Positions 1-64,000 of a stretch of DNA of 64,000 bases are shown here, piece after piece. The notes below the pieces were generated by a model, which was not told the DNA's origin, ran no database searches, and was given only the letters and a program-made list of their open reading frames with translations. Source of the stretch: Octopus vulgaris (taxonomy: Eukaryota); the NCBI GenBank assembly GCA_951406725.2, contig OX597821.1, positions 48,112,001 through 48,176,000 on the forward strand, given 5' to 3'. Each line of letters starts with the position of its first letter. The stretch's first letter is position 1. The position numbers and the translations under genes are program-made.

Positions 1-640
1 GTCCAGGAAATGCTTGATATGCCGTAGCCTGAGCGTATGTCTGTGCATCAGCAACCACGACATGCCAAGGCCTCCTTTCAGTGGCTGTTGACAGCAGATG
101 GAGCACCTGAACAGTGGTACCTGACCCTTCCACAGAAAGTCGAAGAGCAAGCGCACCAGCTTGGCTAACCAGCGGTCAGGACAAGGGACAACGGTCAATC
201 GGAATAGATGACGGATGCGATGTACGCATTCACCATCCCCGCTCAACCTTTCTGGGAGAGCTTCCTCTCGACCTATTTCTGGGTGAGATTGGCTACCCTG
301 CTCGTCACTTCATCCCAGTTTTTCTCCACCTGGAGGACTGGACCGAACCAGACCCCGAGCAGTTTAACGGGACCGTCTGTCCAGCGGCCTACGACGCTGT
401 TGGACGGCATGGACTTGCCCCTCCAAGTACCCAGTTGCAACCCCACCGACTTTTCCACATTAATTTTCGCACCTGTCACCGCTTCGTGCTCGCTTTGCGT
501 TTCGCCTATCAGGTCGATGTGCCTGTGGCTCGACACCATCACGGTGACGTCGTCGGCATTGGCAGACACGCTGTTTCCACATCCCAGATCACGCGGGACA
601 CCCCTCAAAGCCTCCAAATTCCGCAGTAATGGCTCGAGAG
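1..640 (-). mobile_element. L1/Tx1-clade LINE fragment, RT core to C-terminal region (decayed)
   Basis: ORF 273..722(-) reads EPLLRNL...VSANADDVTV (YADD-like)...TGAKINVEKS...VKLLGVWFG; a GGLGM motif follows near base 60-80. Confidence 0.8.
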
Positions 641-700
641 TCAATACGATAATTATAACAACAACAACAGCAACAACAACAATAACAATAATAATAATAA

Positions 701-1070
701 TAATATCTACAACTTCTGTCAATACCTATCCTTTCCTTTCTCCCTTACTATTTGAAAATGTAAACATCTTTATTCCATGAAAACTACATCTTTCTCTATT
801 CGGACAGACAAAAGATCATCTTCAGTAAATTTTAAAACCTTAATATCTACAATTTTCTGTTAAAATTTTACCTTCCTTTCTCCCTGAGTATTCGAAAATG
901 TAAACATCCCTTTCATTGCAAAAATACTACTGCATTCTCCAACCAGACAGACAAACGAATATCTAAAGAAAACTTTAAAACTTTAATATATAAAATTTTT
1001 ATGAAACTTATCCCTGACTACCCAAATATGTAAACATAACTTTTATTGTAACAATACAATTGAATTCAGA
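701..1070. repeat. Degenerate ~140-bp tandem repeat, ~2.6 copies
   Basis: Units start taatatctacaa/taatatataaaa at 701, 841 and 984; atgtaaacat recurs in all three and gacagacaaa in the first two. Confidence 0.7.
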
Positions 1071-1247
1071 AATTCAAAAATTCCACAGTGTGAATATCAG
1101 TATATATATCAGAATTAATCAGCCGAAATTTGCTATGATGATCCGGTTTCTGACTGAAGATTAAAGGCTTCGAATGACCCGTCTGTTTTCTGTGTTCGTC
1201 CGTTTGTGTATTTCACGTTCTTGTTTCTTTATATATAATTTTTATTC

Positions 1248-1279
<32 letters not shown>

Positions 1280-1739
1280 GTGTGTGTGTGTGTGTGTGTG
1301 CGTGTGTGTATTATTGTTTTTTCTACCAGTAATTACAAATAGAACAGGCTGAATTGCTTCTTTTCAAGGCCAAGGGCAGCGCTCTCATTGGTCGCTGGTA
1401 CTGGTAGTAGTAAACACACTTGACCTCTGCTGACCCAAAGGGTGAAAAGATTATTTTGTCTCTATGGCTGACCTCTCCACTATCTGCTGAATCTATTTAT
1501 AGACCTGTAGAATTTGATTTATTCACCAAGCTGCTAGTCTTCCTCCAACAACCACATATTTATGATTATCTCAAGTACAGGACAAAAGATGAAATAAAGA
1601 ACATTTAATCAAATCATTTAATAATAAATGGAAGTAGTAATAATGGTATAAACAATAGTAGTAGTGATGATGGTGATAATGATAAAAATAAAAATAATGG
1701 TAATATGCTGCAGCTGCTAATAATATAGCTACTACTATT

Positions 1740-4700
1740 CTGATAGCAGAGGAATCTGAGGCCCAACTACCACTGCCCCACCACCTGTGTAGCCTCTGAG
1801 TCTGTAAATATAACAATGACAAATAGTAAAAATTAAAAACAATAATATCAGTGATATCAGAAATGATGAAAGTAATAATGAAAGAAATCGGGTGGAGGCT
1901 CCCCATGTTCTGATTAATGATACATCTAGTGATGGTGTCACAATAAAAACACTGGTAAATGCGCAATGTGATAATCCCAACCTCATATGAGTGACAACGA
2001 AAAAACAAAATATTGTGTATAACGGAGGTAATGAAACTGAAGCCATTGATGGTGACAGTGTTGCACCCAGTAGGCTCAAAGATTCTGGTTCGGCTCCAAC
2101 CTGTCGATATCCAGAAAGGGACCAGCACACATGGCGTAGATGGAGCAAGCAAATTAATCTGTGGTCAGGAGTGTTACCACCTGAGCAACCTAGTAGATGA
2201 AAATGGTGCTCAAATTAGGGGTTACCGACAACATATGTATGATCATTGGAGGGAAAAGGGATTGTTTCACCTCACGGAACAGAGACTATGTGATCAAGCT
2301 AGAGCAATAAGAAACAATCGTTGGTTCACAGAAGTAGAGCTCGAAGCTATCAAAAGAAGGGTCTTGGAAAATAGCAGCAGAGATAACGATGAAAATGCAG
2401 TTCTTACTAAAAGAAGTAATTTCATAGACCAGGAAAGGAGCAGTGGTAGTTTACTTGTGAGAGACATATAGATGATCTAAAAGAAGACAATAAAACTAAT
2501 AGCGACATGACAGATGAAAAAAGGCAGTCTACGACAGAATAAAGGCAAGACTATAGGAGAACGATAGCGACATTATTTGCAACCTTAAAAAGGTTGATCA
2601 GTGGAATTTGAGCCAAGAAACGAAAAATGTCAATGAAATTCTGAAATACATCAGAATAAACAACATCACAGAAACAAACAACAACACAGAAACAGCAAGT
2701 ATTGTTGTAACAGAAAACGTGGGTGTTGATGTCAAGAAAAAGAAATATAATGGGAGTGACAAAATAAAAGATCCGTGGTGGAAAAGAATACAGGCAGGGT
2801 TAGATATCCTCTCGAAGGCAGCTTCTGTGTGAAAGTGGTAATGGAGAAACCGAAACAGCGTCTCGTTGCAAAGAAAAGCAAAGATGGTAAGATATGACCA
2901 CAGAATAAAGGGTTATCACCAGAATAGGTTATTCAGAGTAGATCAGAAGAGATTCTATAAAGAAATAAATGGAGAGTGTACAGATGAAAAGTTGATACCA
3001 GATAACAACGAAAGTCAAAGGTTTTGGAGTGACATCTGAAGCAAAGACAAAGAGCACAAGAAGGATGCTGAATGGTTGCAAGAACTGAAACAAACAGTAG
3101 TCTGTCCCAAACAGACAGAACTACTTATTTCAGTAAGGCAAGTGAAGGAAATCAGCAAAAAAAAAAATGAGCAACTGGAAGGTCTAGGACCAAATGGAGT
3201 TGGAGGCTACTGGATCGAAAGTTTTACTGGATGTCATGCACGAATAGCTGCGCAACTCAACACCTTGTTAAATGTCGACCAAGTAACACCAGAGTGGTTG
3301 GCATTGGGTAAGACATTGCTGTGCTTGAAAAGCATCGGAAAAGGCAATACGGTAGACAATTACAGGCCGATATCCTGTTTGCCACTTATGTGGAAGTTAC
3401 TGACTGGAATACTCACAGAGTCAATGTATGAACATCTGGAAAAAATGGAGTCCTGTCACATGAGCAGAAGGGTTGCAAGCGTGAGTGCCGAGGTACCAAG
3501 GATCAACTCCTGGTAGACACAGCTGTACTTAGAGACTGCAAGAGGAGGAAAAGTAACTTAGCCATGTCATGGATCGACTATCGTAAGGCGTACGATATGA
3601 TCCCACATTCTTGGATTATGTTGTGTATGAACCTATATGGTATTGCATTGAATGTTGAGTGATTGCTTGGAAAAAGTATGGCGAATTGGAGGACAGACCT
3701 GACAGCATACGGAAGAAGTTTAGGAACTGTAGAAATTAGGAGGGGCATCTTCCAAGGGGACTGCCACTGATCTTTGTACTGTGCTTGATACCACTAACAC
3801 TGATTCTGAGGAAGGCAAAAGTTGGGTATGTATTCAAAAGCCGCCAACAAAAGTCAATCAGTTGTTATTCATGGATGACCTCAAACTTTATGGTAAAGAT
3901 GAAGCCCAAGTCAGTTCCCTTATTAATATAGTGTATAACTTCAGTGCTGATATCAGAATGGAGTTCGGACTGAAAAAGTGTGGTGTGATAGTATTGAAGA
4001 GAGGCAAAATCAAATGTATGGACGGGCTATCGATACCGTCGGGGGAGGTTATGAAGCAGATACAAGAAATGGGATATAAGTACTTGGGGATTTGGGAAGT
4101 GGATAAGTTGATGGAGAAAAAAATGACAGAAAAATTTAAGGCAGAGTACTTGCGCAGACTGAGACTGATCCTTAAGTCGAAATTAAAAGGAAGGAATAAG
4201 ATAGAAACTATCAACACTTGGGTGGTTTCATTCCTTTGATATAGAGCAGGGGTAACCGCATGGAGAGTAGACGAACTAAACAGCCTAGACAGAAAGACAA
4301 GGATATTGCTAACTAGATATGGGACACTCCACCCAAAAATTGACACAGACAGACTATGTATCATGAAAAAGAGGGGAAGAAGACTTATTGGGTGCAAACA
4401 CAGTATTAGAACAGAAGAAAACAACATAGCATGGTATGTAAAAAATTCCACAAAACCGCTATTATTAGAAGTAGGAAGGTCAGGCTTGTGTAGGATGAAA
4501 GATTGCAAAGATAAAGCACTATACAAGAAATTGACTACGAATGAAACTGAAAATATGTAGGTAAAGAAAAGAATGCATGGGCAATTTCATAGAGATATTG
4601 AAGATAAGACAGAAAAAAGATGGCTGTGGATGACTAAAAGTGATTTAAAACCGGAAACGGAGGCTCTAATCTGTGCTGCACAAGAGAAAGCACTAAGAAC

Positions 4701-5393
4701 AAACTACATAAAATACAGAATAGACAGCAGAACACAGCAGAAAGTGATAAGTGCAGAATCTGTGGACAAAATGGTGAAACCGTATGACATATTACCAGCC
4801 AATGTACGCCATTAGCCCAGAAGGAATATAAGACAGGCCACGACAATATAGCCAAGCTTGTCCATTGGACACTCTGCAGCACGTATGGACTTGACAGAGC
4901 AATGAAGTGGTACGACCACAAACCCGAAGGCATCATCGAAAATGATAATGCAAAGATCCTGTGGGATTTTACAATTCAATGCGACCATGAGATAGAGAAT
5001 AGGAAACCAGACATAGTCTTAATTGAGAAAAAGAACAAACTATGCTGGATCATAGATATAGCATGCCCAGCTGACAACAAGGTATGCGATAAGGGAGAAA
5101 GAAAAGTCGACAGATATGACAGGTTAGCTTGGGAGGTTAAGTAGTTGTGGTTGATGAAAAAGGTAGCAGTAGTACCAATAATTGTCGGAGCCCTGGGAAC
5201 AGTGAGAAATATCTCGAGAATTACATGGACAAATAGGTGATGCAATAAGGGTGGAGCACACGCTGAAAACAGCACTGCTTGGAACCACTCGAAAACTCCG
5301 GAAGGTGCCCGAAAAATAAGTGTTACCTTAGTTCACTGGTAGTGAACAGCTGACACCGTAGTTCATCTCCAGCGTTAGAAGCTGTGCAAAGAA
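1740..5393 (+). mobile_element. R4/Dong-like non-LTR retrotransposon (RT + CCHC + restriction-like endonuclease), near full length, pseudogenised
   Basis: QRLCDQARAIR N-terminus, [41 protein letters not shown]...C knuckle, KILWDF..RKPDIV..IIDIACP (RLE); stops and frameshifts; ends in (AAT)n at 5394. Confidence 0.9.
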
Positions 5394-5437
<44 letters not shown>

Positions 5438-6588
5438 GACAGTTTTGATATATATATTGATTTACAAGGAAATATAATTTTTAATCTTACTAAGTACTGT
5501 AAACAGAATTATAAAAACCATTGGGGATTGCTCAGAATTAATATGAATAGTTTACTGAAAAATAACTGAAAAGATAACTATTCAATGCAATGATGCTAAT
5601 TGTAAACATGGTAACCGATGTGTAAAAATGAAAAAGAGAAATCTATTCTAGATTAAAAACAGCCATTTGCTTAAGAAGAAAGATATGAAATAGCAGTGAA
5701 GCCATACAACTTAAAGATAGGAATTATTTATATATTAGAGACACCAACTTAGCTGATTTTGTGTAAGACGGGTGTTTAATTCAATTAGTAGGAACATTAT
5801 GTCCAACTTAGTTTAAAACAATCATAAATGAATTTATATAGTTTTAAATAATAAATATTTCCATAGTCTGTCAGAGATATCATTTTGAAAGAAACAATAT
5901 TTTTATGAATGTTAACAAGGCCGAACAAAAGAAATGGTTACATGAGATGGTTTAAATTGGAGGGCTGTTGGAAGCACAAGAGATGTCTTGTCAACAGTGA
6001 TAAATTGCATTTCACTTAAACAAACTAAGGTGTAATTTAAAAAAACTGCAAAATGAATAAATACATAAAATAAAAGCTAAGAGAGATAAAAAAAATATAA
6101 TACTAATGTATCAGAATGACTACAATCAAATGAGAGTTACGAAATTCTAAACAGTTGTGTTAAAGGTGACGTGAAATTGAGTAAGGAGAAATGTTATGAG
6201 TTACTGTTCAAAAAATAGGTGAAGCTTGTCTAAAAAAAAAGCAGTTAATCTGAGTAATGTAATAATTTGCTGTTTGGGTAATTAAAGATTTTAAATCATT
6301 TAAAATGTTTTGACTTTTCTGTCTCTACACAATAAGACCAATTCTTAATGACAGTCAAAAAGAGAAAGCACGAAATAATACTATTGTTCATCACACGAAT
6401 GCCACTTGTGTAGTCTCACAGGAGCTACGTCGGCATTATTAAGATTCAAGACGAAAATTTTTCGAACTGGACATCAGCTCTGACATTCTTAGTAGGATAG
6501 AACCTTGCTCTGAAGTCCAGATCCCTCTCGAAGATTTTACTGCCGCCCTTCGGGGATTGTCCAAGCTGAAGCTCGTCAATTGGATCCC

Positions 6589-6623
<35 letters not shown>

Positions 6624-6625
<2 letters not shown>

Positions 6626-6833
6626 CTTTTCTATTATAGGCCTGAAATTTTTGGGGAGGGAGATCAGTCGATTACATTGATCCCAGTATGCAACTGGTGC
6701 CTAATTTATCGACCCCGAAAGAATGAAAAGCAATGGCGACCTCAGTTGAATTTGAACTCAGAACACAGTGGTAGACGAAAAGATGCCAAGCATTTCGCCC
6801 AGCATGCTAACGATTCTACCAGCTCGCCGCCTT
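6624..6833 (-). mobile_element. tRNA-derived SINE with Meta/MESC-like central domain
   Basis: Minus strand: A-box tggtagaatcg, B-box gagttcaaat, then ttcattctttcggggtcgataaatta; (AAT)n on both flanks. Confidence 0.8.
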
Positions 6834-6834
6834 A

Positions 6835-6865
<31 letters not shown>

Positions 6866-8567
6866 TTCCCCACGCGTGGATCCTCGAAACACTAGCCATG
6901 AACAAGGTAGCACCAATAATTATAAATACATAAGACACTCTATGTATAAATGGCAGGCAGTGCTACAGCTCCAAACAAAAGAGAGACTCGTGAAAACCAA
7001 AGCCATCCCCATTAGAAGTGGAATATTCCACTCCTTTTCTGCTTGGCACTGACACCTCTATCTGATATGCTAAATAGAACTGGATGCGGATACAAATGTT
7101 ACGGCAAAACAATCAGCCACCTTTTATATATGGATGACCTAAAACTATACGCTACAAATGATAAACAGTTGGAAACACTACTACAGACACTACATGGATT
7201 TACCAAAGAAATAGATATGAAATTTGGATTAGAAAAATGCGCCAAAGTAACCCTGAAAAGAGGAAAACTAGTTAAGAGTAGCAACATCACACTAGATAAA
7301 GCCAATGAAATAAGAGAATTAGACCAAAGTCATACATACAGATATTTAGGAATCAATGAAATAGATATGATACAACACACACAAATGAAAGAGAAAATAA
7401 AAGAAAGAATACTCTAGACTAGTTAGATCAATACTGAAAACAGAGCTCAATGCTAAAAATAAGATAATAGGTATTAACACTTTAGCCGTCCCAATTATAA
7501 GTTGCAGCTACAATATCCTTAACTGGACACTAAATGAACTAACCAAAGAAGACAGGGAAACAAAAAAATAATGACAGGATCTAGGATACACCATCTAAAA
7601 TCTGACATAGAAAGGCTATATATATAACGTATAGAAAGAAGGTGGTAGAGGCCTTATACAGCTGGAAAACTATTATAAAATAACCACCACAGGACTGCAA
7701 AAATACCTAGTTCAGAAGCAAGGAAAACTAAGATAAATAGTCACAAAACACGAGCAAAAAAATTGTTTTCAGTATTTAAGGAAGCTAAAAAATTCAAACA
7801 AAAAATCATACTACCTATCAAATATGAAGAAGAAGAAGAAGAAGAAGAAGAAGAAGAAGAAGAAGAAGAAGAAGAAGAAGAAGAAGAAGAAGAAGAAGAA
7901 GAAGAAGAAGAAGAAGAAGAAGAAACAAAAGCTATAAAACTAATGAAATCCAACTAAAACTAGAACAGCAACGATCCATGAAAAAACGATGGCAAGAAAA
8001 GCCCATTCATGGCAAATAGTGGGCTAAACTAAATGCAAAAGTAATAGACAGAAAAAAATCCCAGCAATGGTTGAGAAGCTCAGGACACAAAGCAGAGACT
8101 GAAGTATTTTTAACAGCAGCAAAAGATCAAAGCCTCCCTACCAGAAATTACCAAAAACATATAATGAAAAGAAACATAACCAGTAACGGCAGAATATGTG
8201 GAGATGGACAAGAAACAATAAATCATATTGTCTCTGGCTGCCCAGTTCTGGCTAAGAAGGAATATATTCACAGACACGACAGAGTTGGGACCTACATACA
8301 CTGGAAGCTATGCCAACACTATGGAATAACAACAGAAAAAAAGATGGTATAGGCACACGCCAGAAAAGGTCACAGAAAACGAGAAAGCAACCATACTCTG
8401 GGATATGCCAATACACACAGAGAAATTAAGGCCAATAGGCCAGATATAGTTGTCAGAGATCATGAAGAAAAAAAGCTTTCTGATTGATGCATCAATACTA
8501 GCAGATGACAACGTTTCTCTAAAAGAAATGGAAAAACTTTCAAAATACAAAGACCTGGAAATAGAGT
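6866..8567 (+). mobile_element. Second, divergent R4/Dong-like element, 5'-truncated, with internal (GAA)n
   Basis: Starts directly after (AAT)n; LLYMDDLKLY, YRYLG, GGRGL, RICG..ETINHIVSGC..YIHRHD, ILWD..RPDIV motifs. Confidence 0.88.
7826..7925 (+). repeat. (GAA)n microsatellite inside the R4 element
   Basis: Pure GAA run; poly-Glu in ORF 7763..7957. Confidence 0.95.
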
Positions 8568-9405
8568 CGGACAATGTGGTCGGTAGAAGTTCCACTCGGG
8601 CTTTTTATATAGGGTTAGTGGTGGTCAAGTTCTTAGGTAAACTCTGGGCGTTGACAAGAATGAGCTGGCTGGTCTGTTCCACAGGACTTTTGGGTCGGGA
8701 CCTGTGAAAAACTTTCAGAAATCCTTGGCTTGGCAGTGCTACTGGAGGGAATTCTTGGTTGAGGATAAACTCTACAGGCATGGAAGCGCCATCAGCCAGG
8801 CTTGAGTGATGAAATTATTCAGCATGCTCTTGTCCAGTGCCCAAGCATTGCTGACTTGTGGGTTTATGTCGAACACTGGCTGTCGCTTGTAGAACGGTTC
8901 CAGCTATTGGCTGAGTCCATTGCGAAGAATTGCTCTACTGCCTTCCTAGGGCCGGGAAGAACAAGCAGTGTTACTTTCTCAGGTGGCCTTAGTAAAAGAG
9001 GTTGTGTGGTGGACCAAGCTGAAAAGGATGAAGATAGACACTTTCCTCTTTGGCCAAACCGTCATCAACTTTTTCAAGTTCCACTTGAAAAGGAAAACGA
9101 GGGTAGAGAGGTAAGAGCTGCTCCCCAGCAATTTTGTCAAAAAGTAGGTGAATGTAGCTCGAATGTATTCAAAGCATACGACTCGAGATCAAGGTTGGAA
9201 GAAGAGGAGAGGGCAGTTGCCCTAGAGGTCAGGGTGATTATGGTTTTTGTGTGCTTTCTACGAGCAGCTCTTGGACGTTTCCCTCCTTTAGGGACTTAAT
9301 TTTTTATAACTTTTATTGTTTTTTTCTTCATCTACACATTCCAGTCCCACTCATTTTTACCGTCCTGCATCGTCCTCAATATTTTAAGTGGTTAATAAAG
9401 AACAG
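8568..9405 (+). mobile_element. L1/Tx1-like LINE 3' end (zinc-knuckle region and 3' UTR)
   Basis: SLAWQC...DEIIQHALVQCPSIADLW resembles the L1/Tx1 E-T-x-x-H-x-x-x-x-C region; aataaa at ~9395, then simple repeats. Confidence 0.65.
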
Positions 9406-9425
9406 ATCATTATTATTATTATTAT

Positions 9426-9459
<34 letters not shown>

Positions 9460-9489
9460 GCTGCTGCTACTACTACTACTACTATTAAA

Positions 9490-9720
9490 TCAGGAATCTT
9501 TACTAGACTGGACAAAATGCTTAGCTACATTTCTTCCAGCTTTATGTTCTGTGTTCAAATCCTGCCAAGGCCAACTTTGTCTTTCCTCCTTTTGAGGTCA
9601 CAAAAAAGAAAATACAAGCAAGTACTGCAATTGATGCAATTCACTAATTCCATTTTCCTAAAATTGCCGACATCGTGCCAAAATTTGAAACAATTATTAC
9701 TGTTGTTGCGGGTGCACTTA
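9490..9720 (+). mobile_element. Decayed tRNA-SINE related to the 6624-6833 family
   Basis: gttcaaatcc B-box followed by ctttcctccttttgaggtc. Confidence 0.65.
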
Positions 9721-10114
9721 TCAAAATTTACCCAAAATACCTTTTTTTGTCTGGAAAACGGTGGTGGGAGGGCCTCGGAAATTTCACCCCTCCCCTTCCT
9801 CACCCCCAACAGATTACAGAAATACGTTTTCAAGAGGTATAGTTAAGGTATAATTAACATCCTCATGTTTTCAAACGTAATTTGCCCTTGCAAATAAACA
9901 AAGTAAAAATGAAAGGAATATCTGGGTTTTGATATAGAAACACCTTTTTTTCCGCTTCTTCCATTTAGATGATTCTGAAAGAAAGACAGGGAGAAGCAAC
10001 AAAACCAATACTTCACAGTTGGTTTTACTTCTCGACTCCCGAATGATGAAATGCCATGTTGACCCCATTAATATATGAAGTCAGTGAAAAATGTATCCTT
10101 TATATAAAACAAAA

Positions 10115-10318
10115 CTCCGTCCGAGTTGCGGATCCGTGAAACAAGCTGCCAGACGAGATGGTGAAGATGCCGACGACCCCTTTGTTCAAAGTCTCCTTTG
10201 ACCTCAAGTGGCCTGAACTCTTTACATGAACACCACCCTGTACTTAACTCCATGTCCCCCTACATGGCCTTGCTATTTGCTTTTGAGCCAAAAATTAACT
10301 AACTAACTAACTAACTAA
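10115..10318 (+). mobile_element. CR1-type LINE 3' end with (AACT)n tail
   Basis: SVRVADP*NKLPDEMV..LFKVSFD matches the CR1 WNxLP terminus. Confidence 0.7.
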
Positions 10319-11256
10319 AAGTTTATTTTTCCAGAGAGTGGCATATGTGACTGCAATTTCCAGCATGGTAAGTGGTCAGGTAGACGCCTCTTATTAGTTC
10401 ATTAATGGTGATGTAGTCTAATGAGCTACTGACATTGAACCTCACCTATTGGTACCGCAGTCTCTATTTCCTGTACATCAACAAATGTAAGATGTCAAGT
10501 TTTGAAAATCTTGTCTTTATTTCCTCTACATCAACTAATGTACGATGATAGCTATTGATACTTTGGTGTCTACGTACTCAACAAGAACAAACATACACAT
10601 TTTTTGTTTAATAGACAGAAATCGATATTAGGCAATGATATTATATGAGTTCAAAATCTAGGCAAAAACCAGGAAGTTGCAGTCAGTCACACAACAATAG
10701 CCATAGAATTAGTATTTAGGCATGTGGTGCAAACACATTTGGATTTGCTTTCAACTTAAAATCAAAGGTTTTATAGTAACAAAAAGGCAAATAATATCAA
10801 AACATTTCTCGATGTAAATACACACAAATAATGAGACATGTAAGTGTGTATGTGTATATGTGTGTGTGTGTGCGTGTGTGTGTGTGTGTGTGTGTGCATG
10901 AAGTACATACATTTTAAACAAAATATCAAATATATATGCACATACAAAAATATAGTTGAATACTTACGTATTAACAGAGAGAGAGAGAGAGAAGAGAAAG
11001 AGAGAGAATGTTATGACCATCTTGGAGTCGAATTTATAAAAAAGTAATTCTTTGCTGAGATGTTTTATGGAATGCGAGGATGAAAAAATAAAACAAGATA
11101 ACAATTGGGAAGTTGATTTATCTATTTTATAAGATTGAACTCTCAAATGCCATTGTTTGGAACTGGTTATATATAAAGACACACACACATCCGTATATAT
11201 ATACATATATACAATATGTAGAGATACATAAAATATGTATATACATAAATAAATGT

Positions 11257-11460
11257 CATCATCATCATCATCATCATCATTATTTAATGTCCATGGTCTA
11301 TACTGGCATGGAACGGACGTTTTGACAAGGATCCAATGAGTCAAGGACTGCATCGTACTCCAGTGTCTACTTTTGCATGGTTTTTATGGTTGGCTGCCCT
11401 TCATATTGCCAACCACTTTACAGTGTGTACTGGGTGCGTTTTCATGCCACTGGCCCTATT
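11257..11460 (-). mobile_element. RTE 3'-tail/SINE fragment with (GAT)n tail
   Basis: Homologous to 20740-20904. Confidence 0.7.
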
Positions 11461-11705
11461 GAGCTCACTAACTTGCTCACAAGCAACAAGCAGAGGGAGG
11501 GAGGTTGATGCCTCTGTGTACAAGAAGGGACAGTTTAAAGTATGAGGCAAAACGTTGGAGTAGAGCAGGTTCTTGTCGTAGAGTACTTACATGGTTACTC
11601 ACATTTGAGAGTGAGAGAGAGAGGGGGGATGAATTAGAGACATCTCCAAGGATATAAACGGTGGTGATGAGGTGTTTGGGGGTATCTCAGGGAATTGGAG
11701 CAGTT

Positions 11706-11872
11706 TCTGGAAAGTTCCGAGGATTTTCTAACTTCCGGGAGATTTGGTCGAAAATTTCCCGGGAAGTTCCGAGGATTGTCTAACTTCCGTGATATTTGGT
11801 CGAAAATTTCCTGGGAAGTTCCGAGGATTTTCTAATTTCCTGGAAATTTGGTCGAAAACTTCCTGGAAAGTT
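11706..11872. repeat. 52-bp minisatellite, ~3.2 copies
   Basis: aagttccgaggatt recurs at ~11712, 11764 and 11816. Confidence 0.9.
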
Positions 11873-12700
11873 TAGTGTTGAAATATGCAGATGATACCAG
11901 CTGTACCTTGAAATAAAAAGAACATATACTATCCTGCAATCAGATCTGGATACACTGCAGCAGTGGACCTCTGACTGGCAACTCGAGCTATCTGTAGACA
12001 AGTGTGTTACCATGCATTTTGGGAGGAAAAATCCAGCTTTTACATAATCCCTCAGCAACACCAATCTCAAGAAGTCTTCTGGTGGACATGTTCTGGGTAT
12101 TATTGTAAACAACAATCTGCATTGGACAAACCACATATCTAAGATTGTCAAAAAGGCTGAGGTGGTGCTAGCATCACTCAGTAAGCCACTCTCCAGTTAT
12201 GTATTTAAAATTGTATACAGCAATGGTATATCCACACTTGGAATTTGCATCACCAGTCTGGAACCCCTCTCTTTCTCAGCATATAAATCTCCTGGAAACT
12301 GTTCAGAAATGTGCAACAAAGCAAATACCCACCGTCAGACATCTACCATACTCTGAACGTCTTGCATTCCTGGGCATGAATACATTGAAACCCAGACGTC
12401 TGGCAACTGACTTGATTGACACCCACAAGATTATCCACCATGTTTCCAACAACAACCTTGGGTACCTTTTTGAATTCCATATGACAAACACTCATGGACA
12501 TGCTTATAAAATCAAAAAACAACGAAGCACCCATGACTTTCGGAAACAATTTTTCATGCTCAGAATTGCAGAAGCATGGAATAAACCACCTGCATCAGTT
12601 GTTAGCTGTCAAGACACTACATCCTTCAAAACTTCCATGTGTCCTGAAATCTGCCAACAGTACACCTGATGGCCATTTTTTTTCTTTTTAGTTGTAGTGC
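11873..12700 (+). mobile_element. CR1-clade LINE, RT C-terminal half
   Basis: KYADD, LQSDLD..WQL..KC, PHLEFASPVWNP, LPYSERL, HGH, FFMLRIAEAWN. Confidence 0.88.
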
Positions 12701-13147
12701 ACCTGAGCACTGTATACAACAATTTCTTTCATCATTATATATGTATGTTTGTTGACTTTCTGTGCAGTATTTTAGGTCTGTTAGTCAATGTAATGTCACA
12801 CACTCACTTCTGTTCCCACTCAGTGGTACCCTACGCAGTGTTCAATATTTGGTGCAAGACTGTCTCTCTTTTCTATCTATTTCTCTGTCCTTCTTCTCTC
12901 CCCTCTATCTACCTCTCTACCTATCTGCTGCTTTTCTCTCTTTACTGCCTTCCATCTCTTCCTCTGTCCATCTCTGTCAACTACCTACTGTCTATCTTTA
13001 TTCCCTTATTTCTCCACACTCTCTCTTTCTTCCTACTTGCTCTTCCCTAACCTTCTATACTCTCTTTCTTTACTTTTTTGGTACCAAAAGACAATCCAAT
13101 TTTTTGTCACTCATCGTTTTTCTACTTGATCAGTGCATAGGTAAGAC

Positions 13148-13340
13148 ATCATCGTTTAATGTCCATTTTCCATGCTAGAATAGGTTGAATGGTTCGATTG
13201 GGGCCTGGGAAGCCAGGAGGCTGCACCAGGCTCCAGTCTGATCTGGCAGTGTTTCTACAGCTGGATGCCCTTCCTAATACCAACCACTCTGAGATTGTAG
13301 TGGGTGCTGTTTTTACGTGCCACAGGCACAGGGGCCAATT
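13148..13340 (-). mobile_element. RTE 3'-tail/SINE fragment
   Basis: ctacagctggatgcccttcctaa motif shared with 20740-20904. Confidence 0.8.
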
Positions 13341-13609
13341 TCCTGCCGAGTACTCATTTCAGATCCCCAATTTATCTTTTCACTTTTCATTCTTTTCTTT
13401 CCTTCTAACTTCCTTCCCTCTACCCCATCTCTCTATCCTTCTCCTGTGCCTTCTCATTGTACCTTTGGAACACAAGCACCACTATTTTCTTCCTTTTTTT
13501 GTTAGTTTTTGTCATGCAGTGTCCCACATTTTGAAATACTTGCAATTTGTAGATACATTTCCAAAAATTAAACATTTTAATATGCAAAATATACTTCACA
13601 TTATTGTAT

Positions 13610-14128
13610 ATACTATGCATTAATGCAAAAAATATTGTCTTTATTGGCTATCTTCAAAATGATCACACCATCAATGGAAAATTTCAATACCAACTTCCTA
13701 AGGCAGTTATGAAAGGCTATCAAGACCAAACACCCAGAAAAAACTGATAAATGGGGTCTTGTTTCATTAGGACAATGCTTCAGTACACAAGTCCTTGGTT
13801 TCAATGGCTGCTGTATGTGACTGGCTTTGAACTGGTTGATCATGCTCCCTATGTTAGTGATTTGGTTCCTTCTGGTTATCATCTGTTTCCCAACATAGAA
13901 AAACACTCAGCTGAGTACCAGTATCACTATGATGAGAACATCTTATCTGCTGTTGATGACCATTTTGATCAACAGAAAAGCTTCTTCACCAGTGTGACCC
14001 AAGCACTGCAACTACTAATGGACGTGTGTGGACAGTAAGAGGAACTATGTTAGAAAATGAACTTCATTTGGTCACATTCCATTGAGAGTGTCTTGCTCAG
14101 ATTATGAACATTTCAGCCGACCCTCATA
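13610..14128 (+). mobile_element. mariner transposase 3' fragment with right TIR
   Basis: DNA motif and HAPYVSDLVPSGYHLF (cf. HPPYSPDLAPSDYHLF); ends cagccgaccctcata. Confidence 0.8.
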
Positions 14129-14767
14129 ATAATAAAAATTATTATACCTGCATTTGTTTTAATGTTAACATTGGAAAAATCCACATTTTTCATTAAAAGA
14201 ATTTGCACCCCCTTAGCAAATTTTGTTGCTGGGCCACTAGTTATAGGTATATATGTATGTGAGTACATATGTATGTATATATATGTGCATGTATGTATGT
14301 GCATGTATGAGTATGTATATATATATATAAAATATGAATTAGAGTTAAAACCACGATTAGGCAACTCAGTGATAGACATAAACCAATACATAAATAACAA
14401 ATAATATATAAGAAAATAAAAAATAAAATCACAAACGGCAAAAAGAGAAATGAAATCGCAATCCAGCGAGAAAACTATTAAAAATAACTGTTAACAGGTA
14501 TTGATATATAAACGCCCTCGGGCAAGCTGCATGTCACGAGTACACTCTCTCATACAAGCATCCACAAAAATGTGAGCATACCCACACGTGAGGTTTGGTG
14601 CACTCATGATCACAAAGCGAGGTAGTTATCTATTTGATGTTTATAAAAATGGGGAGGTTAAAAGTAACCTTAAGTCATCCATACCTTAAAGTAAATTAAA
14701 TTAAGTTACCGGTTACTCAAAATTCATTACTGCAGGTTTCTGTGAATAGATCTTCCACACTTCTGGT

Positions 14768-15740
14768 ATTTCCCTAGACATCAACATCAAGATACGTAAC
14801 TCCATCGTCACAACAGACATCTACTACAAAAAAAACCGACACACACCAATATTTAAATTTCTACTCCTGCCACTCAACCCACATAAAAAGAAACATTCCA
14901 TATAGTATGGCAAGACACATATGCAGCATAGTAACCAACTCACAAACATGCCAAAATATGACTGAATGAACTTAAAAACTTCCTACTAGAACAAAAATAC
15001 CCACTCAAACTAATAAAAAATGGAATGTCAAGAGCAATGAAACTGGACATCACACAACTCAGAACCCCCAAAACGTAAAACAAAGAAAACATCATCCCCT
15101 TCATAAACACACACAACCCTGGAATTACCAACATGTTTCAAATCATACATTCAAACTTATCAATAGTCCTACAAAGCCCCAAAATGGGAAACATATTAAA
15201 CAAATATTGCATCAAAGACAGTAAATGCCAAGAGAAAAAACCTGAAGAAACAACTAACAAGAGTGAAATTCTCATCAGAGACTAAAACCGAATTCTTTGT
15301 AAAAGAGTGAGGATATGGTAGTTGTGGGATCTGCAGTAACCCCACCTCAAATATATAGAGAGAAACAAACAAATAAAATTTAAGAGTGGTCACATATTCA
15401 AAGTAAATGCAGACATAGATTGCAAGACACAGAATGTAATATATTGCATAACCTGCCCCACATGCAAGGAGAATTATATAGGCGAAACTGGAAATTCTTT
15501 ATGCCAATGAGCCAGAATTCACCGACATGTCCGACAGGAGGAACTGCAAAAGATTCCACTGAGTAAACGCTTAGATACATGTGGACAAGGTAAATTTAAG
15601 ATCTTTCCCTTCTATAAATGCCCAAGGAATGACACCTTCTTCAGGAAAAATATGGAAAAATACTTGATAACAAAGTCCTCCCCCAAAACTGAATGGCTGA
15701 AAATATCTATAATAAGCTGTACCAGATGAAGGACCAAATT
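14768..15740 (+). mobile_element. Penelope-like element: RT thumb, Cys linker and GIY-YIG endonuclease (decayed)
   Basis: LDINI..TDIYYKK..QYLNFYSCH..KRNIPYS; CGIC; NVIYCITCPTCKENYIGETG. Confidence 0.88.
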
Positions 15741-15760
15741 TGTAAAGTAAATTGTATTAA

Positions 15761-15791
<31 letters not shown>

Positions 15792-15910
15792 GTACTATAC
15801 ATATGTATATATACATAAATAGAAACAATCTTACATCCAGATTCTCCAACCCACACCAGCACGGGAATCAAACATTGGATTGAAATAACTGAAAAGTGGT
15901 ATAGATGTCA

Positions 15911-16600
15911 ACACAATTTTTTCTTCTTCCTCTCTTCCTTCTTTCTTTCCTTCTCTTTTCCATTGACACTTCTTTCAGATACACAGGCACCCACCCACAC
16001 ACATACACACACACACACACACGCACACACACACACAAAAAACACATACACACTCTCTCACTGGACAATGATGAAAAGAAATCCAGACAAAAATAATTTT
16101 TGAAAAACAAGAATCCCCTTGAAGTAGCCACCTGATTTTACCATTTTTAAAGGACAAGAATCACTTTCTATCGAAGGAACTAACCAGCTAAACACATTTT
16201 TTCTTCTTTCTCTCTTCCTTCTTTCTTTCCTTCGCTTTTCCATTGACACCTCTTTCAGATACACAGACACCCACACACACATGCACACACGCACACATAC
16301 ACACATACACACACTCTCTTTCTCACGAGACAATGATAAAAAGAATTCCAGACAATGTTTTGAAAAATAACATTTACCCCCTTGGAGTGACCACCTGATT
16401 TTGCCATTTCTAAAAGCCAAGAATCACTTTCTATTGAAAGAACTGACCAGCTGTATGAAAGTAAAACATTTTTTCTTCTTTTTCTCTTCCTTCTTCCTTT
16501 CCTTCTCTTTACCATTGACACTTCTTTCAGATACAACGGCACCACGCACACACATGCACTCTCTCTCACTTTCTCCTTATTCCTCACCCTCTTTTACTAT
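15911..16600. repeat. ~280-bp tandem repeat (2.5 copies) with embedded (CA)n
   Basis: ttttcttctt...ccattgacac.tctttcagatac recurs at ~15916, 16197 and 16469. Confidence 0.85.
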
Positions 16601-16759
16601 CTTATATCTCTCTCCACCCCTATACACTCAATAATACTATAAAAAGAAAAAAATCTCCTGAAAAGTTCAAAGTGGGCAGTTAGTAGGATTTTGGAAGTTA
16701 CGGGGTGGGTGTGAGGTTTAGAACTTGTATGGGTGCATGTTTGTGTCTGTTGTAGTGTG

Positions 16760-17100
16760 CAGCATTAGAAGCGATACTGTTTAAGCAGGAGTAGCACACC
16801 TTGACATTATGTGGGTTATAATACTTGTGGCCTCTGGGGAAATGCTTCTTAATCAATAACAAGAAGCTACTAGCTACATTAGTGGAGGCTTCTATGCTGC
16901 ATGGTGGATTGAACCGGATTGCCTTTCTCTTTCTGGATGTGGAGTTGGGATTGGAGGTCCTTTATATATGCTAGCTTCTCAATGAATGCACTCCAAGCCA
17001 AAGCATCATTGTAGTCAGGGATTACTCTGTTAAAGATCTCCCTCTTGGTTGAGAGCTTGGATATTCTTCTGCAAAAATGTGGAGGGCCCGCGAAACTTGA
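16760..17100 (-). mobile_element. Penelope-like element fragment of a second clade (WFNPP type)
   Basis: Minus strand: ISKLSTKREIFNRVIPDYNDAL and FNPPCSIEASTNVASSFLLLIKKHFP..NVKV. Confidence 0.7.
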
Positions 17101-19197
17101 AGTTGCACAGAACTGAATTAAAATATTTTAAATAATACATGTAACTCCTACAAAATGTATTGAGTACCTTTTTCTTGCATTTGTTCGCTCACTTGGATAT
17201 ACACACGCACACATACATTCCTGCATGCAAGCATAGATTCGTATGTGTGTGCATGTGTGTGTGTGTGTAAGAGAGAGAGAGAGAGAGAAATATCGGTAGA
17301 AAGAAAATGCATCTGGGTCTTAAAAACAAATTGTGACAAAGTGTAAAAATGCAGAAACATACATATTATGATTCAATGCCATTAACAACCCAGTTTTTGT
17401 TTTCACACATGTTTCAGAGAAGAATTTTCTCCTGAGAATATTTACAGGGAGGCAGAACTTCCTGTGCCTGAATACACTTGAATGTGTTGAATATGACTTA
17501 ACACAAGCAAATTTCATTCAGCACTACTTCACACAACATTACATGTGTGTATGTTTATAACTTCAGTTTTTCTAACAAGGAAGACAAAAGTTCTCCACAC
17601 ATTTAGAATTGTGGAATATAATTATATTTATTCAATTGATGCCTTATGGTGCTACTCTTCATTTCATGAACGCTATATCTATCAGCCTGCCATTTTTTGT
17701 ATGCAAAGAAAAACATTTTCTAATTGAAGATGGCACTAAAACCAAATGTTCCATTGGTTGGTGCAAATCACATAAGCTTCATACAAAGGGCAGAAATTCA
17801 TAACTAAATAAGTTTGCAAGAAATGCACCGAATGGCATATTTTTTAAGGCATGAAAGTCATTATCAGCTTTTAGCTCAAATTTTAGCTTAAATTTTTGTA
17901 TCTTATTTATTGACAGCCAAGCATCACCTGTAGAATCAACTAGTCTTTAATTCAATATCAACAGGTACAAAAATATGCTAGAAAGCTTGGAGTCTTTGTT
18001 ACTTCCATGGGGTAGCACTAAAGGTTTTGGTCTCATATTTAATATATCAGATAAGTTGGGACGCTGAGTTTTCCAGTTGCATATAGTGGATAGCGGATAG
18101 TGAATTTTGTGGCTTTTGGATGCCTTTGATTTAGAAACACTACTGTACATTTCGCTTGCTTTTGTGACGTTACAGTAATTCCTGAACTGAAAACAGATGA
18201 ACATGCTTTATGTGTCTCATTTCACTTAACGCTGATAATGTGTCTTTACTGTGTGGTCTGTAGATTCTACAACTAATCTGTATACTTCTTCTGATATTCA
18301 TCTTCTACAGAAATTTAGTCATCTCTACAGCTACATTCAGCTAAATTGTTTATGGGCTGCTCATAAGGGGATTACAGCTACTTGTAAGGGAATTTCTATT
18401 GTATATTATGTGAAGGGGTTAAGTAATACTAATCATATTGTATATGTTCTGGCATTGACATGGACACATTTAAATTATGTCAGAAGTTTATGCAAGCTAA
18501 TATTTACATTTTTATTCATGTGTTGTTTTATGAGAGCAGTTCTGTTTATTTCACTATCATTAAAAATGATTGTTAGCTAGAATTCTGTTGTTGTATGAAG
18601 TAAATTTATAAAATATTTCTTTGTTCAAACATTAGATAAATACTATTATTTTGTATGATCATGGACAGGTGGTTACATACATTGTTCTTCACTTAGTTTT
18701 AGATTAGGAGAATAATTTGCCTGTGTTTTTGCATAGTGTTGCATCCAAGAATTTTACAACCCTCAGGTTCCAAAATGAAATTCTTTAAAACTGCTTGTTA
18801 GTGTCTTTCTAAAATTTGCCCAAGTTAACTCTATTTGTGTTAAAGAATACAGCAAGTTCTTCTCTGTAAAGTTCCCTGCAAATGTATATTGCTCTATTTT
18901 GTAGTATCCCTAGACTGTAATATCAAGTCTGAAATATCTACTCTGTTTTAGCTATTAACAGAAACACCACAAAGATTTTCACCTTTCTTAATATAGAAGG
19001 AATTATCAATGAATAATAATGAGTTCCTTAATGGGATTGATATTGATATCGGTGTTGGTTAAAATAAAATTGTATTTTTAAAATTTTGTTTAAGTGTTTT
19101 TCTGTGTACATACATGTGTGTGTGTATATGTACATGTACATTATACCTGAAGTTATATTTAAGTATGTATGTTTCTTTCACATACACACACACACAT

Positions 19198-19232
<35 letters not shown>

Positions 19233-20082
19233 TTATCCATCTATCTATCTATATACTATATATATGTGTGTGAGTGTACCTGTGTATACATATGTACATA
19301 TACATATATATAAATTTATGTATAACATACATATTACATGCACACATAAATCATCATCATATATATATATAATGAGTCTGTAGGTATGAGTATAAATGTA
19401 CATACATATACATTTCTAAACGTACATGTTTCTTTATGTACAAAACCCCAAAAGTTACAATTGTTTTGATAAAAATATAAAAATATAATTTGAACTAAAA
19501 ACCGATGAAAATTATATGGGAAGAACTTAAAAGAGGCTAGTGCATGCAGACACACACACACACCACACACACATTTATATACATGCATGTACAAAAACAT
19601 ATGCAAATACAGATCTCTACATATGTACAAAGACTCATACATACACACATGCACACACTCATACACACACAGAGAAAACTAAATTACCCTACCCTTTTGT
19701 GTCAAGTCGCCTCAGCCCACTACTACTTCTATATGAAATAAGGACACGATTTAGGTTGATTTAATCAATAAGAAATTTAGTTATGTGTTCTGTAAATTGG
19801 ATAAACTGGGAATTTGAATAGATTGTAAGGAAATGATGGTGAACTGAATAAGTTAATAGCTGGTGGTTGACATCTCTCCCCAATGGAATACATTAGGGAA
19901 ACAGTGTTTCCCGATAAAACATTGAAAAAGTGGCTGCATATTCAAGTAACTACAGTAAATTATATATACATGCATAAATGCATTTGTGTGTGTGTATGTG
20001 TGAAGGGAGATGGGGAAATGCAGTTTAGTTTAATAGTTAAGCAATTTGATCAGTAATATGTAAATATATATTTATGCACATG

Positions 20083-20904
20083 TAGGCTTGAAAGACATGA
20101 AGCTAGCTTGATCTGCTGGATGTGTAATGTCAGTGTGCACACACGACAGAGTGTTAGCGCCCTGAGAGAAATGCTGGACATAAGAAGCAGTGGATGTGGT
20201 GTGCAAGAGAGACGTTTACACTGGTATGGTCATGTACTATGGATGGATGAGAAGAGATGTGTGAAGAAGTGCCACTCCCAAACAGTTGAAGAAATCTGGG
20301 GTAGAGGTAGACCCAGAAAGACATGGGATGAGGTGGTCAAGCATGACCTTCGAACGTTGGGCTTCACAGAGGCAATGACAAAAGATCGAAACCTCTGGAG
20401 ATATCCTGTGACTGCAAAGACCCGACAAATAACGTGAGTTAATGGCTGTTTCCTGCACCTTGGATCGCAAGACAGCCTGCTGTGCTTACCTTGAATTGTA
20501 AGGCAACCTACTGTGCTTGAGGAGACCTACTGAGCCAAGTACATCAACATCAAAAAAATAAAATGGAAATTGTAGTTGTAATACCTGTGCCGGTGGCACA
20601 TAGAAAGCACCATCTGAATGTGGCTAATGCCAGCTCTGCCTTGACTGGCTTCTGTGCCGGTGGCATGTAAAAAGCACCAACCAATTGTGGCCGTTGCCAG
20701 CCTCCCCTGGTACATGTGCTGGTGGCACATAAAAAGCACCTACTACACTCACAGAGTGGTTGGCATTAGGAAGGGCATCCAGCTGTAGAAACACTGCCAG
20801 ATCAGACTGGAGCCTGGTGCAGCCTCCTGGCTTCCCAGACCCTGGTCAAACCATCCAAGCCATGCTAGCATGGAAAACGGATGTTAAACGATGATGATGA
20901 TGAT
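20083..20904 (+). mobile_element. RTE (BovB-like) LINE 3' end with (GAT)n tail
   Basis: ERRLHWYGHV..GRGRPRKTW..DL; 3' UTR ends in gatgatgat. Confidence 0.9.
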
Positions 20905-20989
20905 GTGTGTGTATGTGTGTGTGTGTGCATGTGTTTGTGTGCATGTGTGTGTGTGTGTGTGTACAAAATGTAAGAGGTATTTGAGGACG

Positions 20990-22110
20990 TATTGGGTAAT
21001 ATAATAAAACAATTCTAATCTAGCAAAAACCAAATCTATGTTTATAGAAATTTGTGTACATGTTCTCAGTAAGCTTTCTTATAAGAATTATTTTATGAAT
21101 CTACCTTCAGCCTTGATGACTACTTAAATGTAGCACCAGAATGATTGACATGTCTGCATTAAGTGACTCCTATTTATTTTGGACATCACCAGGACAATGG
21201 CAGACATCAATAAAATATGGTACTGTGAGCATGTTAATTAATCTCCCTTTTAACAACTGTCCAAATGTAGTAGTCCATGGGATTCAAAATCTGAGAAAGT
21301 TCTTGTGCTACATGATATAAATATTGTATAGCATCTATTCTTAGGTTATGGTTTTTTTTTGTGAAGTGCTGAGTCTAATTGAAACATGTCTGGCCTTCCA
21401 CTGCCTACATCCAGGGCCAGACAATTGTCACCAGTACCTCAACATATCCAGTAGCATTAATTCTAAGACCCTGTGGAAAGATGCAAGGTGGCACGGTGAC
21501 CTTCTTTACTCAACACTCCTAAAACCATCACTGTTGCTGGAAAGTTAATGTGAATCACTATGGTGACTTCAGAAGGATCTGCACATTATCATCTGTCATC
21601 TTTTCTGTTAAACTTTTTGTCATCACAGAAGAACCAAAGCAAGCCATGTTTGTAATTGCTTTTAACTGTAAATAATCTCTTGGCTTGAATCAAACGGATT
21701 TCTTGTCTTTGTAGACTTAAACTGAACTTTTCTCAGTCCATATGACTAGTATTAAATGTTCTCATGCACCATAGTTATGATAGTCTTCTCTGTCGCCTAA
21801 ACTTCTTTGGTGATGGCCTTCATCGATTTTTCAGGTTCGCAATCAATAATGTTTTGAATGTGTTATGTGCAGAATTCTAATAGAGTTCAAATATTTAGAA
21901 TGGTTTTCCTCTTTGACACAATTGAAATATTTCTTCCAGTGGCTTCTAATTCCAACTTTGTATTCAAAAAAGATCTTGCATCATTTAGAAAGTTTGCAAT
22001 TTCTAAATCATTGTGTTGTACACACAAGCAACAAAGACTGCTAGTTCTTTTAATTTCTTGTGTTAGCATTTTATCTGTCTAACGGATCTGATAGAAATAA
22101 AAACAATTAA
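20990..22110 (-). mobile_element. Tc1/mariner (maT/DD37D-like) transposon, decayed
   Basis: Minus strand: PPCIFPQGLRINATGYVEVL and NPMDYYIW; HTH-like N-terminus in ORF 21887..22069. Confidence 0.75.
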
Positions 22111-22483
22111 ACTGAAATAGCCATCTATGTATCATGATTAATACAGTCTGTAGTATTTGACCTGAGATATCATCTCTCCTGAACTTGCTCTGTTATAGGA
22201 AAAAAGTGAACAAATCATCCATTAATGTTGTAAATAGCCACCTAGCTGATTGGGAGCCAGTATACACATTCAAAGCAGTATTTCATTAAAATAGCCATCT
22301 GTGTGCCATACTTAATGTATACCCTCTGTCTATAGCCTAGTTACTTCCATGTTTGTCCTGAAATAACATCTCTTATGGACTTGCATAAAACTGCATCCTA
22401 ACTTGGCCCCTAACCATCCCCTTTTTATTCAATCACCTTTTTTATTCTTTTTATTTTCCTCCACCAGCTTTGCTCATTGTTCT

Positions 22484-22523
22484 AGTTATCTGATGAAGGA
22501 CCAGCATCCAAAATGTCAACTGA
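22484..22523 (+). ncRNA. CpG-decayed minimal hammerhead ribozyme relic (PLE-terminus type)
   Basis: agtt-at-CTGATGA-a-gga(ccagca)tcc-AAAA-tg-TC-aact; two CpG transitions away from CCGAAACGTC. Confidence 0.55.
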
Positions 22524-23218
22524 TTCTTTTTAAGATTAATATTGATACAATAGTTGTTAAAACTTGTCCTCCTCATGCTGTCTTCTTTTTGATTTAATCA
22601 AAAGTTCACTAAAAAACATGATTCAAAGTGGCTAATGGCATCTATATGAACAGCATAGAGAAATGCAAGTATATCAAATACCTTACAGCATAAAGTCTTG
22701 ATTTGTTAAAATTATCTCTGCCTCTAGAGTATGTGTCATAATTGCCAACAGGCAATTAAAACCAGCTCCATATAAGGAGTGATATTGTCAAGAATCAAAA
22801 ATTCTCCAAAGTTCATATGCCATTAAAGAAACTGATAGGCTAATTTTCTGAAGATATGAAGACAGTAGTAGACACATTTCTGTCTAAATAGATGTCATTA
22901 GCACAAATGTTCTCCAGCAGCCAAATGTCATGAAGGCCAGATCTTATTCTGCTGCTAGAGTTTTCTAATGCTATCATATTTTGAAAATATTAGGAATATG
23001 ATAATTTTAGGAACTTTAGAAGAGCTATGGAGGAAACCTCAGTTTCCATTTGACAAAGTTTAATGCACACACACTCACACATGCACACACTTACACACAC
23101 ACTCACATATGCACGTGCAGTTGCACACACACTCGTACACATCTATTTCATTACAAAAGGTCATTTGTGTTATGATAATTTTAAGCAAATGTTCACTTAT
23201 TAAATTTCGTTTTTGGAC

Positions 23219-23602
23219 TTGGTTTGCAAGATTCTTTATATGAGTTCGTGTGTTGAAGCATATTCTGTTGTGTCTGGGGAGAGTCATTTTCTTTTTGTGC
23301 CTTATAATGTAATACACTCACCGGTAAAATTTCCACTTATTTCTTATTTTTATTTTCCTAAAATTTTCGTTGCGTGTTGCAACCTTTTCAATAGTTTTGA
23401 CTCTCAAAACTATTGAAAAGTCAAAACTATTGGAAAGGTTGCAACACGCAATGAAAATTTTAGGAAAATAAAAATAAGAAATAAGTGGAAATTTTACCAG
23501 TGAGTGTATTACATTATAAGGCACAAAAAGAAAATGACTCTCCCCAGACACAACAGAATATGCTTCAGCACACGAACTCATATAAAGAATCTTGCAAACC
23601 AA
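23219..23602. repeat. Long inverted repeat (~185-bp arms) with a hammerhead-like motif in each arm
   Basis: 23219-23402 is the near-perfect reverse complement of 23419-23602. Confidence 0.92.
23357..23394 (-). ncRNA. Minimal hammerhead-like motif, U3:A8 core variant
   Basis: Minus strand: cta-TTGAAAA-g-gttgc(aacac)gcaac-GAAA-at-TT-tag. Confidence 0.5.
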
Positions 23603-23829
23603 ATTATAAGGCACAAAAAGAAAATGACTCTCCCCAGACACAACAGAATATGCTTCAGCACACGAACTCATATAAAGAATCTTGCAAACCAAATTATAAG
23701 GCACAAAAAGAAAATGACTCTCCCCAGACACAACATAATATGCTTCAGCACACGAACTCATATAAAGAATCTTGCAAACCAAATTATAAGGCACAAAAAG
23801 AAAATGACTCTCCCCAGACACAACAGAAT
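23513..23829 (+). repeat. 90-bp tandem repeat, 3.5 near-identical copies
   Basis: attataaggcac...gcaaaccaa starts at 23513, 23603, 23693 and 23783. Confidence 0.95.
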
Positions 23830-23852
23830 CCAATATTTACTTTTATCAAATA

Positions 23853-26800
23853 CTAGCAAAAATACTCAGTGTTGCTTGGGATTAAAATGGTATAGTTTGT
23901 ATATATATTAGTCATGTTGAAACATGCGATATGGGAAGTGCAATATTGATGACAAAACATTTGTGGAGTAAACGATGGGCTAATTCAACTAAGCTGCATG
24001 TCATGCATCCGTTTGGAGTATTCTAGGCTCTAACTTGTCATGGAAAATTGGGGGTGGCGAGGTATGTAATTTTTAAACACACCGAAAAGCTGTCAGTGGA
24101 TATACTCTCCTTTGTGGCAGTCAGCGCTACAGCTACCATGACCCACCATATGGTTGACAGTCAAACAAATGTAGATGTAATGGAGATATTGTACCTAAAT
24201 GGGTACATTCCAGAAGGGGGCTGTAATGGGAGACGGCAGAGGGTAAGTGAACTGTTGAGATGTTACAAAAGGTGAAGGGTTGATATTGGATTGCTGGCGT
24301 GGTTGTAAAATACGAAACATAAACTGAACCAATGCAGTCACATGAGAATATGTAGTAATTAATTACTTGAAAAAATAAGGCGTAATGGCCTATCATTGTA
24401 ACTGGGAGTAATTGGAGAATATGCTTTGATACTGAAGTCCATGCAGGAAACTGCTTTGTTGGTGCAGTCTTCAGGTTTGTTGGTATTATGCTGTGCAATG
24501 CCAAAATGGTAGCAATCTTCACCATTCAGACAGAGCAGTGGATACCGGAGTGCATTGTAGGATGTAGTAATTTCTACAAAACCTCTTGGTAAACAATATT
24601 CTTTATTTTCCTTTGTGAAACAAATGCAAATGGATTTTTTTGCTTCCCACTCTAGAGCAGCCAACATATAATTGCATGTGTGAGAAGCACGATGCTTCCA
24701 AGTGAAGTTCTACCACAATATCTATAAATAAATCCCAGACTCTGGGATTTATTTATAGATATTGCAAAGCTGATGCAAATAGGAAATTGCACTTTTCTGA
24801 ATGGAAAAGAAATTTCTGCTCCCAATGGAATGAGAGGAATCCTGGGTGTTAAAGCATCCTCGCCTTTTCCACACCCATCATCTTCTTTACCACCAGGCAT
24901 GTCTCATCGCAGAGTGTTGGTGGATCCAAATTCTTCAATAGCATTACTGGAGTTCCAATCTGTTGGGGAGGCAGTCCCGAAGGCTCCAATAAATTGGGAA
25001 ATTCTGTTGGATAGTTTATCACCTCTTCCGGAACTTTGATTGTATCAACTGACTTATAGATGTGAGGACTTTCAGGAAGGTACTGCAGCAGCTGCTCATT
25101 AATTTTACTTACAGTGCTGTTTTTTTGGAGCCAGTATTGCTCTTTCACACAGCCAATTGAGATTGTGATAAATGTCCTTTAGATTTGGAAACACTGGGGT
25201 TTTATGAGCAACAGTATCATCAATGGTGCAAAGTGGGCTGAATGGCATTTCTCCACCTGCATCGAGAGGTATCTTGCCATCTCCAAGTGTCAAAATGTCC
25301 TTAGCAAATTTTGCTGACAGTTGGCTGCTTTACAGTTCACATTTCATATAGGTGTTAAGACTCAATGTTGTGACCTGGTGACACAATAAAGAGGACTTAA
25401 GACATGCTCGGACTTCATCTGCCCTGGTTCCTTTGGGAATAACTGGAAAGGTCTGCTGAAATCTCCAGACAACAGGAAAGTAACACCTCCCACTGGACAC
25501 TGAGAGTTTCTGATGTCTTGTAAGGTTTTATCAAGTGCTTTAAGAGCTCCTTTGTGTGCCATGGTGCACTCATCTCACACAATGAGCTGGCACCTTCTTA
25601 GCACGTGTGCCTTGTCTGAGCTCTTGCTGCTGTTGCAAGTAGGTATGTCAGATGTTGCTAAATTCAGAGGAAGCTTAAAGGTTGAGTATGCTGTCCTGCC
25701 ACCAGGCAGCAAAGTTGCTGCAATCCTAGAGGATTCCACAGTTAATGTGATGCCCATGTGCTGCCTAACCTGAGTGAGAAGAAGTTTTGTCACAAATATT
25801 TTTCCTGTCCCTGTAGGTGCATCCACAAAAAGAGATGCCTCCTTTTCAGTCAACACAGTAAACAATAGTGTTGTAATTGCTTTGCTGGTCCAGAAGCAGT
25901 TTTGGCCCAATTTTACTGACATATCTGGCAAGAGCACCAGTGTCATAGGATGTTTCTTGTAGGGTATCTGTAGGAAAGGTGTTTGACCCTATCAGGCAGG
26001 TTTGGGGCAGGCCATATGTAGGTCAAGCATTTCCACTCATTAAAACAATCTTGACTTCTATGTTAATTAGTGCTCTGTTGTAAACTTCATAACTGAAACC
26101 TACTTCCATGACAGGGAACTGTAATTGTGCTTGATGTTTCAAATCTTCAGACAGGTCATCTCTATACTTGAGCCACAAAGAGGCAGGATCACACAGTTCA
26201 CATGTTTGCAATAATACTGTAAATAGTGCCCTAAGACTTCTAGGTAACTGTGATACAGCAGCCTCTACCAAAGTTGCATCCCACTGTGCACTATCTTCTG
26301 GCAGTACATGCTTAAAGCAGGCTTCACTATACGTAGCACAAACTTGTCTATCAACAGTTTTTAGGTCTTGGAAACACGTTGGTCTTCTGACCTCATGCAG
26401 TAGCAGACAGAAATAGAAACATTCATGTTGGCTGGGATGCACTGTGTAAACCTTGCCATGGCAATTGTCAGTATTTATGCCAAGCTGTCCATTGACATCT
26501 TGACCTGCCTTTCTTCATGTTCGCATCTTCTTATTCCAAGTGTAGTAGGATGGTACCTGGGAGTACAGCAAGGTTTGAGCAAATGGATCTACATGGCAAA
26601 GTTTGAAAAATGCAGTGAGGGTGGTGTCCTTTTGTTCCTGTGCCAACTGAGCAGCATTAGCATCAGGGAAGTACACTCTCTGACCATCTTCCAGGTGCAC
26701 TACAAACTGTTGAATGGTAGGGTGTCTTGGGTGTAGTAGAAAGCAAAAAATGCACCAGAAGACCTCATTGCTACTGATGTATCATCCCATTTGGTATTGT

Positions 26801-29202
26801 GTAACTGAAGGCCAAATATGGCAGCATCTGAACCTGTGTTTACATACTTTCATATCTATTTGATGGACTTCACAGAGTTGCAGAACTTAACATTGATATG
26901 GGTGTTGAATATCTTTAATAGTAGTGGACACTACGAGACTATCCATCTGTTGTCAACCTTGCATTGACCAATCTTTGCTGTAACTCCTCCATCTTCTGGT
27001 TTCCTTCGTCTGTATGATGGATACCTATCGTCACCAGTCTGGGTTTCATGAAGGAACTGCCAGGGAAACTTTTTGGTGCATACGTTGTGTTTCAAACATG
27101 GTAAGTTTAGGTTGAACCCATGTACCATGTTTGCCTTCACTATCACATACAGTTCCTTGTCAGTAGATGGATCTGGAAGCTCTGCAGAGATAATCTTGTC
27201 AATGTCATTGGAATTGATCTTTGTTGATAGCCAAATCAGAATGTGAGCATGTGGAAGGCCTCTTTTTTGCCATTCAATTGTGTACATGTCACATTTTACA
27301 GGTCCAAATATCTGTCCTGTCTTGATGAGGTTCATGAGTTTAAATAACTTCAGCCAAAAGACTCCGGCCAGGAGGTTATGTCTGTCTTTGGCCTTTTGAT
27401 CTGGGAAAGGTTCATTCTCGATCTCATTCCACTTTGGATTGCAAGTGAAAGTTATAAATAGGTCAAGCCTGCCATAATACCACACATGTGTCATAGCATC
27501 CTGGGTTCTTTCATGTATGTTCTTTCTTCCCGTTGTAGGGTGTTGTGACAATACTTGAGAGCAGTGTCTCTTTTCTTGTGCTGGTCACTATGGAAAACTA
27601 CAGGAATTTCATTGCATGTGGATGCATTATAGCAACCTGCATGTTCCCCAGATGACCTTTGGTCAAAATTAAGTATCACATTAAAATTTGCTGTTTTCAA
27701 GATGTATTTGAAGCTCTGAACATAGCTGTTTTTTGCATGTATCATTTCTTGAAGATTCAGCGTAAGCTCCAGGTTGTACCAGGTGAAATAAAGTTCCACC
27801 TGTCTGCCTGTTCTTGATAGTTGTCGACAAAGTACAGCTGAAGAAACTGAGGCTCTTCATTTGCCAGAGGCTAGAGTAATCCAATCCTGTGATACACCTG
27901 TCCCTGCACTTTGAAAGAGGTATAAATCCACCTTCCCTGGCAATGTTTGCCCCCAATAAGATATCATTTGGAAGGCACAATTATACTTTCGGATGTCACC
28001 CAGAAAATGTTTTGATTCTGGTGTTGTGTCTGTAAGTAGAAGCTTCAATGACTGTGGTGGATCTTCAAGGGGGTATAATTTAACCTTCCCATTGGAGCAA
28101 CACGTTCCAAAAGTTTCTCCTGACCCCTTTTTGGCAATGCAAAACTGGCAAGTGGTAGACATATTGCCAGTTTTAATATCAGGGTGGATAACATAATTAA
28201 GAATAGGATCATAGTGGAATGCTTTTAATGACCATGGCCTTAAAATGCATGGCCTTAAAATACCCTGTGCAGTAGGTATTCACTAAACATTATCTTCCAG
28301 CTGATTATGTTGATCTTCTGTGGTATCTGCATCTCTTGCAGGAGCTGTTGCTGCAGCATTGCTTGTATGGTGAATTGCACATTGCTCTTCAATCTCTGCA
28401 GCTCTTGCAGTAGCAGTTGCTGTAGCATACCTTGTATGGTAGATAAAACACTGTTCTTGACTCTGTTCAGAGCATGCTGAAACTGTTAATGCAGTATTCT
28501 TGGCTAGGCAAATACTACGCTGCTCATCACTTTCCATTGCTCTTGCAGTAGCTGTACATGCAGCATTTTGTGATTGTCTAATTGAAGTCTCCTGTGATAA
28601 TTCATTTGCTCTCCTTCTTTTCAATTTCTCTGCTACCGCTGTTTTTCGACCAGTGGGGGATCTCTTCTTTGGAGACATTATGACAAGAAATGTGATACAA
28701 TAAACTAAGATGACAATTGTATGTTAATAATGAAAAGTCAAAAAAAAAAAAGAGTAGACACTATCAATATCTTAGCTAATTTTAAGAAATACATACAATG
28801 AATGAAGATAATACTGCTATGTTAATAATTAAATGTCAATAAAAAACAAAAAGATGAAAAACATTCACAGGAAAAGTTCTACTTAGTAACGTGAAAAAGT
28901 GTTACCTAGTAACTCATCTAAGCAGATTAATCGTGCTGGATGTAAGGGACACAATCAATTTTTGAAAGTTACATCACAAAGACTTAACTCCCTTCTCCAC
29001 AGTAGTCATATGTACCACAGAAAAGAGGGTTTTACTGCCCCGAGAGGCCCCATTACTCATTATGTGAAAAGTTTTTAAAGTCTAAAACCATCTCTGGAAC
29101 AAAAGTAATGTATGTTCCCAGTTTGGACAAAACCAGTTGCAAACTTCAGAAGTTATGCAGGTTTACACACACACATACATACTGAGTTTTACAAATATAT
29201 GA
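23853..29202 (-). mobile_element. Helitron, formerly autonomous (Rep HUH endonuclease + Pif1-like helicase), near full length, pseudogenised
   Basis: CQFC..CC..GKV Zn motif, DLFITFTCNPKW, IEWQKRGLPHAHIL (HUH), DAPTGTGK (Walker A), LSGDF, QFPI..FAISINKSQ; 3' hairpin + CTAG at 23853-23880; tcatatatttgtaaaact-like 5' end near 29202. Confidence 0.93.
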
Positions 29203-29269
29203 AATGACTCAAGAATTTTTTTTAGTAATTCAGGTGATTCTTTCTTTTTTTAACCTCAGTGTCTGGAGG

Positions 29270-29610
29270 AAGAAGTAGAGCTCATGATCTTTGCAGACCC
29301 CTCCAAGACTAGTGAGACTGACATTTTTAATGTTCCATAGAAAGTGTTTTGAGTCAACACCTACATGTAAGGCACAAGTTTGGAGGTGATTCCAGAGGGA
29401 TGATGTTCTGGGGGATGACGGACGGATTGAACAGAGTGGTTAGTGTGGGGAAAGAAGTGGTTGGACTCACCAAGAGTGCTGAGCGGTGGAGAGATGGATG
29501 AGTCAGGATGTCTGAGTGGAAAAGGTACAAGACCCACCAGATTCAAGGAGGAGAGGCCATTATAGTAGAGATAGGAAAAGCAGAGAGAGAAGACAGTAAG
29601 CTTGTGGGTC
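29270..29610 (-). mobile_element. CR1/Jockey-group LINE 3' fragment
   Basis: FSLCFSYLYYNGLSSLNLVGLVP...HP resembles a LINE C-terminus. Confidence 0.5.
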
Positions 29611-29795
29611 TGAGAAGGCTGGAGTTTTGCTTTCAAATCATAAATTTCAGATGAGATGTTTACCTTGAGATATTATGTTGGAATTTCATAAAGTTTTGAG
29701 TGCAAAGAAGGAAACAAAGAAGAAAGGAATTGATGTCTTTTTTTATAGTATTTGCCTAATCTTATTATGTTCCAATTTCAAAAAGTTTCATTAGA

Positions 29796-29857
29796 GAAGA
29801 AGAAGAAGAAGAAGGAGAAGAAGAAGAAGAAGAAGAAGAAGAAGAAGAAGAAGAAGA
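29796..29857. repeat. (GAA)n microsatellite
   Basis: Direct reading. Confidence 0.95.
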
Positions 29858-31012
29858 GAAAAACTAAGGAATTGTTAGTAAATAAAGAGAAGAAGATAGT
29901 TTAGGTAGGAGAGAGAAAAAAAGATAGAGAGCCAGCATGTTAACCCAGCCATACATATAGAGATATAAGAAAAGTACATTGATTTAGTTATGTTCCAAGA
30001 AAAAGAGAGAGATGTGAAGATAGAAAGATAGACAGATGGTGAGACAGATAGATATGAAGTGAGTGCGTTGTTCCTGGCATATATCAAATGGCTAATTTAT
30101 CATGAAATGAGAGGAAAGCTAAGTCTGTATTTTTTAATACATGGCTTAGAGATTCCAATAAATGAAGTTATGATAAAGTTTATTAAGTTATTTATATGAG
30201 TTTTATGTATTTAAGGCGTTGGGATCAATAAAGTGACTAAGATAAAAAAAAAAAGGATTTTAGTTGAGAGGAAGGAGGAAACCTAATATCTGGCTTTGAA
30301 TGTAGAATAATCCAATTAATGAAATAGAGGAGAAGAGAAAAGCAGAAACCATCTTTAATAAGCTATAAGGTTTCTTATGGTCTGACCTATTTCATACTTA
30401 TTTAAACTAAATGCTACAGAGAGGTCAGGTAATAATACAGGACATTATTGGTGAGTTTGAATTGTGAATTTTAAAGAAACATTATTTGTTTACTAATTTT
30501 CATTTAACAATATAATGCAACACGCTCAGGCCTTTGTGTGTATGTGTGTGTGTGTGTGTGTGTAAATATACATATGTATGCATGTATTTATACTCACACA
30601 AACACACACACAGACATCTCAAAAGTAACTCGACACCTTTCGTTATAGAGTTTAATCTGTCTAGTATAGAAAGTCAGGGTAACACCTGCCCTTTAGTAGC
30701 AGAGGTTGAGAAGGTAATGTGGTGGGGGTGAATTATTGTATCTGAATAAATCAGAGGAAGTTAAGATGAGAGAAGTTAAAAGTATTTATGAACAAGACAA
30801 GAGAAAGTAAAAAATGAAAAAATGGTAAAAATTGAAAAAATGAATTAGTGTGAAAGGGTGAGATTTTAATAGACTTTAATAAACTTAAAAAAACCCTTGA
30901 AGAAAAAGTTTCTGGAACAATGCATAAAATATCAAAAACTCTCACAGAATTCTCAAAGAAACTCAAAAAGATTTGAAGATTTCAGAGTCATGAAGTTATA
31001 AAGTTTTAAAGT

Positions 31013-31087
<75 letters not shown>

Positions 31088-31200
31088 GTAGGTAGGTAGG
31101 TAGGTAATTAGGTAAGGTAGGTAGGTAGGTAGGTAGGTAGGTAGGTAGGTAAGTAGGTAGGTAGGTAGGTAGGTAGGTAGGTAGGCAGGTAGGTAGGTAA

Positions 31201-31271
<71 letters not shown>

Positions 31272-31383
31272 TGTGGGTAGGTAAGTAGGTAAGTAGGTAG
31301 GTAGGTAGGTAGGTAGGTAGGTAGGTAAGTAAGTAGGTAGGTAGGTAGGTAGGCAGGTAGGTAGGTAAATAGATAGATAGATA

Positions 31384-31451
<68 letters not shown>

Positions 31452-31468
31452 GTAGATAGACAGATAGG
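31013..31468. repeat. Compound (GATA)n/(GGTA)n satellite with a duplicated higher-order block
   Basis: Alternating GATA and GGTA blocks; ggcaggtaggtaggtaaatag occurs twice. Confidence 0.95.
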
Positions 31469-31977
31469 ACCTACAAGTGGCATGTGATCTGTGTATGGTC
31501 TTGCAACTAGTTGTTTGGTTAAGTTCACATTTGTTAGCACTTTCAGATCAAAGATCCTTCTTCATTTTGCTTTATGTGGTGGTTATTGCTGGCGTTGGTC
31601 ATAAGCTTCACTTTCTCTTGTCTTGTTTGTAAGTACTTTTAACTCATCCCAACCTAACTTCCCCTGACTTACTTAGATACAGTGTTTCACCCTCCTCTTT
31701 CACCTTTTCAACCTCTCCTGCTAACAGTGTAACTCTGTTGTCATTTGATACTTGACCATAACCATGTTGCTTGAAATACATCAACACATTAGTTTTATCT
31801 CTGTCGACACTAGCTCATACTTCAACATAATTAATGTATTGTGCATAAGGCATGTCTTCTAAATACTAGATTATGAATTTAAATGCATCAAATGACATTG
31901 TTTTGTTTCCAGAAATATAACTTTCAAAAACGATAGTATCTGTTTACCTTGAGCTGTCTGTGAGTATTATATGGACA

Positions 31978-32697
31978 TGTGTAGGCTTGAAAGAAATGAA
32001 GCTTGTATGCTTTACTGGATGTGCAAAGTCAGTGTGCATGTACAATAGAGTGTAAGCTGAACATAAGAGGCATCGAATGTGGTGTGCAAGAAAGATGACT
32101 GCACTGGTATGGTCACGTGATGCATATGGATGAGGACAGCTATGTGAAGAAGTGCTGATCTCTAGCTGTAGAGGGAACCTGTAGAAGAGGTAGGCCCAGG
32201 AAGATATGGGACGAAGTGATGATGCATGATCTTCATATAGTGGGTCTCACAGAGGTGATGACAAGTGACTTTTGGCAAAATGCCATGCTAGAGAAGACCC
32301 ATTAAGCCAAGTGAAATCAGTCATGGGTGATGCCGGTCTCATATAACAGGCACCCATGGAGGTGGCTCAAAAAAAGCACCCTTCAAACACTGGACCTCAC
32401 AGAGGTGATAAGCGACTGAGACTTTTGGAAATAGGCCATACTTGAGAAGACTTGTCAAGCCAAGTGAAATCGTAGTTGGGGCCGATGCCAGTGTCACGTA
32501 ACTGGCATCCATTCTGGTGGCACATAAAAGGCATTCATTACACTCTTAGAGTAGTTGGCACTAGCAAGGGCATCCAACCATAGAAACCATGCCAAATCAG
32601 ATCGGAACCTGGTGCAGCTCCCCTAGCTTACCATTTCCAGCCAAACCATCTAACCCATGCTAGCATCGAAAGCAGACACTAAAAGATGATGATGATA
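31978..32697 (+). mobile_element. RTE LINE 3' end, older copy
   Basis: Homologous to 20083-20904 (LHWYGHV, RGRPRKIW, GAT tail). Confidence 0.85.
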
Positions 32698-32755
32698 TAT
32701 GTGCGTGTGTATACACATACACACATAAATACATAAAAACGTGCACACACACACA

Positions 32756-32792
<37 letters not shown>

Positions 32793-32905
32793 GCACATGC
32801 ACTTATGCACTCATATAGCCATTCACCCATACACACACAGCTTTACACCTTTATGCAGGTTAATACACAAGCTTGTGTGAGTGTTTTTATATATAGAAAT
32901 ATATT

Positions 32906-32939
<34 letters not shown>

Positions 32940-32942
<3 letters not shown>

Positions 32943-33154
32943 GGGTTGGACAAAATAATGGAAAAACCTACAGGAACTGGAGACTGTTTTAGCTGAAGAA
33001 TGGACAAAAATTCCTTTGGAAACAGTTCAAACTTAGTATGCGTGCATACCTCATAGAATTCAAGCTGTAATTACTGCCAAAGGCGGTCCTACCCCATATT
33101 AAAATGAATTTGCTTGAAATTTTTAAGTGTTTCCATTATTTTGTCTAACCCCTG
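32940..33154 (+). mobile_element. Internally deleted Tc1 element (MITE-sized)
   Basis: TIRs caggggttggacaaaataatggaaa / tttccattattttgtctaacccctg with TA flanks; retains EEWTKIP..RIQAVITAKGGPTPY. Confidence 0.92.
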
Positions 33155-34184
33155 TATATATAGCTTTGTGTGTGTGTGTACATATATGTATATATATATG
33201 ATTAAGTGGATGTCTGTGTACATATATATATATATGTGATTAAGTGGATATATACAGGTTTGTATGTGTGTACACATGGGTATATATTCATATGTGCATG
33301 TAAACTCTCCCTATATATGTATATACATGTGTATGGGTGAATAAGTAAATGTTTATATATATGTATGGGCATATGTATGTATACCGTTAGATTGTGTGTG
33401 TATGTAAATATAGTAAATACTTTTGTATAATTGTAAATATATATGTCTATGCATATGTGGGTGTTCTAGCAGGCAATGGTGACAATACTTTTATGTGGTT
33501 CTATAACCTTCCACCCACTCCAGCTCTGACGTCTGGAGTTTTATCATACTGATCTTCCAAGATGTATTTTGGATGGCCTGGCTGCTTCATGCTCATCTTC
33601 ACAGCAGGTCATTACTGTAAATATCAGATAACAGCTTGAAAAATAGACTGTGTTAGCCTATTTGCTCCTAGAATGCCCATTTATTTCTCTATTTTCTCTA
33701 CAAATTTTATTGTTCTTTTTTAAAATATCACTTCTTCTTTATGTTACTTTTTGAATAGATCATCTTCTGGGTTTTAGCTTGCCTGCTTATACATGTTTAA
33801 AATTTGACCTGAACATAGTGGATTTATGCTGCAGGTTAATCTTCGAATGCATCAATAAAATGCTCCCGAAACAACTGTAGTAAATTTTAAACCACACTTG
33901 TATTCTTTTTTTTATACCTATGCCACACCTGGAACCAACCCTGAGCTGGATTTATGGCTTATATTGGATTTGGTATGTATGTATGTGTGTGTGTGTGTGT
34001 GTATGTATGAAGGAATTATACAAAATATTTACTTCGAAAAATAAGTTAGCTAACACTAGACAAGAAAGATGTTTTAATTGCTTACACAAATAATGTTTTC
34101 TTTTTAGAAAATTTAAATAACAGAATGCATTAATTTATATAATTTCAATAAATTTTTTCTCTAAACATAACAATGATAACCATA

Positions 34185-34393
34185 TGTTTGTGTGTCTGTG
34201 TTTGTCCCTCAAACATCCCTTGACAACATTTGCTGGTGTGTTTACACCCTCATAACTTAGCAGTTTAGCAAAAGAAACTGATAGACTAAGTACTAGGCTT
34301 ACAAAGAATAAGTCCTGGGGTCAATTTGCTCACCTAAAGGTGGTGCTCCAGCATGGCTACAGTCAAATGACTGAAATAAGTAAAAGAATAAAA
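34185..34393 (+). mobile_element. SINE body and 3' end (family also at 60565-60873 and ~45420-45490)
   Basis: taagtactaggcttacaaagaataa...ggtggtgctccagcatggctacagtca is shared with the minus-strand copy at 60565-60873. Confidence 0.75.
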
Positions 34394-35061
34394 TTTAATT
34401 CATAAGATTACATATAATATAACCTAGAAACACTTTAAAGCAATGATAATAATAAGTTAGAAGAATTTAAAATACAACTGGCTGCTTCCTTTTAATAACC
34501 ACATGGTTCTTACTGCTTAGTAATTATACATTAATAACCTTCACAATATTCAAATAATATAATCAACTCTGAAATCTATCAAAATGCCTTGTGACTATAA
34601 AGTATGTAGAATCAATCAAAAATAAATATTCTATAAATAACCACTCCCTGCCTAGCCATGAACTTTTGCTAACTTCAACAACCACTGTTGCTACGGTACT
34701 GGATTTCCTCAGACAAACAGTTGAGTAAAACATCTCATGGAAAAATGTCATGGTTTACTTCTTCTACCAAGCCTAATTCAGACTAATAACAGAGAAAAAT
34801 TCCTCTTAGAACAATGTCATACTTATATACTCTGAAGAGATCATACTAATTATGCACAAATTACTACATATGAACAAGAAGGAGTATGATTAGACAACTA
34901 GGATCTTTTCGGTTTGAACGGCAGGTTTTAACATAATTTCTAGGCAACTAAAAAATTTTAAACTTCGTATACTGGTAGAATGTGATGATGATGATGATGA
35001 TATATATAAATATAGTTTGTTGGATTCACAACCTCTAACTCACACTGAATTATATATATAA

Positions 35062-35395
35062 AGGGTAAAGACCCCCTTCGGTCATGAATGACCATGGGAT
35101 TGCACCTAGAAAGTTACCCTCCTAGACACAAGTCCGGGCAGGGTTGTTTATGGAAGACCAGCAGTCGCCCATGCATACCAGCCTCCCCTTTCCACGCCAC
35201 CAATGTTGTCCAAGGGAAAGACAAAGGCCGATACAGCTTGGCACCTGTGACGTCGCAACTCATTTCTACAGTTGAGTGAACTGGAGCAAAGTGAAATAAA
35301 GTGCCTTGCTCAAGAACACAACACGCAGCCCGGTCCGGGATTCGAGCTTACAACGTCACGATCGTAAGCTCGACGCTCTAACCACTGAGCCATGC
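35062..35395 (-). mobile_element. tRNA-derived CORE-like SINE, CpG-rich (young)
   Basis: Minus strand: tggctcagtgg A-box, gctcgaatcc B-box, tgtgttcttgagcaaggcacttt CORE-like segment. Confidence 0.85.
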
Positions 35396-35516
35396 ATGTA
35401 TATATATATAAACACACACATATATATATGTATACACACACATTATGATATATATATATATCAAGATAACAAAAACAACAGGTGCATTAGTTTAACGCTT
35501 GGGAAGGTATGAAAGT

Positions 35517-35552
35517 CTTTTACATTTCAAGCCTACGCTCTTCAACTGAAAG
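35517..35552 (-). ncRNA. Decayed minimal hammerhead-like motif
   Basis: Minus strand: cttt-CAGTTGA-a-gagc(gtag)gctt-GAAA-tg-TA-aaag. Confidence 0.45.
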
Positions 35553-35950
35553 GAACACAAGAAAATAAACAGAGAGAATAAAAAAGCTTTAGTGGCTAGT
35601 GGTCGATCATGACGGCTGGCTGGACGGAAGTGGTCAGACAGGAGATAATAAAGTAGTGATGATCCCCAGAACAAAGGTGCGTATGTATGAGAGTAAGTGT
35701 GTGCTTGTGGATTGGGGCTGATGACCTTGACGTGTGGATGTGTGCGTGTGTAGGTGTGTGGATGATGGTGTAAGTGCTGGGAAGTGGTCAATGATAGTGT
35801 GCACGTATGTGCAAGGCCAGTTCAAAATTGCCCGCCAAACACCTCATAAGCACGATATGGTCAAAATAAACATGTATGTATGGACGTTCGTATATGTAAG
35901 TATAATGTGTTCTGTATATATATATTTGTATTTATGTGCCTATCTGATAT

Positions 35951-36008
35951 ATTCAACTGATGAGGCAAAGCTTATTTGAAGCAAAGCTAGAAATCCAGGA
36001 TCTTGAAT
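35951..36008 (+). ncRNA. Type I hammerhead ribozyme candidate
   Basis: Stem I attcaa/ttgaat, core CTGATGA, stem II ggc..gctt/aagc..gct, GAAA, stem III atcc-a-ggat, AUC cleavage triplet at 36000-36002; one extra A before GAAA. Confidence 0.7.
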
Positions 36009-36254
36009 TATTCAGTAATATTTTTTACTAGTCTATTTTTGTCCCTCTGTCGTATCTCATGGTGCGATATGAACATTTAAGGTGGTTTTGGGAGTCAGGG
36101 ATTTGACTGCTATTTCAGCATGGTGGTGTCTCTCGGACACCCTTATTTATCGTTGTATAAAATATATTACCTTTGAATGGTATTTTCCCATGCTGGCCAC
36201 TTGATAATATCGATATTTAAACATCGATATTATCCTTATTTATAAATTTATATC

Positions 36255-36299
<45 letters not shown>

Positions 36300-36398
36300 T
36301 AAATTAAAGATAAAACCACTATTAGGCAACTCAAACAGTGATTTTTCCCTGTAAGTTTGGATATACTCCCTAATATTATTATTATTTATATCTATATA

Positions 36399-36432
<34 letters not shown>

Positions 36433-36719
36433 CATATATGTGTACGTGTATAACCGAAAGACTATATATATATATAACAATATATAACACAACAATAACA
36501 ATAATAACGACAACCAGTTACCTCCCTTTATTTATTTACTTGTGAAGTAATTCACACGTGAATTTCATTACACACAACATGGACCAAATTTCTTCTTAAG
36601 AAAAAGTATATATTCAAATAAGTAAAACATAATATCATGAATAGCGATAGCGAATCCGGTCGATATATTAAAAATTATATTAAACCTATCTAAGTGTGCG
36701 TATTTTACTTTTTTAATTT

Positions 36720-36752
<33 letters not shown>

Positions 36753-36759
<7 letters not shown>

Positions 36760-37100
36760 ATAAAAGATCGTGGGTAAGGCCAAAAGGCTGTGAAGTAAAT
36801 GAAAGGTAAATCACAAGAAAACAAATATGTAAATTAATGTAGACTTACCTTGTATTCAATATTTCGGGGTTATGACCCCATCCTCAAGAAATTGATGAAT
36901 GTTGCTGATGTGCATGTTTGAGCTCACACACTCACACACGCACATTGGCAACATTCGTCAATTTCTTGAGGATGGGGTCATAACCTCGAAATATTGAATA
37001 CAAGGTAAGTCTACATTAAATCGCATATTTGTTTTCTTGTGATTTACCTTGTATTTACTTCGCAGTGTTTTGGCCTTACCCACGATCTTTTATACAATAT
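36753..37100. repeat. Long inverted repeat (~160-bp arms) with hammerhead-like motifs at 36853-36894(-) and 36958-37000(+)
   Basis: Arms are near reverse complements; each reads ttc-TTGAGGA-t-ggggt(cata)accyc-GAAA-ta-TT-gaa. Confidence 0.92.
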
Positions 37101-37138
37101 ATTCTACACAATGCTTCACAGTAATTATTTCATTATAA

Positions 37139-37181
<43 letters not shown>

Positions 37182-38038
37182 GCGTGCGTATGTATATATC
37201 GTAGAAAAACAAAATTTCTCACTAAGAGAGACCATTGCTTGTTCAGAAAATCTATAATTCTGAACGTAATATATGACAGAAACTATTCAAACTCTCATTA
37301 TTTTCTTATTTATTTTCTCTTAAAATTCTGCTATAAACTTATGGCTCATCACAAAACCAATATTCTGTCTTTAATTAGTATTTCAGTGACTATCTTCCAA
37401 TGTTGATTTTTCTTCCAACTAATTGATACCTGTAAATGACCTTACCAATTATATGTCGCAACAAATAAACCATGTTGAAATTAGTTTACTCTAATTAAAG
37501 CTAATTGTGTTCTATTTGGCTGCTTTGTTTTTCTTTGATTGTTGGTAGTATAAAGCTTCTTCACCACTAATGACATAAGAATTATGTTCAGAATGCTTAC
37601 GCCTACTCTTTGGAATACTAGAAATACAACATATAACATACAAGAAATACTATTCCCAGTATATGGTTGAAAAAAAATTACTCAGATGCACCTCCTGTAC
37701 GAAATATAAGCAGTGAAGTGGTTGTTGATATATTTAATGTAGTGAACCAAGAAATATTAATAAACTAACATTATAAATTTGTTGAAAGGGTGATGATTAT
37801 TTCTGCTCAAGAAAATAAGGGAGACTAGTCCCTTATCTATCTTGAAGTTAAATTTCTCAGTTGTCTCCCTTACTTTTCTTTAGTACAATGCAGCTGTGTT
37901 TTAATTAATTAAACATTTCGTAGCACCAGCTTTGATATAAATACTAGAAGACCAGATGGTGAATGACTTCTTAAGGTAGCAGTTACGATGAGAGAATGAC
38001 AGTAATAAAGTAGCAGCCAGCAATAGATAGATACTTAC

Positions 38039-38092
38039 GAGGTGTCCTGCTGGTGGAGATGTTGCTGTCTTTACTGCCTCAGATAAAGGTTT
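38039..38092 (-). CDS. Candidate 54-nt internal exon (KPLSEAVKTATSPPAGHL) of an unidentified host gene
   Basis: Minus strand: ctaat branch-like site, acAG acceptor, open 18-codon frame, GTAAGT donor; polypyrimidine tract is weak. Confidence 0.3.
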
Positions 38093-38522
38093 CTGTCATT
38101 TTATATTAGTTGTTATAATTCATGTTTTGATATAACATATTATTCCTACACATGCAACTGTGGGTCACTCTTATGAGATTGTTCCCAGACTCACCTAAAG
38201 TCCTTGTCAATATGTAATTGTATAAACATACAAGAAAAATATAAGCATGATAAATATATATTTAAGTGCAATAGAAATACTTCTCCCACAGGATAGGAAG
38301 CTAGTGTAAGACTGGTAACTCACCAGCCCCAGAAAGCTTTGTTTCTCTTCTCAACTAGATTTCATTGTTGATTTTTCACCTTCACCAAGCATATCATCAA
38401 AGACACACAAAATGTGACCATTCAGTAAAGTATAAATATGACTACTTATCTAGAATGTCTTCCTTGTTTCAGGAGAGAGAATGAGTGTATGAGAGAAAGA
38501 GAGAGAGAGATCAGACGTAAAT

Positions 38523-38798
38523 TCTGCTGCCACAACTGGCTGATGTCATACCTGTTGCTGTTGTGTACAACTGATGTCTCTCAAGTGGCTTATGTATCAC
38601 ACTTGGCTCATATCTTACAGCTGTCAAATGCTACTTAATTTACTGATATCTTACATCTGGCTCATTTCACAACTAGCTACGTCATACTTGGTTGATGTTT
38701 TACATCTAGCTGCTGTCACACAAATGGCTGGTGTCTCATAACTAACTGTTGTTTCACAGCTAGCTGTTGTCTGACAACTGGTTCATATCTCACAACTC
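38523..38798. repeat. Degenerate 18-bp minisatellite
   Basis: Consensus ~acaactggctgatgtctc; clean 18-nt period at 38701-38798. Confidence 0.8.
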
Positions 38799-38829
38799 AT
38801 TTAAAGTTAGATAAAGTGGTTTTTCAACC

Positions 38830-40119
38830 CAGAGATATGATGAAACAGGTTCAGTGTATTTGGAATGCTCAGCAGCATGCTTTTGCCATAAAAATGCTTT
38901 ACAAAAACAATGATAGTTTGGAGGGTGCAGCTACAATCATCCTAAACCAGGACTGCCATTGTTATGCTGGCAAATAATCTTTACTCTAGAGTACTGTTGC
39001 TGAATATATCTTGTTGAGAGATTTACAAATAATAATTTTCTATTTTAGAGACTGGATCAGTTCTGAAAAAAAAAACTGACAGGACAACCAAGAAGTGTTC
39101 GTATTCCACAGAATATTAAAGCTCTAAATGTTTCAGTCTTGCAGAGCCCATGTTGGTCAGCTTGTAAGCAAGCAGCTGCAGCAAGGTTGTCCTGAGAGAG
39201 TATTTGCTGAATTTTTTATTTTGACTTTAAATTTCATCTGTATAAGCTGCAAATCATGCAAGAACTGAAGGAGAATGATCACCAATCACAATTAGAATTC
39301 TATCAAAAAATTATGGGAAACGTAAACAAAAACAATGAGTTTCTGGACAAGCTGTGGATGTTAGATGAGGTTTATTTTTATCTCACAGGTTATGTGAAGA
39401 AACAGAACTATCATTGCTGGGCAGACAGCAACCCTAAAAAACTTCATGAACACTTTTTACACAGCAGCAAAGTGATGGTATGGGGTGCAGTTTCATCACA
39501 TGGGGTCATCAGACCTTACTTTTTCGAAAATAAAGAGAGGATCACAACAACTGTCATTTTGGATCAATGATGAGATGCAGCAATCTTTTGTTGCACTTGC
39601 ATTGAACGGTGTTCTACAGCTTCACAATGGTGCAACATTGCACACTACAATAGGATGGTGTGGCAACGCATACTACAAGGCAATCAATGACAGCTGTGCA
39701 AGATTTGTTTGGTACCTGTGTCATCTCAATATTCGGTGACATTCACTGCCCCCCCCCCCCAGATCACCAGATTTATTCGTTTGTGATTGATTCTTGTGGG
39801 GCTCTCTTAAGAGTCAGATCTACAGAGTTTGGCCAAGGGCACTGGATGAACTGAAACAAAGAATTCGAGATGGAATTCGTCGTATACTAACTGAGATGTT
39901 ACACCAACAATTGGGAGCCTCAGTGGTAGATTGACAAAATGCATACGTAGAAGAGGACACCATCTATAGGACGTAATTTTCAGACATTAATACTTTGGAT
40001 TACTGATTATTAAAAGGCAAGTTGTTTACTTTCTGTCAATAAAATTCTTTTGTTGGATTAGGATTTTTCCTATTTTTGTAGGGTTTTTCAAAAGATCCTG
40101 GTTTGGGGGTCACCTCGTA
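38830..40119 (+). mobile_element. Tc1/mariner (rosa/DD41D-like) transposon, decayed
   Basis: HLYKLQIMQEL, WMLDEVYFYLTGYVKKQN..W..NP, KVMVW..GVIRPYFFE, PPxSPDL-like; ends cacctcgta. Confidence 0.8.
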
Positions 40120-40482
40120 TTATCAAATTTACATTTAAATTACATAACTATTTCAGATCACGTAACTTTGGTGATTGTTTTATTTCTTAACCAGAGGAGG
40201 TTGGGTTGCAATTAGAACCCTTCATATTGAACCATTTCAACTAGTAGGAATTTGGAGCCAGAAAATAAATTATACTTACATGACAGACTTGATCTGAATA
40301 CATGCAGCAGTGTGGATCCAACTAAAGACATACAAAGACAAGATGGTGGGGTTAGGTTAAGTTAGAGTTATGATCTAGTGAATGGTATTAAACTGGGGTG
40401 ATGGATGAAGTCTACCACACAACAACAGCTATGGTAAATCCCATGAACTGCTGTATTGGTTTTCCACAGCCCACATCAATAC

Positions 40483-40722
40483 AGTTCTAGGTGAATTCGT
40501 CTACAATAATTTGTCTACAACAATTCATCTACAACGATTTATTTATGTATGGTTGTATGCGTGTGTTTGTGTGTATCTGTGTGTGTGTATGTGTGTGGTT
40601 GTATGTGTGTGTGTGGTTGTATGTGTATGTGTGTGCAGTTGTAGGTGAATTGTATCTGTAGATAAGTTGCCGTAAGATGAATTGTTGTTGATGAATTATT
40701 ATAGACAAATTCGCCAGATACC
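40483..40722. mobile_element. Mutator/Foldback-like MITE with 9-bp TSD
   Basis: catcaatac at 40474-40482 and 40723-40731; inverted arrays of ~14-15-nt aattcgtctacaac units around a (TG)n core. Confidence 0.8.
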
Positions 40723-41815
40723 CATCAATACATCACCTGCATAATATAATAAGAATACTAAAAATGAATGATGACCTGGGTATGTAAAGGGAACAGTTTG
40801 GTGTTGCAGCAAATCATCAATGCCCACAGTCCTTAACACTATATGTCAAACCACCTTCAAATACTCAGACTCTAAGAAATCCATTACAATAACATCCTAA
40901 AAAATTATCTTCCAAACTTATTCCAGATAAACAAAGAAACGTACACACACATCAACAAAAACACTGAATGTAAACAATGTGTTGGCAAAGACGCAAGTGT
41001 TATGTTCTGACCAAGCCAAGACCACCATCAGAATGTACAGAGATAAACTAGCCTGTGGATACTAGTACACTTTACACCATATGATTCATCATGGGATGTA
41101 GTGTATAATCATTAGTTAGGTAGTTATATGGATATAACTAGGAAGATCGATCTATTACATAGCCATACCTTGTTATTCAGTTGATTACTATGTACTATGG
41201 GATGACCTGATCAGAGCTGTTTTGGGAATGACACATCAACAGCAATATTCTCTGCTTTTACTAGGAATAACCTCATTTATCAAAACTGATATATCTCACA
41301 AAGAAGAAGCTTGCAAAGGTTTGCTGACTCTGCAGAATTTAACCATTTCCTATCACTGCCATTAAATGGTGGATGGAAAGATGGCATATTGCTTGACAAT
41401 GGTAATTTTACATTAGCAGCATTATTATCATCATTATTATTATTATCAATATCATCATCATCAGCAATGACAGAAGCATCATTACTACAAATATGCCATA
41501 ATCAAACTTGTTGTAATTAACATTATACTTAATGAAACTACGAGCATTTTAATTATAACAATTAATATCACTCCAGGCATAATCATGGTCGTCATCGTCC
41601 TCTTAATTGTTCTCCTCTTCCACCACATCATCACCATCATCATCAGCAGCAGCAGCAACAGCAGCATCACCATCTAAGCTGTGTTACATATGTTACACAT
41701 GGTAACATTATTTACGTGTAATATGTTGCATCACTTTATTATCTTCCACTTTACTCAGATTTATCTTTCAGCCTCATTCTTTTTCCCTACTTCTCTCCAT
41801 TTCTCTGTTGCCTGG

Positions 41816-41853
<38 letters not shown>

Positions 41854-42366
41854 TTAATGATGATGTTGATGGTGATGATGATGGTGATGATGATGGTGAT
41901 GATGGTGGTGGTGATGGTGATGATGATGGTGATGATGATGATGATGGTGATGGTGGTGATGATGATGATGATGGTGATGGTAACGATGATGTTGATGATG
42001 ATGTTGATGATGGTGATGATGATGATGATGATGATGGTGATGATGATGGTGATGATGATGGTGGTGAAGATGGTGATGATGATGATGGTAATGGTGATGG
42101 TGATGATGATGGTGATGATGATGGTGATGATAGTGGTGGTGATGGTGATGATGATGATGATGTGATGATGATGGTGATGATGATGGTAATGATGATGATG
42201 ATGGTGGTGGTGATGGTGATGATGATGGTGATGATGATGGTGATGATGGTGATGATGGTGATGATGATGATGATGGTGATGATGATGGTCATGATGATGG
42301 TCATGATGGTGATGATGATGATGATGATGGTGATGATGATGGTGGTGGTGATGGTGATGATGATGG

Positions 42367-42398
<32 letters not shown>

Positions 42399-42620
42399 GT
42401 GATGGTGATGGTGATGATGATGATTATGATGATGATGGTGATGATGGTGATGATGATGATGATGGTGATGATGATGTTGATGATGGTGATGGTGATGATG
42501 GTGGTGATGATGATGGTGATGATGATGGTGATGATGATGATGATGGTGATGATGATGGTGATGATGATGATGATGGTGATGATGATGGTGATGATGGTGA
42601 TGATGGTGATGATGATGATG
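41816..42620. repeat. ~800-bp compound (GAT/GGT)n microsatellite
   Basis: Direct reading; one phase slip at ~42162. Confidence 0.97.
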
Positions 42621-43019
42621 TCAACAATGACAACTGCTAAAATGATTCAACAGACGATGGTAACTGCAAGAAGATCATGTACAGTGATAGTTCAATGCGA
42701 AACAAGAACAGCTGGAGTCAGAATGTTTAACCAACAAATCCCTGAAACAGCCAATGTCAGCCATCAAGATTGGCTCTTATAGAATTGTAGTTTTGTAGGA
42801 AGGTCACATCACTGTGACATTTTGAATAGATATATTAAACAACCAGTTCATCACGCATCTATCATTATATTTAGTACTGCACCATAAGCGGAGATACTCC
42901 ATGTTACACTATCACTGCTCCACCACCATAAACTACACACATCAATAGCTTAATAGATAATGTCAATGAGAAAACCGTGTGTGTGTGTGTGTGTGTATGT
43001 GTGCGTGTGTGTGTGTGTA

Positions 43020-43062
<43 letters not shown>

Positions 43063-43586
43063 ATCCATACATTGTTGATAAAAAGTCTGTATGCAACAGA
43101 GAGCACTGGAGTAGCCCTTACTTAATGCAAAGGAGAAAATGGTAAGGAAAGCCATAATGCCATCAGGAACAGCTGCTGAGACACCGTAAATATCTAGAGG
43201 AGAATGTTAATCAATTGTTTCTCAAGTCTTTTGTCAGAGAATACAGAAAGGTGCCCTCCTCAATTTCTGATGTAGCAGTAGCACTGTGAACTGTTGCAAG
43301 AGAAAAGGGTGTGTTTCAGAGAAAGGAACTCCCAGAAGCTATTGACGGACCAAGTTACAAGAATCAAAGAGATAGGAATTGAGATTGACAGATTTGAAAT
43401 AAATTAAGATATGATGTAGTCCTGTTTAGCAGCACGAGGACAGGGTCCAAAAGATATTCACTTCATAGTGAGACAACTCATATATGAAATGTAAATGTGG
43501 CATGAAATATGGAAGATGTATGAAGGCTGGAGAGAAATAAGCCAAGAAGGCTGCTCTGTCAGTGACAATTGCTGTTATTGTAGTTA

Positions 43587-44846
43587 TCAGGTCGTTAAGA
43601 ATGAAATGTCCAATTTCCTTATGCATCAAGTTTGACAGTCATTAACCCTAATGTTTTATCCTGACAATTATTTATTTTGCAACATTGAAGAGTTACATCA
43701 TCACTTTTTGAAAGGCAGATCATGGTGTCTGTTTAAATGATGAGTTTTCTCTTGCAAATCAATTTTTGTGAACCCTTGGGTAGATAATAAAAATTCGTAT
43801 TGTTTATGAATATGAATTCCATCATGGAACGAATGCATCCCAGACAGCTTGAATCCTCAATGAGGTGTTTGGTGAAGATGTAGTGAATAAGCAAACTGTA
43901 TGTCAATGGTCTGAGAAGTTCTGGTCTGGTGACTTTACACTTAAAAATCAGCCTATGGTAGACCTGAGACCAAGGTGGATAATGATAAGTTGGAAACTGT
44001 AGTAGAAGTGGATGCATCTCAAGCTACACATAACTTAGCAGCAAGGTTTGATGTTTTGATTCCAACTGTATTGGACCATCTGAAACAAATCAGCAAAGTA
44101 AAGAAGTTGGACAAGTTGATACTGCATGAACTAAACAAGCATCAAATGACACGTCATCTTGAAACTTACTGTTCTTTGCTGTCACAAAATAAAAGTGAAC
44201 CATTTTGCATTGTATTGTTACGTGTGATGAAAAAAATGGATTCTTTTTAACAATAGCAAGCATTCTGCATGGTGGTTGGATAGAGACAGAGTGCCAAAAC
44301 CCAATCTAAGAATAAGTATTCACCAAAAAAAGCTAATGGTGTCTGTTTGGTGGTCCAGTGCTGGTATCATCCACTACAGCTTCATGAGATCTGCTAAGTC
44401 AATTATAGCAGATGTATACATCAACCAATTGGATGAAATGATGAGTGAACTTGCAATTAAACAACCGAGATTGGTCAACAAAGACAGACCAATTCTCTTG
44501 CAAGACAATGCTCGACTACATGTTGCACAAAGAACGCTACTCAAGTTACAGGAGCTGAACTTGGAAGTACACTATCATCCACCATGTTCATCAGACCTTG
44601 CACCAACTGACTATCCTGTTTTCCAGGCATTAGACAACTTTTTGCAGGAAAAAACTAGCCTTTCGTGATTTCGTCATCTCTTGCTCTCCAGAATTCTTTG
44701 CTGCTGGCATAAATAAGCCACGATAAAATGGCAAAATTGTGTTGATAATTCAGATGCATACTTTGATTAACTGCAGTGCTTTTTGTTGAGATTTAGTAAA
44801 ATAAACTTTCAGCTCAAAATCGGACATTAAATTCTTAATAACCTAA
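43587..44846 (+). mobile_element. Full-length (1260 bp) decayed mariner DD34D transposon
   Basis: TIRs tcaggtcgttaagaatgaaatgtcc / ggacattaaattcttaataacctaa with TA flanks; ILHEL, TCDEK, KKLMVSVWW, LLQDNARLH, HPPCSSDLAPTDY. Confidence 0.92.
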
Positions 44847-47079
44847 TATTTAAACCCTTGGTTGAACTTTATTGAGAAACCTTAACTAAAGGTATTCCAA
44901 CTATGATTATCTTCTCAGTTTAGCAACATGTAGGACTATGTTATGAAATGTGTCCTGTCTTACATAATAACTGTGTCTTGATGGAAACTTAACTGTTATT
45001 TCAGGACAGTAGGGCAACTAGAGAGGGTCTTCCTTCATTGTATGGGATAGAAAGGGACAATCTTGCAGAAGAGGATGACCAAGGAATTCTGTAAGAAGAG
45101 GTGACAGCTGGTCTCAGGGTATGGACCTCACAAGGACATAAAAAGGGACCAAAACATATGGTAGGAAACTTTGTTGGGGAAAACTCATCTAACTCATGTA
45201 AGAATGTAAAAATGGATGTAAAGTGACGATAATGATAATGATGACAACAACAATAACAGTGATAAAGATGATGATGACAATGATGCAGAAGCAAAGAAGG
45301 AGGGGAGAAGGAGGAGGGAGATGATGATTATGCTAATAATGATGGCAACAATTATGCTGCTGCTGCTACTGCTGAGGATAACATTAATAACAATAGATAT
45401 ATACATTATAATAAAGGAGACATCATTTATTCTTTTAAATGTTTCTGCAATAGTTCTGTGACCATACTGGAGCACCATTTTCTAAAGTATAGTTGTTTAC
45501 ATTCATTGTAAAACTTGCTTTATTGATCTGTAAATGATGAAAGCCAAAATGGATCAGGGTAGAATTTGAACTCACAGTGACAAACTACCATAACATAATT
45601 CATTTCATTGATTCTGCTATAATGAAAGATACAGACTTCATATATATAAAAGAAGAGAAGTAAAAAATTGCATCATTGATTGTCTCTAAGTTGGTCCTGA
45701 CTGAGCAGACCTATGGTCAAATATATTCCTCTGATGAACTTTCCACCAAAACTTTCAGTCACAATATCTTCCAAAATACAGTTATATTGTGTCTTAGATG
45801 TTCTTCCTTCTTAAGATAGAAGAGTATGGATTTGGTTCATATTTTTAGCAGGTTGAATAACTTACAATTTCTTGAGACAAAGAGGGAACATTTACAAATG
45901 CTCCTTCTTTCTCACAAGAGATTGTAAGTTGTGTATAGAGGTGAATCCCATAACTGTTTGTTTTATTGGAGACTCTTTTTGCTCTACACCAATGAACTCA
46001 TCAAGAAGATTATAATATGCAGTAGACTGTTGAACACCACATGTTGCATGTAGCCTAAACACACAAACATTTTAGTCTGTATCCATAAGTGACCATCTGA
46101 CTGATAGACAACTCTTCACTTACCAACACACTCACATGTTCTGTATCTTTCCAACATCTCTCCAATTTTTGCTACATTAGTGGCTCATCTATACTAAGAG
46201 CTTATTCATTCATGCCCAGCCAATGACCCTGTCTGTCTGCAACATGATACCTGACAAACCCTTAGCTAAATCCTTCCTTTGTGGAATTCCAATTCTCTGG
46301 AACTACTTTGCTGTCACATTGGCAGACATCAGTTTATAAATTTCCTACTAATCCTCTTGATACCCACCTACCCAAAACCATGCTTCACTCTAATACAAAC
46401 GTCTTGTTTTAAAATTATTATAATTAAAATTCCCTGTTAATTTATGTTCCAAACACCAGCATAATAATGCCAAAGTTATTTTACTAAATTCTTCATTATT
46501 TTCAGAATTAATCGAAACCAAGGCAACGCATTTCCACAGAGCTATGGTTGCAAAATGATTGAATATCAGCAACAGCCCACCCACCAATGTAAAACTTCTA
46601 CAATGACTGTGACTTATGTCTCATCTTGTATCAAACATAGTCACATACATCTCTTATAGGGATACAAAAATTATGGTTAGACAGAAATTATGTTGCAAAA
46701 ACACCTGATTCCAAAACCTGTCTTGTGTTTAATCTTTATTCCATAATTATCATTGAATTTTTTTGGTTAATTTCCTTTCCAATACAAACTTTTTCAATTT
46801 CAATGATCTTATCAAAAGACCTGAGAAATGAAAGTACATTTCCTTTCCTATTAAATGTTTTATAAAAATAAAAAGCATCAGCTATTAATATATTTGAGCC
46901 ATGAAGATAATTATTATCTACTATTGCAAGGGTTTAGCACGTGGATGTAGCTATTTCTGTATAATGTTAAATAGCAGATGTAACAATGCTGTAATACACA
47001 CACACGCACACACACACATGTATATGTGCATATAAGTACAAATTTATACATATATATGTACATATACATATTTATCTAT

Positions 47080-47130
<51 letters not shown>

Positions 47131-47919
47131 TTTAGAATTCAGTAACTAATACTCTTGGGAAATACAATCAATTAATATCCTTCAAAAATCTCATAGATTC
47201 CCAGAAGAGGTGATACTCTAGTTTCATAGAATTAAACATAAGAAATATATTTTCTTCTGTATAGTATTTTACAGTCTTTTGCAGTTAAATTGCCCATATG
47301 TAAAATGCCAAATCGCTCTTTACTACAACAATAGTGGCTAATACTTAATATCTAGTAAATAAAAAAAACAGAGCACAAGGAAACATTAAGTAAAATTTAG
47401 AAATTTATATACTTTTGGGAGAAACATAAATTCTCCTAACATTTAGTAAAATATTCAAATATATATCGTTGTAGAAAAGTGTAATGAAGGACTGTACAGT
47501 TAAGGAATAGAATTTTTTAGGAGAAAATTGTTTATCAACATGTTTATGCCAGCCAATTTATCAAACTAGATGCAGATAGTAAATAATCTGCAACTTGTTA
47601 TTACATAGACCAGTACTATTAGTCCCATAGTTTGACCACTGGTGGTAAGCTAGTAACACCTCTCTGAGTCTTTACACCAGTGTGTGAAGAGTAGATGGAC
47701 ATCCAAATATGACAGAAAACATTATTTGTCTTCATGAGCAGCAGAATTCAAGAAGCTGATGGATAAAATCCTATTAAAGCTTTTGGATTTAGCATTACTG
47801 ACACTTTTGATAACTTTTGTACTTACTTGTCTCCCAAAGACATACAGGTCTTGGCTGTCCTTTGACCTAAGTAACAGAGGCCCCTAGATATGTATGCATA
47901 TTACTAATGTGACTTAGGA

Positions 47920-48430
47920 TTTTCATAAGCTCATCTTTAGTATTGTAGGAAATGAGATGTGTGCCTTTCCTGACTGATGGCAGCTTACATCCAGAGATTG
48001 TCTCTTGATGAAACAGAGCCACACACCAGTAGACTTGATGGCAAAGCCATTCTTCAACAATGATATAGTAAATAACCTGCCAACCAAGACTGTCCCATTA
48101 ACCATCGAAGAGCTTAAAAGTGCTTAAAAGATTTAAGAAAGAACCAGACACCATGTCTAGATAACATCCCAGTCATCATCTGGAAGAGTCCCTTCTTCCA
48201 CAAACATCTGTTGAACTTCTGCAACAAAATCTAAACAAACCAACAGCCTCCTTTGAAGCTACTATTATTCCACTGCCAAACAAAGGTAATCTTCATTTGC
48301 CTCAGAATTGTAGAGGAATTACACTCCCAACTGTCACCTCAAAGATCTTACAACTCCATGCTACTTCATAGAATTTCTCCTCACATTGATCCCATCCTGA
48401 AATGCAACCAAAATGGTTTGGGGCTATGGC
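47920..48430 (+). mobile_element. Old RTE/RTEX-like LINE, RT N-terminal fragment
   Basis: LTIEEL, CLDNIP, KGNLHLPQNCRGITL, ILKCNQNG. Confidence 0.65.
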
Positions 48431-48488
48431 ATACCTGATGTGAGTAGCTAAGCCATTATCATCATGTTTGAAAACGTTTCCAGCCTTC

Positions 48489-48490
<2 letters not shown>

Positions 48491-48541
<51 letters not shown>

Positions 48542-48870
48542 TTAACATCCGTTGTCTATGCTGGCATAGGTTGGACAGTTTGACTGGGCTGGCATACTGG
48601 AAGGTTGCACCAGACTCCAGTCTGAATTGGCATGGTTATCTATGGTTGGATGCCCTTCCTAACACCAACCACTTTGAGAGTGTAATGGGTGCATTTACAT
48701 ACCATTGGCATGGGTGCCAATTTGCATGGCACCCGTATCTGCCACTACTGCGATTTTGCTCAGCTTGATGAGTCTTCTTCTCAAGCATGATGTAATACCA
48801 AAGGTCTTGGTCATTGCCTCTGTGAGGCTCAACACTCGAAAGGAACTCAGTCACCTTGCCTCTGAGGCCC
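48491..48870 (-). mobile_element. RTE 3'-tail/SINE with (GAT)n tail
   Basis: ggatgcccttcctaac motif after (CAT)n. Confidence 0.8.
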
Positions 48871-49599
48871 AAAGGCTTCTAGTGAGTGTGGTCACTAATT
48901 TAAAGTATGAAAGTGTTCATGGAAAAGTCCAGTAAATGCACTTTTGAGAAGTATGTGTAATGGAATATCAGAAGGCAATTTAAAAAAAAATTATTTTAGT
49001 TATTAAATTATTACAAGAGCTAGCTAACAAGTTAAAGAGTGTATCCTGTATGTATGTGAGTCAGGGAAAGCATTATGTATTACATTTGAACAATAGATTC
49101 AGTTGTATGTCATTACAAGCTAATAGGAATAGAGCTAGCATCAACGAAAACATACTGTTCATTATGATGTAGATTTGTGGCTGATGTCATCTAGAATTTT
49201 GTGGAGAAAAGTTAGTATAAATGAAATAAGCTGTTCAAGAGGTGACAAATCAAGAGCCAATATAACTCAGAGTTAGCTGCATGAAGTTAGTCGTAAAAAA
49301 AACAATAGCTGTTCTATGTTGAAAGAGGGATGTTGTTTGCTCCGCCATCTTTTCACTAACTGCTTAAAACTCCCACTTCTCTTCATAGGCAGAGAACTAC
49401 CTCTAGTATTCATATGCATCCAGCCCTGATTAGCTGGTGTATGCAATAGCACAACTGCACTATGACATAACAAAAATAGCTTTCCTTACTCGCTACAGGC
49501 TCAAACAAAGAATTTCCAATCACAACAAGAACCCTTCAGTAAGTCACTGTAATTTTTTTCCTCTTGTGATTGTGTACTACACTCAGCATTTGAGAGAAA

Positions 49600-50290
49600 G
49601 GCCACACCATCAATCAGAAGCAATCGTGTTGTCAGCAGAGCTTGCTTCTCCCCAACCTTACTATGCTGATGATCTTGCCCTCACTGTGTGATTTGTTAAC
49701 ATCCTTTGAGAATGCTGCAGTTCATGTCAGTCTGTTTATCAATGCAAAGAAGACTGAATACATAACCATCAATGAAGATGAAAGCCACCTGTTAATTTGT
49801 ACCAATTATAACACACAACTCATAAGGTCAGTAACTTAAAGTACCTGCTGACTGTAAGAAAGACTTCTTGATACACGAGGAACTAGCCCGGAGTAACTGT
49901 AACAAGATTCAAAACATCTGGCAATTAAATATTTCAAAGTCAACAAGGCTGGCCTTATTCAGCATGTGTAGAGAATGCATTTGTTTTTAATCAGCTGAAA
50001 TCTGGACTAAGAAGGAGCATCAAAATTAGTACATACACTAGATTTCTCATGATGGTTCAAAACATTTCATGGTCTGAACACAAAAGTGAAGTGGAGATAT
50101 ATGGACACATTCCGCCCCAACTCTACTACTGTTACTCAACACAGGTTAGTTTTGCTGACTCTTGCTTTTCTGTTATACAACAGACCATATCAGATGTTAT
50201 ATTTTGGAGATTCCTGCATTCTGATAGAGGACAAAGACAAATCAACATTGATGTTACTGACTGGGAAGCACATGAAATTGAGTTCTTATC
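49600..50290 (+). mobile_element. Old RTE/RTEX-like LINE, RT core and C-terminal fragment
   Basis: YADDLAL, LFINAKKTEY, KYL, ISWSEH. Confidence 0.65.
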
Positions 50291-51559
50291 AAATCTGAGG
50301 ACAAAGGTATTTTGTGCAGTACTGTGAAACATCTTAATTGTGGTTGCTTTACGAAAAGGAAAAAAATTCTTAGTACTTATATCAATATATTTTAAATATT
50401 GTATTTCTGAGAAAAGTCTTCTCCAAATGTCAGCATTCTTGTCAATTTGTTCTACTTTGTGGCTTTTACACATGTATTAAATGGGATGTCCAAATATACA
50501 ATATGTATTCAGTAAGTTTGTTCTGGGAGGTCTATATCTGATCTACTCATTCTCTCTACCTGCACCTAATCACACTGTTCAATATCATTTCATATAAAAC
50601 AATTATAGACCAAACTATAAAGTTTGATTAGAAATTAAGTTGTAGGAACAATGCACTTAAAAAGGATGGGAGTCAAAGAGACATTGTCAAACAAATTGTG
50701 CACAACAAGAAATGAAAAATTTTACTTTCATATTTCCAGCTTCCTAACACATGCCTTCTATTGATTGATTCAATGATCTCTGAAGACAGACGGAATCCTT
50801 CAGAAAAACTGTATTATACTGAAGATTGGCTTCCAGTTTTCCTGAATCTAAACTCTAATTAAAGCAATCAGTAGTATTTGTTGTACTTCTACATCATAGT
50901 TCTATTGTCCTTTTACAAACAGAAAAACAAGAATACACAGTAAATAAATAACTAGATGAAGAAGGAAAGAAAGAAAGAAGAGAAATAATTTATTAATAAC
51001 TTGTCACATTTGTGTTTCTGACATTTTCAAAAGCGACAGAGCTATATCAATGATACGAAATAACAATGACATATTGCAAGATTTTGTGAGGGGTTTTTTG
51101 TGCATGTTTTTTCTTTTGTTCTTTTAGATTCTTCTTGTTCACTTTATTTATTTTCTAAAGTGATTTGATGAATATCAAGTATTGTCAGATGTTAATGCCA
51201 AGGTCACTTGAAATTCTATTCAAGCTAGCTGAAAAGATTTGAAATTCTTTGAGTATTGTATTGATGATAATTCTAATAATAATGCTAATCATGATATATT
51301 TATTCATTTATTTCAGTGTACACACACAGATGCATAAGCACACACACACACATATATATATATACATGAGTGAGCATGTATGTGTGTGTACATGTATATA
51401 TATGTGTGTGTGTGTATATGTGTTTCTTTTTACCTTTTTTCTCCTGTCAATATTCCTCTGCTAAAGTTCAAATCATTCTGATGATGTTTGTTACATGGAA
51501 CAAGATAAACACATGTTTACCTAAAAAATAACAAACTGAAACAGCTGTAAATGTTATCT

Positions 51560-52672
51560 TAACCATAACACCTCCTTAGTTAGGTGGCCCTGCTCGATCT
51601 GTAGAAAAGGTGTAGGTGGAAACTCCATAAGATGTACCCAGTGTAAGCTATGAACACATAAGAGGTGCAGCAACATCAAAGGAAGATTAACCAAGAAGAT
51701 AGCTTTCGTGTGCAGCAGATGCACAGGGGCAATGCACACCACAGATATTCAGAAAACAGATTCCATCACACTCCAGGGGGAGAAACTAGAAGTAGTTAAT
51801 AGCTTCCGCTACCTAGGTGACCAAGTTAGTAGTGGGGGTGGATGCTCAGAGAGTGTTACCACTAGAATAAGAATAGCCTGGGCAAAGTTCAGAAAGCTCC
51901 TACTCCTACTGGTGACAAAGGGTCTCTCGCTCAGAGTGAAAGGTAGATTGTACAACACATGTGTGTGAATTGCCATGTTTCATGGCAGTGAAACATGGGC
52001 TTTGATTGCGGATGACATACGTAGGCTCGAAAGAAATGAAGCTAGCATGATCCACTGGATGTGTAATGTCAGTGCGCATGCACAACAGAGAGAAATGTTG
52101 GACATAAGGAGCATCGGATGTGGTGTGCAGGAGAGATGTTTGCATTGGTATGGTCATGTATTACAGATGGAGGAGGAGAGATGTGTGAAAAAGTGCACTC
52201 CCAAACTGTTGAAGGAATCTGAGGTAGAGGTAAACCCAGGAAGATATGGTATGAGGTGGCCAAGTATGACCTTCGAACGTTGGGCCTCACGGAGGCTATG
52301 ACAAAAGACCAAGACCTCTGGAGATATGCTGTGACTGTGAAGACCCGACAAATGAAGTGAGTTCATTGCTCACAGGATGGCCTGCTGTGCTAACCTTGGA
52401 TTGCAGAACGACCTGTTGTGCTTGAGGAGACCTATTGAGTCAAGTACATCAACATCAAAATAAAAATCAAATGGATATTGTACTTGTGATACCCATGCCG
52501 GTGGCACATTGGGCCTCACAAAGGCAATGATGAAAGACCGAGACCTCTGGAGACATGCTGTGGCTGCGAAGACCTGACAAATGATGTGAGTTCATTGCTC
52601 ACAGGATGGCCTACTGTGCTAACCTTACATCAACATCAACATCAAAATAAAAATCAAATGGAAATTGTAGTT
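51560..52672 (+). mobile_element. RTE LINE 3' part with PHD-like finger and partly duplicated 3' UTR
   Basis: WPCSIC..CTQC...HKRC..CSRC, then LEVVNSFRYLG, RIRIAW, HGSETW, LHWYGHV. Confidence 0.9.
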
Positions 52673-53949
52673 TGTATGTATGTATGTATGTATGTATGTA
52701 TGTATGTATGTATGTATGTATGTATGTATGTATGCATGTATGTGCACGTACACACAAAATTTATTCATACATGATTAGTTATCTATAAAAAAATAATGGT
52801 GTAAGCAGTAATATTTGTGTGCTAAAACTGGTAAATACTCGCATAAAATGGATTAGAAACTTGATAAGATAAGGAAGCAAACGTTTTTTAGTTTAGTTCT
52901 CAGTAATTCTTGAGGCAAGTTCACCTTGGAATCCATAAAATTAAGAACATAATGACATTGACTCAATTCAGTCTATAAGATTGCTGAGCACAAAACTTTG
53001 TTTCTTCAGATTTGTGTGTGTGCATGTATGTGTGTGTGTGAGTGTGTGTGTGTGCATGTGTTCGTGTGTGTACAAGTATTTCTTCTATTGAAAAACAGAT
53101 CAGTGATTTCATTGGGTTTGTAGCTGAAATTATTATTAGATATTGATCTCCTCGATAGCAGGAATTGGAAAAGTAATTGCTTAAAGTAATTGCATAGAGG
53201 AATAAATAGACAGATACGCAAATGTCCATGAACCACACATATATATTGCCAAATACAACTCTGTATGTAAACACACTCATACATATACACACATACATGC
53301 ATATCATTATCATCACTTTATGTCCACTTTCCATACTGGCTTGGGTTGGAGAATTTGGAAAGATCTGAAAGATCAAAGGACTATATCATACTCCAGTTTC
53401 TTAGTTTTCATGCAGTTTCTACATCGAGATATCTTTGCTAACACTATTCACTTTACATTGTGTATTTGGTACATTTTGTGGTGGCACTAGTACTACAGAT
53501 GTTGTCACCTCAGCAAAACTAAAGAACCCTCTCAATATTGTGTTGTCTCTCTTTGATTCACCAAACGCTTTCCAGAATAAACTGGGGGGCTTTTCTCGTG
53601 TCACTCAGCAACTTACAGGGCAAAATCCCTCCACTATTGAAAAAGAGAACAGGAGAGCGAGAGAATGATGACTTTATGTGAGGTAGTGAGAGGAGTTGTA
53701 GTATGATGGTGGGAATAGATGTGCACACACACACACACACACTCTCTCTCTCTCACACACACACATATACACACACATAATTCACTGAACCATTAGTCAT
53801 TAATCATAGTTTCTACATGGTTTCTTTGTCATGCAGAAGATTATGCTGAGTTATTTGAATAATAGTGGGATTGTGTAGGTGAGAGGAAGCTGGCCAGAGG
53901 AAGTAGACTCCATATGTGGCAAGCACACAGGAACAGTTGGTTATGAGAA

Positions 53950-54330
53950 TGTCCAGAAGTCTCTGTAGAATTGGTTTAATTACCTAGATGATCTAATTAG
54001 CAATGAAGGTGTGTGTTGCAAAAATATAGAAGTAAAAGTAAGAATGGAATGGACAAAGGTCAGGAAACTGATATCTCTGTTGATGGCAGAGAGTTTTTCT
54101 CTCAGAATAAAAACTGGATTGTATGATACTTGAGTAGAAAGTGTTTGACTAAATAGCAGTGAGACTTGAGCCTTGAATGAATGCACATAATTTTGCAGCA
54201 GTTAAATGAAAATGAAATGAATATGCTCCAGTGGATGTGCATGATCAATGGAGTATAAATAACCCAATGGAAAAACTGAATAAAAGAAGAATCTGATGCA
54301 ATTTGCAAGCTAGAAGACTATGCTGAAATG
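53950..54330 (+). mobile_element. Highly decayed RTE fragment
   Basis: Collinear with 51820-52150. Confidence 0.55.
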
Positions 54331-54333
54331 GAT

Positions 54334-54550
54334 ATCATCATCGTTTAACGTCCGTTTTCCGTGCTAGCACGGGTTGGACGGTTCGACTGGGGTCTGGGAA
54401 GCCAGGGGCTGTACCAGGCTCCAGTCTGATCAGGCAGTGTTTCTACAGCTGGATGCCCTTCCTAACGCCAACCACTCCGCAAGTGTAGTGGGTGCTTTTT
54501 ACGTGCCACCTGCACAGGTGCCAGGGGAGTCTGGCATCGGCCACGATCAG
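54334..54550 (-). mobile_element. Young RTE 3'-tail/SINE copy
   Basis: CpG-intact homologue of 20740-20904. Confidence 0.85.
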
Positions 54551-56059
54551 TTGGTGCTAAAGGGATATCAGTTGTATTAAGAAGCGTTAAGCACTTGAAG
54601 TAATTGGAATCTAACCTTATGAAAGAGATGACAAAATACCATGACAAATGGTTACATCACAAAAAGAGGCAAAAAGATGCGAAAATGATACTTGTGTTGG
54701 TGATTGGGATGTAGATAATACATACATTTGGATATCTGTCCCGTTGCTGTCATCGTCATCGTCGTCGTCCATCGCATGTTAGTATGGGATGGATGATCTG
54801 AGAAGAGCTGGCAAGGCCAGGAGCTGCATCAGGCCCTATTGTCTGTTTTGGTATGCTTTGTACAGCTGGATGCCCTTCCTCATGCCAACCACTTTACAGA
54901 GTGTATGGGGCACTTTTTATGTAGTATTAGCACTGACAAAAAACCCTCAACTGAGAGTGGGGAGTATTATTGAGGGGGTGTGAATCTTTGCCACTTGAGA
55001 GACTAAAGTTACAGAGGGGCAGAGATAGTCTTGCTGTAGAATAGATACATGGGTACTTCAGCTGGAAAAGAAAGGAGGGTGAGTTAGTGAGTAAGATAAA
55101 AGGAATGGCAGTGAGAGAGATGATAGTGAAGATATAGCAGGATATACCCTCGAGTGACATTGGGGATGGTGAAAATAGGTGAGATGATACAGATGTTTGG
55201 ATTGGGTGAGTGGATGGGGGGGCTGAGGTGGCTGTGGCAAATGGTGGTGAGAAATATAGGAGAGGCTCATGGACAGGGTTGCAGTAGATATGTGAGTGCA
55301 TTGAGGGTTAATTACAGGTAAGTGAGGTGCTAAAGATGGAGAAGGCACAAAAGGAGATAATTGACAGAGGCAGAAGGTGGGGCAAGACAATGGGGAATGG
55401 AAATGGTTTGGGGTGGGGGTGGGAGGAAGAGAGATAACTGAGAAAGCTGGGGGATGTAGTGCTAGCGTATTTTATTCTCAGATGACAGAGAAGTGATGGG
55501 TGTTAGGAAATGAAATGTGTGTGTGTGTGGGGGGGGGGTTGACAGGGCAGAGAGGACGGAGGTGGAAGCTGAGCAAAGCCCCTCACAGACAACTATTACC
55601 AAGGTGATTTTAGGATATCATATTAGCTTCATTCTTCTCTAGTCTCTGCATGTCTTCTGCATTCAGCACCCACACCACACTATCACATAGCATTGTGTTC
55701 ATATATATGCATCATACAATCTTCTTTTCACTCAGAGAGAGAGAGAGAGAGAAAGAGAGAAAGAAAGAGACATTTGGTAGCCAACAAAGTTAAAATCTCT
55801 TTGAACTTTCTCTATCTTATTCTTATTCTAGCAATTACACTTTTTGTACATCCATCTCCACTGCTAATTGTGTCACCTAGGTAGCAGAAATTATCCACTT
55901 CCTCTAGAGAGCTTCTGGAGCATTTGAGACAACCAATTTCCAATCTATCCGTAGACTTTATGGCTCCTGTACATCTTCAACAAACAAATTCATGCTTTCT
56001 CTGCTATTATTCCACTGCACCTATTATGTGTCTATAGCTTTCACTTTTCCTATATATTT

Positions 56060-57650
56060 ATCAAGCCATTTACCTTAAGAGGGTAGGGGCTCGTTTGTTT
56101 TCTTGATTACTAGGACCTTGATCTTTGCAAAGGCCTTTCAAATCCAGCTTTTACTTGCATACCTGAAACTTTTTTCTAGTTCTTATGAGTGCAAAATCAT
56201 CAGCATATAGCAGTTGCCATGGGCAGCTAGTCTTAAATTCCTGTTATGGCCTGGAGGATGATGATGAATAGGAGTGGGGGCTGAAGACAGAGCCTTGGTG
56301 AACAATTACCGATACATTAAATTTATCACTGTACTCATGGCTAACTATTATCTTGCTAACAACACCCCTGTACATGACCAATAGTGCTTTCATGAGCCAT
56401 TTGTATATCCCTTACTTCTTCAGAGACCACTACATCACAGAGCAAAGTGCTCTGTGAATGCTATCTCCAGATAAGCAAATGCCAAATACAATGGCAACTT
56501 TTCTTCCAGTTGCCTGACTATGAAAATAGCATCAGTAGCACTTCTTCCCAATACAAAGCCAAACTGCATTTCACCTAGTCTAATTCTGTTCCTAATTAAT
56601 TGAGCTATAACTCTCTTTGTAACTTTCATCATATGGTTCAGCAATTTGATACCTCTATAATTATTTCTATCTTACCCTTGTAGCAGCTCACTATTATGCT
56701 GCTACATCAGTCAATGGGAATTATGCCTTCCTGATTGAATAAACTGATTAACTATATCGGTGACAAGACTGTATCGTACTCTACCTGCTTTTATAAGCAT
56801 CTCAGCAGTGACTTCTGATGGACCAGGGGCTTATCCTGCCTTCATATCTTTATTTCCCTTGTCTGTTATATTGCTGTTGACTAGAATAACTGGCCCTTTT
56901 GTTGAGTTCACACAAGGGAGATTCCTTTCTCCCATTTACTCTCCACATCTAATAGCCTTTCATAATAGCTCTTCGTTGCCTCTTTCTTTTCAGAATCACT
57001 AAGTGCAAGCATACCGTTATCCATATGTACACAATTCTCTCCCAAAGCAATCCAGATCACCACAAGTCTCTGATTTTCATGTTGGCAAACCTCTTTTTTT
57101 CTGCTTCTATCCTAGCTAGATAAACCTGACACCTAGCTTCCCTTTTAGCTACCTGATATGACTTTTGCTATCCTACTTTTCCACTACCATATCATTTTTG
57201 ACCTGGCAAATACCTTACTACAGCCACAGATGTGGTCAGTCACTACCCTCAGCAGATTATCTTGTAAGCACTTCCAGTGTCTTCTATGTCATATGTCTCT
57301 CTCTTTCTCCTTCTCATCAAATGCTTCATTAAGAGTATCTCTAAATGACTGCCCATTTGAGAGATCCTTCAGCTTCTTTTTCTATACTGGTCTGTGTCTC
57401 TTGGTCCTTCTAGCTGCAATTCGCTAAGCACTAACCTATGTAGAGTTGTACATTCTTCACCTGGGAAGGACTTTGTATTCACAAGCATCCACCTGTCCTT
57501 GTTTCTGGTGAGAACGTAATCAGTCCGGCCAGTGGGCCAACCAGATTGATCAATTGGCTGGCAAATTTCCTGAAGTGGATTTTTTCAAACCAATAAGTCA
57601 TTTGCATCACAAAACTCCAGCAACTTTGTTCCCTCCTCATATCTAGAACC
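56060..57650 (-). mobile_element. RTE LINE, APE endonuclease end plus RT core (decayed)
   Basis: DYVLTR..GEEC..HRLV; MQFGF..RSATDAIFIVRQL; VHQGSV; LLYADD. Confidence 0.85.
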
Positions 57651-57878
57651 ACTTTAAATCTCCATCTACAGTTCTTACCTCTTCTTCATTCTTTCATTCA
57701 TAATTCACACTCTTTCAAATCTCTGTAACATGCTGCCTGTTCATAGTTAGTCCCCTCTTACCACCATCCTTTCTTACTCTATCTCTCTTCATGTTGCATA
57801 TGTAACAAAAAAAAAAATGACATTGGACCTATTTTGTAGTCAGTTTCTCCACAACCACTTTTTTTATTGCTAGCCATC

Positions 57879-57942
<64 letters not shown>

Positions 57943-58048
57943 ATTTCTTCTATGTAAAAAAATAAGAATATATATTTAAACATACATGCATATAAAAGTT
58001 TAGTGCATTTTCAACCCATTTGTATTATTTTTATTCATATAATGTAAT

Positions 58049-58099
58049 TTGTATGTATGTATGTATGTATGTATGTATGTATGTATGTATGTATGCATG

Positions 58100-58131
<32 letters not shown>

Positions 58132-58275
58132 CATGCATGCATGCATGTATGTATGTATGTATGTATGTATGCATGTATGCATGCATGCATGTATGTATGT
58201 ATGTATGTATGCATGCATGTATGTATGTATGTATGTATGTATGTATGTATGTATGTATGTGTGTATGTATGTACA
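58049..58275. repeat. (TATG)n/(CATG)n tetranucleotide satellite
   Basis: Direct reading. Confidence 0.95.
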
Positions 58276-58530
58276 TAACACAGTATGTAAAGAGTGAAAA
58301 ACTGAGATACATGCATGTTTTGCTACTGAATCTGATCCGTAACTCTTAATATTACATAAAATAGATGAATTTGGTTTTCTAAGGATATCATAAAAATGTA
58401 AGCAGCAAAATGCATCTTCTCTTTAAATTGTGCACTAAATTCAATATACTTTCATTAAATTTTGCACATGCTTTTACAAAATGTGCTTGCACATTCATGT
58501 GTGTATGTATGTATGTATGTGTGTGTGTGT

Positions 58531-58582
<52 letters not shown>

Positions 58583-59284
58583 ATGTAAGAGTTTGTTGTT
58601 ATATACAGTATTTTGTCAACGTGGCTGGCCGCCGACATATTTTTCTGCAAAATATGAATAGCTTATCCTGTTCATGCTATATTATTAGCATTACTCTGCA
58701 TTTGAGAATAAAATTATTTTCTTATCTGTATCTCTATATCTAAGTTTTGTATGTATGTATGTGTGTATTTCTAAAATTTTTTTTTTTTTTGTTCCCATGT
58801 GTAATTTTCTTGTTGACTATATTCCAGCAATGGAGGAAACTTACATTTCCATGTTCCAACACTTTGCGACTTCTGTGGCCTAGAAACTTACTGGAAACCA
58901 GTGTATAATATTATGTCGGTTGAAAGATTTTATTGTGATAATTCACTAAAATTGGTGTAGATGTCAAACACCGTTATATTTTCATTGTCATTTAATGTCC
59001 ATATTCCATGCTGACATGAGCTTGGTGAACTTTTGTTTATGTGTGTGTCTGTGTGTACATACATGTAAGTATATGTATGTATAGATATATATATATGTGT
59101 GTCTGAACGTGTGTGTATGTGTGTGTATATATATCATCATCATCGTTTAACATCCGCTTTCCATGCTAGCATGGGTTGGACATATATATATATATATACA
59201 TTCATACACACACATATATATACATATATACATATTATATATATGTGTGTGTATGAATGTATATATATATATATATACACACAC

Positions 59285-59343
<59 letters not shown>

Positions 59344-59361
59344 CAGGTGCAGGAGTGGTTG

Positions 59362-59587
59362 TGTTTTATTTATATTCTTTATAATATTAATGTAGAATAT
59401 AGAATATGTATATAGTATAAATAATATATGTATAGTAAAATTAAATGAAGTATTGATTGTTTTATATTCAACATTTCATCTATTCAATAAGACAATCAAT
59501 ACTTCATTTCATTTTACTATATATATATTATTTATACTATATATTGTATATTCTACTTAAAATATTATAAAGAATATAAATAAAACA
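59362..59587. repeat. AT-rich inverted repeat (~100-bp arms)
   Basis: tgttttatttatattctttataatatt...aatgaagtattgattgt pairs with acaatcaatacttcatt...aatattataaagaatataaataaaaca. Confidence 0.85.
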
Positions 59588-59651
59588 TAAAAAACAGAGT
59601 TGGAATTTCTTTGAATAATATATATCCTTCTATACACAATCATACAAACCC

Positions 59652-59700
<49 letters not shown>

Positions 59701-59721
59701 ATATGTGTGTGTGTTTGTATG

Positions 59722-59778
<57 letters not shown>

Positions 59779-60179
59779 CCATAAGGATAAGCATATTAAA
59801 AGAAGTCCTTGGGAAATTCATTTAAATAAAAGGGTTGAGAACCAGTGAGCTAGGATATAAAATACTGAGTGATGTGAGGTTGAAATAAAATAAAATCAAG
59901 TTGAGTTGTTGAAATTAACCTCATTACATGAGTTTTAAAATTTAAACCATTAAATGGGTTATGGATTAAAATTTGAACTAAAGTTTGAACTAAAATTGAA
60001 CTAAAATCTCTAAATTTAGCACTAAAGCAAACTAAAGTTTAAAAGAATTAAAATAATTTTATGAAATAATAGGGGATACTAAAACAATAATGATGCTGAT
60101 GACATCAACATCCACAGCACCAATAACAATATTAATAAAATAACAATAATGCACACATACCCACACGCATATCTGATTG

Positions 60180-60341
60180 AGTCTGACTTATACAGAATAG
60201 AAATGATATCAAGGGGGTTGAATAAGTGCTTTTATGTTCAACAAGTACCACCAAGCTCCCATAAACGGCTGTTGGACAAGTAAAACACTTACTCAACCCC
60301 CTTAATTCCTGATATCATTTCCATTCTGTATAAATTGGACT
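60180..60341. mobile_element. Small fold-back/MITE-like element
   Basis: ttatacagaat.gaaatgatatca..agggggttga.taagtg is mirrored at the other end. Confidence 0.7.
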
Positions 60342-60485
60342 TTTTTTATATGTATATTTTTGGCATTAAATGTATTTAATATTTTTCGTATATCAACTTG
60401 CACAACTTCTTCACTCCTCTACCTGCTGAAGTGTATTGTATACAGAGAATACCTGTCTCTAATCTCTAAACTATGTATGTATGTG

Positions 60486-60517
<32 letters not shown>

Positions 60518-60560
60518 CTAGAAGAGATACCCAGCATTGCTCGGGATTAAAATGGCATAG
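60518..60560 (-). mobile_element. Isolated Helitron 3' terminus
   Basis: ctag..cccagcattgctcgggattaaaatgg matches 23853-23895. Confidence 0.75.
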
Positions 60561-60564
60561 ACTT

Positions 60565-60873
60565 TTATTGTTTTACTTGTTTCAGTACTGTGACTGTAGC
60601 CATGCTGGAGCACCACCTTTAGTTGAAGAAATCGACCCCAGGATTTATTCTTTGTAAGCCTAGTACTTATTCTATCAGTGTTGTTTGCCAAACAGCTAAA
60701 TTACGGGGATGTAAACACAGCAACATTGTTTGTCAAGCGATGGTGGAGGTACAAATACAGACATACACACTCACACACACACACACACTCACACAAATAC
60801 ACACATATATATGACAGTCTTCTTTCAGTTTCCATGTACAAAATCCACTCACAGGCTTTGGTGGGCCTAAGGC
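60565..60873 (-). mobile_element. SINE, same family as 34185-34393
   Basis: Reverse-complement homology. Confidence 0.75.
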
Positions 60874-60874
60874 C

Positions 60875-61204
60875 AGGATACACTGGCCCACAGGGGATTA
60901 CAATCCCAATCCCTAAATCACATTACCAAGATGGTGGCAAAGTGCAGATGGCCGGATCCTGAAAAACCTTCAGAATCAGAGAGAAGGAAGCTATGATTAT
61001 CCTCTGGAGAACATTTTCTCCTTAGCCGCCTAGACTACTGCTCCCAGCTATGGTCACCACATAGTGTAAAATTAACAGTGGATCTTGAAGTAATCCAGTG
61101 AAGCATCACTAAGAAGATCATCTTGTTGCAACAGCTCAGCTACTGGGAAATGCTGAAACAGCTAAGACTATACTCCCTGGAGTGAAGGCGGAAGAGATAT
61201 GCAG
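60875..61204 (+). mobile_element. CR1/L2-group LINE fragment interrupted at 61204
   Basis: SRLDYCSQLWSP and LSYWEMLKQLRLYSLE*RRKRY. Confidence 0.7.
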
Positions 61205-61351
61205 TGCGCAAGCGTATATCTCTATGTGTGTCTATGTTTAGTTAGTGTGTGTGTGGGGGGAAGTGCCTGTAATATTTGTATCTCCTGTTTATATACGTTC
61301 GTGTAATTTTTTTTTTGTTTATTTTTATTTTGTTCATGTGCTTACACCTAC

Positions 61352-61412
<61 letters not shown>

Positions 61413-61573
61413 CATCATCATCATCATCATCATTATTATTATTACTATTATTATTATTATTATTATTATTATTATCATCATCATCATCATTATTATCATT
61501 ATTATTATCATCATCATCATCATTATTATTATTACTATTATTATTATTATTATTATTATTATCATCATCATCA

Positions 61574-61652
<79 letters not shown>

Positions 61653-61783
61653 GTATGTATAATAATTAAAAAAATGGAAGTAAATAACAATATACATTTT
61701 ATTATTATTATTATTATACATACATACATATATACATACATAATATAATAATGATAATAATAATGATGATAATAATAATAATA

Positions 61784-61817
<34 letters not shown>

Positions 61818-61962
61818 GTAGGTGTAAACACATGAACAAAATAAAAATAAGCAAAAAAAATTACACGAACGTATATAAACAGGAGATACAAATATTACAG
61901 GCACTCCCCCCCACACACACACTAACTAAACATAGACATACATAGAGGTATATGCATGCGCA
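61205..61962. repeat. Inverted repeat: ~150-bp unique arms plus (ATT)n/(AAT)n
   Basis: 61205-61355 is the reverse complement of ~61815-61962; microsatellite polarity flips at the centre. Confidence 0.92.
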
Positions 61963-62051
61963 AATAAAGACACATACAAAAGAAATACAAAATACAAAAT
62001 GGCTGACCGTTAGTAAGGAGAGACATACAAATAAGAAAGAAGAAAGCAAAG

Positions 62052-62100
62052 GACCACTGATGAGGTCACAGGAGTGTAATGAAAGAACTCTGGCCGAAAT
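62052..62100 (+). ncRNA. Partial hammerhead motif (core + stem II + GAAA) within a direct repeat
   Basis: CTGATGA-ggtca(...gagt..actc)tggcc-GAAA; no stem I partner seen downstream. Confidence 0.45.
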
Positions 62101-62835
62101 AAGATTAAGATTAATGTAAAAAATAAATAACGCTGAAGCAAAGTAACACCAAATATATAGTGCGTGTGCTTTTATTGGCTAAACTGGCAAAATGACCATT
62201 CCTAAATACAACAATATCTGTTTCAACACACGATTTCACATCAAAAATCATGCAAAACAAATATATAAGCGTAAAAATTAAACATACTTCTATCTCTAAA
62301 AAGAATCAATTTTCTGTAAAATTAAAAATATTACTTTCTGAAAATATTAACCAACATATGCCCTTAGCAAAAGAGCATAAGTAACATAAGACATAAAAAG
62401 TAACAGTTAGCTTCCTTCCCTTCAAAAAGGCACAGGCAACATGGCTATATAAATTTAACCCCACATGTGAGCTACAGAGGCATTGGAGAACATACTTTAA
62501 ACTTTGAAATCTAATGATTTCAAAACTGGTTTATGAAATGTTATGTTATTTCCCCTGTACAAAATGTCTTTGCTTAAAATATACATTAACATTTATTCAG
62601 TTGAATATGTTTTATGTAATGTTTTTATTCAAAAATTTGTCTGTAAAATATGATTCTCTTTCCCTGCACAAAACTCACCTTGTGAAAACACATTAATATT
62701 TTTACTGTAAAACTTTTACATGAAAATATTTGTTATGCGCAAACATCATTTTGTATCTATATCTTCATATATGTAGATATATAACAGAAATATTAACCTT
62801 CTAGGTTTAAAAATAAAAACTTGTTTTATTTAATA

Positions 62836-63348
62836 CTAGCAGTATCGCCCGGCGTTGCTCGGGTTTGTAAGGGAAAGAACTATATAAGCATTTTTAGAGA
62901 GTTACTTCCCTTATAGATGCCAATTCGGGCTTTCTTAGCCATTTCTGTTTTGGTGTCTTCAAGCCATGAAGTCGTTGTTCTAAAAGAACGCTGGTCTCCT
63001 TGACAACGCTTTATGACGTTGATTTCCTTACACTCCCTTCCCCACAGCTTCACGAGGGAGGGAAGAAGGGGTAGAAGCAAACAGGTGCAGGTGTGACCAT
63101 GGACGCCAACTCCACCGCCATCGACACACGAAAAATTATGCATTAAAATGGAATAAAAAATTATGTTAAATTATTTTTAAAATCGTAGACTCATTGTAGA
63201 CGCGTGCAAATACTCAGACGGGCTCGATATGAATCACGACTATAAGATACCCGAATTTGGTTGAACTGCACCGCAAAATGTGGGAGTAGTTAGGAATCTA
63301 AACCGAAGGGGACAGACACTCACACAACTACAGTTTTATATATATAGA
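62836..63348 (-). mobile_element. Complete non-autonomous Helitron (513 bp)
   Basis: 5' TC, 3' hairpin cccgagcaacgccggg + CTAG, inserted between A and T. Confidence 0.9.
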
Positions 63349-63905
63349 TGTGTGCGTGTATGTATATACGTATATGCATGTGTATACACATACACACACA
63401 CACACACACATACATATATAATGTACACTGTATTAAGATAAAAGCTTCTAATAGATTCTTACCATTGAGACATGGTTTGGCAGATTTTAGTTAGGCAATC
63501 TTCAGATTCTGGACACACAGTTTATTTTATATGAAAATCATGATGCTGGTACATGAGAAACCATGAGAAAAGAAAAATTGAGAGGAAGCTTGATGCAAAA
63601 ATGAAATGAGAAGACAAAGGGCGAACAAAAACAAAAAAAAAGTAAGAAAGAGGAAAAATTAGTATTACATCCATTTGACTGTAAAAATCATAATTAAACA
63701 AACTGGTGTAGAATAATTCAATGGAGAGGAGTGCAAAGTTTGCAAGACAGCTGCTCGATCTAGAGAGGGTGTTGTCCTCCAGTTTAACAAATGAAATTTG
63801 TCTGTATGCTTGCATTTGCTAAAAATTTCAGTAGTGTGGTGGAATTCTTGGATCTAAAAAGAATGGGCAATCTTTTAGCTACACATAAGTTGCATCTCTT
63901 AGAAC

Positions 63906-64000
63906 CATACAAAAGAAATACAAAATACAAAATGGCTGACCATTAGTAAGGAGAGACATACAAATAAGAAAGAAGAAAGCAAAGGACCACTGATGAGGTC
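63906..64000 (+). repeat. Direct repeat of 61973-62067, running off the window edge
   Basis: 95 bp with one mismatch, ending in ctgatgaggtc. Confidence 0.95.

Follow-up and report, generated by a model that had tools for sequence, protein, structure and literature searches.

A type I hammerhead motif at a probably dead insertion and its repeat family with a Penelope-like footprint

Does a hammerhead-shaped motif at one locus of a 2.8-Gb animal genome represent a ribozyme spoiled by a single added base, or is it one sample of a wider design? The window, a 64-kb stretch of DNA, holds such a motif, which the original prediction took for a well-formed type I hammerhead whose extra A before GAAA might have made this particular copy inactive. 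The hammerhead motif is real, and it belongs to a family that we delineate here as an addition to the animal non-LTR retrozymes, bearing the footprint of Penelope-like elements (PLEs). In the reading that we favor, with a probability of about 0.6, this type I hammerhead belongs to a ~485-nt unit that would be cut slowly in a dimer-dependent manner, form circles, and be copied from two ends into (TA)n by PLE enzymes, the window holding a truncated and likely dead copy. The interest of the case rests on the family, with its atypical junction and its age-ordered core changes, and not on the window locus.

Each named feature of the predicted anatomy was borne out by the letters of the window (Table 1). 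The perfect 6-bp stem I and its ctga/tcag extension, the canonical CUGAUGA and GAAA boxes, the two-tier stem II with symmetric AAA bulges, and AUC at the predicted cleavage site were all found where they had been placed, and the outer helix covaries among copies. The motif has the CUGANGA and GAAA boxes of type I hammerheads as well as a UH after stem III, and a conserved UAU/UAU internal loop is separated from the core by 6 bp. The descriptor for a complete type I hammerhead (stem I of at least 6 bp, stem III of at least 3 bp, and stem II of at least 3 bp) matched the window once, at this motif, and gave at least one match in 2 of 300 block-shuffled windows. The folding energy of the motif is unremarkable (z = −0.23), and Rfam returned no hammerhead match for the window at the gathering score or for the surroundings of the motif at E ≤ 10.

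Table 1. Features of the insertion that carries the hammerhead motif (window coordinates)
Feature	Position	Strand	Remarks
Type I hammerhead-shaped motif, with outer helix and UAU/UAU internal loop	35944..36015	+	Outer stem CUGA (35944..35947)/UCAG (36012..36015), as read in the window
Stem I, 5′ strand (AUUCAA)	35951..35956	+	Partner UUGAAU, 36003..36008; A-U to C-G double change in the oldest subfamily, 9/73 rows
Core CUGAUGA	35957..35963	+	Unpaired A/C after the core absent in the window sublineage, present in the other 7 subfamilies
Two-tier stem II, with 3-bp IIa, a 3x3 purine loop, 4-bp IIb, and a loop of 5 nt	35964..35988	+	First pair G-U in the window copy; IIa GGC (35964..35966)/GCU (35986..35988); IIb GCUU (35970..35973)/AAGC (35979..35982); AAA/AAA internal loop between IIa and IIb
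Unpaired A before GAAA, family-wide	35989	+	582 matches with it, 0 without
GAAA, near-palindromic stem III AUCCAGGAU, and C17	35990..36002	+	GAAA, 35990..35993; AUCC-A-GGAU, 35993..36001; AUC, 36000..36002; predicted cut after 36002, placed by hammerhead consensus
Right arm: 5′-truncated copy, unit ~348-488 then 1-252, ending at the distal fixed end	35866..36253	+	92.6% mean identity to 27 other subfamily copies
Inverted stump of left arm, unit ~277-348	35800..35872	-
CCCTTATTTAT motif immediately preceding the proximal fixed end (~154 nt past the cut site)	36140..36150	+	Passed through in the window copy
12-bp perfect hairpin, then second CCTTATTTATA motif immediately preceding the distal fixed end (~253)	36203..36234	+
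(TA)n microsatellite entered by the 3′ end of the element, likely target	36237..36296		145/178 fixed ends then TA-rich

When the isolated motif was folded computationally, pairing probabilities ranged from 0.82 to 0.93 for stem I, the outer helix, IIa, and IIb, with stem II at 0.82. The fold of a P-subfamily copy that breaks off within stem I was left out of account. Stem III, described earlier as AUCC-A-GGAU with a 1-nt loop favoring intermolecular pairing, is present in its letters and suited to a dimer, but as drawn it cannot close within one molecule. Its predicted monomeric form in the isolated motif has 3 bp and a CAG loop at +2.4 kcal/mol, with a pairing probability of 0.01, while the 9-mer is predicted to pair with a second copy of itself at −7.6 kcal/mol. 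These modeled energetics fit the dimer mode of metazoan and PLE hammerheads (PMC4209133).

The base singled out as a defect of this copy proved to be the norm of the family. Comparison of the paralogues at 35986 to 35989, as originally proposed, identifies A35989 as the consensus letter and not as an extra base, and exact matching across the genome found 582 sequences with it and none without. Its equivalent is present in all eight subfamilies and in 186 of 189 full copies, and in two samples whose anchors lay outside the hammerhead, 63 of 64 and 14 of 14 cores have it; in the contigs of four public runs (organisms A, C, and D), no change at this base is listed at a frequency of ≥3%. The proposed damage to G10.1-C11.1 also falls away, as G35964 faces U35988 and the pair is therefore absent with or without A35989. 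A “repaired” form lacking this A was discarded as a candidate: it has 0 genomic matches against 582 for the control, and the deletion would leave G-U instead of G-C.

What sets the window sublineage apart is the loss of an A or C between 35963 and 35964. The seven other subfamilies have an unpaired A or C after CUGAYGA; together with the A before GAAA, this base closes stem II with a mismatch, A-A or C-A. With the 5′ base lost, the window sublineage is left with G-U and a lone bulged A on the 3′ side. A G10.1-C11.1 pair stacked on A9 and G12 is thus lacking in the window copy, the unpaired A before GAAA is found family-wide, and position 11.1 is U in four subfamilies, that of the window among them. 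The sublineage accounts for 28 of 218 copies in a sample biased toward it and for 1 of 64 in a sample anchored outside the hammerhead. Judging from its sequence, the window copy is likely inactive, given the G-U pair and lone 3′ bulge at the junction and the loss of any partner hammerhead at the locus. The A-A or C-A junction was not found in the hammerhead literature that we searched, though the catalogue of PLE-associated hammerhead variants by Lunse et al. may already cover this junction with its A before GAAA. Junctions with U-U occur naturally and can cut (PMC3088659; axolotl Amex2, PMC7229834), and U-U supports more cleavage than any other mispair (PMC3088659).

The repeat is abundant. 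An 18-mer of the family has 1,224 exact matches genome-wide, which puts the family at 1,224 copies at least, and a 21-mer has 582; a 341-bp query returned 3,046 first-look candidates, of which the 40 that were scored showed 90 to 93% identity. The 64-kb window holds no second copy of the repeat. Fifteen natural cut-to-cut tandem units measure 462 to 488 bp, giving a unit of ~485 bp that is non-coding (longest ATG open reading frame [ORF] of 36 to 90 aa, none common to the units). Head-to-tail tandems with a hammerhead in consecutive units occur in the family (these 15 units), one array comprising four units, and the window locus has a single motif. Units within one insertion carry a common haplotype; in the tandem L201, for example, the units carry one variant that is absent from the rest of 47 copies. 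Folded as circles, the units reach z scores of −3.7 to −9.1 (5 of 15 tested), and the predicted pairing probability of stem I is ≤0.28 in all 15 whole circular units. For organisms A, B, C, and D, assembled contigs of sequencing runs presumed to be RNA contain pieces of the family, a kind of evidence that cannot show transcription, ends, or circles.

Other hammerhead-like sequences and tandem repeats were met along the way. A hammerhead pattern gave 7,014 matches, and by eye ~98 of the first 100 listed lay outside the studied family. Within the window, hammerhead-like cores with CUGAUGA...GAAA and a long stem II occur at 62057 to 62105 and from 63990 onward (L268:558 and 2491), inside a ~1-kb direct duplication whose copies are 97.7% identical and 1,933 bp apart. 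In a degenerate, minimal hammerhead-like core at 22490 to 22515, stem II is 3 bp long and AAAA stands where GAAA would be, and a near-perfect 90-bp tandem (3.5 copies, 99%) lies at 23219 to 23829, with an inverted 90-bp copy ~200 bp upstream. At other loci, a second family of minimal hammerheads (L236-L265), the source of most of the 7,014 pattern matches, has a canonical G10.1-C11.1 and is unrelated in sequence to the studied family, the core of yet another family directly follows a TA tract that ends a tandem copy (L061:1677-1710), and a young two-armed tandem repeat of ~495 bp (L354:1717-3086) belongs to a different family.

To evaluate the structure, we aligned 73 of the 218 sampled copies, taking up to 9 distinct copies per subfamily. 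The paralogues keep the stems, as the original prediction required of them: over the 73 rows, 94.8% of cells are paired. Both partners change in seven pairs, and for six of these the double change is seen in 9 to 23 of the 73 rows. Of the six, the outer helix and stem IIa hold two each, and stem I and stem IIb one each; as the aligned rows are related, they correspond to about six events. The covariation score was 0.205, compared with 0.119 for shuffled alignments, and sliding the partners gave no more than 0.074. Covariation is seen in stems I and II; stem III is 96.6% paired with zero double changes.

The subfamilies form a ladder. In a midpoint-rooted tree of 56 copies, in which many inner forks are weak, P/O are followed by A/B and C/D and then by I and Y, with Y nested in I (support of 98/94), and within-group identity climbs from 87% (O) to 96.2% (Y). 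The core of group I is CCGAUGA (U4C). In group Y it is UUGAUGA, where C3U stands against G8 as a U3-G8 mismatch; this group has also regained G10.1-C11.1, with its third pair compensated and a loop III of 2 nt. Y provides 48 of 64 cores in the downstream-anchored sample, which favors young copies, and 9 of 12 tandem run-ons. The letters G5, A6, G8, A9, GAAA, U16.1, and C17 are in the majority in all eight subfamilies, an invariance that for groups found with core patterns arises by construction and is not evidence there, groups I and Y being exempt. C3U is expected to slow cutting, and the succession of U4C and then C3U in the younger subfamilies should do so.

We then turn to how the copies end. 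Of the 218 hammerhead-bearing copies, 213 could be aligned downstream, and 178 of their 3′ ends fall into two clusters, 92 at ~253 nt and 86 at ~154 nt past the cut site, the remainder being 12 tandem run-ons and 23 ends elsewhere. TA-rich sequence follows 145 of the 178 fixed ends, and the motif CCTTATTT(A/T)TA directly precedes both end points. The 5′ ends are ragged. The two arms of a back-to-back pair end at different points (154/253) in 70 of 91 cases and at the same point in none; the other 21 pairs, which include the window locus, have at least one end elsewhere. With anchors placed 55 nt past the cut site (n = 92), 70 copies read upstream through it, 17 stop short, and 5 end within ±7 nt; 5′ ends are thus not clearly enriched at the cut site (4.6 per 1,000 nt at risk versus 2.5 to 3.7 nearby; 2 of 30 in a second sample). 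From this pattern, the main template was not a cut linear monomer but either a circle or an uncut multimer, two templates that the common haplotype within an insertion fits alike.

Altogether, the family displays 5′ truncation, partial tandems, an inverted 5′ copy, alternative fixed 3′ ends, and microsatellite targets. PLE insertions are described as 5′ truncated and partly tandem, with inverted 5′ copies and a bias toward microsatellites (PMC8557442), and for one PLE protein, cutting and extension of the two strands of AT-rich DNA from two internal RNA start sites have been shown (PMC11167929). As the pattern matches both these insertions and the two-start, two-strand extension seen in vitro, the footprint is Penelope-like, and insertion by a Penelope-type enzyme is likely.

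The window locus probably shows this footprint in a damaged state. The stump of its left arm meets an older repeat partway along the sequence, and TA is missing from the joint; for this reason the left arm probably once reached the 154 end with a second hammerhead and was deleted later. The older repeat (35456 to 35799) is abundant, with 45 matches in the fetched loci at ~70 to 87% identity, and has hammerhead-like boxes of its own near 35515 to 35545 on the minus strand. A chimera formed with this neighbor in one event was considered and is disfavored: the neighbor is far older, as judged by its ~70 to 87% identity to relatives, it continues further in another copy, and it abuts none of the other sampled insertions in like fashion. 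From its sequence, the window locus is probably an ordinary truncated copy that is dead.

According to the reading that we favor, tandem copies would be transcribed, and two neighboring hammerheads would base-pair with each other by way of the palindromic stem III and slowly cut, possibly aided by a protein. The monomers would be closed into circles, and a PLE would act as the helper with its reverse transcriptase (RT) and GIY-YIG endonuclease. Its protein would nick both strands of a (TA)n tract, one cDNA starting ~154 nt and the other ~253 nt past the cut site; each would run through the hammerhead, at times through several units, until the two meet back to back. Animal retrozymes are cut and circularized and are proposed users of PLE enzymes (PMC7229834), and autonomous PLEs with RT plus GIY-YIG ORFs of 775 and 781 aa are present in the same genome. 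Against this cycle, the arrays would be explained equally well by a homogeneous tandem master gene and by a circle, and in vitro, PLE insertion did not depend on cleavage by the hammerhead (PMC11167929).

A search for the GIY-YIG family gave 148 matches, with 150 of 6,136 candidates scored, and comparison of the unit with 40 GIY-YIG loci yielded no helper match (only TA-rich noise by blastn; best E value of 3.3 by nhmmer). The PLE with the 775-aa ORF, which looks Neptune-like from its motifs, is very young, encodes RT and GIY-YIG domains with a Zn-finger-like linker (L160:2582-4985 and L356:2897-5903), and has at least 40 copies identical over 366 bp, located in (TA)n with arms ending at one site. 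By our reading of the alignment, it has a CCGAAGA core and a U-U stem II junction; odd junctions are therefore not unique to the studied family in this genome. As a helper it was rejected, for although its stem II junction is similar, both arms end at one site in four of four pairs. The other PLE family (L156-L159) is present in high copy number and has an upstream ORF in addition to its 781-aa RT plus GIY-YIG ORF; its terminal repeat of ~456 bp contained no standard hammerhead, and having no hammerhead by pattern search, it too was rejected as a helper.

The same element and the same Penelope-type insertion could be combined with a hammerhead that no longer cuts, uncut tandem RNA serving as the template and the stems being kept for protein binding or RNA pairing. 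We regard this as a tentative account, which would explain why the sublineage without the 5′ spacer base was still amplified (28/218 copies in the biased sample) and why the youngest subfamily, Y (96.2% internal identity), is abundant among cores (48/64) and run-ons (9/12) in spite of its U3-G8 mismatch. The missing pile-up of 5′ ends at the cut site and the weak predicted stem I in whole units (≤0.28, 15/15) point in the same direction, as do catalytic mutants that did not lower insertion in vitro (PMC11167929) and a report in which 8 of 9 Xenopus retrozyme dimers remained uncut (bioRxiv 2026.07.22.740005). Loss of cutting sits less easily with the core letters held by the majority in eight of eight subfamilies, though partly by construction, with the G10.1-C11.1 pair regained in Y through a compensated stem, and with natural U4C and U-U junction variants that keep some activity (PMC3088659; PMC7229834). 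That the lineage preserved its fold by compensation while losing catalysis stepwise (junction mismatch, U4C, and C3U), the altered branch being the youngest and most tandem, is likewise possible but doubtful.

It is quite improbable that, instead of forming an independent short element, the copies represent solo terminal repeats (pLTRs) from an autonomous PLE. Most PLE hammerheads are indeed single motifs in truncated copies (PMC4209133), and 5′ truncation is heavy here, but copies that extend far upstream enter the preceding unit of the same repeat, up to four units, and a common longer upstream sequence was found in 0 of 125 mapped loci. The unit has no match to the 40 PLE loci compared, and an ORF for RT plus GIY-YIG is absent from the unit and from the sequence upstream of long copies, though the family may have had an autonomous ancestor. 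A chance cluster of hairpins, or a satellite spread by DNA recombination, would agree with the unremarkable folding energy of the motif and the empty Rfam search; we consider it extremely unlikely, as the descriptor was matched in only 2 of 300 shuffles, six pairs are compensated, the 3′ ends are fixed and the 5′ ends ragged with paired arms, and the subfamilies succeed one another in a ladder. Covariation and the end pattern together refute it.

Hammerheads in PLEs and animal retrozymes have low activity in vitro and were dispensable in one system. Within a single genome, the present family provides one motif in eight natural forms that can be ordered by age; each was copied many times, and they vary in the stem II junction and in core positions 3 and 4. 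Comparing them side by side would show to what extent the element depends on catalysis and whether an A-A/C-A junction works, and the rule of one arm per start site makes a precise prediction about Penelope-type RNA copying. If catalysis has been lost, the fold would be a protein-binding or RNA-pairing scaffold for Penelope-type mobilization, and the ladder of subfamilies would be a natural test of the need to cut.

Like the animal non-LTR retrozymes (Cervera and de la Pena 2020, PMC7229834; Li, Clavereau and Pollet 2026, bioRxiv 10.64898/2026.07.22.740005), the family consists of non-coding units that are low in GC, measure a few hundred bases, and have one type I hammerhead each; it occurs in tandem and solo copies with a stable predicted fold and shares its genome with PLEs. 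Its unit of ~485 bp lies above the 150 to 450 bp given in PMC7229834 and within the 51 to 972 bp given in bioRxiv 2026.07.22.740005. Unlike those retrozymes, it consists mostly of dispersed two-armed insertions with two fixed ends and has the A-A/C-A junction. In the main text of PMC13282606, the words “hammerhead” and “ribozyme” do not occur.

The hammerheads of PLE terminal repeats (Cervera and de la Pena 2014, PMC4209133) are similarly of type I with a long stem II and a palindromic stem III suited to dimers, and the unpaired base that they have between 9 and 10.1 is shared by seven of the eight subfamilies. The studied family differs from them in a further unpaired A between 11.1 and G12, in the U at 11.1 in four subfamilies, in the missing 5′ unpaired base of the window sublineage, and in that no ORF-bearing parent was found. 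A mismatch next to the core likewise closes stem II in hammerheads with U10.1-U11.1 (axolotl HHR_Amex2, PMC7229834; Perreault et al. 2011, PMC3088659), and HHR_Amex2 is reported to cut weakly alone and better as a dimer (PMC7229834); in the studied family, unlike in these U-U hammerheads (PMC3088659, PMC7229834), the mismatch is A-A or C-A or is replaced by a lone 3′ A. With regard to insertion, the family resembles PAc, a Poseidon-type PLE of Anolis (Frangieh et al. 2024, PMC11167929), in having two internal start points, AT-rich targets, both strands extended, and copies that read through the hammerhead. PAc, however, is autonomous, with start sites 30 to 40 nt apart, whereas the present family is non-coding, with fixed ends ~100 nt apart.
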